Both the position numbers and the translations under genes were made by a program. A DNA stretch of 64,000 nt from Eledone cirrhosa (Eukaryota): NCBI GenBank assembly GCA_964016885.1, contig OZ024752.1:35092001-35156000 (forward strand), read 5' to 3'. Under the pieces are notes generated by a model that was not told the origin of the DNA, made no database searches, and saw nothing but the letters and a program-made list of their open reading frames with translations. Positions 1-64,000 of this stretch are shown here, in pieces (positions within the stretch are counted from its first letter, which is position 1; each line of letters opens with the position of its first letter).

Positions 1-190
1 GAGAGAGTGTGTGTGTGTGTGTGTGTGAAAGAGAGAGAGTGTGTGTATGTGTGTGAGAGAGAGAGAGTGTGTGTGTGTGAGAGAGTGTGTGTGTATGTGT
101 GAAAGAGAGAGAGAGAGAGAGTGTGTGTGAGAGAGAGAGAGAGTGAGAGAGGTGTGAGTGAGAGAGAGGAGGAATGAGTGAGAAGGGGGG
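1..190. repeat. (GA)n/(GT)n compound microsatellite
   Basis: Direct dinucleotide runs. Confidence 0.95.
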
Positions 191-254
191 GTGAGAGAGG
201 GGGGTGAAGTTCTGTGATGTTTTTGTGCCTTGTTCCAAAGTAATAGTAGCAGCG

Positions 255-845
255 TATAGTATGGTATGGCATGGTATGGTATGGTAGGGTATGGTATGGT
301 AGGGTATGGTATGGTGTGGTAGGGTATGGTATGGTGTGGTAGGGTATGGTATGGTGTGGTAGGGTATGGTATGGTGTGGTAGGGTATGGTGTGGTATGGC
401 ATGCTATGGTGTGGTGTGGTATGCTATGGTATGGTATGGCATGGCATGGTATGATATGGTATGGTATGACATAGTATGCTATAGTATGGTATGCTATGGT
501 ATGGTGTGGTATGATATGGTATGACATAGTATGCTATGGTATGACATAGTATGGCATGGTATGGTATGGTAGGGTATGGTATGGTATGGCATGGTGTGGT
601 ATGGTATGGCATGCTATGCTATGCTATGGTGTGGTATGGTATGGTATGGTATGGCATGGTATGGTATGACATAGTATGCTATGGTATGGTATGGTATGGT
701 ATGCTATGGTATGGTGTGGTATGATGTGGTATGGTATGGTATGGTATGGCATGGCATGGTATGGTATGACATAGTATGCTATGGTATGGTATGGTATGGT
801 ATGCTATGGTATGGTGTGGTATGGTATGGTATGGTGTGGTATGGT
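255..845 (-). repeat. Expanded (ACCAT)n pentamer array forming the 3' tail of the adjacent minus-strand SINE
   Basis: ATGGT repeats abut GGTCCCGT..., the reverse complement of the tail end ...ACGG(G/C)ACCATACCAT seen at 10215-10240. Confidence 0.85.
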
Positions 846-1065
846 CCCGTATCTCTTTGTGGAGTCGTAGGGGCGTTGTACTGACATACGGTTTTTCTAG
901 GGCATTTAAAAAAAAACCTGGTGGAGCCCATCTTTGGCCATCTTCTGGCCTGGATATAGCAGATTTTTTCCAGAGAAGGATAGAAAGTGAGAAAAATATA
1001 TAAAGAATCGACCCCAGTACTATACTGGTACATTTTTTATCGACAAGTTGACCTCAGTGGCATTT
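846..1065 (-). mobile_element. Composite SINE (central SINE body plus GAAATCTGCTG...TACGACTC...CCATAC tail)
   Basis: Reverse complement aligns by eye to copies at 4600-4940, 9833-10240 and 38310-38655. Confidence 0.75.
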
Positions 1066-1159
1066 GTGAGTGTTATTTGCGAATGTATTTCTGAATAGAT
1101 TCGTTCCCCTCGTTTCCGTTCCCATTTGCAACTATTTTACTTAATTTGTGTGCCTTCTC

Positions 1160-1405
1160 GCATGACCCAATAGTTAGTACACTTGATGTACGATCGTAAT
1201 ATCGTCTGTTCGATTCCTGGACAGAGTGCTGCGTTGTCTTCTTGAGCAAAACACTTTAACTAACGTAGCCCCAGCACAATCAGTGAGTACCAACAGAAGC
1301 TGGGGCTGTTTAACCCTGCGACGGTCTAGCTGTCCTGACCAGGGAGAGTCTTGTACTCTCAGTTGCTTAACGTCAAGGAAATCGAGGATAAGAATCGGCT
1401 TTAAC
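1160..1405 (+). mobile_element. tRNA-derived CORE-type SINE (second family), degenerate
   Basis: GTTCGATTCC B-box, CTTGAGCAAAACACTT CORE-like motif, and AACCCTGCGA...GTCCTGACCAGGGAGAGTCTTGTACTCTCAG tail shared with 54497-54985 and 60150-60274. Confidence 0.7.
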
Positions 1406-1748
1406 TATTGACATTAAACCATCACTGTTAGTAGTGTTAAACGTCGCACCCTGGGTAAAATTACTGCAAAAGTAAGATACCAAGTGATCCACTTATAGCT
1501 AGATCATGTAAATTTAATTCCCATAAACATTGTAATCCATCCTATTTGAAAATGACCTTTCTTTCTTTCTCCTTTTTCCTGTTTTGGATATTTAAAGTGG
1601 ATTGTGTAGTATGACCCACCCATCCTTGACAGGACATATTCTGTTTTAATCACGATTACTTTCAGTTCGGAATTTAAACAAATTGATTTCGAAATATATC
1701 ATTGTTCTTAATGGTTATTTTTGTTTTATCCTCGATTCAAATTTCATT

Positions 1749-1790
1749 ACTTCCTGTTTGAACGAAAAGCACCTACATGGTTATAAATGT
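1749..1790 (+). promoter_or_regulatory. Candidate promoter of gene A: ETS-like ACTTCCTGT and TATA box TATAAAT (1782-1788)
   Basis: Motifs lie about 70 nt upstream of ATGAG|GTGAGG; motif-only evidence. Confidence 0.3.
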
Positions 1791-1855
1791 TAACTAGATT
1801 TATAACACGCACACGACTTCTACATCGACTTTTCAGCCCACTTGGTAAACAACGA

Positions 1856-1860
1856 ATGAG
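1856..1860 (+). CDS. Gene A candidate exon 1 (ATG AG, phase 2)
   Basis: ATGAG|gtgagg donor; joins 7710 in frame to give MRLSICTRQ... Confidence 0.4.
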
Positions 1861-2501
1861 GTGAGGTCTGGGATCTTGTCGATTCAGATCAAAATATTAT
1901 GTAACATCGTTACTAAAAAAAAAAAGTGTAAATACCTTTTTTTTTTTTAATGAGTCAACAACAGTGATATTTAAACACTGTCACCGAACTAAATATTATT
2001 TCAGATACTTTAACTACATGTCTGACCCTCTATCATCCACTTCAAACCTTACCCTTAGCCTAAATAACTTAATAACCTTTTTACTTCACGTTCATTTGAA
2101 GTTCATTTAGTCTTGTTTTATCTTTAGTACAATCACGCCATTTTGTAAAAATTTGTTTCTACGTTTTCGCCATCTGCTTGTCACGTTTATTTATTTTATT
2201 TATTTATTTATTATTATTATTTTGGTTATAAGAAGCAGGTCTCAACGACATCCGTTTGTTTTAAGCTGTGCTGACTATTTTTCCCCAAATGACAGATACA
2301 CAATGACACCATTTGTGCTAAAATTATATAGCTTTTTTTAATTCTATAAATGACGCACAATAGTATGGTTTATATAACTAACTCGATAATGTTTGTTTCT
2401 TTTGCTAAACTGACATAGTTTATAAATCATATTTAACAAGAAATAAAAAGAAAATATGTTCTCTCAGATTTTTTAAGTAAGACAACAGTAAATTTATTTT
2501 T

Positions 2502-2592
<91 letters not shown>

Positions 2593-2663
2593 GTAATATG
2601 CGTGTGGTCAAACAAAGACGTGTTCTCTACTTAACACATCCGCGTATAAATTTAAATTATATA

Positions 2664-3410
2664 CGAGGGTCGGCTGAAATGTTCATAGGCTGACTATGAA
2701 GAAGTGATGCTAGAGCTGTGAAATCTTGCATGTATTAATTTCAACTCTTCTTTTTAACAATAACTACATTGTTTCTTTCCAGGGACTATGTTGAAAAAAA
2801 ACCCCTCATTTGGTCATTCCATGAGAGTATCTTGGTCAGCCTATGGAGGATTGATGCTAGGGCTGTGAAATCTTGCATGCATTAATTTTAACTCTTTTTA
2901 TTAAAAAATAAACCTCATTTGGTCATTCCATGAGAGTATCTTGGTCAGCCTATGAAGGATTGATGCTAGGGCTGTGAAATCTTGCATGCATTAATTTTAA
3001 CTCTTTTTATTAAAAAATAAACCTCATTTGGTCATTCCATGAGAGTATCTTGGTCAGCCTATGAAGGATTGATGCTAGGGCTGTGAAATCTTGCATGTAT
3101 TAATTTTAACTCTTTTTATTAAAAAATAAACCTCATTTGGTCATTCCATGAGAGTATCTTGGTCAGCTTATGAAGGATTGATGTTAGGGCTGTGAAATCT
3201 TGCATGCATTAATTTTAACTCTTTTTATTAAAACATAAACCTCATTTGGTCAGTCCATGAGAGTATCTTGGTCAGCCTATGAAGGATTGATGCTAGGGCT
3301 GTGAAATCTTGCATGCATTAATTTTAACTCTTTTTATTAAAAAATAAACTTCATTTGGTCAGTCCATGAGAGTATCTTGATCAGCTTATGAACTATTCAG
3401 CCGACCCTTG
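2664..3410 (+). mobile_element. Mariner-type MITE with five internal 109-bp tandem units
   Basis: TA-CGAGGGTCGGCTGAAATGTTCATAGGCTGA ... TCAGCTTATGAACTATTCAGCCGACCCTTG-TA terminal inverted repeats; unit starts at 2842, 2951, 3060, 3169 and 3278. Confidence 0.85.
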
Positions 3411-3559
3411 TATATAGAGAAGCCACTGATCATTAGATCTGACTAATGTAATTGACAGAAAGTTGGACAAATATTTCTTTACAATGACAGTTAATAGATC
3501 TTTAAGCTAAATCTTTTCTCATATTGACGTAGTTGTTTTATCTTTACATTCTGGCTTTG

Positions 3560-4435
3560 AATCCTGCTGAGGTCAGCCATGTCTTTCGGCTTTTTGTTCT
3601 ATCCTGCTAAGATCAGCCATGTCTTTGGTTGTTTATTGTTTTTTGTCGTATCCTGCTGAGGTCAGCCATGTCTTTGGTTGTTTTTTGTTGTTGTTTTTTG
3701 TCGTATCCTGCTAAGGTCAGCCATGTCATTGGTTCTATTTTGTCGTATCTTGCTAAGGTCAGCTATGTCATTGGTTCTTTTTTGTCGTATCTTGCTAAGG
3801 TCAGCCATGTCATTGGTTCTTTTTTGTCGTATCTTGCTAAGGTCAGCCATGTCATTGGTTCTTTTTTGTCGTCTCTTGCTAAGGTCAGCCATGTCATTGG
3901 TTCTTTTTTGTCGTCTCTTGCTAAGGTCAGCCATGTCATTGGTTCTTTTTTGTCGTCTCTTGCTAAGGTCAGCCATGTCATTGGTTCTTTTTTGTCGTCT
4001 CTTGCTAAGGTCAGCCATGTCATTGGTTCTTTTTTGTCGTCTCTTGCTAAGGTCAGCCATGTCATTGGTTCTTTTTTGTCGTCTCTTGCTAAGGTCAGCC
4101 ATGTCATTGGTTCTTTTTTGTCGTCTCTTGCTAAGGTCAGCCATGTCATTGGTTCTTTTTTGTCGTCTCTTGCTAAGGTCAGCCATGTCATTGGTTCTTT
4201 TTTGTCGTCTCTTGCTAAGGTCAGCCATGTCATTGGTTCTTTTTTGTCGTCTCTTGCTAAGGTCAGCCATGTCATTGGTTCTTTTTTGTCGTATCTTGCT
4301 AAAGTCAGCCGTGTCTTTGGTGATTGTTTTTTGTTGTTTTTTGTCGTATCCTGCTAAAGTCAGCCATGTCTTTGGTTGTTATTTTTTTTATCGTATCCAG
4401 CGAAGCGAAGGCCAGCCATGTCTTTCGTCTTTTTT
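3560..4435 (+). repeat. 42-bp minisatellite (TCGTCTCTTGCTAAGGTCAGCCATGTCATTGGTTCTTTTTTG)n inside a decayed SINE
   Basis: About 20 units; accounts for the 14-aa periodic ORFs at 3629-4448. Confidence 0.9.
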
Positions 4436-4599
4436 TGCCGTCGATTAAATAAGAACCTGACAAGTACTAGGGTTAATTAAATTCACTGAACCCTGCTCTA
4501 CGTTAGGATGTCGGATTAAATGCCTTGTAGTATTTGTTCCAGCTACCTCCGCTCTCTGTTCAAATCCCTCCGAAGTCAACATCTTTCTTCATTTTGGTG

Positions 4600-4940
4600 T
4601 CGAATTGGCAGAGTCGTCTGAACGTCGGATAGAATACTTTGCGATATTCGTTCTGGTTCCCCGTTCTCTGAGTTCAAATCCCACCGCGGTCAACTTTGCC
4701 TTTCATCCATTCAAGGTCGATAAAATAAAAATACCAGTCTACTACTGAGATCTCTTCTTCCTCTATATATCTCTTTCTCACTTCCATTCTCTCACTTTAT
4801 CACTCTCCGGAAGAAATCTGCTGTATTCAGACCTGGAGAGGAGATGAGCTTCACCAGGTTTTTTTTAAATTCCCAAGAAACGCCGTATGTGAATACAACG
4901 TCCATACGACTCTCTCATGAGTTACGGGAGACCATACTAT
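4600..4940 (+). mobile_element. Composite SINE with CCATAC-type tail
   Basis: TGGCAGAGTCG A-box region, GAGTTCAAATCC B-box, CT-rich linker, GAAATCTGCTG tail. Confidence 0.75.
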
Positions 4941-5129
4941 GTATGCAATAGCAAACTGTATATCGGGACAGATTAAATGCATTTTTATTCTTTAAAATTC
5001 AACTATGATAAAACGGTGAACGGAAATAAAGTCACATGAAAAATAAAAGCGTTTCAATTTTTGTCAATGAAAAACGTCACAAGAGAAAATTATATATTTC
5101 ATTTAAATACGACGCGCAGACACACTCAC

Positions 5130-5790
<661 letters not shown>

Positions 5791-6110
5791 ACATTGAAAA
5801 GTTGTTGAGAGAGAGAGAGGTGGAGGAGGGATGGATCGTTTATGACGTCAGAATGAAAGTGATGATGATAGAGTTTTAAAAAATCCTTACACGATAATCG
5901 TAGGTAGGTTTTTCATAATAATTGTTTCTACTTTAGGCACAAGGCCAGCAATTACCCAGTGCATTACTGGTACTTTATTTTATCGACCCCGTAAGGATGA
6001 AAGGCAAAGTCAACCTCGGCGGGATTTGAACTCAGATCGTAAAGGGACGTAACTATGCTGCGAGGGTTGATATTTATTGATGCTCCAGTATTTATTGGAA
6101 ATACTTTGTT

Positions 6111-6310
6111 NNNNNNNNNNNNNNNNNNNNNNNNNNNNNNNNNNNNNNNNNNNNNNNNNNNNNNNNNNNNNNNNNNNNNNNNNNNNNNNNNNNNNNNNNN
6201 NNNNNNNNNNNNNNNNNNNNNNNNNNNNNNNNNNNNNNNNNNNNNNNNNNNNNNNNNNNNNNNNNNNNNNNNNNNNNNNNNNNNNNNNNNNNNNNNNNNN
6301 NNNNNNNNNN
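6111..6310. other. Assembly gap (200 N)
   Basis: Run of n. Confidence 1.
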
Positions 6311-6422
6311 TGTGTTTGTGTGTGTGAAAGATAGTTTAAAACTATGCATGTGTGTGTGTCTATATATATATATATGTGTGTGTGTGTGAAAGATAGTTTA
6401 AAACTATGCATGTATGCGTGTC

Positions 6423-6468
<46 letters not shown>

Positions 6469-6502
6469 AAAGACAGTTTAAAACTATGCATGTATGTGTG
6501 TC

Positions 6503-6599
<97 letters not shown>

Positions 6600-6724
6600 A
6601 AAACGTAATCCAACAACACTGTGACGTTATAATAATCAATTGATATATTTCAATATCTTTTCATTTCTTTTATTACCGTTATATATCAAAACACAAAAAG
6701 TATCAATGTAAAACAATAATAATG

Positions 6725-7089
6725 ATAATTGTTTCTACTTTTGGCACAAGGCCAGCAATTACTCCAGTGTATTACTGGTGCTTTATTTAACCCGGGCGGG
6801 ATTTGAACTTGGACTATAAAGGGCCGTAACTCTATGCTGCAAAGCATGGTGTCCGACCCTCTATCGATAGTAATGTTTCTGCTTTTGGCACAAGGCCAGC
6901 AATTACTCCAGTGCATTACTGGTGCTTTATTTAACCCGGGCGGGATTTGAACTTGGACTATAAAGGGCCGTAACTCTATGCTGAAAAGCATCGTGTCCGA
7001 CCCTCTACCGATAGTAATGTTTCTGCTTTTGGCACAAGGCCAGCAATTACTCCAGTGCATTACTGGTGCTTTATTTTATCGACCCCGTA
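6725..7089 (-). mobile_element. Tandem copies (147-bp period) of the main tRNA-derived SINE
   Basis: GTTTCT(A/G)CTTTTGGCACAAGGCCAGC...GGATTTGAAC repeated. Confidence 0.85.
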
Positions 7090-7123
7090 CAGGCCTGAAC
7101 ACAGAGGAGCTGAACTCCCACGG

Positions 7124-7672
7124 TCATCGACCCCGTCTCTCTCGCCCTCCCCATTTTTCTCTATTATGAGCAAATGGGGTCCCACGCGCTGTCAGCCCCA
7201 CGGCCCCGGCGGACAGAATGGAGAAGGCGTTTCCCCGGAGGATGGTAAGGGAGATGCGCTGGAAGAGCCATTCCAATTCGCGAGGCTCACACCTGCGGCT
7301 CGCCAGCTCAGCGCCTATGGTGGTAAGTAGGGAGGTAGCCCTAGGGCCAAGGACACCAGACATCTCCACTGGTAGGGGCTCGGAGAGCGACTGATACTTG
7401 GAGAGTTTACCCTTCTCAGCCCGAAGTGCAGTAGAACCTGGGTTAGTCGCAGACGGCACCAGGTTACCGCTGGAGAATGTGTCGCTGCATGTGGCATCTC
7501 AGACGAGGAGTTTAGCACCGTAGAACGGGAAAATGGTCATGCTGTCTGGACTTTTACCATCCCCTCGATCCAGCCCCACCGACTTGAGCTGGGAGGGGAA
7601 GCTTGCAGCATCCAAGCCATTCTTACTGACCTCGTTAAGAGCAGCATGGCGTGGAAGACAGCCTGCACTTTT
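7124..7672 (-). pseudogene. 3' fragment of a CRE-clade non-LTR retrotransposon (restriction-like endonuclease domain), decayed
   Basis: Minus strand translates KSAGCLPRHAALNEV...GLDRGDGKSPDSMTIFPF...LV*DATCSDT...AEKGKLSKY...LFQRISLTILRGNAFSIL. This matches the RH-x-x-LN, GKRPDG, WDAT, AE-x-x-K-x-x-KY and QRLS-x-x-IQRGNA motifs; the W codon has mutated to TGA. Confidence 0.85.
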
Positions 7673-7709
7673 CTCTGGAGTTTACAAGGGTCTTTTGTAT
7701 TGTCTGCAG

Positions 7710-7773
7710 ACTATCCATTTGCACAAGACAAATTATTTTACCGGTTCTATGTATATATATGTTACCGGCAGTG
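7710..7773 (+). CDS. Gene A candidate exon 2 (signal-peptide-like LSICTRQIILPVLCIYMLPAV)
   Basis: ttttgtattgtctgcag acceptor and GTG|gtaact donor; phase 2 in / 0 out fits both neighbours. Confidence 0.5.
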
Positions 7774-7844
7774 GTAACTAATATGAGTGAAAACCAAGGA
7801 ATCAAATACAAACCCATTAAATCAGGTTTTGAAGTTTTCCAGTG

Positions 7845-8435
7845 ATTTTTTTCCTTGTAACTTTCCCCCCTGTATCATTTACCCTGTATCATTTCCCATG
7901 TGACATTTCCTTTGTAACATTTCCCCTGTGTGACATTTCCCCTGTTTGATGTTTCCCCTGTATCATTTCCCCTCTAATATTTCCCCTCTAACTTTTCATT
8001 TGTAACATTCCCTTGTGACATTAACCCCTGTATCATTTTCCATCTAACATTTCCCCTATGACATTTCCTCTGTAACATTTCCTCCGTAACATTTCCCCTG
8101 TGACATTTCCCCTGTGACATTTCCCTGTAACTTTTCCCCTGTGACATTTCCCCTCTAACGTTTCCCCTGTGACATTTCCCCTGTAACATTTCCCCTCTAA
8201 CGTTTCCCCTGTGACATTTCCCCTGTAACATTTCCCCTCTAACGTTTCCCCTGTGACATTTCTCCTGTGACATTTCCCCTGTGACATTTCCCCTGTGTGG
8301 CTTTTCCCCTGTGACTTTTTGCCTGTGATATTTCCCCTGAGTGACTTTCCCCCCGTGGCTTTTCCCCGCTGTTATTTCCCCGTGGCTTTTTCCCTGTGGT
8401 TCTTTTCCCCACTGGCTTTTTCACTGTAACTTTTC
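7845..8435. repeat. Degenerate ~15-bp minisatellite (TGTGACATTTCCCC)n
   Basis: Direct. Confidence 0.9.
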
Positions 8436-8586
8436 CTTAATAACATGAAGGTATTTCCAGTTGATATGAGAGCTTTTGGCCCAAAATTCCATATCTGAGT
8501 GAATATCTTTAACAAATAGTTAATAACAAATAGTTAATAATAGTAATTGTTGGCTTTAAAATGTCTTTTCTTTTCTCTTTTTCCAG

Positions 8587-8719
8587 TATACAATGGAATA
8601 TTGGGTAATTCTCCTAATATATATAATCGCCATGTTTCTCTTGATATCTGGTTGGCAATATTACGGTACACGACTGGACAGGAGTACATCACTTACCAGT
8701 TGCAACAGTAGTCAATCTA
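8587..8719 (+). CDS. Gene A exon 3: TM segment YTMEYWVILLIYIIAMFLLISGWQYYG...
   Basis: Long polypyrimidine tract plus ttccag acceptor, CTA|gtaagt donor, only one open frame, hydrophobic helix. Confidence 0.65.
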
Positions 8720-8751
8720 GTAAGTACCAACATCCAATATTATTATTACTA

Positions 8752-9590
8752 AGTGGCGGTGGATTGGCAGTATCGATAGAGGGTCGGACGCCATGCCTTC
8801 CAGCATAGTTACGTCCCTTTACGATCTGAGTTCAAATCTCGCCGAGGTTGACTTTGCTTTTCATCCTTACGGGGTCGATAAAATAATGTACCAGTAATGC
8901 ACTGGGTAATTGCTGGCCTTGTGCCTAAAGTAGAAACTATTATTACTAAGTGGCCTTGTGTCTATATAAGAAACCATTATTACTAAGGGCCGTGGATTGG
9001 CAGCATCATTAGAGGGTCGGGCGCCATGCTTTGCAGCATGGAGTTACGGCCCTTTACGATCTGAGTTCAAATCCCGCCGAGGTTAACTTTGCCTTTCATC
9101 CTTACGGGGTCGATAAAATAAAGTACCAGTAATACACTGGGGTAATTGCTGGCCTTGTGCCAAAAGTAGAAACAATTATTATTACTGAGGACCGTTGGTT
9201 TGCAGTATCGGATAAGCGTCGGACACCAGGCTTTGCAGCATAGAGTTACGCCCCTTTACGTTCTGAGTTCAAATCCTGTCGAGGTTGACTTTGCTTTTCA
9301 TCTTTACGGGGTCGATAAAATAAAGCACCAGTAATGCACTGTGGGTAATTGCTGGCCTTGTGTCCAAAGTAGAAACAATTATTATTGTTGCTGTTGTTGT
9401 CGTTATTTGTTGTTGCTGTTATTGTTGCGGTGGATTGGCAGAAGAATCGGTAGAGTGTCAGACAACATGCTTTGTGTTATATAGTTATGATAACGTTCTG
9501 ATTTCAAATCCTGCCGAAGTTAACTTTGCCTCTCATCCTTACGGAATCGATAAAATAAAGTACCAGTAACGTACTGGGGTAGATTTAGTC
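8752..9590 (+). mobile_element. Cluster of four head-to-tail main-family SINEs (~190 bp each)
   Basis: GGCGGTGGATTGGCAG...GAGTTCAAATCC...GGGGTCGATAAAATAAAGTACCAG...AAAGTAGAAAC(AATT). Confidence 0.9.
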
Positions 9591-9832
9591 TCTAGCTATG
9601 TTACATCTATTTGTGTTGCACCTACGTACCCGGGCTGTTTCGCTATAGGACTATGATGTAAAATATGATAGTATACAGATAGTAATCAGTATTTACTGTT
9701 TACCAACAGCATTTACTTTCAAACGATTATTTAACTTCCTGGTTAAAACATATATAATTGCTCATCCATGTATGCGATGTATATATGGAGGAGTAATTAT
9801 ATAATTTGTCTTCTGACCTCATTGTTATAACA

Positions 9833-10240
9833 AGGTAGCAAATAGGCAGAGTCGTTAGAACGTCTGATAGAATGGTAGAGTGGTTAGAACGTCTGATAGA
9901 ATGGTAGAGTCGTTGTAACGTCGGATAGAATGCTTTATGGTATTTGTTCCGGCTCTCTACTCTCTGAGTTCAAATCCCACCGAGGTCAACTTTGCCTTTC
10001 ATCCTTTCGAGGTTGATAAAAAAAGTACCAGTCTAGTACTGGGGTCGATTCTTCCTCTAGATCTTTCTTCTTTCCTTTCTCTCTCAATTGCTATCTTTCT
10101 CTGGAAGAAATCTGCTGTATTTAAGTCTGGAGAGGGATGGACTCTGCCAGGTTTAAAATGCCATAAGAAACACCGTATGTCAATACGGCGCCCCTACGAC
10201 TCTATCAGGAGGTACGGCCCATACCATACCATACCATAAC
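9833..10240 (+). mobile_element. Composite SINE with triplicated 29-bp head segment and (ACCAT)n tail
   Basis: Head GGCAGAGTCGTTAGAACGTCTGATAGAA x3, B-box, tail. Confidence 0.8.
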
Positions 10241-10244
10241 ATAA

Positions 10245-10289
<45 letters not shown>

Positions 10290-10324
10290 TTCCGTTACGT
10301 GAAATCGTGTGTTGAAATAGATAA

Positions 10325-10590
10325 TGGAGGGTCATGTTGCCAAGAGGAGCTAAAATATTGATTGAGAAAGTCACAGAATGTGTGACGAAAGATCTTTGAC
10401 AATTACATAACCATCCAATTACTAAACTAACCGAGAAATGGATTAGTTAATGGATTAGTTACCTAACTAATAAGGGTTTCTGATTTAGTTCAGTAACCAC
10501 ATGTTTATTTAAATGTCAAAGCTCTTTCATCACACATTCTGTGACCTTCTCAATGACTAATTTTGCTCCCCTTGGCAACATGACCCTCCA
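10325..10590. mobile_element. Putative MITE/foldback with ~76-bp imperfect inverted arms
   Basis: TGGAGGGTCATGTTGCCAAG...TTTGACA vs TGTCAAAG...CTTGGCAACATGACCCTCCA. Confidence 0.6.
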
Positions 10591-10761
10591 AAAGTATAAC
10601 ACTATCAATAGATTAGTGTCCCTATTAACGTCCATTGTTACATAAAAACCCCTCTTTCCAGCAACTCCTTTGTCCTTGACATGCAACATGTCTGATAATC
10701 CTGCATACTCGGCAGATCTTGATAGATTTGTGATATAATCTGCCTTTATGTACATTTTATT

Positions 10762-11485
10762 CGTCGTATATATGACGTAACGTCGTATATATGGTCCAAC
10801 GTCGTCATATATATATCCTAACGTCGTATATATGACCTAACGTCGTATATATGGTCCAACGTCATATATATATATATCGTAACGTCGTATATATGGTCCA
10901 ACGTCTATATATCCTAACGTCTTATATATGGTCTAACGTCGTATATATGACCTAACGTTGTATATACGACCTAACGTCGTATATATGACCTAACGTCATA
11001 TATATATCCTAACGTCGTATATATGACCTAACGTCGTATATATGGCCTAACGACGTATATATGACCTAACGTCATATATATATCCTAACGTCGTATATAT
11101 GACCTAACGTCGTATATACGACCTAACGTCGTATATAAGATCTAACGTCATATATATGACCTAACGTCATATATAAGATCTAACGTCATATATATGACCT
11201 GACGTCATATATAAGATCTAACGTCATATATATGACCTAACGTCATATATATATCCTAACGTCGTATATATGACCTAACGTCGTATATATCCTAACGTCG
11301 TATATATATCCTAACGTCGTATATATGACCTAACGTCGTATATATCCTAACGTCGTATATATGACCTAACGTCATATATATCCTAACATCTTATATATAC
11401 CTAACGTCGTATATATGACCTAACGTCATATATAAGGCCTAACGTCATATATAAGGCCTAACGTCATATATAAGGCCTAACGTCC
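10762..11485. repeat. ~19-bp minisatellite (CCTAACGTCGTATATATGA)n
   Basis: Direct. Confidence 0.92.
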
Positions 11486-11600
11486 CATATAAATTGTTGA
11501 ATCATTTTGAAATATTTATTTAGCTTTCAAAAATATAGACCTAATCATTGGATGGGGTAAAGTGTCGGGAAAGGAAGAGAATGTGACAGTGTAAAAAGTA

Positions 11601-11602
<2 letters not shown>

Positions 11603-11678
<76 letters not shown>

Positions 11679-11762
11679 GTGTGTGAGAGAGTGATTGTAT
11701 ATATGTGAAGGAGAGAGGTGTGTGTGAGAGATTGATTGCGTATGTGTGTGTGTGAGAGAGAG

Positions 11763-11809
<47 letters not shown>

Positions 11810-12121
11810 GAGTGTGTGTCTGAAAAAGAGTGTGTCTGTGAAAGAGAGATTGAGTATATATATGTGAGAAAGAGAGAGTGTGTGTGTGTGTGAGAGAGAG
11901 AGATTGATTGTATATATGTGAGAGAGAGAGAGAGATTTGTGTGTGTGTGTGAGAGAGTGTGAAAAAGAGAGTGTGTATGTGAAAGAGAGATTGAGTATAT
12001 GTGTGTGTGTGAGAGAGAGAGATAGTGGGTTTGTTTGTGTGTGTGTAAGAAAGTGTGTGAGAAAGAGAGTATATGTGTGAAAGAGAGAGTGTGTGTGTGA
12101 AAGAGTGATTGAGTATTTGTC

Positions 12122-12159
<38 letters not shown>

Positions 12160-12290
12160 TGTGTGTGTAAGAAAGTGTATGAGAAAGAGAGTGAAAGAGA
12201 GTATGTGTCAAAGAGAGTGTGTATGTGTAAAAGAGAGTGTGTTTGTGTGTGAGAGAGTGTGTGTTTGTGTGTATATATTTGTGGGGGGGG
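11603..12290. repeat. (GA)n/(GT)n compound microsatellite
   Basis: Direct. Confidence 0.95.
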
Positions 12291-13168
12291 GGGTAGATCA
12301 AAGGAAAAGAGAATTTTTCTTCTTTTTTTTTTGTAATAAACTGAACGATTATCAAATGACAATAAGTAAAGATAGACATTTAAAACAATGTTATCTGCAC
12401 AAATTACTAAACAATTTATAGAATAACATCCAGAAAGTTATTATGTCTTTCTCTTCTAAACAAGCCAGAGCTAACTTAATTGCTATTTCCTTTACACTAA
12501 TTTATGTTGGTATCGTAAATTTCCCTAGTGGGCGCGAGACATATGAGTGTTTCCATTCTACTACGAGTTAATATTAGAAAATTACAATTTCGGTGCAAGT
12601 TTGGAAATTGGAAATGTTTTAGACACGACTGCAGTCTTTAATTCAGCGCCAGTACAATTTCGCACTTTACTTGAAAGATTCGCTTTTCATTTGACAGCTA
12701 ACCATTTTGGTTTTGCTGCATTTCCCTTCATTACTCTTTGGTTTTTGTTGTTTTTTCTTTTGTCCCTTCACTCCTACCAACAATAGCCAAATACCATTCA
12801 GCAAATGATAAAGATGAAGTCACCTAAGCCTCCTTTTTTTCTGTTTCTTTTTTTCCCAAAGGCCCTCCTAAGCTCACACATAGTGAAACTAGTTTCAATT
12901 TCAGGTTTTTATCACTTACTGGTAACAAACCCTGAGACATATGACACGTGACATATGACACCTGAGCAGCACAAATAAGATAGATTGAGAATTTGTCTTG
13001 AGTTCTAGGTGAAACATTTGTTCTCGGTATGGTCAACTAACTGTTGTGGAACTACTTATATATATATACATATATATAAGTACTTTACCCACTCTACTAC
13101 CCCAAGTATTGAGTACTTTGGTGCGTTATGGTCCACCTGGTTTCTTACCACATTTCCTTCGTTATATC

Positions 13169-13201
<33 letters not shown>

Positions 13202-13820
13202 AATGTTTTATGATTTAGTGTTAAAGAATAAAAACTAATGATAAAATAAAAATATATATTTAAAAAAGAGGCCCTCGAGGGTGTATGACCCTAAGCTATA
13301 GCTTATTTATCTTAAAGGTAAGTCCAGCACTGATAGGATTAGAGTTATATTTAAACACAACTCTATATACTTGCTCATATTGACACCAACACACACAAAA
13401 AAACCTCCCTAACAACTAATATATGTTTTTTCCATTATTGCTACACCTTATTTAAGTCCTATTTGCTACTCAAATAAGTAATTTAATTAAACTGGGAAGT
13501 TTTCATTGTATATAATTGATGGTTTGATTACTACGTGATTCACATTAGCTTTTATTGGTTTTTGTGTTTACAATTATATTTCTATTAAGACTTGGCTTGC
13601 AATGGTTGGTAATTTGGGATATTTGCTTGTTTTGCGAAACGATTTCTTTGGCTACGTGGCTACGTGTTCGTTCTAATATTGATCAATTTAGAATAGAGAG
13701 AGAAAAAGTGATTACACAAACATTCGGTAACATTTCTTTAATTACTCTGAATACAAAACAGTCATTTTCAGAGCTTTTCGTTACACAACTTTTCAGCTTT
13801 ACACACGCACGTACGCACGA

Positions 13821-13946
<126 letters not shown>

Positions 13947-14011
13947 CACATCACATCACATCACATCTATATGTATGTATGTATGTATATATATATATAT
14001 ATATGTATATA

Positions 14012-14330
14012 TAACGAAGGAAATGTGGTAAGGAACCAGGTGGACCATAACGCACCAAAGTACTCAATACTTAGGGTAGTAGAGTGGGTAATAGGAACGA
14101 GTAGGACCCCGACGGCTGAGCTCAAACCGTTTCGACGGCTAATTCTGGACTAAATGAAAATTTTTATCCTGGTATATGAATAGCCGACCTTCTCAGGGGG
14201 TTATTCCATATATGGTAAAAGTGATTCTCACAAGGATTGGTCAAAAGTTTGTTGTTGAGACATAATAATTCTATCATGGCAATTTTTGGAAGGAAGGGGT
14301 AGCTGAACCTGCCAGTAGAAGAAAGAGGGA
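14012..14330 (-). mobile_element. Penelope-like pseudo-LTR remnant (family A) with decayed hammerhead at 14106-14201
   Basis: Same sequence at 13081-13165, 39388-39525, 45158-45318, 45381-45508 and 59189-59340, always next to (TA)n. Fold ACCCC-CTGAGAA-GGTCGGCTA..TAGCCGTC-GAAA-CGGTT..AGCCG-TC-GGGGT. Confidence 0.65.
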
Positions 14331-15080
14331 GAGGGAGTGGAGGAAACCCAGTCGTGCGTTGATAGTGCCAACTACAGCAGGATCCTAAGGGCAGGAGGTC
14401 AAGCAAGTATACTAGGGAGGGGGAGGGGGGAGGAAGTCGAAACAATAAGTAAATCAATATGGAAGAATACCAAGAATGTTAAAAATATAAAAAAAAAAAC
14501 AATTTCTGGTTACTATTCCCTAACCACAATCATCAAGTCTCTCACTGGTACTGCTAAACTATAGAAAAGTTTACTAGGTGGGACGGAATTGTAGTGAGAC
14601 CATTTTATGAGTTAGTAGAAATCAACCGAGTATATCTTACAGTGACAGGTCAACAAGTAGGGGGCCAAAATACTAAAGAAACTACCACGAAATAATAATT
14701 CAGAGTCCCGAAACTAATACGAAATAATTGTTTCTACCCCAGGCACAAGGCCAGCAACCACCCAGTGCAAAACATAAACTAATACGAAATAATAATTCAG
14801 AATCCCGAAAATGAATACTAATACTATCTCTAAGGGTGCCACTACGATACAAAACTTCCTCCTCCCCCCTCTCTATATGTATATATATATATATATATGT
14901 ACATGTATGTATGTGTATATATATATTTGTATATGTATATGTATGTATATATATGTATATGTATGTATATATGTATATGTATGTATATATATGTATATGT
15001 ATGTATATATGTATATGTATGTATGTATATCTCTATATATATATATATTATGTATGTATGTATATATATATATGTATGTG

Positions 15081-15310
<230 letters not shown>

Positions 15311-15789
15311 TAAAACTGTCTATATAAAGTGGTTTCTGATTTAGAAACAAGGCCAGCAATTTAAAAAGGAAAGTGTTGATTAAATCGATCCCCCAGTATC
15401 TTACTGGTATTTCATTTTATCTACCTCGAAAGGATGAAAGGTTAAGTAGTCCTCGGTTACAAAGCATGTTGTCTGATGCTCTACCGATTCTGTTAATCCA
15501 CAATCCTAAGTTAACCAATAATAGATATAATTATATTTGCAGTATTTAAGGTTTACCAAGAATGTTTTAGATAAAGGGGTTTTATTTTATTTTAATTTGT
15601 TTTCTTCTAGTTGCCAAAAATCCTATCTCCAATCTAAGAATATATATAACTCTTGTAGTTGGAGAGCTCTTTAAAATAAGAAGTTAATATTTCACCATTT
15701 AATTCTAAGTTGAAGTCATCCCACTTCATTTACACCACTAATGCTTCCTGGGAAAAGTATAGCCGTCAGATTTTCCTAGTTGTTTAAAA

Positions 15790-17707
15790 AATATAGACAT
15801 GTGGTTTGTGATAAAATATAGTTATTGTATTTGTGCTAAATAAAATAAACGTGGCATTTGTGCTTAATAATATATAGTCATGGCGTTTATTGCTTAATAA
15901 AATATAGACATGGTGTTTGTGCTAAGCTATAGTCATGGCGTTTATTGCTTAATAAAATATAGACATGGTGTTTGTGCTAAGCTATAGTCATGGCGTTTAT
16001 TGCTTAATAAAATATAGACATGGTGTTTGTGCTAAGCTATAGACATGGCGTTTATTGCTTAATAAAATATAGACATGGTGTTTGTGCTAAGCTATAGACA
16101 TGGCGTTTATTGCTTAATAAAATATAGACATGGTGTTTGTGCTAAGCTATAGTCATGGCGTTTATTGCTTAATAAAATATAGACATGGTGTTTGTGCTAA
16201 GCTATAGACATGGCGTTTATGCTTAATAAAATATAGACATGGTGTTTGTGCTAAGCTATAGACATGGCGTTTATGCTTAATAAAATATAGACATGGTGTT
16301 TGTGCTAAGCTATAGACATGGCGTTTATTGCTTAATAAAATATAGACATGGTGTTTGTGCTAAGCTATAGTCATGACGTTTTTTTGCTTAATAAAATATA
16401 GACATGGTGTTTGTGCTAAGCTATAGTCATGGCGTTTATTGCTTAATAAAATATAGACATGGTGTTTGTGCTAAGCTATAGACATGGCGTTTATTGATTA
16501 ATAAAATATAGACATGGTGTTTGTGCTAAGCTATAGACATGGCGTTTATTGCTTAATAAAATATAGACATGGTGTTTGTGCTAAGCTATAGTCATGGCGT
16601 TTATTGCTTAATAAAATATAGACATGGTGTTTGTGCTAAGCTATAGACATGGCGTTTATGCTTAATAAAATATAGACATGGTGTTTGTGCTAAGCTATAG
16701 ACATGGCGTTTATGCTTAATAAAATATAGACATGGTGTTTGTGCTAAGCTATAGACATGGCGTTTATTGCTTAATAAAATATAGACATGGTGTTTGTGCT
16801 AAGCTATAGTCATGACGTTTTTTTGCTTAATAAAATATAGACATGGTGTTTGTGCTAAGCTATAGTCATGGCGTTTATTGCTTAATAAAATATAGACATG
16901 GTGTTTGTGCTAAGCTATAGTCATGGCGTTTATTGCTTAATAAAATATAGACATGGTGTTTGTGCTAAGCTATAGTCATGGCGTTTATTGCTTAATAAAA
17001 TATAGACATGGTGTTTGTGCTAAGCTATAGTCATGGCGTTTATTGCTTAATAAAATATAGACATGGTGTTTGTGCTAAGCTATAGTCATGGCGTTTATTG
17101 CTTAATAAAATATAGACATGGTGTTTGTGCTAAGCTATAGTCATGGCGTTTATTGCTTAATAAAATATAGACATGGTGTTTATGCTAAGCTATAGTCATG
17201 GCGTTTATTGCTTAATAAAATATAGACATGGTGTTTGTGCTAAGCTATAGACATGGCGTTTATGCTTAATAAAATATAGACATGGTGTTTATGCTTAATA
17301 AAATATAGACATGGTGTTTGTGCTAAGCTATAGTCATGGCGTTTATGCTTAATAAAATATAGACATGGTGTTTATGCTAAGCTATAGTCATGGCATTTAT
17401 TGCTTAATAAAATATAGACATGGTGTTTGTGCTAAGCTATGTCATGGCGTTTTTTGCTTAATAAAATATAGACATGGTGTTTGTGCTAAGCTATAGTCAT
17501 GGCGTTTATGCTTAATAAAATATAGACATGGTGTTTGTGCTAAGCTATAGACATGGCGTTTATTGCTTAATAAAATATAGACATGGTGTTTGTGCTAAGC
17601 TATAGACATGGCGTTTATTGCTTAATAAAATATAGACATGGTGTTTGTGCTAAGCTATGTCATGGCGTTTGTGCTTAATAAAATATAGACATGGCGTTTG
17701 TGCTTAA
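15790..17707. repeat. 55-bp satellite (~33 units) built from two related subunits
   Basis: GCTTAATAAAATATAGACATGGTGTTTGT + GCTAAGCTATAGTCATGGCGTTTATT. Confidence 0.95.
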
Positions 17708-18289
17708 TCAACAAGAAACCACAACACAAAATGTCTGTGAAAGAATTTAGTGTATTTCCAAAGGACGCTTGGCACATGATCTAATCAATCTGGTGATTCT
17801 ACTGACCAGTTTCCAACATAAAAAGGTGGGAATAGAAAATATAAAGACACAATAATGGCGTGCCAAAACTAACCATTAAATGGCGTATAGTTTAAATGAT
17901 TTATAGAACCGTTGGTGAACTTTCCTCACATGAGAGTAAATAAATTAGAACAAGAGAAACGAGTAATGCATGCTAGCGTAAACTTCGCGATTTATAGTTT
18001 CATGTCTTTTATCTATTGACGATAAATATGTCAGTATTTATTTCAAGTTCACGTTTAAACTAAAATTTAGTCAGTCGACCAGATTCTCATCTTCTTTTTC
18101 TCTCTTTCTTTCCTTCCAATGAAGTATTTTATTTCTTTTCCAATGAAGTATTATTGTGAACCAAAGAAAGAAATTATTGAATTCCTTTAGCATTCACATT
18201 ACTCTATATATACTATTATATTTTCATGGAAAAGGCTTTATCTCACATAATATCGAATCTATGAGATTTTGAAAGTATTTATGTTGAGA

Positions 18290-18600
18290 ACAAGACCTTA
18301 ACATCGGTTTGAGTGACCGGTTACAGCCAGTTTCAACAGAAAAGGGAAGAGAATTCTGGCCGGTTTTGTTACATTCTCATCTTTGGCAGCAAATAATTTG
18401 ACTAATATGCAGTAGCGTGGGCAAAACCAACTGGCAGACCCAGGGGGCAGAGCTCGAGCAAGTTGGTTGGATAACATCCATAAGCTTGGCTTGTTTTGCT
18501 TAGGGATCCAGTCGGATCAATAGGAGACGGTTGCTTCCGACAGGACCCGCTAGTTGGAATGTTTTAGGAATCTAAAGTGGGAATAAGTGGGAGAAGAAGA
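18290..18600 (+). pseudogene. Decayed 3' end of an RTE-clade (Rex3/Expander-like) LINE
   Basis: KPTGRPR / GRARASWLDNIHKLGLFCLGIQSDQ*ETVASDRTR* resembles the GRP-x-x-x-W...LGI...VA-x-DR-x-x-W C-terminus. Confidence 0.6.
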
Positions 18601-18980
18601 AATAGCTAACAGGAGGCGAGCGGGGCGGTCTGCCTCAATTGGCACATGTGATCGTTTTGATATTTATTTTAAATTCATTGAGGGTCACAAACTCAAGGAC
18701 CACATCAGGTGTAGCTCAAACTCTAGTTCTGTCACTGATATGTAATTTCAAACAATTTAATTTCTTAAATTGATTAGAATATGTTAACCCCACATTTAAA
18801 AAAAGTTACCTCTACATGCGATGGTAAAAAAGGCGCCAGCTCGCCAGATACCGTCACGTATCCAACTATGACTCCCTGTATAAAACCATCCTACAGGACA
18901 CATACATAATTCACTTATGTTGCTAATACGTTTGGAAAAGAATTAGCATCACAACATCCTTTTCCCATTAACTTAAAATA

Positions 18981-19324
18981 CGAGATTCGGCTGAAAAGTT
19001 CATAGGCTGACCAAAAAGATACTCTCATGGAATGACCAAATGAGGTTTATTTTTCAACATAGTCCCTGAAAAGAAACAATGTAGTTATTGATAAGAAGAG
19101 TTGAAATTAATGTATAGAAGATTTCACAGCTCTAGCATCACTCCTTCATAGACTGACCAAGATACTCTCATGGAATGACTAAATAAGTTTTATTTTTCAA
19201 CATAGTCCCTGGAAAGAAACAATGCAATTATTAATAAGAAGAGTTGAAATTAATGCATATAAGATTTCACAGGTCTAGCATCAATCTTTAATAGTGAGCC
19301 TATGAAATTTACAGCCAACCCTCG
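18981..19324 (-). mobile_element. Mariner-type MITE (same family as 2664) with one internal duplication
   Basis: TA-CGAGATTCGGCTGAAAAGTTCATAGGCT ... CAGCCAACCCTCG-TA. Confidence 0.8.
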
Positions 19325-20665
19325 TATAATGGATTTGCATCTATCAAAAAGAAGCTAATAGTTTTCTTAGCTAAGTTTTCAAATCCCAACTGTAACGTTA
19401 GTTGTTAGAACTTCAAAGTCAGACGAATTTTTAAAATTCTTTTGCATCTCTCCTACTATATATATATTTTTTTTAACTACATTGAGAATATATAAATATT
19501 TTTATCCTCTCCATCACGTTTATCCATACCACATTTCCGTTATGTTTTCTTGGGAATTCTCCAGATTTGTTCTAAATATGATACGTTTAGTGGAATATGG
19601 TTATTAGACATCCATATTGTAATAAAATAGATTCTTGGCGAACTTTTCTTCCATCTTATAGAACGAAAATAATTTAATTTTGTCATTTTTTTTCCTTTCT
19701 GTCCCAAGTGAGATTATTATTTTCTTACGGCGTCGATAAAATAAAGTACCAGTAATGCACTTGGGTAATTGCTGGCTTTGTGCCAAAAGTAGAAACAATT
19801 ATTATTATTATTCAAGGGCTGTGGCTTGGCAGTATCGGTAAAGCGTCGAATAACATGCTTTGTGGCATATAGTTACAGCCCTTTACGGTCTGTGTTCAAA
19901 TCCCGCCGAGGTTAGCTTTGCCTTTCATTCATCCTTACGGGGTCTATGAAATAAAGTACCAGTAATGTACTGGAGTAGATTTAATCTGCAATAGATCGGC
20001 GTCCTGTCCATGGAGAGTCTTGTACTCTCAGTCGTTTAGCGTCAAGGACATCTGAATAAGAACCGACCTAATGAGCCTCCTAATGAGATAAGCATCTGCT
20101 TTGTGAGCCTTCAGCTTAGAACAGGCTTTAACTTAACTTTAAGATCGTCATACCGATAACTAGGTATAGTGTTTTAGCAAGGACAATATGCTGCGTAGGA
20201 AAATAATACTTTGATAACACTCTGCTGATAATACATGTAATAATGTATTTTACAGAAATGTGATACAATCCATCTTTTTAGGTCACATCTGGAGGTCACA
20301 TCTTTTTAGGTCACATCTTGAGGATTTAAGACCTTTATCTCTTTATCTAGCCGAATAGTCTTTAACTGTTACTTCATCTTGTATTACACGTTATAACTTT
20401 CAACTCAAGATGTTATGAAACAGTCACTACTCTAAGAAGAGATACAGACCCAGCAAATATTAGCACCGTTCCAAGTTTATAGGTAAAAAACAAACCTGAT
20501 AACATTTTCTTGCTATGTAGAGTATTTCTTCTTTAAATATAAGTTGTTCAGCATTCAGTCATCAAAAGAAGGAAGTTAGTTGTAAAAGCCAAAACTCGCT
20601 ATCTTATATATATATATATATGTGTGTATGTGTGTGTAATATATATATAATATATATTATATAAT

Positions 20666-20754
<89 letters not shown>

Positions 20755-20803
20755 ATGTGTGTGTAATATATATATAATATATATTATATAATATATATAT
20801 ATA

Positions 20804-20846
<43 letters not shown>

Positions 20847-20850
20847 CGAT

Positions 20851-21209
20851 ATTAAATAAATGGAAACTATATTTATAAAACCATATTTATTTCATTATAT
20901 ATATTTCAGGGATATCATATTAAAAATATGGTATGCCTTCATCAGACAAAATACAATATAAACAGTCTTATAAATAGATAGATTTGACATACCTTACACT
21001 TCAACTTCCATTTAAAAAGTTGATTTGGTAGTGAAAAATGTTAGGGACAGTTATAGAGAAAAAAGAAAAGAAAGAAAGAAAGAAAACGAAGAAAAAGAAG
21101 AAATGCATGTAACGAAAAACAGAGAGAGAGAGATATAGAGAGATAGATAGAGAGAAGAAGTTCATGTAAAGAAAAAACAGAGAGAGATAGATAGAGAGAG
21201 AAAAAACAG

Positions 21210-21240
<31 letters not shown>

Positions 21241-21901
21241 AAAGAGAGAGAGAGAGAGAGAAAAAAATAGAGAGAGATAGATATAGATAGAGATAGAGAG
21301 AGAGAAAAATAGGTAGTTAGGCACCAGTTGAATGACGTATCAATGATATATTTATTTATTTATTTATTTATTTAGTTATAGTATTAAGGTAGAGAGATAT
21401 ATATGTGGTTAGGAGAGAAAACAGCCGTTACATAGAGAGAAAAGAAAAATATCCAGAGATAAACGAGGCAGATTTAAAACATTATGTTTCATCAATCTAA
21501 AATATCAATTCGTATGAATTAGGTATTATAATGTAAATATCAGTATTCATGAATGAGACACGTATCAATAATGTGTGAAAAATAATGATCATATGTCTAG
21601 TTTTACATTATAATACCTAATTCATACGAATTGATATTTTAGATTGATGAAACATAATGTTTTAAATCTGCCTCGTTTATCTCTGGATATTTTTCTTTTC
21701 TCTCTATGTAACGGCTGTTTTCTCTCCTAACCACATATATCTCTCTCTACCTTAATACTATAACTAAATAAATAAATAAATAAATAAATATATCATTGAT
21801 ACGTCATTCAACTGGTGCCCAACTACCTATTTTTCTCTCTCTCTATCTCTATCTATATCTATCTCTCTCTATTTTTTCTCTCTCTCTCTCTCTCTCTCTT
21901 T

Positions 21902-21932
<31 letters not shown>

Positions 21933-22275
21933 CTGTTTTTTCTCTCTCTATCTATCTCTCTCTGTTTTTTCTTTACATGAATTTCTTCTCTCTATCTATC
22001 TCTCTGTTTTTCGTTACATGCATTTCTTCTTTTTCTTCGTTTTCTTTCTTTCTTTCTTTTCTTTTTTCTCTATAACTGTCCCTAACATTTTTCACTACCA
22101 AATCAACTTTTTAAATGGAAGTTGAAGTGTAAGGTATGTCAAATCTATCTATTTATAAGACTGTTTATATTGTATTTTGTCTGATGAAGGCATACCATAT
22201 TTTTAATATGATATCCCTGAAATATATATAATGAAATAAATATGGTTTTATAAATATAGTTTCCATTTATTTAAT
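20851..22275. repeat. Long inverted repeat, ~680-bp arms (20851-21538 / 21602-22275), Penelope-like pLTR pair
   Basis: Arms are reverse complements (mirror ORFs 21001- and 21815+); each carries a hammerhead. Confidence 0.9.
22173..22238 (+). ncRNA. Minimal type I hammerhead motif (mirror copy on - strand near 20890-20955)
   Basis: TATTTTGT-CTGATGA-AGGCATACCATATT(TTT)AATATGATATCCCT-GAAA-TATATA-TA-ATGAAATA. Confidence 0.65.
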
Positions 22276-22590
22276 TACGTAAATATACTCCAAATACTTG
22301 TTGAGTGCTTTTATATCAGTTATAAATATTTACTCGTTGTAACCCAACAATTTAAATAAAACTTTGCATATATATATTATATATATTATATAATATATAT
22401 ATAATATATAATATATATTATATAATATATATATGTAATATATATATATTATATAATATATATATATATACAATAAATGTAATCTTAGTTTTTCGAATAT
22501 TAATAATAATATTCGATTTGTTTGCAATTATGCAAACAAGCCTCTTTTAGGCCATGTCAGTAGAATGAGCCCCTCATTCTTGCTCTTGTG

Positions 22591-22671
22591 TTGGCATGTA
22601 AACAGAACTGCAGACACTAATGTTTCTGGGTGATTACCCTTCATCAGTGCAGTTTACTGTTCACCTGCCAA
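22591..22671 (-). ncRNA. Type I hammerhead ribozyme with long bulged stem I
   Basis: Minus strand reads TTGGCAGGTGAACAGTAAACTGCA-CTGATGA-AGGGT(AATC)ACCCA-GAAA-CA(TTAG)TG-TC-TGCAGTTCTGTTTACATGCCAA. Confidence 0.8.
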
Positions 22672-22967
22672 CTGTCAGAGCCAGTGAAAATATATGATAT
22701 TTTCTATAATATATAGTGTCTGATCGGCCTGATTTGCATATTAGCAAACTGGCTGATCAGTCAGATCAGCATATTAGCAGATCCACTGATCAGCCAGGTA
22801 TATGATGTTAGTAACTACCTTACATTCATAGAGTAAGGCCTTCAAAGTGTTTTAAAGTAATCATACAGTATATTGTTAAACATACAATTCATACATCGCT
22901 ATTCCAGAGCACCAACACAAATTATTTATTTAGCTTCTGTTTCCAATTGTCATTTTACTCTCTATGA

Positions 22968-23155
22968 CAGGCATGTCAAACTGAAGGTCCCCCGAGGGAC
23001 ACATGAGTCACATATGTGTTGTCTGAGGACCACGCATGACAACTAATTGCTCACATTACAACTAATATTTTTTATTTTATATTACGCTCGCGCTCTAAAA
23101 ATCTTTATGCGGGCCGCGGGTGTGCTTGTAAAGGGCCGCATGTTTGACATGCCTG
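22968..23155 (+). mobile_element. hAT MITE
   Basis: TIR CAGGCATGTCAAA; perfect 8-bp TSD CTCTATGA. Confidence 0.9.
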
Positions 23156-23202
23156 CTCTATGATAAACTCTATGAAAAACCTCAACCTTTTGTTTGTAAA
23201 TA

Positions 23203-23670
23203 TCTTCCTATAAAGTCTGTCTTCCTATGAAGTCTTCCTATAAAGTCTGTTTTCCTATGAAGTCTGTCTTCCTATGAAGTCTGTCTTCCTATGAAGTTTT
23301 CCTATGAAGTCTTTCTATGAAGTCTGTCTTCCTATGAAGTCTTCCTATAAAGTCTGTTTTCCTATGAAGTCTGTCTTCTTATGAAGTCTGTCATCCTATG
23401 AAGTTTTCCTATAAAGTCTGTTTTCCTATGAAGTCTGTCTTCCTATGAAGTCTGTCTTCCTATGAAGTCTGTCTTCCTATGAAGTTTTCCTATGAAGTCT
23501 TTCTATGAAGTCTGTCTTCCTTTCCTGTAAAGTCTGTTTTCCTATGAAGTCTGTCTTCCTATGAAGTCTGTCTTCCTATGAAGTTTTCCTATGAAGTCTT
23601 TCTATGAAGTCTGTCTTCCTATAAAGTCTGTCTTCCTATGAAGTCTGTCTTCCTATGAAGTCTGTCTTCT
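23203..23670. repeat. 17-bp minisatellite (AAGTCTGTCTTCCTATG)n
   Basis: Direct. Confidence 0.92.
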
Positions 23671-24143
23671 GAACAATAGAAGGAAACTATCCCCACCACC
23701 ACCACCACCACCACCACCATCACCACCACCACCACCACCATCATCATCACCATCATCATTATTTTTTATTTTTTTTATTTATTTGTTTGTTTGTTTATTT
23801 ATTTATTTATTTATTTCCTAAATATATATTTATTTATTTATTATCTATTTATTTAGTTACTTAATATTCATTATTTATCAATTTATTCTATAAGAAACTA
23901 TTGTGGATTGGCAGTATCAGTAGAGAGTCGGACGCCATGCTTTCCAGCATAGTTACGTCCCTTTACGGTCTGTGTTCAAATCCCGCCGAGGTTAACTTTG
24001 CCTTTCATCCTTACGGGGTCGATAAAATAAAGTACCAGTAATGTACTGGGTAATTGCTGGCCTTGTGCCAAAAGTAGAAACAATTATTTATCAATTTATT
24101 TATTTATTTGTTGTTTATTTGTTTATTTGTTTGTTTGTTTCAG

Positions 24144-24217
24144 ATCATCCAAGGCTAACATCTTTGTCTCCCTCAGCGCCAGATTTATGTGCCAAACTCA
24201 ACCCTTACGAAGTCTGA
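24144..24217 (+). CDS. Gene A candidate last coding exon (N)HPRLTSLSPSAPDLCAKLNPYEV*
   Basis: tttgtttcag acceptor; phase 1 matches exon 3; PSAP and NPY motifs; AATAAA at 24598. Confidence 0.55.
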
Positions 24218-24605
24218 CGAGAAAAAAAACAACCATGATACTTACAACTAACACCTATCTCCACAGACTCTCTCTTTTCTCTGTCTTTCCCTCTCTCTCT
24301 TTCTCTCGCTTTATCTATCTATCTTTCTCTCTCACTTTATCTATCTATTTCTCTCTATATATCTATATATCTCTCTCTCTATCTATCTATCTATCACCCA
24401 CACACCACGCATATACGCTGAAGGGAAAAAACCTTTCTCATATGTATTATATTATTCCGCCTTGAAATATTACGATCTGATAAAACTGAAAATGTCTATG
24501 TTGATATACACACAGTAAACAACTCCGTTGTTATATTGTAAAATATATTCATTTCCTGCTTTAAACGTGTTGCAGTTACAGACAAAAATATCTTTCAAAT
24601 AAATA

Positions 24606-24995
24606 CGAGGGTTGGCTAAAAAGTTCATGAGCTGATAGTTTCATAGTTTGACCAAGATACTCTCTAGAATGACCATAAAATGACCAAATGAGGTTTATTC
24701 TTCAATATAGTCCATGGAAAGAAACAATGCGGTTATCAATAAGAAGAGTTGAAATTAATGCATGCAAGATTTCGCAGCTCTAGCATCACTCCTTCATAGG
24801 CTGACCAAGATGCTCTCATGGAATGACCAAATGAGGTATATTTTCCAATATAGTCTATGGAAAGAAACAATGCGGTTATCAATAAGAAGAGCTGAAATTA
24901 ATGCATGCAAGATTTCGCAGCTCTAGCATCACTCCTTCATAGGCTGACCAAGATACTCTCATGGAATGACCAAATGAGGTTTATTTTTCAATATT
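24606..24995 (-). mobile_element. Mariner-type MITE, partial, with ~143-bp internal tandem units
   Basis: TA-CGAGGGTTGGCTAAAAGTTCATG terminus; same body as 2664. Confidence 0.8.
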
Positions 24996-25660
24996 GTCCT
25001 CTTCCTCCAAAATTGTTGTCGTTGTGTCTAAATCAGAAACCATTACACAGAGGATCGGTTAAGGTGCCTTACAGTATTTGCTTTTGATTATATGGGATTG
25101 CATGACAACCCCAAGAAACCCCCGTTACCAGCTGAACATTACATGACTGTCTTATATGACTAACTTATTTAATGGCGTTGCGTCACGTCCTTGAACAAGA
25201 CACATTATTTCACGTTGATTTTTCTGCCAGGAGTCGCGACCGGTAGATTCTAGATAGTATTAGCAATGGAAACATTGTTTCCTTGGTTTGATTTGATGAA
25301 TTCCACCCACCCTAGTCGGTAAGCGATCGATCGAATTTATTGTTCTAGTTATAGTTTAATATAACTATTGAAAATGTCCAACTGAAATATAAAAGAATAC
25401 CGTTTTTTCCATATTATGACTACGCCGAGAAACATTTCATGTAGTTACCAGATTATTAAGAAGAGTATTTAAATATGAAAGACTTTAATAAGAAATGCTG
25501 AATATACACTGTGGACAATAATTAACATATGTGAATAAAAGAAAAACGAAACCATGGTGATGGTAAAATTTATTACAAAAGTAAAACAAGACATTCATAA
25601 AAGTTTATATAGTTATATTAAATTTTCGATATTTTGCCTGTTTCCAATCACCATCGAGCA

Positions 25661-25755
<95 letters not shown>

Positions 25756-25875
25756 ATTGTAATATATATGTATGTATATATTATAATATATATATTGTAT
25801 ATATATATATTATATATATATCATGTATATATAATACATATATATACTTATATATATATATATATACTCACATAC

Positions 25876-25950
<75 letters not shown>

Positions 25951-26174
25951 AGCATGGATGCTTGTGGCTGCAAACAATATATATATCAACTATACCATGA
26001 CTCTCTCCACCATGACGTTTTTAAACTATGCTTCCATTTATTCAATGTAACTTTGTCTTCCATCAGCGCTTTCCTGAAAATCGCTTGCCCCTCTCTCTCA
26101 TCGAACGAAATAAAAGACACTGCTTCCAACTGGGATCTCTTACTGCAAAAGGAATTCTTTCTCTCACATATTTA

Positions 26175-26214
<40 letters not shown>

Positions 26215-26219
<5 letters not shown>

Positions 26220-26475
26220 TCAGCTCAAAAGTGACACAGAGGAGACTGAGATTAGCTGGACATGCTCACCGACATCCAGAGTTGACACTAAACTCAGTGC
26301 TCCTGTGGGAGCCCCTACATGGACACACTGGAAGAGGAAGACCAAGGTTAACGTATGTTGATGTCCTAAGGACAGACACTGGTCTGTTGGAGACGCAGGA
26401 CATGGCAGCGATAATGAGGGACAGAGACCGCTGGAGAGAACTCGTCCATGGATCTCGGGAATTTTACCCGCCCTA

Positions 26476-26476
<1 letters not shown>
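26215..26476 (+). mobile_element. 5'-truncated LINE 3' end (RTE/RTEX-like RT C-terminus) inserted in (TA)n
   Basis: RRLRLAGHAHRHPE...LLWEP-x-HG...GRPRLTYVD...MRDRDRWRELV; uninterrupted frame. Confidence 0.8.
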
Positions 26477-26506
<30 letters not shown>

Positions 26507-26511
<5 letters not shown>

Positions 26512-26728
26512 TAGGCTGTGGTAAAATACCAGGTGGCCCATAACCCACCAGAGTACTCGATACTTGGGGTAGTAGAGAGGGTAATATGAAAAGATTCAGG
26601 ACCCTGAATCTTTTCATATTACCCACTCTACTACCCCATGTATCGAGTACTCTGGTGGGTTATGGGCCACCTGGTATTTTACCACACTATATCTGATCTT
26701 AAGCTCCTACTTTCGTGGGGTCCTGATT

Positions 26729-26730
<2 letters not shown>
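26507..26730. repeat. Palindrome (~93-bp arms) of a family-A-related pLTR segment, flanked by (TA)n
   Basis: TGTGGTAAAATACCAGGTGGCCC...GATTCAGG AC CCTGAATC...GGGCCACCTGGTATTTTACCACA. Confidence 0.85.
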
Positions 26731-26820
<90 letters not shown>

Positions 26821-27084
26821 TACATATACATATTTACATATTTACCGTATGTATTTATGTGTAAGATGTTAGCTGGACAGACAGTGGTTAACTATTGATC
26901 AACTATTACCCATGCTAGCTACAGTATTGAAAGGTTCTCATTCTATATCTGGAGTTTAAAATGACCCCCAGATTTGGGTGAGATTTCTTAAAGATTAAAA
27001 TGTGTCTTATATGCCGACATATACGGTACATATATATATAATTTATATTCATTCTTCTGTACGTGCTTCTGATAATAAATCTAT

Positions 27085-29590
27085 TTTTACAGAATGTCTT
27101 ATCTTGTTATCTTTGAAATGTCCGAGAAACGCTCTCTACGACTCTATAAGGAGTTAAGGGACCATACACACATTCACATGGAGAGGGATGAGCTCCGTCA
27201 GGCTTGAAATGTCCGAGAAACGCTCTCTACGACTCTATCAGGAGTTAAGGGACCATACACACATTCACATGGAGAGGGATGAGCTCCGCCAGGCTTGAAA
27301 TGTCCGAGAAACGCTCTATATCAATACGGGGTCTCTACGACTCTATCAGGAGTTAAGGGACCATACACACATTCACATGGAGAGGGATGAGCTCCGCCAG
27401 GCTTGAAATGTCCGAGAAACGCTCTTAACGACTCTATCAGGAGTTAAGGGACCATACACACATTCACATGGAGAGGGATGAGCTCCGCCAGGCTTTTTAC
27501 AGAATGTCTTATCTTGTTATCTTTTGATTGTGTTAAATTTGGTAGCTAAATGTTTTTGGAGCAGGAGAAAGGAGATAATCGAAGTGAGTTTTGCCTTTCA
27601 TCCTTACGGGGTCGATAAAATAAAGTACCAATAACGCACTGGGGTCAATTTAATCGATTTTTCCCTCCTCTTCAAATTGCTGGCCTTGTGCCTAAAGTAG
27701 AAATAATTATTATCATAATAGACAGTGGATTGTCAATATTAGTAAGACGTCGGGCAACATGCTTTCAGCATAGAGTTACGACCCTTTACTTTCTGAGTTC
27801 CAATTCCGCCGTGGTTAGCTTTGCCTGTCAGTCTTACATGGTCGATAAATAAAGCACCAGTAATGTACTAGGGTCAATTTAATCGACTGACCCCTTACCC
27901 CCACAATTGTTGGCCTTGTGTCATTATTATTATCATTGCTCTGTTGTTGTTATCGTCGCCATGATGATTATGATTTTTGTAGCGCTTTCATTTTGTTTCC
28001 GAATATTTTAAAAGTAATTTCCTGTTTTTTTATTTGGAGATATTTTCCTTTAAAGATTTGTTGGTTGTATTGTCTATCTTTCAATGGAAGAAATCTGCTG
28101 TAATAAGGCCTGGAGAGGGATGGGCTGTATATCAAAATGGCGTCTCTACGACTCTATAAGGAGTTAAGGGACCATACACACATTCACATGGAGAGGGATG
28201 AGCTCCGTCAGGCTTGAAATGTCCGAGAAACGCTCTCTACGACTCTATCAGGAGTTAAGGGACCATACACACATTCACATGGAGAGGGATGAGCTCCGCC
28301 AGGCTTGAAATGTCCGAGAAACGCTCTATATCAATACGGGGTCTCTACGACTCTATCAGGAGTTAAGGGACCATACACACATTCACATGGAGAGGGATGA
28401 GCTCCGCCAGGCTTGAAATGTCCGAGAAACGCTCTCTACGACTCTATCAGGAGTTAAGGGACCATACACACATTCACATGGAGAGGGATGAGCTCCGCCA
28501 GGCTTTTTACAGAATGTCTTATCTTGTTATCTTTTGATTGTGTTAAATTTGGTAGCTAAATGTTTTTGGAGCAGGAGAAAGGAGATAATCGAAGTGAGTT
28601 TTGCCTTTCATCCTTACGGGGTCGATAAAATAAAGTACCAATAACGCACTGGGGTCAATTTAATCGATTTTTCCCTCCTCTTCAAATTGCTGGCCTTGTG
28701 CCTAAAGTAGAAATAATTATTATCATAATAGACAGTGGATTGTCAATATTAGTAAGACGTCGGGCAACATGCTTTCAGCATAGAGTTACGACCCTTTACT
28801 TTCTGAGTTCCAATTCCGCCGTGGTTAGCTTTGCCTGTCAGTCTTACATGGTCGATAAATAAAGCACCAGTAATGTACTAGGGTCAATTTAATCGACTGA
28901 CCCCTTACCCCCACAATTGTTGGCCTTGTGTCATTATTATTATCATTGCTCTGTTGTTGTTATCGTCGCCATGATGATTATGATTTTTGTAGCGCTTTCA
29001 TTTTGTTTCCGAATATTTTAAAAGTAATTTCCTGTTTTTTTATTTGGAGATATTTTCCTTTAAAGATTTGTTGGTTGTATTGTCTATCTTTCAATGGAAG
29101 AAATCTGCTGTAATAAGGCCTGGAGAGGGATGGGCTGTATATCAAAATGGCGTCTCTACGACTCTATAAGGAGTTAAGGGACCATACACACATTCACATG
29201 GAGAGGGATGAGCTCCGTCAGGCTTGAAATGTCCGAGAAACGCTCTCTACGACTCTATCAGGAGTTAAGGGACCATACACACATTCACATGGAGAGAGAT
29301 GAGCTCCGTCAGGCTTGAAATGTCCGTGAAACGCTCTATATCAATACGGGGTCTCTACGACTCTATCAGGAGTTAAGGGACCATACACACATTCACATGG
29401 AGAGGGATGAGCTCCGCCAGGCTTGAAATGTCCGAGAAACGCTCTCTACGACTCTATCAGGATTTAAGGGACCATACACACATTCACATGGAGAGGGATG
29501 AGCTCCGCCAGGCTTAAAATGCCCGAGAAATGCTGTATATCAAAATGGCGTCTCTACGACTCTATCAGGAGTTAAGGGACCATACATACA
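27085..29590 (+). repeat. 1010-bp near-identical tandem duplication (~2.4 copies) containing 91/110-bp subrepeats derived from the composite-SINE tail
   Basis: Identical ORFs at 27918 and 28928; repeated GGAGAGGGATGAGCTCCG...TACGACTCTATCAGGAGTTAAGGGACCATAC. Confidence 0.9.
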
Positions 29591-29994
29591 TACAATACAT
29601 TGTCAAGTGAAGAAGAAAACATTGTTCTGAAGACAATGGAATGCTTTGTAAGCCCTGAAATATCATAAAGAAATAATTAAACAGCAACACATTCATGTAA
29701 TAGTACAGACCAATTAGGGAGCCTCATAGTGATCCCTCGAGTTGTTTGTAATACCAACCAAATGGCCCTCAAACTAAACCTATCTGTCTTAAATAAAGGA
29801 CACTTTCAACAACACTGTCCAACATAAGTCTAAAACGATGGGATGGTTACGGCCGGAATGTCTTTCATCGTAGGTCTTCTCGATCAGAGTTAACTTGAGG
29901 TTTAACAACAATACCATATAGAGTAAATCCCATATTTATAGGGCACTGCTGAAGTCTTTGTGTAGTATATCTAAAATAAATTAACCTGATAGAC

Positions 29995-30673
29995 CAGTGG
30001 TTGCCGACCGGTGGTCCGAGGCAAAATGTTTATGTTTTATTAATAATAAAACAAAATAATAGGGCGGTGGATTGGCAGTATCGGTAGAGGGTCGGACGCC
30101 ATGCTTTCCAGCATAGTTACGTCCCTTTACGATCTGAGTTCAAATCCCGCCGAGGTTGACTTTGCCTTTCATCCTTACGGGGGTCGATAAAATAAAGTAC
30201 CAGTAATGCACTGGGTAATTGCTGGCCTTGTGCCTAAAGTAGAAACAATTAATAATAAAACAAAAATAATTGTTTCTACTTTAGGCACAAGGCCAGCAAT
30301 TATCCAGTGCATTACTGGTACTTTATTTTATCGACCCCGTAAGGATGAAAGGCAAAGTCAACCTCGGCGGGATTTGAACTCAGATCGTAAAGGGACGTAA
30401 CTATGCTGGAAAATATGGCGTCCGACCCTCTACCGATACTGCCAATCCACCAAAAATAATATTCGGTTAAAATACATTTTATAGACCCGCCCGCCCCCCA
30501 AAGAACTAATATCCATGAAAGAATTTTACACATATGTATCATCTATCGACAATATGACACACGTACGCTTCAGTTTTGTTTCAACCATTGACCATTAATT
30601 CATATTAGTGATCCACAGGAATTAAAATTATGAATTTTGTGGTCCGTGAGGTCCGAAGGGTTGGCGACCACTG
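29995..30673 (+). mobile_element. hAT (Charlie/Buster-like) MITE carrying two nested inverted SINEs (30061-30250 +, 30265-30451 -)
   Basis: CAGTGGTTGCCGACC ... GGTTGGCGACCACTG; same family as 46071. Confidence 0.85.
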
Positions 30674-31621
30674 TTTTAGACCATCCTTCTCCAATTTGTA
30701 CTCACTATGGAGCTGTACCCTAACTACTAACCAGGTTTAATTGACCTGATTACAATAGAATCTTTGATGATTAGTTCAGCCCCTCACATTTCAAACCTTG
30801 CTACAGTCGATGAAATAAAAACCCGCGAGGTTAAACTCCCAGCATAGCTGGTACTAATTTTTCAGCTGAGTATACTGGAGCATCATAAAATGAAGTGTTT
30901 TGCTCAAGAACACAAACCGGGTCAGAACTCGAACCTACGAGATTATGATCGTAAGTCGACCACACCCTTACCCTTGGCTACGCACTTCCAGTCTAATCAT
31001 ACAAGAAACTTATTAAATATATGAAAAACAGAGTTCGAGTAAAGAGGTGGTGTTCTGGGTTGGTGAAAATCATGAATTTATGTAAGTTCATATGCCGTAG
31101 GGAGAAGAGAAAGCTGACATTTTTCTCTTCGTCTCGGAGGATGTGACAAAGACGAAACATTAAAATTCTTCTACCCTCAAGGGCATACGGACTTACCTAA
31201 ACATACAAACTTCATAACTAAATATGTAGGGAAAAGGACAGAATTATTAGAGCCTCGTCCCATAAAATACTTTGCTTTATTTGCTTTGATTATTTACTTT
31301 CTTGGTTTAAATCCTGCCGGGGTTAACTTTGTCTTACATGCTTCAAGGTTCGGGTTCGATAAAATAAAGGACCAGTAAATTATATATCCATCCATCTATA
31401 GGGTCTAAAATTCTGGCGGTGTTCATCCCACTCCAGGTTGAACACAGCTGATTTTTACCTGATAAAGAGAGATAGACGAAGAATTGATGGCAGTTCTGGA
31501 CCGGTACTTTATTTATCGACCCAGAAAGGATGAAAGACAAAGTTGACCTCGGAATACTTCAAGCATCCTATCCGACCTTCTAACGACTCTGTCACTTCAC
31601 CGCCTATATATATATATATAG

Positions 31622-32103
31622 CTGCCAGATGGTTGAACGTTCGAAAGTATATACTTTCCTTATGAAAATTAACGGCTGAGCAGCCTAATTTGCATATCGA
31701 GTGAGTTCAGTCGGCCAGGCGCACCTAAAACGATAAGTAAGTGCCGTACTAAGAGTGAGAAATGAAATTTCGTTTCATTCTATTCCATTTATTGTTTTCG
31801 GTGCGCCTGGCCGACTGAACTCACTCGATATGCAAATTAGGCTGCTCAGCCGTTAATTTTCATAAGGAAAGTATATACTTTCGAACGTTCAACCATCTGG
31901 CAGAAAGGTATACGGTGCTGACGATAGCTAACAAGCTTGAAACTAGTACATCGTTCCTGTGTCAGTGTTGAACAAAAAGGTGACGTGGTTGCCTGAACAC
32001 TGTACGGCGTAAATCAGGCTGTCCGTTTGTTTACAAACGAACAAAGCGAACATTATAATAAATGTTCGGTAAACTGATACGTGCATATATATATGTGTGC
32101 CTG

Positions 32104-32138
<35 letters not shown>

Positions 32139-32241
32139 GCTACTGTACGTCTGTATACATATATGTATGTACGTATACATACATACTTACATTTAAGTAA
32201 GTGCCGTACTAAGAGTGAGAAATGAAATTTTGTTTCATTCT

Positions 32242-32246
<5 letters not shown>
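31622..32246 (+). mobile_element. Penelope-like pLTR remnant: 104-bp perfect inverted copy, pLTR and short direct repeat
   Basis: 31622-31725 is the reverse complement of 31800-31903; 31734-31785 is repeated at 32194-32246; second copy at 49972-50410. Confidence 0.75.
31912..31954 (+). ncRNA. Minimal type I hammerhead motif
   Basis: ACGGTG-CTGACGA-TAGCT(AACA)AGCTT-GAAA-CTAG-TA-CATCGT. Confidence 0.7.
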
Positions 32247-32283
<37 letters not shown>

Positions 32284-32915
32284 ATAAAACAAGGACGAGT
32301 GGTTTTTTCCGCATTTAATGCGGAAAAACCCACTTTTTTTTTTCATTTTTACTATTTGTTTATATATATATATCAACTCGTGAGTCACTTTTCTACATTC
32401 CATATATACATATCAAATATCGGGAGCAATGTGAAATAAAGTGTTTTTTCTCAAGAACAACACAACGCAGCATCCTGTCCAGGAATCGAACCAACGACAT
32501 TACGATCATACATCAATCATATTTACCACTAGGCCATACGACTTCACTTGAATGAGAAGTTATTTCATACTAAGTTACGTCATAGCCATCACACTAGAAA
32601 TAATACAAATGTAGTATCGTATTCAACAATAATAAAAAATCTATAAAATTCTTAAAATTCCAACAATATTTACATATTTCGGTCTTAACTGGCCCTCCTC
32701 ATTAGTAATGACAAAAATCAAGATTATTTATACGAACCATGGTAGGTACAGTTTTTGTTGTTATTTTTATTATTTTTATTATTAGAAAGACAGTGAAAAA
32801 TTATGACAATAGAGAATGGTAAAGAATGTAATCACAGAATCTTTTTTTTTTCGTTTTCTCAAATCATATATAAATATATGTGTGTGTGTGTATGTATGTG
32901 TGTGTTTGTGTGTGC

Positions 32916-32965
<50 letters not shown>

Positions 32966-33379
32966 GAATAATCGAGTATCGAAAAATCGGCGCACGAGTT
33001 CACGATAAACAAAATTCGAGATGAGCGACAGAGGGCTCCATAATTCAAATAAATCAGAGCTATAACTATCGTTAAAATACCGTCACACGTAGAATATGTC
33101 TACAATCAACCAAACAACCGAAAAATTGCGATATGGAAGATTCGGGACACTCAGATAAATTATCAATAAATCAATAAATCAAATGAATGTAAAAAGCATA
33201 CAGTTAGGGAAGAACACATCGATCGTTTGCTTTGCTTTGAACTGTTTTCGGTTTATATTTGAAAAGAGATTGATATCCCTGAAATATCATGTTGAAATAT
33301 ATCGAGTAAAACATTACTTTAGCTCGTTATATATTTCTAGCGCATTGTACCCACTTTCTGAAACTTATCAGTCATTTAT

Positions 33380-33494
<115 letters not shown>

Positions 33495-34023
33495 TATTTG
33501 AAATGTGGGCGTCAAAAAGCAGATAGTCCTAATAATAATCGACCAATATATATAGTAGAGAAAATTGCGCAAAGTATCCCACTGCCCGCTTTTTTGCCCT
33601 ATCCATGAGTACTTTATCCGTTTTTCTCAACTGTTATTTATAGTGTTCGACTATTGATATGGTCATTTACGTTGGGACATCCACATTTTAAATTTCATAA
33701 TTTTTCCCAATGCTTTCTAAGTCAACCGCCTCATATATTTAAAAATAAAATATTATATACATTCATACTTATATACTCGAGTATACACTCGTACATATTC
33801 TTGAAACCAACAATAAATAAAAAAATCAATTTTACATAATGTATCGGTTTCTTAAATTGTCTGTTTTTGATTCACAAAAAAAAGTGTCTTATGTGGATGT
33901 GTGATAGTCATGCCTTTCCTTTTCCCATAGATATTTAGTGATGTAAATGAACTGGAATGGATATATCAAAGAATTGAAACCAAATTGTGGAATTAATCGG
34001 TTTGCCGAGAGCTTACCTCTGTG

Positions 34024-34175
34024 TTAATTAAAGAGACTAGCTTTCTCGTGTGTACATATTGCATGATCATGTAAGTTCTGTTCATCAGTATTCGAAGAAG
34101 AACTATATCGTTGATAAGAGATCACTGAGAGAGGCTGCATGTCAATGTTGTCATCTTTAGAGAGTTCTCGACTCG
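34024..34175 (-). CDS. Gene B exon 4: cytoplasmic tail (T)SRELSKDDNIDMQPLSVISYQRYSSSSNTDEQNLHDHAICTHEKASLFN*
   Basis: tttcttcttcag acceptor; only phase 1 is open, matching exon 3; a further donor GAG|gtaagc at 34017. Confidence 0.7.
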
Positions 34176-34647
34176 CTGAAGAAGAAATTTATTATTTACA
34201 TAATTGAATGTAATATAGCAAAAAAAAAACAAAAAAAAACAAAAAAAAAAAACATAGACATTTATTCTACAGACATCTCTTAATATAATTATAATAATTA
34301 TTTTAAAATTAAATCTGCCAGCCAAACAACAACTCTTCTCAGATTGCCCTTTGAACATCTACACACTGATCCTCTCTTGATAAAGGGTTTTTAAACCCCA
34401 AAATATTTGAGATAAATTTGCTAAGGTAAAATTCTATCGTCCTCATTCTTTCCTCTATAACTCCTATTACCTTGGCACTTTTAATCTTGTATGCATTGTA
34501 AGGCTTTCAAATATTTAAACTTATTTAAATTTGTATTTCCTATTCCACAATGCTTCAAGCAAACTACAACACTCTGTTATTATTAATTACCTTTATTTTT
34601 TTATTTTTTGATAAAAATAATAATTGTTTCTACTTTAGGCACAAGGC

Positions 34648-34684
<37 letters not shown>

Positions 34685-34767
34685 CCAGTTCACAACGATG
34701 ACTTTAGGCAATTAATCGTGTTTCGTTGATCTAATCAACTTTTCCCTCCCCCCAAAACTGCTGGCCT

Positions 34768-34957
34768 TGTAAGATGGTAATATGGACGTAAACAAGAGAA
34801 GAAACCCTTCATCAGCTGTTAACTGCGGATCATAGATGTTTCGGCGCTTAAAACAGGACATCGAAATCTATCAGCAGCGTCCGAAACATCTATGATCCAC
34901 AGTTAACAGCTGACGAAGGGTTTCTTCTCTTGTTTACGTCCATATTACCATCTTACA
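34768..34957. repeat. Inverted repeat, 77-bp arms
   Basis: 34768-34844 vs 34881-34957. Confidence 0.9.
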
Positions 34958-34996
34958 CTTTGTTTACAGTAACCACACAGCCTGCTTCGTTTCTTG

Positions 34997-35043
<47 letters not shown>

Positions 35044-35197
35044 TTTGTCGCATCACCAGTCTGAGGAGCAGATCGATACCATAGTCGGGTCCATAACTAC
35101 TATGGGTCACATTGAGCAAATCCTCTGCAAAACGTGCGTAACAGGTCGATACGCAATAAATATTTTTCATACGTAAATGAAACTTCCTCGTCTTTTC

Positions 35198-35413
<216 letters not shown>

Positions 35414-35744
35414 GTATATATGTATATATATATATATGTATATATGTATATATATATATATGTATATATATATAAAATTTTATTTATATATATATATGTA
35501 TATATATTAAAATTTTATTTATATATATATATGTATATATATTAAAATTTTATTTATTTATTTATTTATTTTTCCTTCCAAGAGGAAAACAAAGAGAGAA
35601 CCCTGCCCCTCCACCAAATTATTTAACTGCCCCTCCCCTGCTGCCTTTTTTTTTCTTTTTTTTTTTCAAATTTCAAAAGTGGGTTGGGTTTGTGGGTGTG
35701 GTAGTTGTTTCAAAAATTCATACTAAGAAACCTCAGAACACACA

Positions 35745-35822
<78 letters not shown>

Positions 35823-35897
35823 ATGGAAAATTTGAACAGGAACAAAACAGAGAGGCAGTACAACGAATGTTTATTAATTTCACGCTCTGGAGAGTGG

Positions 35898-36103
<206 letters not shown>

Positions 36104-36104
36104 T

Positions 36105-36829
36105 ATTACACAGAGAGAAGTGTGTTACACAGTGAGATGTGTGTAAAGAATTATTACATGTGGGTTTAACCGTTACTGTATGGAAAACAACACCTACAGG
36201 TCAGCAATTAGATAGAAAGAACACTAAGTCAGAATCAAATCTCCGAAGTAGAGTTTTAAATTACTAACCTTATAACTATAAGCTTGCTGATACGAATCTA
36301 TTTCGTTTCGCCACTGAAATGTGTAGCGTACAAAACCACAGGCTCCTCAGTCAGCAAGTGTGGAATTGCTCGTCACACATCTAGCCTAATGGAAAGAGAG
36401 AACGCAAATATGCACGCTGCCCAGAGCAGGGCGAAAACAGGTGTTATTTGCATCAAATAACGGCCCTCATGAATTGGGGGAAATGCTAGAGAGAGCAGCC
36501 CAACCATTCGAATTTATTAGCTCAACAATTTGGAGCTCGTTAATTATACATACCAGTAATGCACTGGGTATTTGCTGGCCTTGTGCCTAAAGTAGAAACA
36601 GTTAATTATACAAGAATCGGAATTAGAGTATTCCGCAGTTCACAATAATGTGTTTTCCATACAGTAACGGTTAAACCCACATATAATAATTCTTTACACA
36701 CATCTCACTGTGTAACACACTTCTCTGTGTGTAATATATTTGTATTTGAGCTCAGTTGAAAATTCTCTGTTCTTCTTTGAGCTAATATTATAATTACTGT
36801 GAACTGCGGAATACTCTAGTTCCGATTCT

Positions 36830-36835
<6 letters not shown>
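36105..36835. mobile_element. Penelope-like remnant with nested inverted repeats between (TA)n tracts
   Basis: 36105-36189 vs 36651-36735; 36608-36648 vs 36793-36833. Confidence 0.7.
36283..36358 (-). ncRNA. Canonical type I hammerhead ribozyme
   Basis: Minus strand reads CTTGCTGA-CTGAGGA-GCC...GGC-GAAA-CGAA(ATAGA)TTCG-TA-TCAGCAAG; all core bases present, 8-bp perfect stem I. Confidence 0.85.
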
Positions 36836-36921
<86 letters not shown>

Positions 36922-37013
36922 TGTAATAAACAACATAAGGCAATTATTTCATTAAGCTCTGTTACCTACATAGAGCACTCTTTTTTCCTGGACTTTTCCG
37001 ACGGAATTACTTC

Positions 37014-37059
<46 letters not shown>

Positions 37060-37084
37060 AAATATATATATATATATATATATA

Positions 37085-37204
37085 TTTTAATAAGATGAGA
37101 TTCTACAGGACTAGAACTGTTTCATTCTTTAGAAATCATCAGATTCCTGATGATTTCTAAAGAATGAAACAGTTCTAGTGCTGTAGAATCTCATCTTATT
37201 AAAA
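37085..37204. repeat. Palindrome (58-bp arms) centred on a truncated hammerhead core
   Basis: ...TCATCAG ATTC CTGATGA-TTTCTAAAGAAT-GAAAC... Confidence 0.8.
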
Positions 37205-37485
37205 CTTTTATACTCTGCAATGTATTGAGTACCTTACTTACTGTGGTTACCTCCGATTCAACCCGGAATAACGTACCGTATATATATATATATATATATA
37301 TGTGTGATGAAATATATATATATATATATATATATGATGAAATAGATATAGTGTAAGTGAGCATCATACAACTAGCAATATATATTTGTAAATACACATC
37401 CGTAATGTAATGTTTAGTTATATAAACATACATTATATGTACGAACAAGCAAATTCACCTCTTTGTCATATTATATTACATTACA

Positions 37486-38090
37486 GGGCGGTGGATTGGC
37501 AGTATTGGTAGAGAGTCGGACGCCATGCTTTGACGCATAGAGTTACGGCCCTTGCTATTCTGAGTTCAAATCCCGCCGAGGTTAACTTTGCCTTTCATCC
37601 TCATCGGGTCGATAAAATAAAGTACCAGTAATACACTGGGTAATTGCTGGCCTTGTGCCTAACGTAGAAACAATTATATTACATTGAGAACGGTGCGGTG
37701 GATTGGCAGTATCGGTAGAGTGTCGGACACCATGCTTTGCAGCATAGAGTTATGGCCCTTTACGTTCTGAGTTCAAATCCCGCCGAGGTTAACTTTGCTT
37801 TTCACCCTTACGGGGTCGATAAAATAAAGTACCAGTAATACACTGGGTAATTGCTGGCCTTGTGCCTAACGTAGAAACAATTATATTACATTGAGAACGG
37901 TGCGGTGGATTGGCAGTATCGCTAGAGTGTCGGACACCATGCTTTGCAGCATAGAGTAATGGCCCTTTACGTTCTGAGTTCAAATCCCGCCGAGGTTAAC
38001 TTTGCTTTTCACCCTTACGGGGTCGATGAAATAAAGCGCCAGTAATGCACTGGGGTAATTGCTGGCCTTGTGCCTAAAGTAGAAACAATT
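37486..38090 (+). mobile_element. Three tandem main-family SINEs
   Basis: Family consensus repeated at ~209-bp period. Confidence 0.9.
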
Positions 38091-38309
38091 ACATTACATT
38101 GAGATAGAACTAAAGAGTTAAAGATACGTGTTCACATTTGATTGCAGTGCAAATCAGATCTGGCTAGCAACGGAAGAATCATTTTTCATTCAGTCTCATT
38201 TTGCTTCTAAAGAACAATGTGCAATCAAAGTATATTAGTACTTTGAAAATGAGACTTTATTTCGATCACAAAAGATTTAGTAAGAAATAATCTAACATAT
38301 GAAAGCAAT

Positions 38310-38655
38310 GAATTGTTAGAATCATTAGAACGACGGATAGAATGCTTTGCAGTATTCGTTTCGGATCTCGGATCTCGGAGTTCAAATCTTGTCGAGGGTC
38401 AACTTTGCCTTTCATTCATTTAAGGTAGATAAAAAAAAAAGTACCAGTCTAGTATTGGGGGGTCGATTCTTTCTCCTATATCTATTTCTCACTTCTACTC
38501 TTTCTCACTCACTTTCCTTCTCTTGAAAAAATCTGCTGAGTTCAGACCTGGAGAGGAAATGGATTCCGGCATGCTTAACATACCCAAGAAACGCCGTATG
38601 CTTCTACGGAGCCCCTACGACTCCATTAGGAGATACTGGTGGACTATATCATACC
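38310..38655 (+). mobile_element. Composite SINE, degenerate
   Basis: Same head/body/tail as 9833. Confidence 0.7.
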
Positions 38656-38722
38656 AATATTACGTATGTTCTATTTCTCTGAGAGAAAAAAGAACCCCAA
38701 AATTCATAAACTATGAACTCAC

Positions 38723-38904
38723 TTATGGAAATGGTTCTGTCGTGGTGTGCATCCTCTTCGACAGTCACAACTTGTACTTCGTTTATTCGACGGAGAGCCA
38801 CAAGACAACGAAATATAACCACTAAAAATACACCTCCAACTATGACACCAACCACAGCACCGGCAATCTTGTAACCATATTCATATTGGGCTTCAAGAAG
38901 AAAG
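38723..38904 (-). CDS. Gene B exon 3: TM exon FLLEAQYEYGYKIAGAVVGVIVGGVFLVVIFRCLVALRR...
   Basis: ttttag acceptor, TAA|gtgagt donor, 182 nt (phase 2 in, 1 out); TM helix followed by RR. Confidence 0.85.
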
Positions 38905-39034
38905 CTAAAATATTTAGAAGAAGAAAAATATCAATGTTATCATTAGATTGGGACAAAAGCGGGCAACGTAGTCTGAGGATTAACAATTGAATATAAACAC
39001 AAATAAACGACACATGAATATAGGACATATACGT

Positions 39035-39134
<100 letters not shown>

Positions 39135-39148
39135 TTATATATATATAT

Positions 39149-39187
<39 letters not shown>

Positions 39188-39267
39188 AGTATTGAAGTTT
39201 TCGTTGAAAAATGAAAAAGTCATAGGAGTGAAGAGTGCTCTATGTAAGTACCAGAGCAAAATTATAT

Positions 39268-39308
<41 letters not shown>

Positions 39309-39317
39309 AATACATAA

Positions 39318-39380
<63 letters not shown>

Positions 39381-39531
39381 AGTAAGTACAGAATTAGCCG
39401 TCGAAACGGCTTGAGCTCAGCCGTCGGGGTCTTACTTACTCCTATTACCCACTCTACTACCCTAAGTATTGAGTACTTTGGTGCGTTATGGTCCACCTGG
39501 TTCCTTACCACTTTTCCCTTGCTATATATAC

Positions 39532-39582
<51 letters not shown>

Positions 39583-39656
39583 TATTGAAGTTTCCGTTGA
39601 AAAATGAAAAAGTCATAGGAGTGAAGAGTGCTCTATGTAAGTAGCAGAGCAAAATT

Positions 39657-40226
39657 TAATGTATAATAAACAATACAATATAATTACCTCATTACCAGAG
39701 GTTTCCCGAATAAGACGAATACGAAAAACGTCCTCATTCGTTCGTCGGACAAGGCAATTTAAAACATAGTGAAATATTTGAAAAGTCTCCTCAAGAAAGG
39801 CAAGAGTTTAACGGGCAAAAAATATATAAATAAAAGTAATGCAAGAGATATATAAAAAAAGAGATATATAAAAATATAAGAAAATATAGTTAGGGTACTT
39901 ACGCACACACTTTCACCATACACATGAATTTGTACATACACACATATGTACATTTGTGAGTGTATATACATAGATATAAACATACCCTAACTATATTTTC
40001 TTATATTTTTATATATCTCTTTTTTTTTTATATATCTCTTGCATTACTTTTATTTATATATTCTTTGCCCGTTAAACTCTTGCCTTTCTTGAGGAGACTT
40101 TTCAAATATTTCACTATGTTTTAAATTGCCTTGTCCGACGAACGAATGAGGACGTTTTTCGTATTCGTCTTATTCGGGAAACCTCTGGTAATGAGGTAAT
40201 TATATTGTATTGTTTATTATACATTA
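39657..40226. repeat. Inverted repeat, ~241-bp arms, each with a hammerhead variant (40124-40201 +, 39682-39759 -)
   Basis: AATTGCCTTGT-CCGACGA-ACGAATGAGGACG...CGTCTTATTCGG-GAAA-CC(TCT)GG-TA-ATGAGGTAATT. Confidence 0.85.
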
Positions 40227-40241
40227 TATATATATATATAT

Positions 40242-40290
<49 letters not shown>

Positions 40291-40295
<5 letters not shown>

Positions 40296-40444
40296 TGAAG
40301 TTGGAAATAGCATGGAAAATATATTTAAGGGTATGTTTTTCTTTTTTTATCCTTTCTTAATAATGTCACTTTGACGAATCAAAGAAAGGATAAAAAAAGA
40401 AAAACAGACCCTTAAATATATTTTCCGTGCTATTTCCAACTTCA

Positions 40445-40449
<5 letters not shown>
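40291..40449. repeat. Palindrome (~70-bp arms) extended by flanking (GA)n/(TC)n
   Basis: GAAAGTGAAGTTGGAAATAGCA...TGCTATTTCCAACTTCACTTTC. Confidence 0.85.
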
Positions 40450-40476
<27 letters not shown>

Positions 40477-41519
40477 CTTTATATATATATATATATTTAT
40501 TAAAATAACAGATTAAAGTTTAAGCAAAGAATCGGTGCTTTCACCCTTAACGAGATCTTCTGATCTTATCGAACCCTCTTTGGATTTTAGTCTTCAAATT
40601 TATTATTATTACTATATATATATATGGTTGTGTTTATGTGTGTTTGTGTATATCGGTGTGTTTGTATGTGTTTATGTGTATGTGTGTGTCCGTGTATGTC
40701 TGTGTGTATCTGTGTATGTCTGTGTATGTCTGTATGTGTCTGTTTATGTCTGTATGTGTCTGTGTGGCTGGATGGAGATAATCCCTTATTTACTCAGTAT
40801 GATATCATTATAATTGTTGTTACTGTATTTGTTTTTATTGAAAGACATTATCACCTGGGCGTAACCATTGTTTCGTACATCTTTGTATCGACGAGAGAAA
40901 AAATGTGTCTTATCTCAGTTAATATCGAGAGAGAGAGAGACTTTGTCTCATGATTATTTGAACAATGACTCGGGAACAAACATCTACTTCACCCCTTAAG
41001 TGACAAGTGTAACTTGACATTTTTATATAACAAACATACATTTTCCAGGGTGTTATTTTAATTCGATCTATGCAATAATGGTTTCTACTTTAGGCACAAG
41101 GCCAGCAATTACTCAGTACATTACTGGTACTTTATTTTATCGTCCCCGTAAGGATGAAAGGCAAAGTTAACCTCGGCGGGATTTGAACTCAGACTGTAAA
41201 GGGACGTAACTATGCTAGAAAGCATGGCGTCCAACCCTCTACCGATACTGCCAATTCCGCTTCTTAAATAGGCACAAGGCCAGCAATTTTTTTTGGGGGG
41301 GAGGGAAAGTCAATTAAATCGACCCCCAGTGCATTACTGGTACTTTATTTTATCGACCCCGTAAGAATGAAAGGCAAAGCTAACCTCGGCGGAATTTGAA
41401 CTCAAATCGTAAAGGGACGTAAGTCTATGTTGCAAAGCATAGCATCTGACCCTCAACCTATACTGCCAATCCAATCCACCACCCTTCTATACAATAATAA
41501 AAGTACTTATACGTGCTCC

Positions 41520-42405
41520 CTCTCTTTCCCGTAACTCCTGATGGAGGGATGGGGGCACCGTGTTAACATGCAACGTTTCTTAGGGCATTTTAAAACCTGA
41601 CAGAACCCATACCTTCTCCGGGTCTGAATACAGCAGAATTCTTTCAGAGGGTGAGAGAATGAAAATGCGAAAGAGATATAGAGGAAGAATCATCGACCCC
41701 CAATATTAGACTGGTACTTTTTTTTATCGACCTTGAATGGATTAAAGACAAAGTTAACTGCAATGGGATTTGAACTCAGAGAGCAGAGAGCCGGAACGAA
41801 TACTACAAAGCATTCTATCCGACGTTCTAACGTCTCTGCCATTCTATCTGACGTTCTAACGTCTCTGCCATTCTATCTGACGTTCTAACGTCTCTGCCAT
41901 TCTATCCGACGTTCTAACGTCTCTGCCATTCTATCTGACGTTCTAACCATTCTGCCATTCTATCCGACGTTCTAACGATTCTGCCATTCTATCTGACGTT
42001 CTAACGTCTCTGCCATTCTATCCGACGTTCTAACGTCTCTGCCATTCTATCTGACGTTCTAACGTCACTGCCATTCTATCTGATGTTCTAACGTCTCTGC
42101 CATTCTATCTGACGTTCTAACCATTCTGCCATTCTATCCGACGTTCTAACGATTCTGCCATTCTATCCGACGTTCTAACGTCTCTGCCATTCTATCCGAC
42201 GTTCTAACGATTCTGTCATTCTATCCGACGTTCTAACGATTCTGCCATTCTATCCGACGTTCTAACGATTCTGCCATTCTATCTGACGTTCTAACGTCTC
42301 TGCCATTCTATCCGACGTTCTAACGTCTCTGCCATTCTATCTGACGTTCTAACCATTCTGCCATTCTATCCGACGTTCTAACGATTCTACCAGTTCGCCG
42401 CCTTC
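41520..42405 (-). mobile_element. Composite SINE whose 29-bp head segment is amplified ~20 times (41812-42390)
   Basis: (TTCTATCCGACGTTCTAACGTCTCTGCCA)n lies between the B-box side and the GGCGGCGAACTGG 5' end. Confidence 0.85.
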
Positions 42406-43990
42406 ACATATACATGCAGACAAACATAATACACAGTTAAACAATTTTCATTACAATTATCAACATATACACGACATACATCCTCCCTCTTACACAATAC
42501 ACTATGATGATGGGTTCTCCATCGGTTTCGACGATGAACATCCAGTTGTTCGATCCACTACTGAGTGTCCAAATCGGAAATGAATACTGGACAGAGAATT
42601 GCATTCCTTTGTTAAGAAACCTTTGGGTAATTTTAATAAAATTAGACGCCATTTTGAATAAAATGACTCGTTTGTAAAAAGACCACCATATTAGTTGTGT
42701 GTGTCTTTATTGAGATTATAACTACTTCTTCAATGAATAAGTCATTCAATGAAAGACATCTTTCAGATTTGAATAAATATAAGTTATAAGTTTTTCTAAA
42801 ATGTTTATAAATTTTACATATGGCAGGAATCTCAACATCGCTCAATGTGTAAGCCTATGTTCCTGTTCTTTTAATTTTCATTAAATGTTTTCATAGCGAG
42901 TGCCGGAGGCCCCCAAATGTTCTTTTCTCCAGGGCTCAGTCCGTTTTATCTGGATTTGATTATACCGCTTTCTTAGAACTTTCGTGTCACTTGTATAAAT
43001 ATCAATATACCATTTACACCCGCTAAATAGTTCTTTATGCGTGTATTAGATTTCACATAAAACATTTAAAAGTGTGAAATTTAATCTGATTGAGTGAACG
43101 TAACATGAAAGAAACAAGTCAAATCTATTTATCTCTGTCTTAGTATGTTATAGATTATATCGTCATCAACATCATCATCATTATCATCATTGCGACCACA
43201 GTCGAACATATAATAGGAAAGGCCAAAGCTTTTTGCTCTGGGTGATAATAGGGTAAATGGAAATAGGTATATAACATTAATATTAATAGTCTAATTAGAC
43301 TACTAGTAGTAATGTAGGTCGAGCAAGAAGGAGTAAAGATGTGTTTTCATTCTCGGATGTAATTTGTATTTAAAACCACAAAAATACAGAGACAACATAT
43401 TTGAATGAGAAGTTAGAAAGAGATACGAGATTGGAAGAGGTTTGTAGATAAATATAAACATTTTAAAACAAACATTTTTGTACTATAGAACGAAGGAAGG
43501 TTTAAAGTGGTTTCGTATCAAATATTTTAAAGCTTATTTCTAGTTAGGTTTTTGATGGTTTCTCTCCATTATCTCCATTAACAGACTGTTATGATTTAGC
43601 AGAAAATATCTAAAAATGGGTTTGTTAAATGTTTATAGTATCTTTACTAGTGGACAGATCGTTGTGGAAATTTCTAGCATTTTTAATGTGATGCTGTCAC
43701 AGAACTATTTTATACTTTTCCAGAATACCTCGAAGCTGTGGTTTCCTACTGCACAGGACGTTAATATATGGCAACCCTTGGAAACCCTTATAATCAGATG
43801 AATATTATATGTTTATCTTATTAGCCTAGTTATAGTTTACAAAATATTTAAAAGAACCGACTGAAATTTAAGAACGTACCACTTTTACAAATGATCAATA
43901 TGTCTGGGTAGCCCTATCCAAACCTGGAATAACCATTACGCAAAATAATCACATACCTCAAGTAATGAGGGCCTTAAAGAACATTTTTTT

Positions 43991-44198
43991 CCTAACCCTA
44001 ATTCTAACTTAACCCTAACCTAAACCTTAACCTTAACCCTAACCCTAACGCTAACTTAACCTTAACGTTAACTTAACCCTAACCTAAACCTTAACCTTAA
44101 CCCTAACCCTAACGCTAACTTAACCCTAACGTTAACTTGACCCTAATCTAAACATTAACCTTAACCCTAACCCTAACGTTAACCCCAACTCTAAACCA
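43991..44198. repeat. Degenerate (CCCTAA)n-like interstitial repeat
   Basis: CCCTAA/CCTTAA/CTTAA variants. Confidence 0.8.
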
Positions 44199-44659
44199 TA
44201 TACAGTATATATGGGTATTATAGTATTTTCAATGCTTAGGGCCGTTAAAGTTCTTAATCCCGTTCTAGCACCATCGACCCTCTGGGGATCGATATCAACT
44301 ACTTTGAGAACCCTTGGGGAGTTTCTATATCAACCAACTATGAGGTGGGCGAGGGCGGTGGCCTCGATTAAACTATAATATAAAACTCAGATATATTTTA
44401 AGCTTAACTTCAGGTTAACGCGGTGAGGAAAAATGAGAGAAAAAAGAGAGAAAAAATGAGTCAAAGGTCAGAATGTGGAATTACTTGTGTTAAACAGTGA
44501 TTGCGTTGTGTGAGTGTTGATGTTCACAGGAAACAGAGAGGATATGAAGACAGCTGTGAAGTTGTAGTGAAGTAGGCAGTCTAATCTTGTAAAGTACTAA
44601 ACATCGTTTTATTAAGGGATTAGAAAACAATGTTGGGGGCTCAACAGTACACACATGTG

Positions 44660-44718
<59 letters not shown>

Positions 44719-44762
44719 TGCAGCAAAAGCGATAGTGTTGATATTCATAATCAGGGTCTCTA

Positions 44763-44786
<24 letters not shown>

Positions 44787-44793
<7 letters not shown>

Positions 44794-44905
44794 AATAAAA
44801 AAAAAACAGATTAAAGTTTAAGCAAAGAATCGCTGCTTTCACCCTTAAAAAGGGGGAAAGCAGCGATTCTTTGCTTAAAATTTAATCTGTTATTTTAATA
44901 AATAT
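44787..44905. repeat. Palindrome of a (TA)n-associated repeat also found at 40497-40615, 59372-59465 and 61875-61935
   Basis: CAGATTAAAGTTTAAGCAAAGAATCGCTGCTTTC...GAAAGCAGCGATTCTTTGCTTAAAATTTAATCTG. Confidence 0.8.
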
Positions 44906-44988
44906 TTGCTCTACGGTTCTTATATATTTGATATATATTTATCCTTATCGAGCCCTCTTTGGATTTTAGTCTTCACATTTATTATTAT

Positions 44989-45160
<172 letters not shown>

Positions 45161-45316
45161 CGAAGGAAATGTGGTAAGGAACCAGGTGGACCATAACGCA
45201 CCAAAGTACTCAATACTTGAGGTAGCAGAGTGGGTAATAGGAACCAGTAAGACCCCTGCGTCCAGAATTAGCCGTCGAAACGGCTTGAGCTCAGCTGTCG
45301 GGGTCTTACTGGTTCC

Positions 45317-45376
<60 letters not shown>

Positions 45377-45522
45377 TATATAACGGAAGAAATGTGGTAA
45401 GGAACCAGGTGGACCATAACGCACCAAAGTACTCAATACTTAGGGTAGTAGAGTGGGTAATAGGAACGAGTAGGACCCCGACGGCTGAGCTCAAGCCGTT
45501 TCGACGGCTCTCTCTCTCTCTA

Positions 45523-45641
<119 letters not shown>

Positions 45642-45679
45642 AGATAGATATAGATATACATACATACAATATCTATTTA

Positions 45680-45774
<95 letters not shown>

Positions 45775-46070
45775 CCTTCCGGTGTTACCATTTGTACAAC
45801 AAGTCTACACCATATCCTGCTCTGTTTCCAGTCGTAAGACACTTATTGTTATTTGTTTAAATACTCGCTTTACTGTCCTAGTCTAAAGATACTCAATTGT
45901 TGTCTCCCCTGTCTCTATGCCGTTGTGTTGTCCCATATGCATCTTTCCGACGGTTTGTTCTAGGTCGTTGTGAAACCTGGGCTCAATATTATGCAATAGC
46001 ACCTTTATGCATGAAATTACATTGCCCGGGAGAAGGGGAGAGGCTGGTGAAGGAGCTGGATGCTTTAGTT

Positions 46071-46371
46071 CAGCGGTCGGCAACCGGTGGTCCGAGAGAA
46101 AGTTTTGGTGGTCCGCAGAAAAAATTGGACATTATTTGCTTTAAAGATGTTGTTATGATTACATAAGCATTTATAGTTTTGTTATAATTAAATAAGCATT
46201 TATAATTTTGTTGTATTTAATAGATGCATTTCATATTAATAGAATAGAAGTTCTCTGATCATTATTTTACAAAAGTATTTATCTTTTTAAAAAAAATTCA
46301 TATTAGTGGACCACGGGATTTAGAATTATGAATACGGTGGTACGGGAGGTTCGGAACGTTGGCGACCCCTG
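46071..46371 (+). mobile_element. hAT (Charlie/Buster-like) MITE
   Basis: CAGCGGTCGGCAAC...GTTGGCGACCCCTG; perfect TSD CTTTAGTT. Confidence 0.9.
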
Positions 46372-46414
46372 CTTTAGTTCATTTATAGGCAGTGGCTTCC
46401 ATTAGAAATATTAT

Positions 46415-47750
46415 AATTGTTTCTACTTTTGGCACAAGGCCAGCAATAACCCCTAGTGTATTACTGGTGCTTTATTTTATCGACCTCGTAAGGATGAAAG
46501 GCAAAGTTAACCGCGGCGGGTTTTGAACTCAGACCGGAAAGGGCCGTAATACTATGCTGCAAAGCATGGCATCCGACCCTCCACCGATACTGCCAATCCA
46601 CCGCCCATTAGAAATATGGTTATGAAAGGATTTAACAGTCATAGCCAGAAGTATGTTATCTAATTTCTAGTGGAGACAAGGTATTAATCTAGACTGCACT
46701 AGAGAGGAGATTACACCTGTGTGTCGTCACTGATGTATCACATGATCACAGCCTGATAGGGATTCTTTCTAATTCTTGACACAAGGCCAGCAATTTGACC
46801 CCGTAAGGATGAAAGGCAAAACTAACCTCGGCGGGATTTCCACCGCTCCTCTACAGCCTGGTAGTAATGGTTTCTGATTTAGGCACATGGCCAACAATTT
46901 GGAGGGAAAGGAAAGGGAAAGTCAATTAAATCAAATCCCAGTACATTACTGGTACTTTATTTTATCAAGCCCGTAAGGATGAAAGACAAAGCTAACATCG
47001 GCGGAATTTGAACTCAGAACGTAAAGGGCCTTAACTTTATTCCATAAAGCATGTTGGCCGACGCTCTACCGATTCTACTGCCAACCTCCCCAGTCTGATA
47101 AAAATGATTTCTGATTTAGGCACAAGACCAGCAATTTTGGTGAGGGGGAAAGTCGATTAAATCGACCCCATTGCGTTACTGGTACTTTATTTTATCGACC
47201 CCGTAAGGATGAAAGGTAAAGTTAACCTCGGCGGGATTTGAACTCAGATCATAAAGGGTCATAACTCTATGCTGCGTCCGAACCTCTACCGATACAGCCG
47301 ATCCACCGCCCTCCCCAATCTGATAATAATTGTTTCTACTTTTGGCACAAGGCCAGCAAATTACCCAGTGCATTACTGGTACTTTATTTTATCGACCCCG
47401 TAAGGATGAAAGACAAAGTTAACCTCGACGGGATTTGAACTCAGATCATAAAGGGCCATAACTCTTTGCTGCAAAGCATGGCGTCCGACCCTCTACCGAT
47501 ACTGCCAACCACCGCCCAGTCTGATAATAATAAGCGAAGTTTCAGCCCAGTACCTTCCGTCTCGGTGGATTGGCAGTATCGGTAGAGGGTCGGACGCCAT
47601 GCTTTGCAGCATAGTTACGTCCCTTTACGATCTGAGTTCAAATCCCGCCGAGGTTGACTTTGCCTTTCATCTTTACGGGGTCGATAAAATAAAGTACCAG
47701 TAATGCACTGGGTATGTGCTGGCCTTGTGCCTAAAGTAGAAACAATTATT
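46415..47750. mobile_element. Cluster of main-family SINEs (mostly -, last +)
   Basis: Family consensus. Confidence 0.9.
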
Positions 47751-47992
47751 TTCTCCTGATTACTTTTCCAGGTTGCGTGCTTCATGGTGAGAAGACAATT
47801 ACTATGAAACAATCACTTGGTTTCTTTCTTTATTTATTTATTTATTTATTTATTTATCTATTCATTTATCTATCTATTTATTTGTTTGTTTGTGTTTTTA
47901 TGTAAGGAAAAGAGAAAAAAAAAAGAAAGACAGTAAATGACAAAAGACGATGTGACGGGGGAGAGGTGAAGAGTGAAGAAAAGAAACCTTAC

Positions 47993-48032
47993 TCTTTCAT
48001 ACAACAATATATAGTGGGAGCTTCACAACATC
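47993..48032 (-). CDS. Duplicated 40-nt Cys micro-exon (G)CCEAPTIYCCMK; alternative exon or relic of gene B exon 2
   Basis: Homologous to the 3' third of exon 2; attag acceptor, AGA|gtaagg donor; same phases 1/2. Confidence 0.45.
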
Positions 48033-48078
48033 CTAATTGTGGGGTGGTATTGAGAAGAAGGATAAGAAAGAAAACTTA

Positions 48079-48794
48079 CCGTATTTCCCGGAGCCGAAGT
48101 CATCTTTACGGGGTCGATAAGATAAAGTACCAGTAATACACTGGGATAATTGCTGGCCTGGTGCCAAAAGTAAAAACAATTATTAGTTTAATCACAATTG
48201 AGATTAAACTAATAATTGTTTCTACTTTTGGCACCAGGCCAGCAATTATCCCAGTGTATTACTGGTGCTTTATCTTATCGACCCCGTAAAGATGAAAGGC
48301 AAAGTTAACCTCGGCGGGATTTGAACTCAGACCATAAAGGGCCGTAACTCTTTGCTGCAAAGCATGGCGTCCGACCCTCTACTGATACTGCCAATCCACC
48401 AATTGAGATTCAACTAATAATGATTTCTACTATAGACACAAGGCCAGAAATTTAGAGGAAGGGGTCGATTATATCGACTCTGGTGCATTATTGGTGCTTT
48501 ATTTTATCTTATCGACTCCGTAAGGATGAAAGGCAAAGTTAACCTCGGCAGGATTTTAACTCAGAACGTAAAGGGCCGTAATGATAATCACTTTGTGTGC
48601 AATTGGGGGAGTTCAGAGAACCATAAGAAGTATAGAACCTTATTTCCCGGCGCCGAAGAGGACGCACCCTAATTTTGACAACCAAAAATTTGAAAAACAA
48701 AAATAATAAACAACCTTCGGCTACCAGGACATATGGTAGATTTTTGAGACTTATTTTATGAAAAAAGTAGCGTCTTCAGCGCCGGGAAATACGG
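48079..48794. mobile_element. pogo/Tigger-like MITE with nested SINEs
   Basis: TA-CCGTATTTCCCGG(A/C)GCCGAAG ... CTTCAGCGCCGGGAAATACGG-TA. Confidence 0.75.
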
Positions 48795-48986
48795 TAGTAA
48801 AATATTGATTTAAGATTATCATTTGTTTTAGTCTCCTAAATACATAAGGAGGTGAGGTAGTAGAGTCCTTGGGTCGTCGGATAAGAATGCTTCGTACCAG
48901 CTCTCCGAATTCAAATCTTACTGAGGTCAAATATACTCCTAATGGTGGTGTGGTGTTGAGGAGAAGGATAAGAAAAGAAAACTTAC

Positions 48987-49098
48987 TCTTCTACACAACA
49001 ATATTTTCCATTCGGGGCTTCACAACATCCAAATTTACAATAAACTTTATCTGTGAATCCTTGGTCGTCTTGTATCATACACACGTCGTCTGCCAAAC
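48987..49098 (-). CDS. Gene B exon 2: Shisa-like/CYYR1-type Cys ectodomain LADDVCMIQDDQGFTDKVYCKFGCCEAPNGKYCCVE
   Basis: tttctttctactag acceptor, AGA|gtaagt donor, 112 nt phase 1/2; six-Cys C..C..CC..CC pattern. Confidence 0.88.
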
Positions 49099-49399
49099 CT
49101 AGTAGAAAGAAAAAAGATGCATTGAAAGGTTCATGTTATGTCTTTACCCCGCATATCTTAATAAATTAATCCACTCCAATGCAGGGCCTTCCCACTCCTG
49201 TTGGAGCGACCCCTCCATTGTTGACCTCTACCGCTTTTTGTATGGTTTTGGTCATGTCTTCAGGGATGTAGCCGTACACACCACACCTGGCCAATTGTGG
49301 GTTGGTAAGGGATATATATATATTGGACCGTCAAGTATGAATTTTGTAGAAATTTGTTTGTTTTTTTCTCTACAAATTTCATACTTGGCGAACCAATAT

Positions 49400-49477
<78 letters not shown>

Positions 49478-49564
49478 GGAGGTGAGTTTTATTGTAGTAC
49501 AATAAAGCAATGCAGATATCGGATAAGAAGCACTCTACAGTTTGTAGGACTGGAGTATACATAA

Positions 49565-49924
49565 TATATAAGAACAAAAGATGGTTAAAGGAGTTCCATG
49601 TATTTTATTATGCGCATTTCAAAAACAAATATCATCATGCAATAATATTTGTGTTTTCATCAGATAAAACAGGAGGACATGATATGAAGGCTAAAAAACA
49701 CTTGTGGATAGTTCAGTTTTAAATCAACATATTTAAAACTGAACTATCCACAAGTGTTTTTTTAAACTGTTGATTTAAAACTGAACTACCCACAAGTGTT
49801 TTTTAGCCTTCATATCATGTCCTCCTGTTTTATCTGATGAAAACACAAATATTATTGCATGATGATATTTGTTTTTGAAATGCGCATAATAAAATACATG
49901 GAACTCCTTTAACCATCTTTTGTT

Positions 49925-49932
<8 letters not shown>
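49565..49932. repeat. Inverted repeat, ~165-bp arms, each with a minimal hammerhead (49827-49895 +, 49602-49670 -)
   Basis: GTTTTAT-CTGATGA-AAACACAAATAT...ATATTTGTTTTT-GAAA-TGCGCA-TA-ATAAAAT. Confidence 0.85.
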
Positions 49933-49961
<29 letters not shown>

Positions 49962-49971
49962 AAAAAATTAA

Positions 49972-50410
49972 GTAACAGCCGTACTAAGAGTGAGAAATGA
50001 AATTTCGTTTCATTTTTTCCGTTTATCGTTTTCGGTACCCCGGCCGATTAACTCACTCGATATGCAAATTAGGCTGCTCAGCCGTTAATATGCATAAAGA
50101 AAGTATATACTTTCAGACGTTCAACCATCTGGCAGGAAGGTATACGTTGCTGACGATAGCTAATAAGCTTGAAACTAGTACAGCGTTCCTTTGTCAGTGT
50201 TGAACAAATGAGCAACGATGGTTGCTAGACACTGTACGGCTTAATTCGGGATGTTTGTTTACAAACACACCGAGCATTATAATAAATGTTCGCGGTGAAT
50301 CCATACGTACATATATATATGTGTGCATGTATGAATATATATATATATATATATTATATACATACTACTGTACGTCTGTATATGTATGTACGTATACATA
50401 CTTATATATA
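49972..50410 (+). mobile_element. Second copy of the 31.7-kb pLTR with hammerhead at 50144-50186
   Basis: ACGTTG-CTGACGA-TAGCT(AATA)AGCTT-GAAA-CTAG-TA-CAGCGT. Confidence 0.75.
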
Positions 50411-52841
50411 TAAATGTTACACGTTTAAAGGGAGATAATAAAAGCACTAATGCAAGGGACATAACTTTTAATAATTATGAGTGGCAAAGCAAATCTAGGT
50501 ATGATTTGAACACACAATAATCCGAACAAACTCAAAGTTATTTAATTAGACGCTCTGACGACTTTGACAATTTGCCACGATAACAGGACAGGGTCATTGT
50601 TAATTAATGGTTTCTGGTTTAGGCACATGGTCAAACATTTTAAGGGAGGAGGGAAGTTGATTAAATCTACCCCAGTGCGTTACTGGTACTCTATTTTATC
50701 AACCTCATAAGGATGAAAGGCAAAGCTAACCTCAGTGGAATTAGAAATCAATAATAATAATAGTTTCTTATTTAGGCACAGGGAAGGCCAGTGGATTGGG
50801 GGAAATGAAAAACCGATTAAATCAATCCCAGTGCGTTACTGGTACTTTATTGAGCTCGGTAGGATTTGAACACACAACGTAGAACACACAACAAATAGCG
50901 AGACATTTAATTAGAAGCTCTAACGACTCTGCCACAATAACAGGACAGAGTCATTGTTAATTAAAGATAAGAAAACTGTATTGTTGTTAACCGTACAACG
51001 TTGTATCACTTTCTATGATAACACTGAAAGAAAACACACTATCGAAAACAATTTTTATTGCTTAGTCAGAAAGAGAGGTACTGCCTCTGACCTTTCTCGG
51101 GTCCTCCGAGGCTGTTTTGAGGGAGGTAGGAACAGATGTGTAACTAGGGAAAATAGTGCCTAAAGCAAGCAGTGAAATTATGCCCCTGTCTAAACATCCG
51201 ATATTCATCTTTCAGATAACCATAAAATCAACTCAAATTACCAATCCAATTCGTTAATTTTTTAATTGAAAATAATTGTTTCTACTTTTGGCACAAGGCC
51301 TGCAATTATCCCAGTGTATTACTGGTACTTTATTTTATCGACCCCGTAAAGATGACGAGCAAAGTTAACCTCGGCGGGATATGAACTCAGAACATAAAGG
51401 GACGTAACTCTATGCTGCGAAGCAGGGTGTCTGACGCTCTACCGATTCTGCCAGTCCAAAAATAATACAATATTTTTACCTATGGAAGCCTAATAATTTA
51501 TATAAATGGTTTAATGATCCAGCCACCATAATGCTTCTCAAATTAAAGACAGATCATACATCTGCAGAAGTTTCTTTTTTCACTCTATGATAGCTTACCT
51601 GACTTTAATAGAAAGTGCACCTAGACCGGTGGGCGCTCATGGCACGTGTCATGCTTACCATACCCTATTTACGCCTGTTGACAGGAAGGTACCTTCAAAC
51701 CAAAGACTTAGTCAGGATGCTTGCAACTGAATAGATTCCGCTAAAGGTACCCAAGTGATGAGTTGAGGTATTAAACTAGGCGACATGTTGTCTACAGCAC
51801 AAGTAGGTAACAGAAGGATTCGAGCTCAGAGAGTAAAGAGTCGGAACAAATATTGCAAGGCGATTCCTCCAGATCACCGTCCTGGATTGGTACTTTATTT
51901 ATCGATCCAATGTGGATAAAAGACTAAATTGACTTCAGCTGGATTTCAACTGAGAACTCGCTATCTTCAATTCGGCACTCGTGTGAACCCTTACCCATGT
52001 CATAACTCTTGGGTAATGACCTTGTAGTGATAGGGGGTCACCATTATGTAGCGAATAGGGTCACGTCCATGTAACTGTTAAGATGTATTCTTTGCAGGAT
52101 GAATGATAAAAAGAATGATGAAGAATTGCGATGTTGACAACGTTTATTTTGTAATAATTGTTTCTAATTTTGGCACAAGGCCAGCAATTACCCAGTACAT
52201 TACTGGTACTTTATTTTATCGACTCCGTAAGGATGAAAGGCAAAGTTAACCTCGGCGTGATTTGAAATCAGATCGTAAAGGGACGTAACTATGCTGGAAA
52301 GCATGGCGTCCGACCCTCTACTGATACTGCCAATTCACCGCTATTTATTTTGTAATAATAAAACTCACTTGTTACTACATCGAATAATGAGTAATAAAAT
52401 TGTGACACAATTATCACTACATTAATTGTCTTACTAGCTACTTCGAGCTAGCGTGAATGCATGTATCAACCGAAAGAATACTATCACAAATCCAAGCCAC
52501 CGAAATGGGGCTCACCCGAGGGGTCTTTGGGGGTACCGTTAACAGCTGAGTATACTGGAGCAACATAAAATAAAGTGCTTTGCTCAAGAACGCAAAACAC
52601 AAACCAGTCCAGGAATCGAACCCACGACATTATGATCGTATGTTCAACACCCTTACCACAAAACTACGATGTAAAATGTGTTCGACTAAGTTAAAGTAAT
52701 AATCTTTCTTACAGTTCACTACTATGATACAAATCTGTGAGTGGTCTACCTTTGTACACGATATTACATAAGATTGTAAAAAATCAATCTGTTATGCTTC
52801 GTCATTTTTCAATAATATTATACACTGTAGATGTTCGATTA

Positions 52842-53400
52842 CAGTGAATCTACGCTTATCCGGACGGTCAAAACGAAACAGTTAGAAAAATATCCGAATA
52901 AGTGAATTCTAAAATCCCATTGTTACATAATTGTTTCTACTTTAGGCACAAGGCCAGCAATTACCCAGTGCATTACTGGTACTTTATTTTATCGACCCCG
53001 TAAGGATGAAAGGCAAAGTCAACCTCGGCGGGATTTGAACTCAGATCGTAAAGGGACGTAACTATGCTGGAAAGCATGGCGTCCGACCCTCTACCGATAC
53101 TGCCAATCCACATCCCATTGTTACATAATGCTCGTGGTTTCTAATATTTTGGCTTCTTTTAGTCAAAATAAAAGACAAATGCTAAGTAAAGAAAGTTTAT
53201 TAGAATAACAAAAGAACAGCTAGAATTTATAAGAAAATTAATTAAACAAACATAAGAATAACTAAAAACTTGGTAAAACTGAATTGAGTCAAACCATAAA
53301 AAGTTAGTTTTTTTTTAAATGAATAAATAGTAGTATAGAAATAGTCGTCCGGTAAATCGAATTTCGGAAAAGCGATATCCGGATAAGCGAAGGTGCTCTG
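52842..53400. mobile_element. Tigger-like MITE containing a young SINE (52932-53111, -) with 18-bp TSD
   Basis: TA-CAGTGAATCTACGCTTATCCGGA...TCCGGATAAGCGAAGGTGCTCTG-TA; TSD ATCCCATTGTTACATAAT. Confidence 0.8.
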
Positions 53401-53429
53401 TACTTCAATTATTATCAGCTGTTTCGGTA

Positions 53430-54005
53430 CGAGGTTCAATTTGCCTTTCATCCTTACGGGCTCGATAAAATAAAGCACCAGTAATGCATTGGGTCGATTT
53501 AATCGACTTTCCCCTCTCCCCAGATTTTCTGGCCTTGTGCCTAAAGTAGAAACAATTATTATTGGCAGAATCGGACGCCATGCTTTACAGCATAGAGTTA
53601 CGGCCCTTTATGGTCTGAGTTCAAATCCCGCCGCGGTTAACTTTGCCTTTCATCCTTACGGGGTCGATAAAATAAAGTACCAGTAATGCACTGGTTAATT
53701 GCTGGCCTTGTGCCTAAAGTAGAAACAATTATTATTATTCGACTCGTACGCTGGCCTGTCGCTCCCGGGGTATCGGCGTTCGTCTTTGTGTGTGTGTCTG
53801 TGTGTGTGTGTGTGTGTGTTTGTCTGCAGTATCGGTAGGGGGTCGGACGCCCTGCATTGACGCATAGAGTTACGGCCCTTTACGGTTTGAGTCCAAATCC
53901 TGCCGAGGTTAACTTTGCTTTTCATCCTTACGGGGTCGATAAAATAAAGTACCAGTAATGCACTGGGATAATTGCTGGCCTTGTGCCAAAAGTAGAAACA
54001 ATTAT
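53430..54005 (+). mobile_element. Cluster of main-family SINEs
   Basis: Family consensus. Confidence 0.85.
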
Positions 54006-54071
54006 TATTATTATTTTATATAAAACGAGGTTTACTTACTCATGTTTAGAAATCTCCTTAATTGTTTTGCT

Positions 54072-54415
54072 TTGTCACAACTTACTACTAGACCTACTTA
54101 CTACTTTAAACATTGCATACAGTTAAATGTTGTCACAACTTACTACTACACATACTTACAACTTTAAACATTGCATACAGTTAAATGTTGTCACAACTTA
54201 CTACTACACATACTTACTACTTTAAACATTGCATACAGTTAAATGTTGTCACAACTTACTACTACACATACTTACTACTTTAAACATTGCATACAGTTAA
54301 ATGTTGTCACAACTTACTGCTACACATACTTACAACTTTAAACATTGCATACAGTTAAATGTTGTCACGATTTACTCCTATACCGACTGCTTCAACACTG
54401 TATACAGTTAAATGT
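54072..54415. repeat. 58-bp minisatellite (~6 units)
   Basis: TTGTCACAACTTACTACTACACATACTTACTACTTTAAACATTGCATACAGTTAAATG. Confidence 0.92.
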
Positions 54416-54496
54416 TCATTCATGAACAAGTTTAACACATTAGCACGTGGCCTATCTGTAGTACCAGTTAAAACAAATACAAATGATTTTCGTATA

Positions 54497-54985
54497 TGTG
54501 GCCTAGTGGTAAGGGTGTCGGACTTACGATCATAATTTCGTGGGTTCGACTTCTAGAGTGGATTGCGTTTTGTGTTCTCAAGGCGCATGGCCTAATTGTT
54601 AGTGTGTTGGACTTGCTATCATAATGTCGTGGGTTCGATTCCTATAGGGAATTGAGTGTTGTGTTCTTGAGCAAAACATTTCATTTCACATTACTCTAGA
54701 ACACTAAACTGAACATAAATACTGGCAGTAATAGCTGGGAGTTTAACCCTGCGATGGACTGGCGTTCTGTCCAGGGGGGAGTCTTTGTACTCCCAGTCGC
54801 TTAATGCCACGGAAACTGGGATAAGCATCGACCAGATGAGCCTGTGGGCTCTAGACTGACTTTAACCCTACGATGGACTGGCGTCCTGTCCAGGAGGGAG
54901 TCTTGTACTCTCAGTCGTTTAACGCCACGGCAACTGGGTTAATCACTGGCCTTATGTGCCTCAGGGTTCGAGACAGACTTTAGAC
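54497..54985 (+). mobile_element. CORE-type SINE with duplicated head and duplicated tail
   Basis: TGGCCTAGTGG A-box, GGTTCGA B-box, CTTGAGCAAAACA, CCTGCGATGGACTGGCG tail. Confidence 0.75.
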
Positions 54986-55537
54986 CACAGTTTGTCAAAG
55001 TGGCCGCTACCCCAGGTGACGTTGAGAAGGTTCAGGGGGCGCCGGAGCCCAAGGGGCGCTAGAGATGACATAATAAAATATTAAATATCAAATGATACAT
55101 ATATATAAATATAGTAAAATAAAAAATATATATTTATTTATACAAAGGAGGTATTCCGAGGTTAACTTTGCCTTTCATCCTTACGGGGTCGATAAAATAA
55201 AGTACCAGTAATGTACTGGGTAATTGCTGGCCTTGTGCCAAAAGTAGAAACAATTATTTATTATATATAAATTAATGATTTTATTCATTATATATTATTT
55301 ACTGAGTTCAAATCCCGCCGAGGTTAACTTTGCTTTTCATCCTTACGGGGTCGATAAAATAAAGTACCAGTAATGCACTGGGTAATTGCTGGCCTTGTGC
55401 CAATAGTAGAAACAATTATATATTATTTACAATTTGCGTGTAGGCAGGTCTCTCTGCGAATAGGGTTGGGGTGGGTGTGCTGAGGGTATTACATGGCCGT
55501 GAGGGGGACGGTGGCCCCAAAAGTTTGGAAACCTCTG
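54986..55537 (+). mobile_element. hAT MITE with nested SINE fragments
   Basis: Perfect TSD CTTTAGAC; degenerate CAG...CAAA TIR. Confidence 0.75.
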
Positions 55538-56457
55538 CTTTAGACTTTTAGAATTAATTGTCTATTCAATCGAAAAGTAGTGAGGGGTGAGGTGGGGTGG
55601 GTGGACAGTGGAATCCAGAACCCTACCCCTTACCCCATCCTTCACCCCCACAATTGTAGAAACGCAAAGACATAAATCTTACTAAAACACTGAGATTGAC
55701 CTCGTTAATAAAACCTGTAATGTACTCGAAACAATAACGGGTCCGGTTTCCTAACACAGAAGAGAGCAAGTGTCACTAAATAGTTTTATTAAGCCGATAA
55801 AATATTTACAATGGAGCTTACCACTGTTCTGTTCTCTGTCGGAGAATAGGAAGTATATCGTTTTAAAGAATTTCTAGAGTGTATTTCATACCACAGATCA
55901 TTTTAACCGAAAGTGTGTACATTACATACATACATAGATACATACATAGATACATACATACATATATGATGATGGCTGCCTCCTCGTTATCGAGTATGGC
56001 CATTGCACGATAAACCATTATTAATAATTATTAATTAATTCTATCGGCCCTTGCCATTCTGAGTTCAAATCCCGCCGAGGTTAACTTTGCCTTTCATCCT
56101 TACGGGGTCGATAAAATAAAGTACCAGTAATGCACCGGGTAATTGCTGGCCTTGTGCCAAACGTAGAAACAATTAATAATTATTAATTAATTCTATCGTG
56201 CAATGCCTGTGCGTGAAGATATTTTTTAAAGTGAGGAAAGACTGTGCACTGAGCCAATCCCACTCTCTGAGCGACAGTAGCTATAACCCGAACATGCATA
56301 TATACGTACATATGTACATACATACATACATACATACATACATACATACATACATACATACATACATACATACATACATACATACAGGCTGCCAACTCGT
56401 TTTCGAGTACGGTGACCTGCATACATACATACATACATACATACATACATACATACA

Positions 56458-56489
<32 letters not shown>

Positions 56490-56508
56490 AACATCCGTAC
56501 ATACATAA

Positions 56509-56539
<31 letters not shown>

Positions 56540-56610
56540 CATACATACATACATACATACATACATACATACATACATACCAGTTCTGGGCTCATATTTA
56601 GAATTATATA

Positions 56611-57045
56611 CGAGGGAGGACTGAAAGGTTCATAGGTTTAATATGTAGGAGTGATGCTAGAGCTGTGAAATCTTACATACATTAATTTCAACTCTTCTTC
56701 TTATTAATAACTACATTGTTTCTTTCCAGGGACTATGTTGAAAAATAAACCCCATTTGGTCATTCCATGAGAGTATCTTGGTCAGCCTATGAACTTTTCA
56801 GATGACCCTTGTATAATAACTGCATTGTTTCTTTCCAGGGACTATGTTGAAAAATAAACCCCATTTGGTCATTCCATGAGAGTATCTTGGTCAGCCTATG
56901 AACTTTTCAGATGACCCTTGTATAATAACTGCATTGTTTCTTTCCAGGGACTATGTTGAAAAATAAACCCCATTTGGTCATTCCATGAGAGTATCTTGGT
57001 CAGCCTATGAAATTTTCAGCCAATTAACCTTTCAGCCGAGCCTTG
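56611..57045 (+). mobile_element. Mariner-type MITE with 109-bp 3' tandem units that include the TIR
   Basis: TA-CGAGGGAGGACTGAAAGGTTCATAGG; units at 56707, 56816 and 56925. Confidence 0.8.
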
Positions 57046-57334
57046 TATATGTTTGTAATTTGCAAAAAAAACTATTTCGTTCCAAAGATTAAAACTATTT
57101 GTCATTTTATTTACCGAATAACAGAAAAGAATATTTCTTTATATTTCTTTCAGAAATGCTGTCCCAGCGGAATTGGAACATTCTTACCATTTAATGCTGC
57201 CACAAGAATCGACATAAATAGAATAAAGTTTGACAGTGTATAAGATGTAGCAGAAATTTCAAGTGTTTTGTTGGGTGGGTCGCCTGCACTTTCCAACTAG
57301 ATATATTGTATTGTGGTAAGCCGTTGCTTAGTCT

Positions 57335-58213
57335 AAGGTGGGGTAGTGGTGTAGTGGTGTAGTGGTGTAGTGGTGTAGTAGTGGTATAGCGAGAGTGGTG
57401 TAGTGGTGTAATGGTTTAGCGAGAGTGGGTCGTGATGTAATGGTTTAGCGAGAGTGGTGTAGTGATGTAATGGTTTAGCGAGAGTGGTGTAGTGGTGTAG
57501 GGAGAGTGGGGTCGTGGTGTAGCGAGAGTGGGGTCGTGGTGTAGCGAGAGTGGGGTCGTGGTGTAATGGTTTAGCAAGAGTGGTGTAGTGGTGTAATGGT
57601 TTAGCGAGAGTGGTGTAGTGGTGTAGTGGTGTAGTAGTCGTATAGCGAGAGTGGGGTCGTGGTGTAGCTAGGGTGGGGTAGCTAGAGTGGGGTAGTGGTG
57701 TAGATAAAGTGGGTCGTGGTGTAGTGGCATAGCGAGAGTGTGTCGTGGTGTGGCTAGGGTGGGTGGTGGTGTGGCTAGAGTGGGCCGTGGTGTAGCTAAG
57801 GTGGGGTGGTGGTGAAGCGAGAGTGGGTCGTGGTGTAGCTAGGGTGGGGTAGCTAGAGTGGGGTAGTGGTGTAGATAAAGTGGGTCGTGGTGTAGTGGCA
57901 TAGCGAGAGTGTGTCTTGGTGTGGCTAGGGTGGGTGGTGGTGTGGCTAGAGTGGGCCGTGGTGTAGTTAGAGTGGGTGGTGGTGTGGCTAGAGTGGGCCG
58001 TGGTGTAGCTAAGGTGGGGTGGTGGTGAAGCGATAGTGGGTCGTGGTGTAGCTAGGGTGGGTCGTGGTGTAGCTAGGGTGGAGTAGTGGTGTAGCTACAG
58101 TAGGTCATGGTGCAGTTAAAGTGGGTCGTGGTGTAGCCTAAGGTGGGGGTCGTGGCAAGCTAGAGTAGAGTCGTGGTGTAGCTAGAGTAGGGTCGTGGTT
58201 TAGCTAGGGTGGG
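57335..58213. repeat. G/T-rich degenerate ~21-bp minisatellite (GTGGGTCGTGGTGTAGCTAGA)n
   Basis: Direct. Confidence 0.9.
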
Positions 58214-58289
58214 ATTCTTCTGGAGTACTTTCCCTCAACTCCATTGCTGATATTCAGAATCAGTATCACTCCTTTCCCTTTGGAAAATA

Positions 58290-58700
58290 ATGGTTTCTGA
58301 TTTAGGCACAAGGCTAATCATTTGGGGGAGGAGGGGGGGGGGTATTAAATCGACCCCAGTGCGTTACTGGTATTTTATTTAATCGATCCCGTGAGGATGA
58401 AAGGCAAAGCTAACCTCGGTGGGATTTGAACTCAGAACGTAAAGGGACGTAACTATATGCTGAAAAGCATTTCGTCTGTCGCTCTACCGATTGCTGCCAA
58501 TCCATCAACCTTCTTTGTATATATTAATTGTTTCTACTTTAGGCACAAGGCCAGCAATCACCCAGTTCATTACTGGTACTTTATTTTATCGACCCCGTAA
58601 GGATGAAAGGCAAAGTCAACCTCGGCGGGATTTGAACTCAGATCGTAAAGGGACGTAACTATGCTGGAAAGCATGGCGTCCGACCCTCCACCGATACTTC
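58290..58700 (-). mobile_element. Two main-family SINEs
   Basis: Family consensus. Confidence 0.85.
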
Positions 58701-59105
58701 TTTGTATATATTAATAACCAGTAAATATGCTTCGCTGTGGAGATCTGACAAAATAAAAAGAAAAATTCATCGTTGCTTTCAGCGGTTGGATTTAAAGACA
58801 GGGTTCAATCCTAACTGCCATTATCTTGATCGCTCCTAAATTTGGATCGATTGATTTTGTTGGAGTTATCCCCCTTAAGTTTTGATTTTAGCTGATTTCA
58901 GTACAGCTATAAATATAACATAAACAATACCAGGCGTTCCACCAACCACCCATTTCGCCACCCTTAAGTAACTGACGCAAACCAACTTAACCTGACCTAT
59001 TATAAATAATAGCAAGTTTTCTATTGAATCACACCCAACAATCTCACATTAGGAAATGACACATTGAACAGCGTGCTATATATATATATATAGACATATA
59101 TACGA

Positions 59106-59145
<40 letters not shown>

Positions 59146-59250
59146 GTAGGCAGTAAAAACCAGTTAGACGATTAATCACCTAGTCGATACTTGAGGTAGT
59201 AGAGTGGGTAATATAAATTTTTTTTTCATATATATATATAAGCACACTGC

Positions 59251-59285
<35 letters not shown>

Positions 59286-59336
59286 AACAAGTATGACCCC
59301 GACGGCAGAGCTCAAGCCGCTTCGACAGCTAATTCT

Positions 59337-59372
<36 letters not shown>

Positions 59373-59537
59373 TAAAAATAATAAATGTGAAGACTAAAAT
59401 CCGAAGAGGCTCGTTAAGGGTGAAACCACCGATTCTTTGCTTAAACTTTAATGTTATTTTAATATATATTTATATATATATAAGCACACTGTGTGTTCAC
59501 TATGTGTTTTTATATATATATATATATATATATATGG

Positions 59538-59590
<53 letters not shown>

Positions 59591-59611
59591 CACACTGTGT
59601 GTTCACTATGT

Positions 59612-59677
<66 letters not shown>

Positions 59678-59739
59678 AGGAAGCTCCAACCGTTAAGGTT
59701 GTCTTTTTTTCCGGGTATGTCAATATTTATTTATAAAAC

Positions 59740-59843
59740 AAATTTGTATTTTATCTGATAAAAGCGCACCATAATTTGCCTTGGTGGCCCTTGAAATATG
59801 TATAATAAAATAAATATGGTTTTATAAATATAGTTTCCATTTA

Positions 59844-59911
<68 letters not shown>

Positions 59912-59961
59912 ATATTAATAAATGGAAACTATATTTATAAAACCATATTTATTTTATTATA
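59740..59961. mobile_element. pLTR 3' end of the 22.2-kb family (decayed hammerhead) and its inverted copy across a (TA)n tract
   Basis: TATAATAAAATAAATATGGTTTTATAAATATAGTTTCCATTTATTAAT and its reverse complement. Confidence 0.75.
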
Positions 59962-59986
59962 CATATATATATACACACACACACAC

Positions 59987-60060
<74 letters not shown>

Positions 60061-60089
60061 ACACTCACACACACACACACTCACACACA

Positions 60090-60128
<39 letters not shown>

Positions 60129-60274
60129 CATATGACGAATATCTACAAATTTACGATGGACTGGCGTTCTGTTCAGGGGGAAGTCATGTACTCTCAGTCA
60201 CTTCACTTTCACTCCACGGAAACCAGGATAAGCTCTGAGCTGATGAACGTCCGGGCTTGAGGCAGACTTTAGAG

Positions 60275-60593
60275 CAGGGTCCTCAACCTTTTGGGTCCGA
60301 GGGCCGGATAGCCATGCAGCGGTGGCTCCGCCGCTCGGATACATTTAATACTACTTATATACAAATAAGTAATCATTTATTTATCCCTTATGTTAGATTT
60401 GAAACAAAATTCAATATTGATACTTAGAGCTGTCCCAAGCAGAAAAATACATTTAAACATTGTTTTATTCGGAAATATTGATAGATCGGGTGCAAATTTA
60501 TTGCAAGCTGTACCCTTTTTAGAACCCTGGCGGGCAGGATAAAGGCCTTAGCGAGCCACATCCGGCCCGCGGGCCGGGGTTTGGGGACCACTG
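60275..60593. mobile_element. hAT MITE inserted in a CORE-SINE tail
   Basis: CAGGGTCCTCAACC...GTTTGGGGACCACTG; perfect TSD CTTTAGAG. Confidence 0.85.
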
Positions 60594-60780
60594 CTTTAGA
60601 GATTGTTTTTACACGTATTTTCAATATATGTGACTATGTATAATTCCCATACACGCCTGTCATGTTGGATATCGTACTCGGGTCCACCCCCCTAACACCA
60701 CATGTACATCAAACTATCTTCTAATGATGCAGTCTCTTCATGGTGCACCAACTCAACACTAGAGGCTAAGTGCACTATGC

Positions 60781-61192
60781 CAGGCATGTCAAACTGAGGG
60801 TCTCCCGAGAGTCACATGGGTCACATATGTGTTGTCTGGGGGCCACACGCGACAACTAATTGCGCACATTACAACTAATTTTATATTATCTTATATTATC
60901 TTATATTATCAACGGCGGTGGATTGGCAGTATAGTTACGTCCCTTTACGATCTGAGTTCAAATCCCGCCGAGGTTGACTTTGCCTTTCATCCTTACGGGG
61001 TCGATAAAATAAAGTACCAGTAATGCACTGGGTAATTGCTGGCCTTGTGCCTAAAGTAGAAACATTTATCTTTTATTATCTTATATTATCTTACATTATC
61101 TTATATTACGAAGATAAAACATGCTCGCGTTGTAAAACCCTTTGTGTGGGCCGCAGTTGTGCTAGTAAAGGGCCACATATTTGACATGCCTG
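60781..61192 (+). mobile_element. hAT MITE (22968 family) with nested SINE
   Basis: TIR CAGGCATGTCAAA; TSD CACTATGC/CCCTATGC. Confidence 0.88.
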
Positions 61193-61729
61193 CCCTATGC
61201 TGTTGAATGTAGATTTATAATTTGCATTAAACAACACATCGTCAACAATTCTGATATGGAAACTACCAGATCTGTACCTGAATATTTCACTGTGGAAGTT
61301 GGACTGTGTAGTTTTCTTAGACGATCGATAAGGTCTCGGACCTCATTTGCTTACCAAGTGGGGTGGAACTCGTCAAATCTCAAATAAGACCGAGGAAACA
61401 ATGTTTCTATTCGTCTTTCCATTGCTGGTACTATCTACCGGGGTCGCAACTCTGAGCGGAAAGAGCAACGTAAAATAAAGTGTCTTGCTGAAGGACACAA
61501 CACATCTCCTGGTCCGGGAATCGAACTTGCAGCTTCACGATTGTGAATTCAAGAATTCAATTCTGTAACCACTAAGCCACGGGTCTGTGTAATTTGCAGG
61601 TAGGAATTATGTTGGACAACATCTTCTCTCTTCCAAACGACCGAAGATTTACAAGGATCAACCAACATTACTGTATCATCTCTTCACCGTTTTGTGTGTG
61701 TATGTGTGTCTGTGTGTGAGTATATGTGC

Positions 61730-61830
<101 letters not shown>

Positions 61831-61834
61831 TATA

Positions 61835-61877
<43 letters not shown>

Positions 61878-61930
61878 CAGATTAAAGTTTAAGCAAAGAA
61901 TCGCTTATTAGTCTTCTAATTTATTATTAT

Positions 61931-62005
<75 letters not shown>

Positions 62006-62411
62006 TGTGTGTATGTGTGTGTGTGTCTGTCTCTGTGTCTATGAGTATGTATATGTGTATGTGTGTGTGTGTGTGAGGATCTGAAAGTATATATGTGTGT
62101 GTGTGTGTGTGAAAGAAACGACTAAGTTAATAAATATAGATGGTTAAAATATCCATGCTTTAAATCCTCTTTTTCTTTTCTTTTTAAACAAATCCCCACC
62201 ACCACCATCAATATCACCACCACCACCACCACCAATATCACCACCACCACCACCACCAATACCACCACCACCACCACCCTCTTGCAAACGGAGAAATAAT
62301 ATCGGGAACTCCAAAAAAAAAAAAAAAAAAAAAAACAGAGACAGGAGTGTGTGTGTGTGTGTGTGTGTGTGGTGGGGGGTTAACAATATTATATTTAAAA
62401 GATGTCCTTAC

Positions 62412-62475
62412 CTGTTGTACAATAAACTAACAAAGGTAAAACACACTTCCATTGAAGGTAATCAAACATTTCCAT
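62412..62475 (-). CDS. Gene B exon 1: signal peptide MEMFDYLQWKCVLPLLVYCTT(G)
   Basis: CAG|gtaagg donor; phase 1 joins exon 2 to give ...CTTGLA-DD cleavage-like site. Confidence 0.75.
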
Positions 62476-62674
62476 CCGATTTCTTTTGTTATGAGTTGTT
62501 ATGAAATAAATTAATAAGTTAAATGAAGAAAACCACCCCCAGAAATACGGAAGCACGTGAATACGTGTATATCAAGAGACAGGCGACCAAAGTACCAAGT
62601 TCTTATCTATACTATATACTATAACACCCCACTTTCTCTCGTCCTATAGCTTTCTATCGCCCCTCCCTCCCGCC

Positions 62675-62721
62675 CTCTCTCTCTCTCTCTCTCTGGTTAT
62701 ATATATTTATCTATATATCTT

Positions 62722-62758
<37 letters not shown>

Positions 62759-62861
62759 CTTTCTCTTGCTCTCTCTCTCTATATATATATATGTGTGTGT
62801 GTGTATGTTATAAAAGTGTGTGTATGTTATCAAAGCTATATATATACATATATATATATGC

Positions 62862-62911
<50 letters not shown>

Positions 62912-62912
62912 G

Positions 62913-63009
<97 letters not shown>

Positions 63010-63018
63010 ATATACATG

Positions 63019-63087
<69 letters not shown>

Positions 63088-63121
63088 ATATACATGTATA
63101 TATATATATATGTATGTATAT

Positions 63122-63173
<52 letters not shown>

Positions 63174-63182
63174 ATATACATG

Positions 63183-63237
<55 letters not shown>

Positions 63238-63530
63238 ATATACATGTATATATATACATATGTATATATATATATATATGTATATATATATGTATGTATA
63301 ATGTATGTATATATATGTATATATATATATGTGTGTATATATATATATGTATATATATCGTTCACTTTCACTCACGTTAAGACGTTGGTGGTGGTAGTGG
63401 TGTTGGTGGTGTTGGTGGTGGTGCTAGTGGTAGTGGTGGTAGTGGCGGCGGTGGCGGTGGTGGTGGTGGTAGTGGTGGTGGTGGTGGTGGCGGCGGTGAT
63501 GATGGGGATGGCGATGGTGGTGGTGGAGGG
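62675..63530. repeat. (TC)n, (TA)n and (GGT)n microsatellites
   Basis: Direct. Confidence 0.95.
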
Positions 63531-63633
63531 GACATAAATTAAAGACGGCTGATGTCAATTACTTTACAGTGTTCCATTCAAATCTTGTTAGTTTGATTTT
63601 TATCTCTCACCCTTCGTTGTTTTAAAAATAGGG

Positions 63634-64000
63634 ATATACCAGTAATATGTTAGTAATATACCAGTAATATACCAGTAATATGTTAGTAATATACCAGTAA
63701 TATACCAGTAATATGTTAGTAATATACCAGTAATATACCAGTAATATGTTAGTAATATACCAGTAATATACCAGTAATATGTTAGTAATATACCAGTAAT
63801 ATACCAGTAATATGTTAGTAATATACCAGTAATATACCAGTAATATGTTAGTAATATACCAGTAATATACCAGTAATATACCAGTAGTATATCAGTAATA
63901 TGTTAGTAACATACCAGTAACATACCAGTAATATACCAGTAACATACCAGTAATATGTTAGTAATATATCAGTAATATACCAGTAATATGTTAGTAATAT
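63634..64000. repeat. 11-bp minisatellite with 33-bp higher-order pattern (ATATACCAGTA x2 + ATATGTTAGTA)
   Basis: Direct. Confidence 0.92.

What the first reader, a model, noticed from the sequence alone, without database searches (positions are those of the whole stretch)
36283..36358. Intact canonical hammerhead lying sense in intron 3 of gene B
Seen: every core base is present (CUGAGGA, GAAA, GUA), with an 8-bp perfect stem I, a G-C-closed stem II and a 5-bp stem III. It lies on the minus strand like the host pre-mRNA, in the spacer rather than the arm of an inverted repeat, so it is not sequestered. Inference: it could cleave the pre-mRNA between the TM exon and the tail exon.
Basis: partly seen in the sequence, partly recalled or inferred. 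Interest (0 to 1): 0.75.

Follow-up and report, generated by a model that had tools for sequence, protein, structure and literature searches.

The report
Jumping-repeat hammerhead ribozyme inside an intron
A hammerhead (self-cutting RNA) motif does lie in an intron of a spliced gene, but it is one of a few hundred copies carried by a small non-coding repeat that likely jumps with Penelope-type enzymes, so it is probably a passenger and not a switch for the gene; cutting itself is untested.

Summary
The motif is real: a type I hammerhead at 36358-36283 (-), cut site predicted after 36291, extended by a 5-bp pseudoknot to 36363 that shows a compensatory change among copies. It lies sense in a real intron: one contig joins the flanking exons. 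But it is not gene-specific. It is part of a ~540-nt non-coding repeat with at least 247 ribozyme copies in this genome, which ends at two fixed points in (TA)n, is 5'-truncated, often longer than one unit and often paired head-to-head. This is the footprint of an animal non-LTR retrozyme mobilised by Penelope-like elements; the scan noted this kind before, in this genome and others. The copy is young (5 private changes in 440 nt), inserted copies show no selection on the ribozyme, and the window holds 9 more hammerhead motifs. So this copy may cut better than its kin. Cleavage and any effect on gene B are untested. New member of a known kind.

The parts
36283..36363 (-). Type I hammerhead: pseudoknot tail CCACA 36363-36359, stem I 36358-36351/36290-36283, core 36350-36344, stem II 36343-36341/36312-36310, pseudoknot partner UGUGG 36340-36336, stem III 36306-36302/36296-36292, predicted cut between 36291 and 36290
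   Evidence: Sequence, descriptor and shuffles, pair counts
36095..36550 (-). Main arm of the ~540-nt repeat (monomer positions m184 to m102); 3' end is the 'short' fixed end, running into (TA)n
   Evidence: BLAST on a real copy, 95%
36551..36600 (.). 50-nt fragment of a very abundant SINE-like repeat inserted later into the element, with a 12-nt target duplication (36612-36601 and 36550-36539)
   Evidence: Sequence; DNA contigs of sister copies skip 62 letters with 12 shared
36601..36649 (-). 5' piece of the main arm (m147 to m195)
36651..36832 (+).
35901..36105 (.). (TA)n target microsatellite, lower side
36837..36915 (.). (TA)n target microsatellite, upper side
38723..38904 (-). Gene B transmembrane exon (AG before, GTGAGT after)
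   Evidence: X4 contig covers exactly this; borders
34024..34175 (-). Gene B tail exon, coding part to TAA (3' UTR goes on; about 700 letters of the contig lie on this side)
   Evidence: Loose end of X4 contig equals its first 30 letters; frame
48987..49098 (-). Gene B cysteine-rich exon, spliced to the TM exon
   Evidence: Loose end of X4 contig matches its last 30 letters with one A/G difference
34176..38722 (-). Intron that holds the element; cut site 2432 nt after the donor, 2116 nt before the acceptor
37141..37191 (+). Second, unrelated hammerhead (U10.1-U11.1) in the same intron, antisense to gene B, one arm of a head-to-head palindrome in (TA)n

Best explanation
This is a young insertion of a ~540-nt non-coding, hammerhead-bearing repeat, likely a retrozyme copied by a borrowed Penelope-type reverse transcriptase, that landed in a TA microsatellite of a gene B intron and probably rides there as a passenger. 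Shown: hundreds of dispersed copies, two fixed 3' ends at TA runs, free 5' ends, more-than-unit copies, head-to-head arms, an intact ribozyme fold kept between subfamilies, correct splicing across the insertion. Inferred: source copies are transcribed, cut by the hammerhead into monomers that are ligated to circles; a Penelope endonuclease nicks (TA)n, TA-like spots of the RNA prime reverse transcription on one or both DNA strands, and the enzyme runs past the ribozyme junction. Inferred for gene B: the ribozyme may cut some nascent transcripts 2.4 kb after the donor, but slowly enough, or tethered well enough, that the exons are still joined.
For: Copies: 140 exact hits of a 20-mer with N at 10.1, 247 within one mismatch of a 19-mer, controls 0. 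Monomer 537-549 nt, 36-37% GC. In 114 of 128 loci (14 dropped as repeats of places already held): 138 of 173 segments end at m~102 (81) or m~189 (57); 128 of these 138 have a TA run within 25 nt; 48 of 114 loci exceed one monomer; 137 of 173 segments read through the cut site, 10 twice, only 2 begin at it; 32 of 37 head-to-head pairs with both ends classed join one short and one long end (30 further pairs had an unclassed end). L051 is a true dimer with two whole ribozymes 548 nt apart. Structure kept in sources: core intact in 61 of 72 units, stem I C-G to U-A in 8 of 25 rows, loop III varies while stem III does not; pseudoknot 429 of 455 cells paired, terminal pair C-G 62, U-A 13, C-A 10. 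No selection after insertion: rare-variant rate 1.69% core, 2.11% stems, 1.61% rest; window copy has 5 private changes in 440 nt, 0 of them in the 81-nt ribozyme, p = 0.36. 10 hammerhead motifs in this window alone. Spliced contig. Penelope insertion anatomy: PMC8557442 (passages); retrozymes: PMC7229834, bioRxiv 10.64898/2026.07.22.740005.
Against: No autonomous Penelope element with this sequence as its terminal repeat turned up: frames were listed for L001-L090 and L121 and none continues the repeat into a Penelope ORF; Penelope-like GIY-YIG frames are only neighbours. No circular RNA or cleavage shown. The active fold lies 6.9-12.5 kcal/mol above the ensemble in four window contexts. This copy carries the rare G10.1-C11.1 pair, so it may be more active than the family on which the neutrality test rests. 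The spliced contig is one record of one run of unrecorded kind and says nothing on how much transcript is lost. No long tandem arrays were seen, unlike classical retrozymes. Loci were chosen by likeness to the window or by pattern, not at random.
Confidence: 0.78

Rival explanations
1. Same origin, but this copy cuts gene B pre-mRNA fast enough to lower or truncate gene B output: an unselected, ribozyme-made expression allele.
For: Sense orientation in a used intron. G10.1-C11.1 is restored in this copy, against A-C, U-U or C-C in 68 of 75 units; 3 exact G hits among 247. Stem III is 5 bp and not palindromic, so it could act as a monomer; pseudoknots support fast cleavage at 0.5 mM Mg2+ in other hammerheads (PMC3088659, passages). 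A fast ribozyme in an intron blocked splicing (PMC2995048 citing Fong 2009).
Against: Spliced transcript exists. A hammerhead-cut intron was spliced as well as an intact one (PMC2995048 citing Dye 2006 and Fong 2009). Competing hairpins are predicted. Only 1 of 9 tested Xenopus retrozyme dimers cleaved (bioRxiv 10.64898/2026.07.22.740005).
Confidence: 0.1
2. The unit is the terminal repeat (pLTR) of an autonomous Penelope-like element, and this is a truncated stub of such an element rather than a self-contained retrozyme.
For: Insertion anatomy is that of Penelope elements (PMC8557442). Retrozymes are reported to derive from pLTRs.
Against: Where copies run on past one unit they wrap into the same monomer (48 of 114 loci; 10 segments cross the cut site twice). 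The one same-strand pair 4.5 kb apart was a segmental duplication without an ORF.
Confidence: 0.09
3. A domesticated regulator of gene B, like the conserved intronic hammerheads of RECK and C10orf118 in amniotes.
For: Intact core, pseudoknot and G-C pair; 0 private changes in the ribozyme.
Against: Copy is 96% like its nearest kin with 5 private changes, so young; 0 of 5 in the ribozyme is expected by chance (p = 0.36). Multi-copy, flanked by the whole element.
Confidence: 0.03

Closest known systems
Animal non-LTR retrozymes (Cervera and de la Pena 2020, PMC7229834: passages, sections 14 and 17 read; Li, Clavereau and Pollet 2026, bioRxiv 10.64898/2026.07.22.740005: parts 1-3 of 5 read)
   Same: Non-coding low-GC monomer with one type I hammerhead, head-to-tail units, dispersed monomers, many copies in introns (42-44% in Xenopus), co-existence with Penelope elements.
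   Different: Monomer 540 nt (170-400 nt in the 2020 paper; within 51-972 in the 2026 one); mostly 0.5-2.3 units, no long arrays seen; stable non-palindromic stem III with a pseudoknot; mismatch at 10.1-11.1; circular RNA not shown.
Penelope-like elements and their pLTR hammerheads (Craig et al. 2021, PMC8557442: passages; Cervera and de la Pena 2014, PMC4209133: parts 1-2 of 4)
   Same: (TA)n targets, 5' truncation, partial tandems, inverted 5' copy, an extra tail at one end, type I hammerhead.
   Different: No RT/GIY-YIG ORF; ribozyme is not the minimal dimeric form; the two 3' ends differ by ~87 nt, not 30-40.
Pseudoknotted hammerheads with short stem II and U10.1-U11.1 variants (Perreault et al. 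2011, PMC3088659: passages, section 10)
   Same: Tail-to-loop-II pseudoknot of 5 bp, 2-bp stem II, natural U-U at 10.1-11.1.
   Different: Here whole subfamilies carry A-C and C-C as well as U-U; activity not measured.
Conserved intronic hammerheads of RECK and C10orf118 (PMC3088659, section 10)
   Same: Sense in an intron of a protein gene; C10 also uses a 5-bp pseudoknot.
   Different: Those are single, conserved across mammals and shown to cleave; this one is a young copy of a multi-copy repeat.

Membership tests
Type I hammerhead ribozyme | Core C3 U4 G5 A6 N7 G8 A9, G12 A13 A14, A15.1-U16.1, H17 with three stems, stem I open | tested here: met
   0 hits in 100 shuffles; Rfam models do not score it at gathering level
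Type I hammerhead ribozyme | Tertiary contact between stems I and II | tested here: met
   5-bp pseudoknot, 429 of 455 cells paired, C-G to U-A change in a subfamily; likely one evolutionary event, so support is modest
Type I hammerhead ribozyme | Active fold is favoured in context | tested here: inconclusive
   Active fold 6.9-12.5 kcal/mol above ensemble; model lacks pseudoknots
Type I hammerhead ribozyme | Self-cleavage | not testable with these tools
   Needs transcription assay; only contigs were available
Animal non-LTR retrozyme | Short non-coding, low-GC repeat unit with one type I hammerhead | tested here: met
   537-549 nt, 36-37% GC; no frame of 70 aa inside the element body in the window
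Animal non-LTR retrozyme | [quoted passage not shown] | tested here: met
   Met for the family (L051); not met by the window copy, which has one ribozyme and so could not release a monomer
Animal non-LTR retrozyme | Expressed as linear and circular monomer RNA | not testable with these tools
   No RNA holder listed; contigs cannot show circles
Penelope-like element (autonomous) | ORF with RT and GIY-YIG endonuclease between pLTRs | tested here: not met
   No such ORF attached to the repeat in L001-L090 or L121
Penelope-mobilised insertion | (TA)n target, fixed 3' end, 5' truncation, partial tandem, inverted 5' copy | tested here: met
Penelope-mobilised insertion | Sequence kinship with the pLTR of an autonomous partner | tested here: inconclusive
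   None found among fetched loci; no genome-wide protein search was run
Conserved intronic hammerhead (RECK/C10orf118 type) | Isolated motif, not part of a young repeat family | tested here: not met
   At least 247 copies, 96% to nearest kin
Conserved intronic hammerhead (RECK/C10orf118 type) | Kept at the orthologous intron across species | not testable with these tools
   The genome has no relatives on hand

The most novel reading that the evidence does not exclude
The family keeps its ribozyme throttled by a mismatch at the base of stem II (A-C, U-U, C-C), which lets circles survive and lets sense copies sit in introns; a small lineage regained G10.1-C11.1, and this copy is a gain-of-activity ribozyme that cuts gene B pre-mRNA and sets its output. 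With 10 hammerheads per 64 kb, such cutting would be a genome-wide, orientation-dependent load on splicing in this animal.
Probability: 0.12. Interest if true: 0.6.

Novelty: new member of a known kind. Interest (0 to 1): 0.3.

Why it matters
As it stands it is one more retrozyme family with a Penelope footprint, and it removes the case for a gene-specific ribozyme switch. Two things are of use to specialists. First, the family is a natural series of one hammerhead with four states at 10.1-11.1 and a covarying pseudoknot, which allows a clean test of whether mobile ribozymes are tuned down. Second, a verified sense-intronic copy with the strongest predicted state is a ready test of whether retrozymes disturb host splicing, an open point in the retrozyme papers read.

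Tried and rejected
Rfam: 0 matches. A-to-I editing as the source of G10.1 or as a switch at the A-C mismatch: no strand bias among rare variants (A>G 40 vs T>C 64, p = 0.55; C>T 75 vs G>A 64), and C and U occur at the same place; rejected as a family-wide signal, a single event cannot be excluded. Linear cleaved monomer as template: only 2 of 173 segments start at the cut site; rejected. Autonomous partner: the 1115-aa frame beside L081 is an APE-RT-PHD LINE; the RT frame before L007 has no GIY-YIG hit; the 4.5-kb pair L121 is a duplication. No RNA holder listed. In run X4, 3 low-depth contigs touch the ribozyme region, with letters of other subfamilies and none matching this copy; the rest has no cover; no evidence either way. 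Summed contig depths were not used as copy numbers. Gene B pieces: no Pfam hit; the frame at 42437-42706 is not in the spliced contig; exon 1 candidates by script were not verified. Fold rows L030 (wrong match) and L006 (no core) were ignored. Covariation shuffle test on A1: covariation score 0 of 500 but pairs changed on both sides 475 of 500, so weak on its own. Paper searches for 10.1/11.1 variants gave 0 and 1 papers. Searches with 'octopus' and hammerhead listed no description of this family; subscription papers, Repbase/Dfam and bioRxiv supplements were not seen and may hold it.

Full report
1. The observation. On the minus strand, 36358-36283 reads stem I (8 bp), CUGAGGA, GCC...GGC, GAA, a 5-bp stem III closed by A15.1-U16.1, A17 at 36291, and the second strand of stem I. 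A descriptor search found it and 5 other motifs in the window and none in 100 shuffles; a descriptor that allows a mismatch at 10.1-11.1 found 10 motifs and none in 50 shuffles. Rfam gave no match. So it is real, and hammerheads are common here.

2. The host gene. No run on record as RNA was listed, but run X4 (kind not recorded, 88 million letters, another sample than X1 and X2) behaves as spliced RNA: one contig of word depth 22.7 covers exactly 38723-38904; its lower loose end is the first 30 letters of the exon starting at 34175 and its upper loose end the last 30 letters of the exon ending at 48987, with one A/G difference. DNA-like runs X1 and X2 span the stretch unbroken. Splice signals fit. 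The intron 38722-34176 is therefore real, the ribozyme is sense in it, and spliced product exists. This is one contig in one study and gives no level.

3. The ribozyme belongs to a repeat. The window lies on C12 of a 3.0-Gb animal genome (I guess an octopus from a recalled SINE, untested). A search with 36130-36830 gave 206 matches from 40 scored of 1416 candidates. Exact patterns gave 40, 140 and 256 hits, and 247 within one mismatch; controls 0. Real copies show a monomer of 537-549 nt that wraps into itself. Over 114 of 128 fetched loci (14 dropped as repeats of held places; loci were picked by likeness or pattern, not at random): 138 of 173 segments end at one of two points (m~102, m~189), 128 of these 138 at a TA run; 5' ends are scattered; 48 loci exceed one monomer; 137 segments cross the cut site (m443), 10 cross it twice, 2 begin at it; of 67 head-to-head pairs, 37 had both ends classed and 32 of these join a short and a long end (the count was prompted by note e1-8669363). 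L051 is a dimer with two whole ribozymes. The window copy is such a pair: long-ended inverted arm 36651-36832, short-ended main arm 36649-36095, interrupted by a 50-nt SINE-like piece with a 12-nt duplication.

4. The fold, from the family. Core intact in 61 of 72 units. Stem I shows C-G to U-A in 8 of 25 rows, stem III is kept while its loop varies; the shuffle controls are mixed. The five letters before stem I pair with the five after CC of stem II in 429 of 455 cells; a subfamily changes the terminal pair from C-G (62) through C-A (10) to U-A (13). Such pseudoknots with 2-bp stem II are described, and needed for activity, in PMC3088659 (passages and section 10). The ribozyme thus likely begins at 36363. 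Position 10.1-11.1 is A-C 28, U-U 22, C-C 18, G-C 4, other 3 of 75 units; of the 100 listed hits I counted by hand A 42, T 45, C 12, G 1 (40 not listed); 3 of 247 are exact G forms, and two more G copies differ elsewhere. On the tree the G copies sit among A-C copies, so G is likely derived. U-U is a known natural, still active variant; I found no paper on A-C or C-C families. Against activity: ViennaRNA puts the active fold 6.9-12.5 kcal/mol above the ensemble in four window contexts and 7.9-11.1 in nine other copies, with competing local hairpins; it cannot model the pseudoknot.

5. Selection. The copy is 96% like its nearest kin and has 5 private changes in 440 nt, none in the 81-nt ribozyme (p = 0.36). 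Across copies at least 90% like it, rare variants hit core, stems and the rest alike (1.69, 2.11, 1.61%). The fold is kept in source lineages and decays neutrally after insertion. No editing signature.

6. Mechanism. Shown: points 1-5. Inferred, following PMC7229834 (passages, sections 14 and 17), PMC4209133 (parts 1-2 of 4) and bioRxiv 10.64898/2026.07.22.740005 (parts 1-3 of 5): multimeric source transcripts are cut to monomers and closed to circles, and a Penelope RT/endonuclease primes at (TA)n on TA-like spots of the RNA. Read-through of the cut site fits a circular or uncut template and not a cut linear one; it does not tell circle from uncut tandem. No partner was found. For gene B, a cut would fall 2432 nt after the donor. 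PMC2995048 (passages) reports that an intron cut by a hammerhead was spliced while a fast HDV ribozyme blocked splicing; I did not see the primary papers. PMC3365414 (passages) added nothing; the CPEB3 paper was seen only as a listing. With one ribozyme, this copy cannot release a monomer.

7. Verdict. Works like an animal non-LTR retrozyme and meets the sequence tests for the family; circular RNA and cleavage are untested; it fails the tests for an autonomous Penelope element and for a conserved intronic ribozyme. Searches for a printed description of this family listed none, but repeat databases and preprint supplements were not seen. The scan has noted this kind of element before in this genome and others, though not this sequence; these notes are not independent support. 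New member of a known kind, interest 0.3. The boldest reading left open is a throttled ribozyme family with a gain-of-activity copy that trims gene B output (0.12).

Noticed in passing
window 5647-5585 (-), 20953-20888 (-), 22173-22238 (+), 22654-22606 (-), 31912-31954 (+), 37141-37191 (+), 49671-49601 (-), 49826-49896 (+), 50144-50186 (+): Nine more type I hammerhead motifs of other families, most with short palindromic stem III, several as head-to-head pairs. 49671 (-) would also be sense to gene B if exon 1 lies upstream of it.
   Followed up: partly
L001-L070 flanks: 52 hammerhead motifs of other families in 473 kb; only 9 of 52 have G10.1-C11.1, 18 have U-U and 7 C-A. Descriptors that demand this pair would miss most of them.
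   Followed up: partly
window 48996 region (last letters of the Cys exon): Run X4 reads G where the window's sense strand has A, a synonymous Val codon: allele or A-to-I edit; X4 is another sample, so not decidable.
   Followed up: no
L056:4143-4231: A copy of this family is fused head-to-head to an arm of the unrelated hammerhead family seen at window 37141, as if two different RNAs served the two arms of one insertion.
   Followed up: no
L051:3969-5214: The two units of the dimer group together in the tree yet differ at sites that vary between subfamilies: heterodimeric source or template switch.
   Followed up: no
L081:4701-8045: Intact-looking 1115-aa APE-RT-PHD LINE frame next to a copy.
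   Followed up: partly
window 27133-29452: Three near-identical copies 1010 nt apart.
   Followed up: no
window 20845-22281: Long near-perfect inverted repeat (295 nt at 98%, 276 nt at 99%) with a hammerhead at each outer end.
   Followed up: no
gene B, 49098-34024 (-): Small Cys-rich ectodomain, one TM helix and a tail; it recalls Shisa/WBP1/VOPP1-type proteins (from memory; no Pfam hit).
   Followed up: partly
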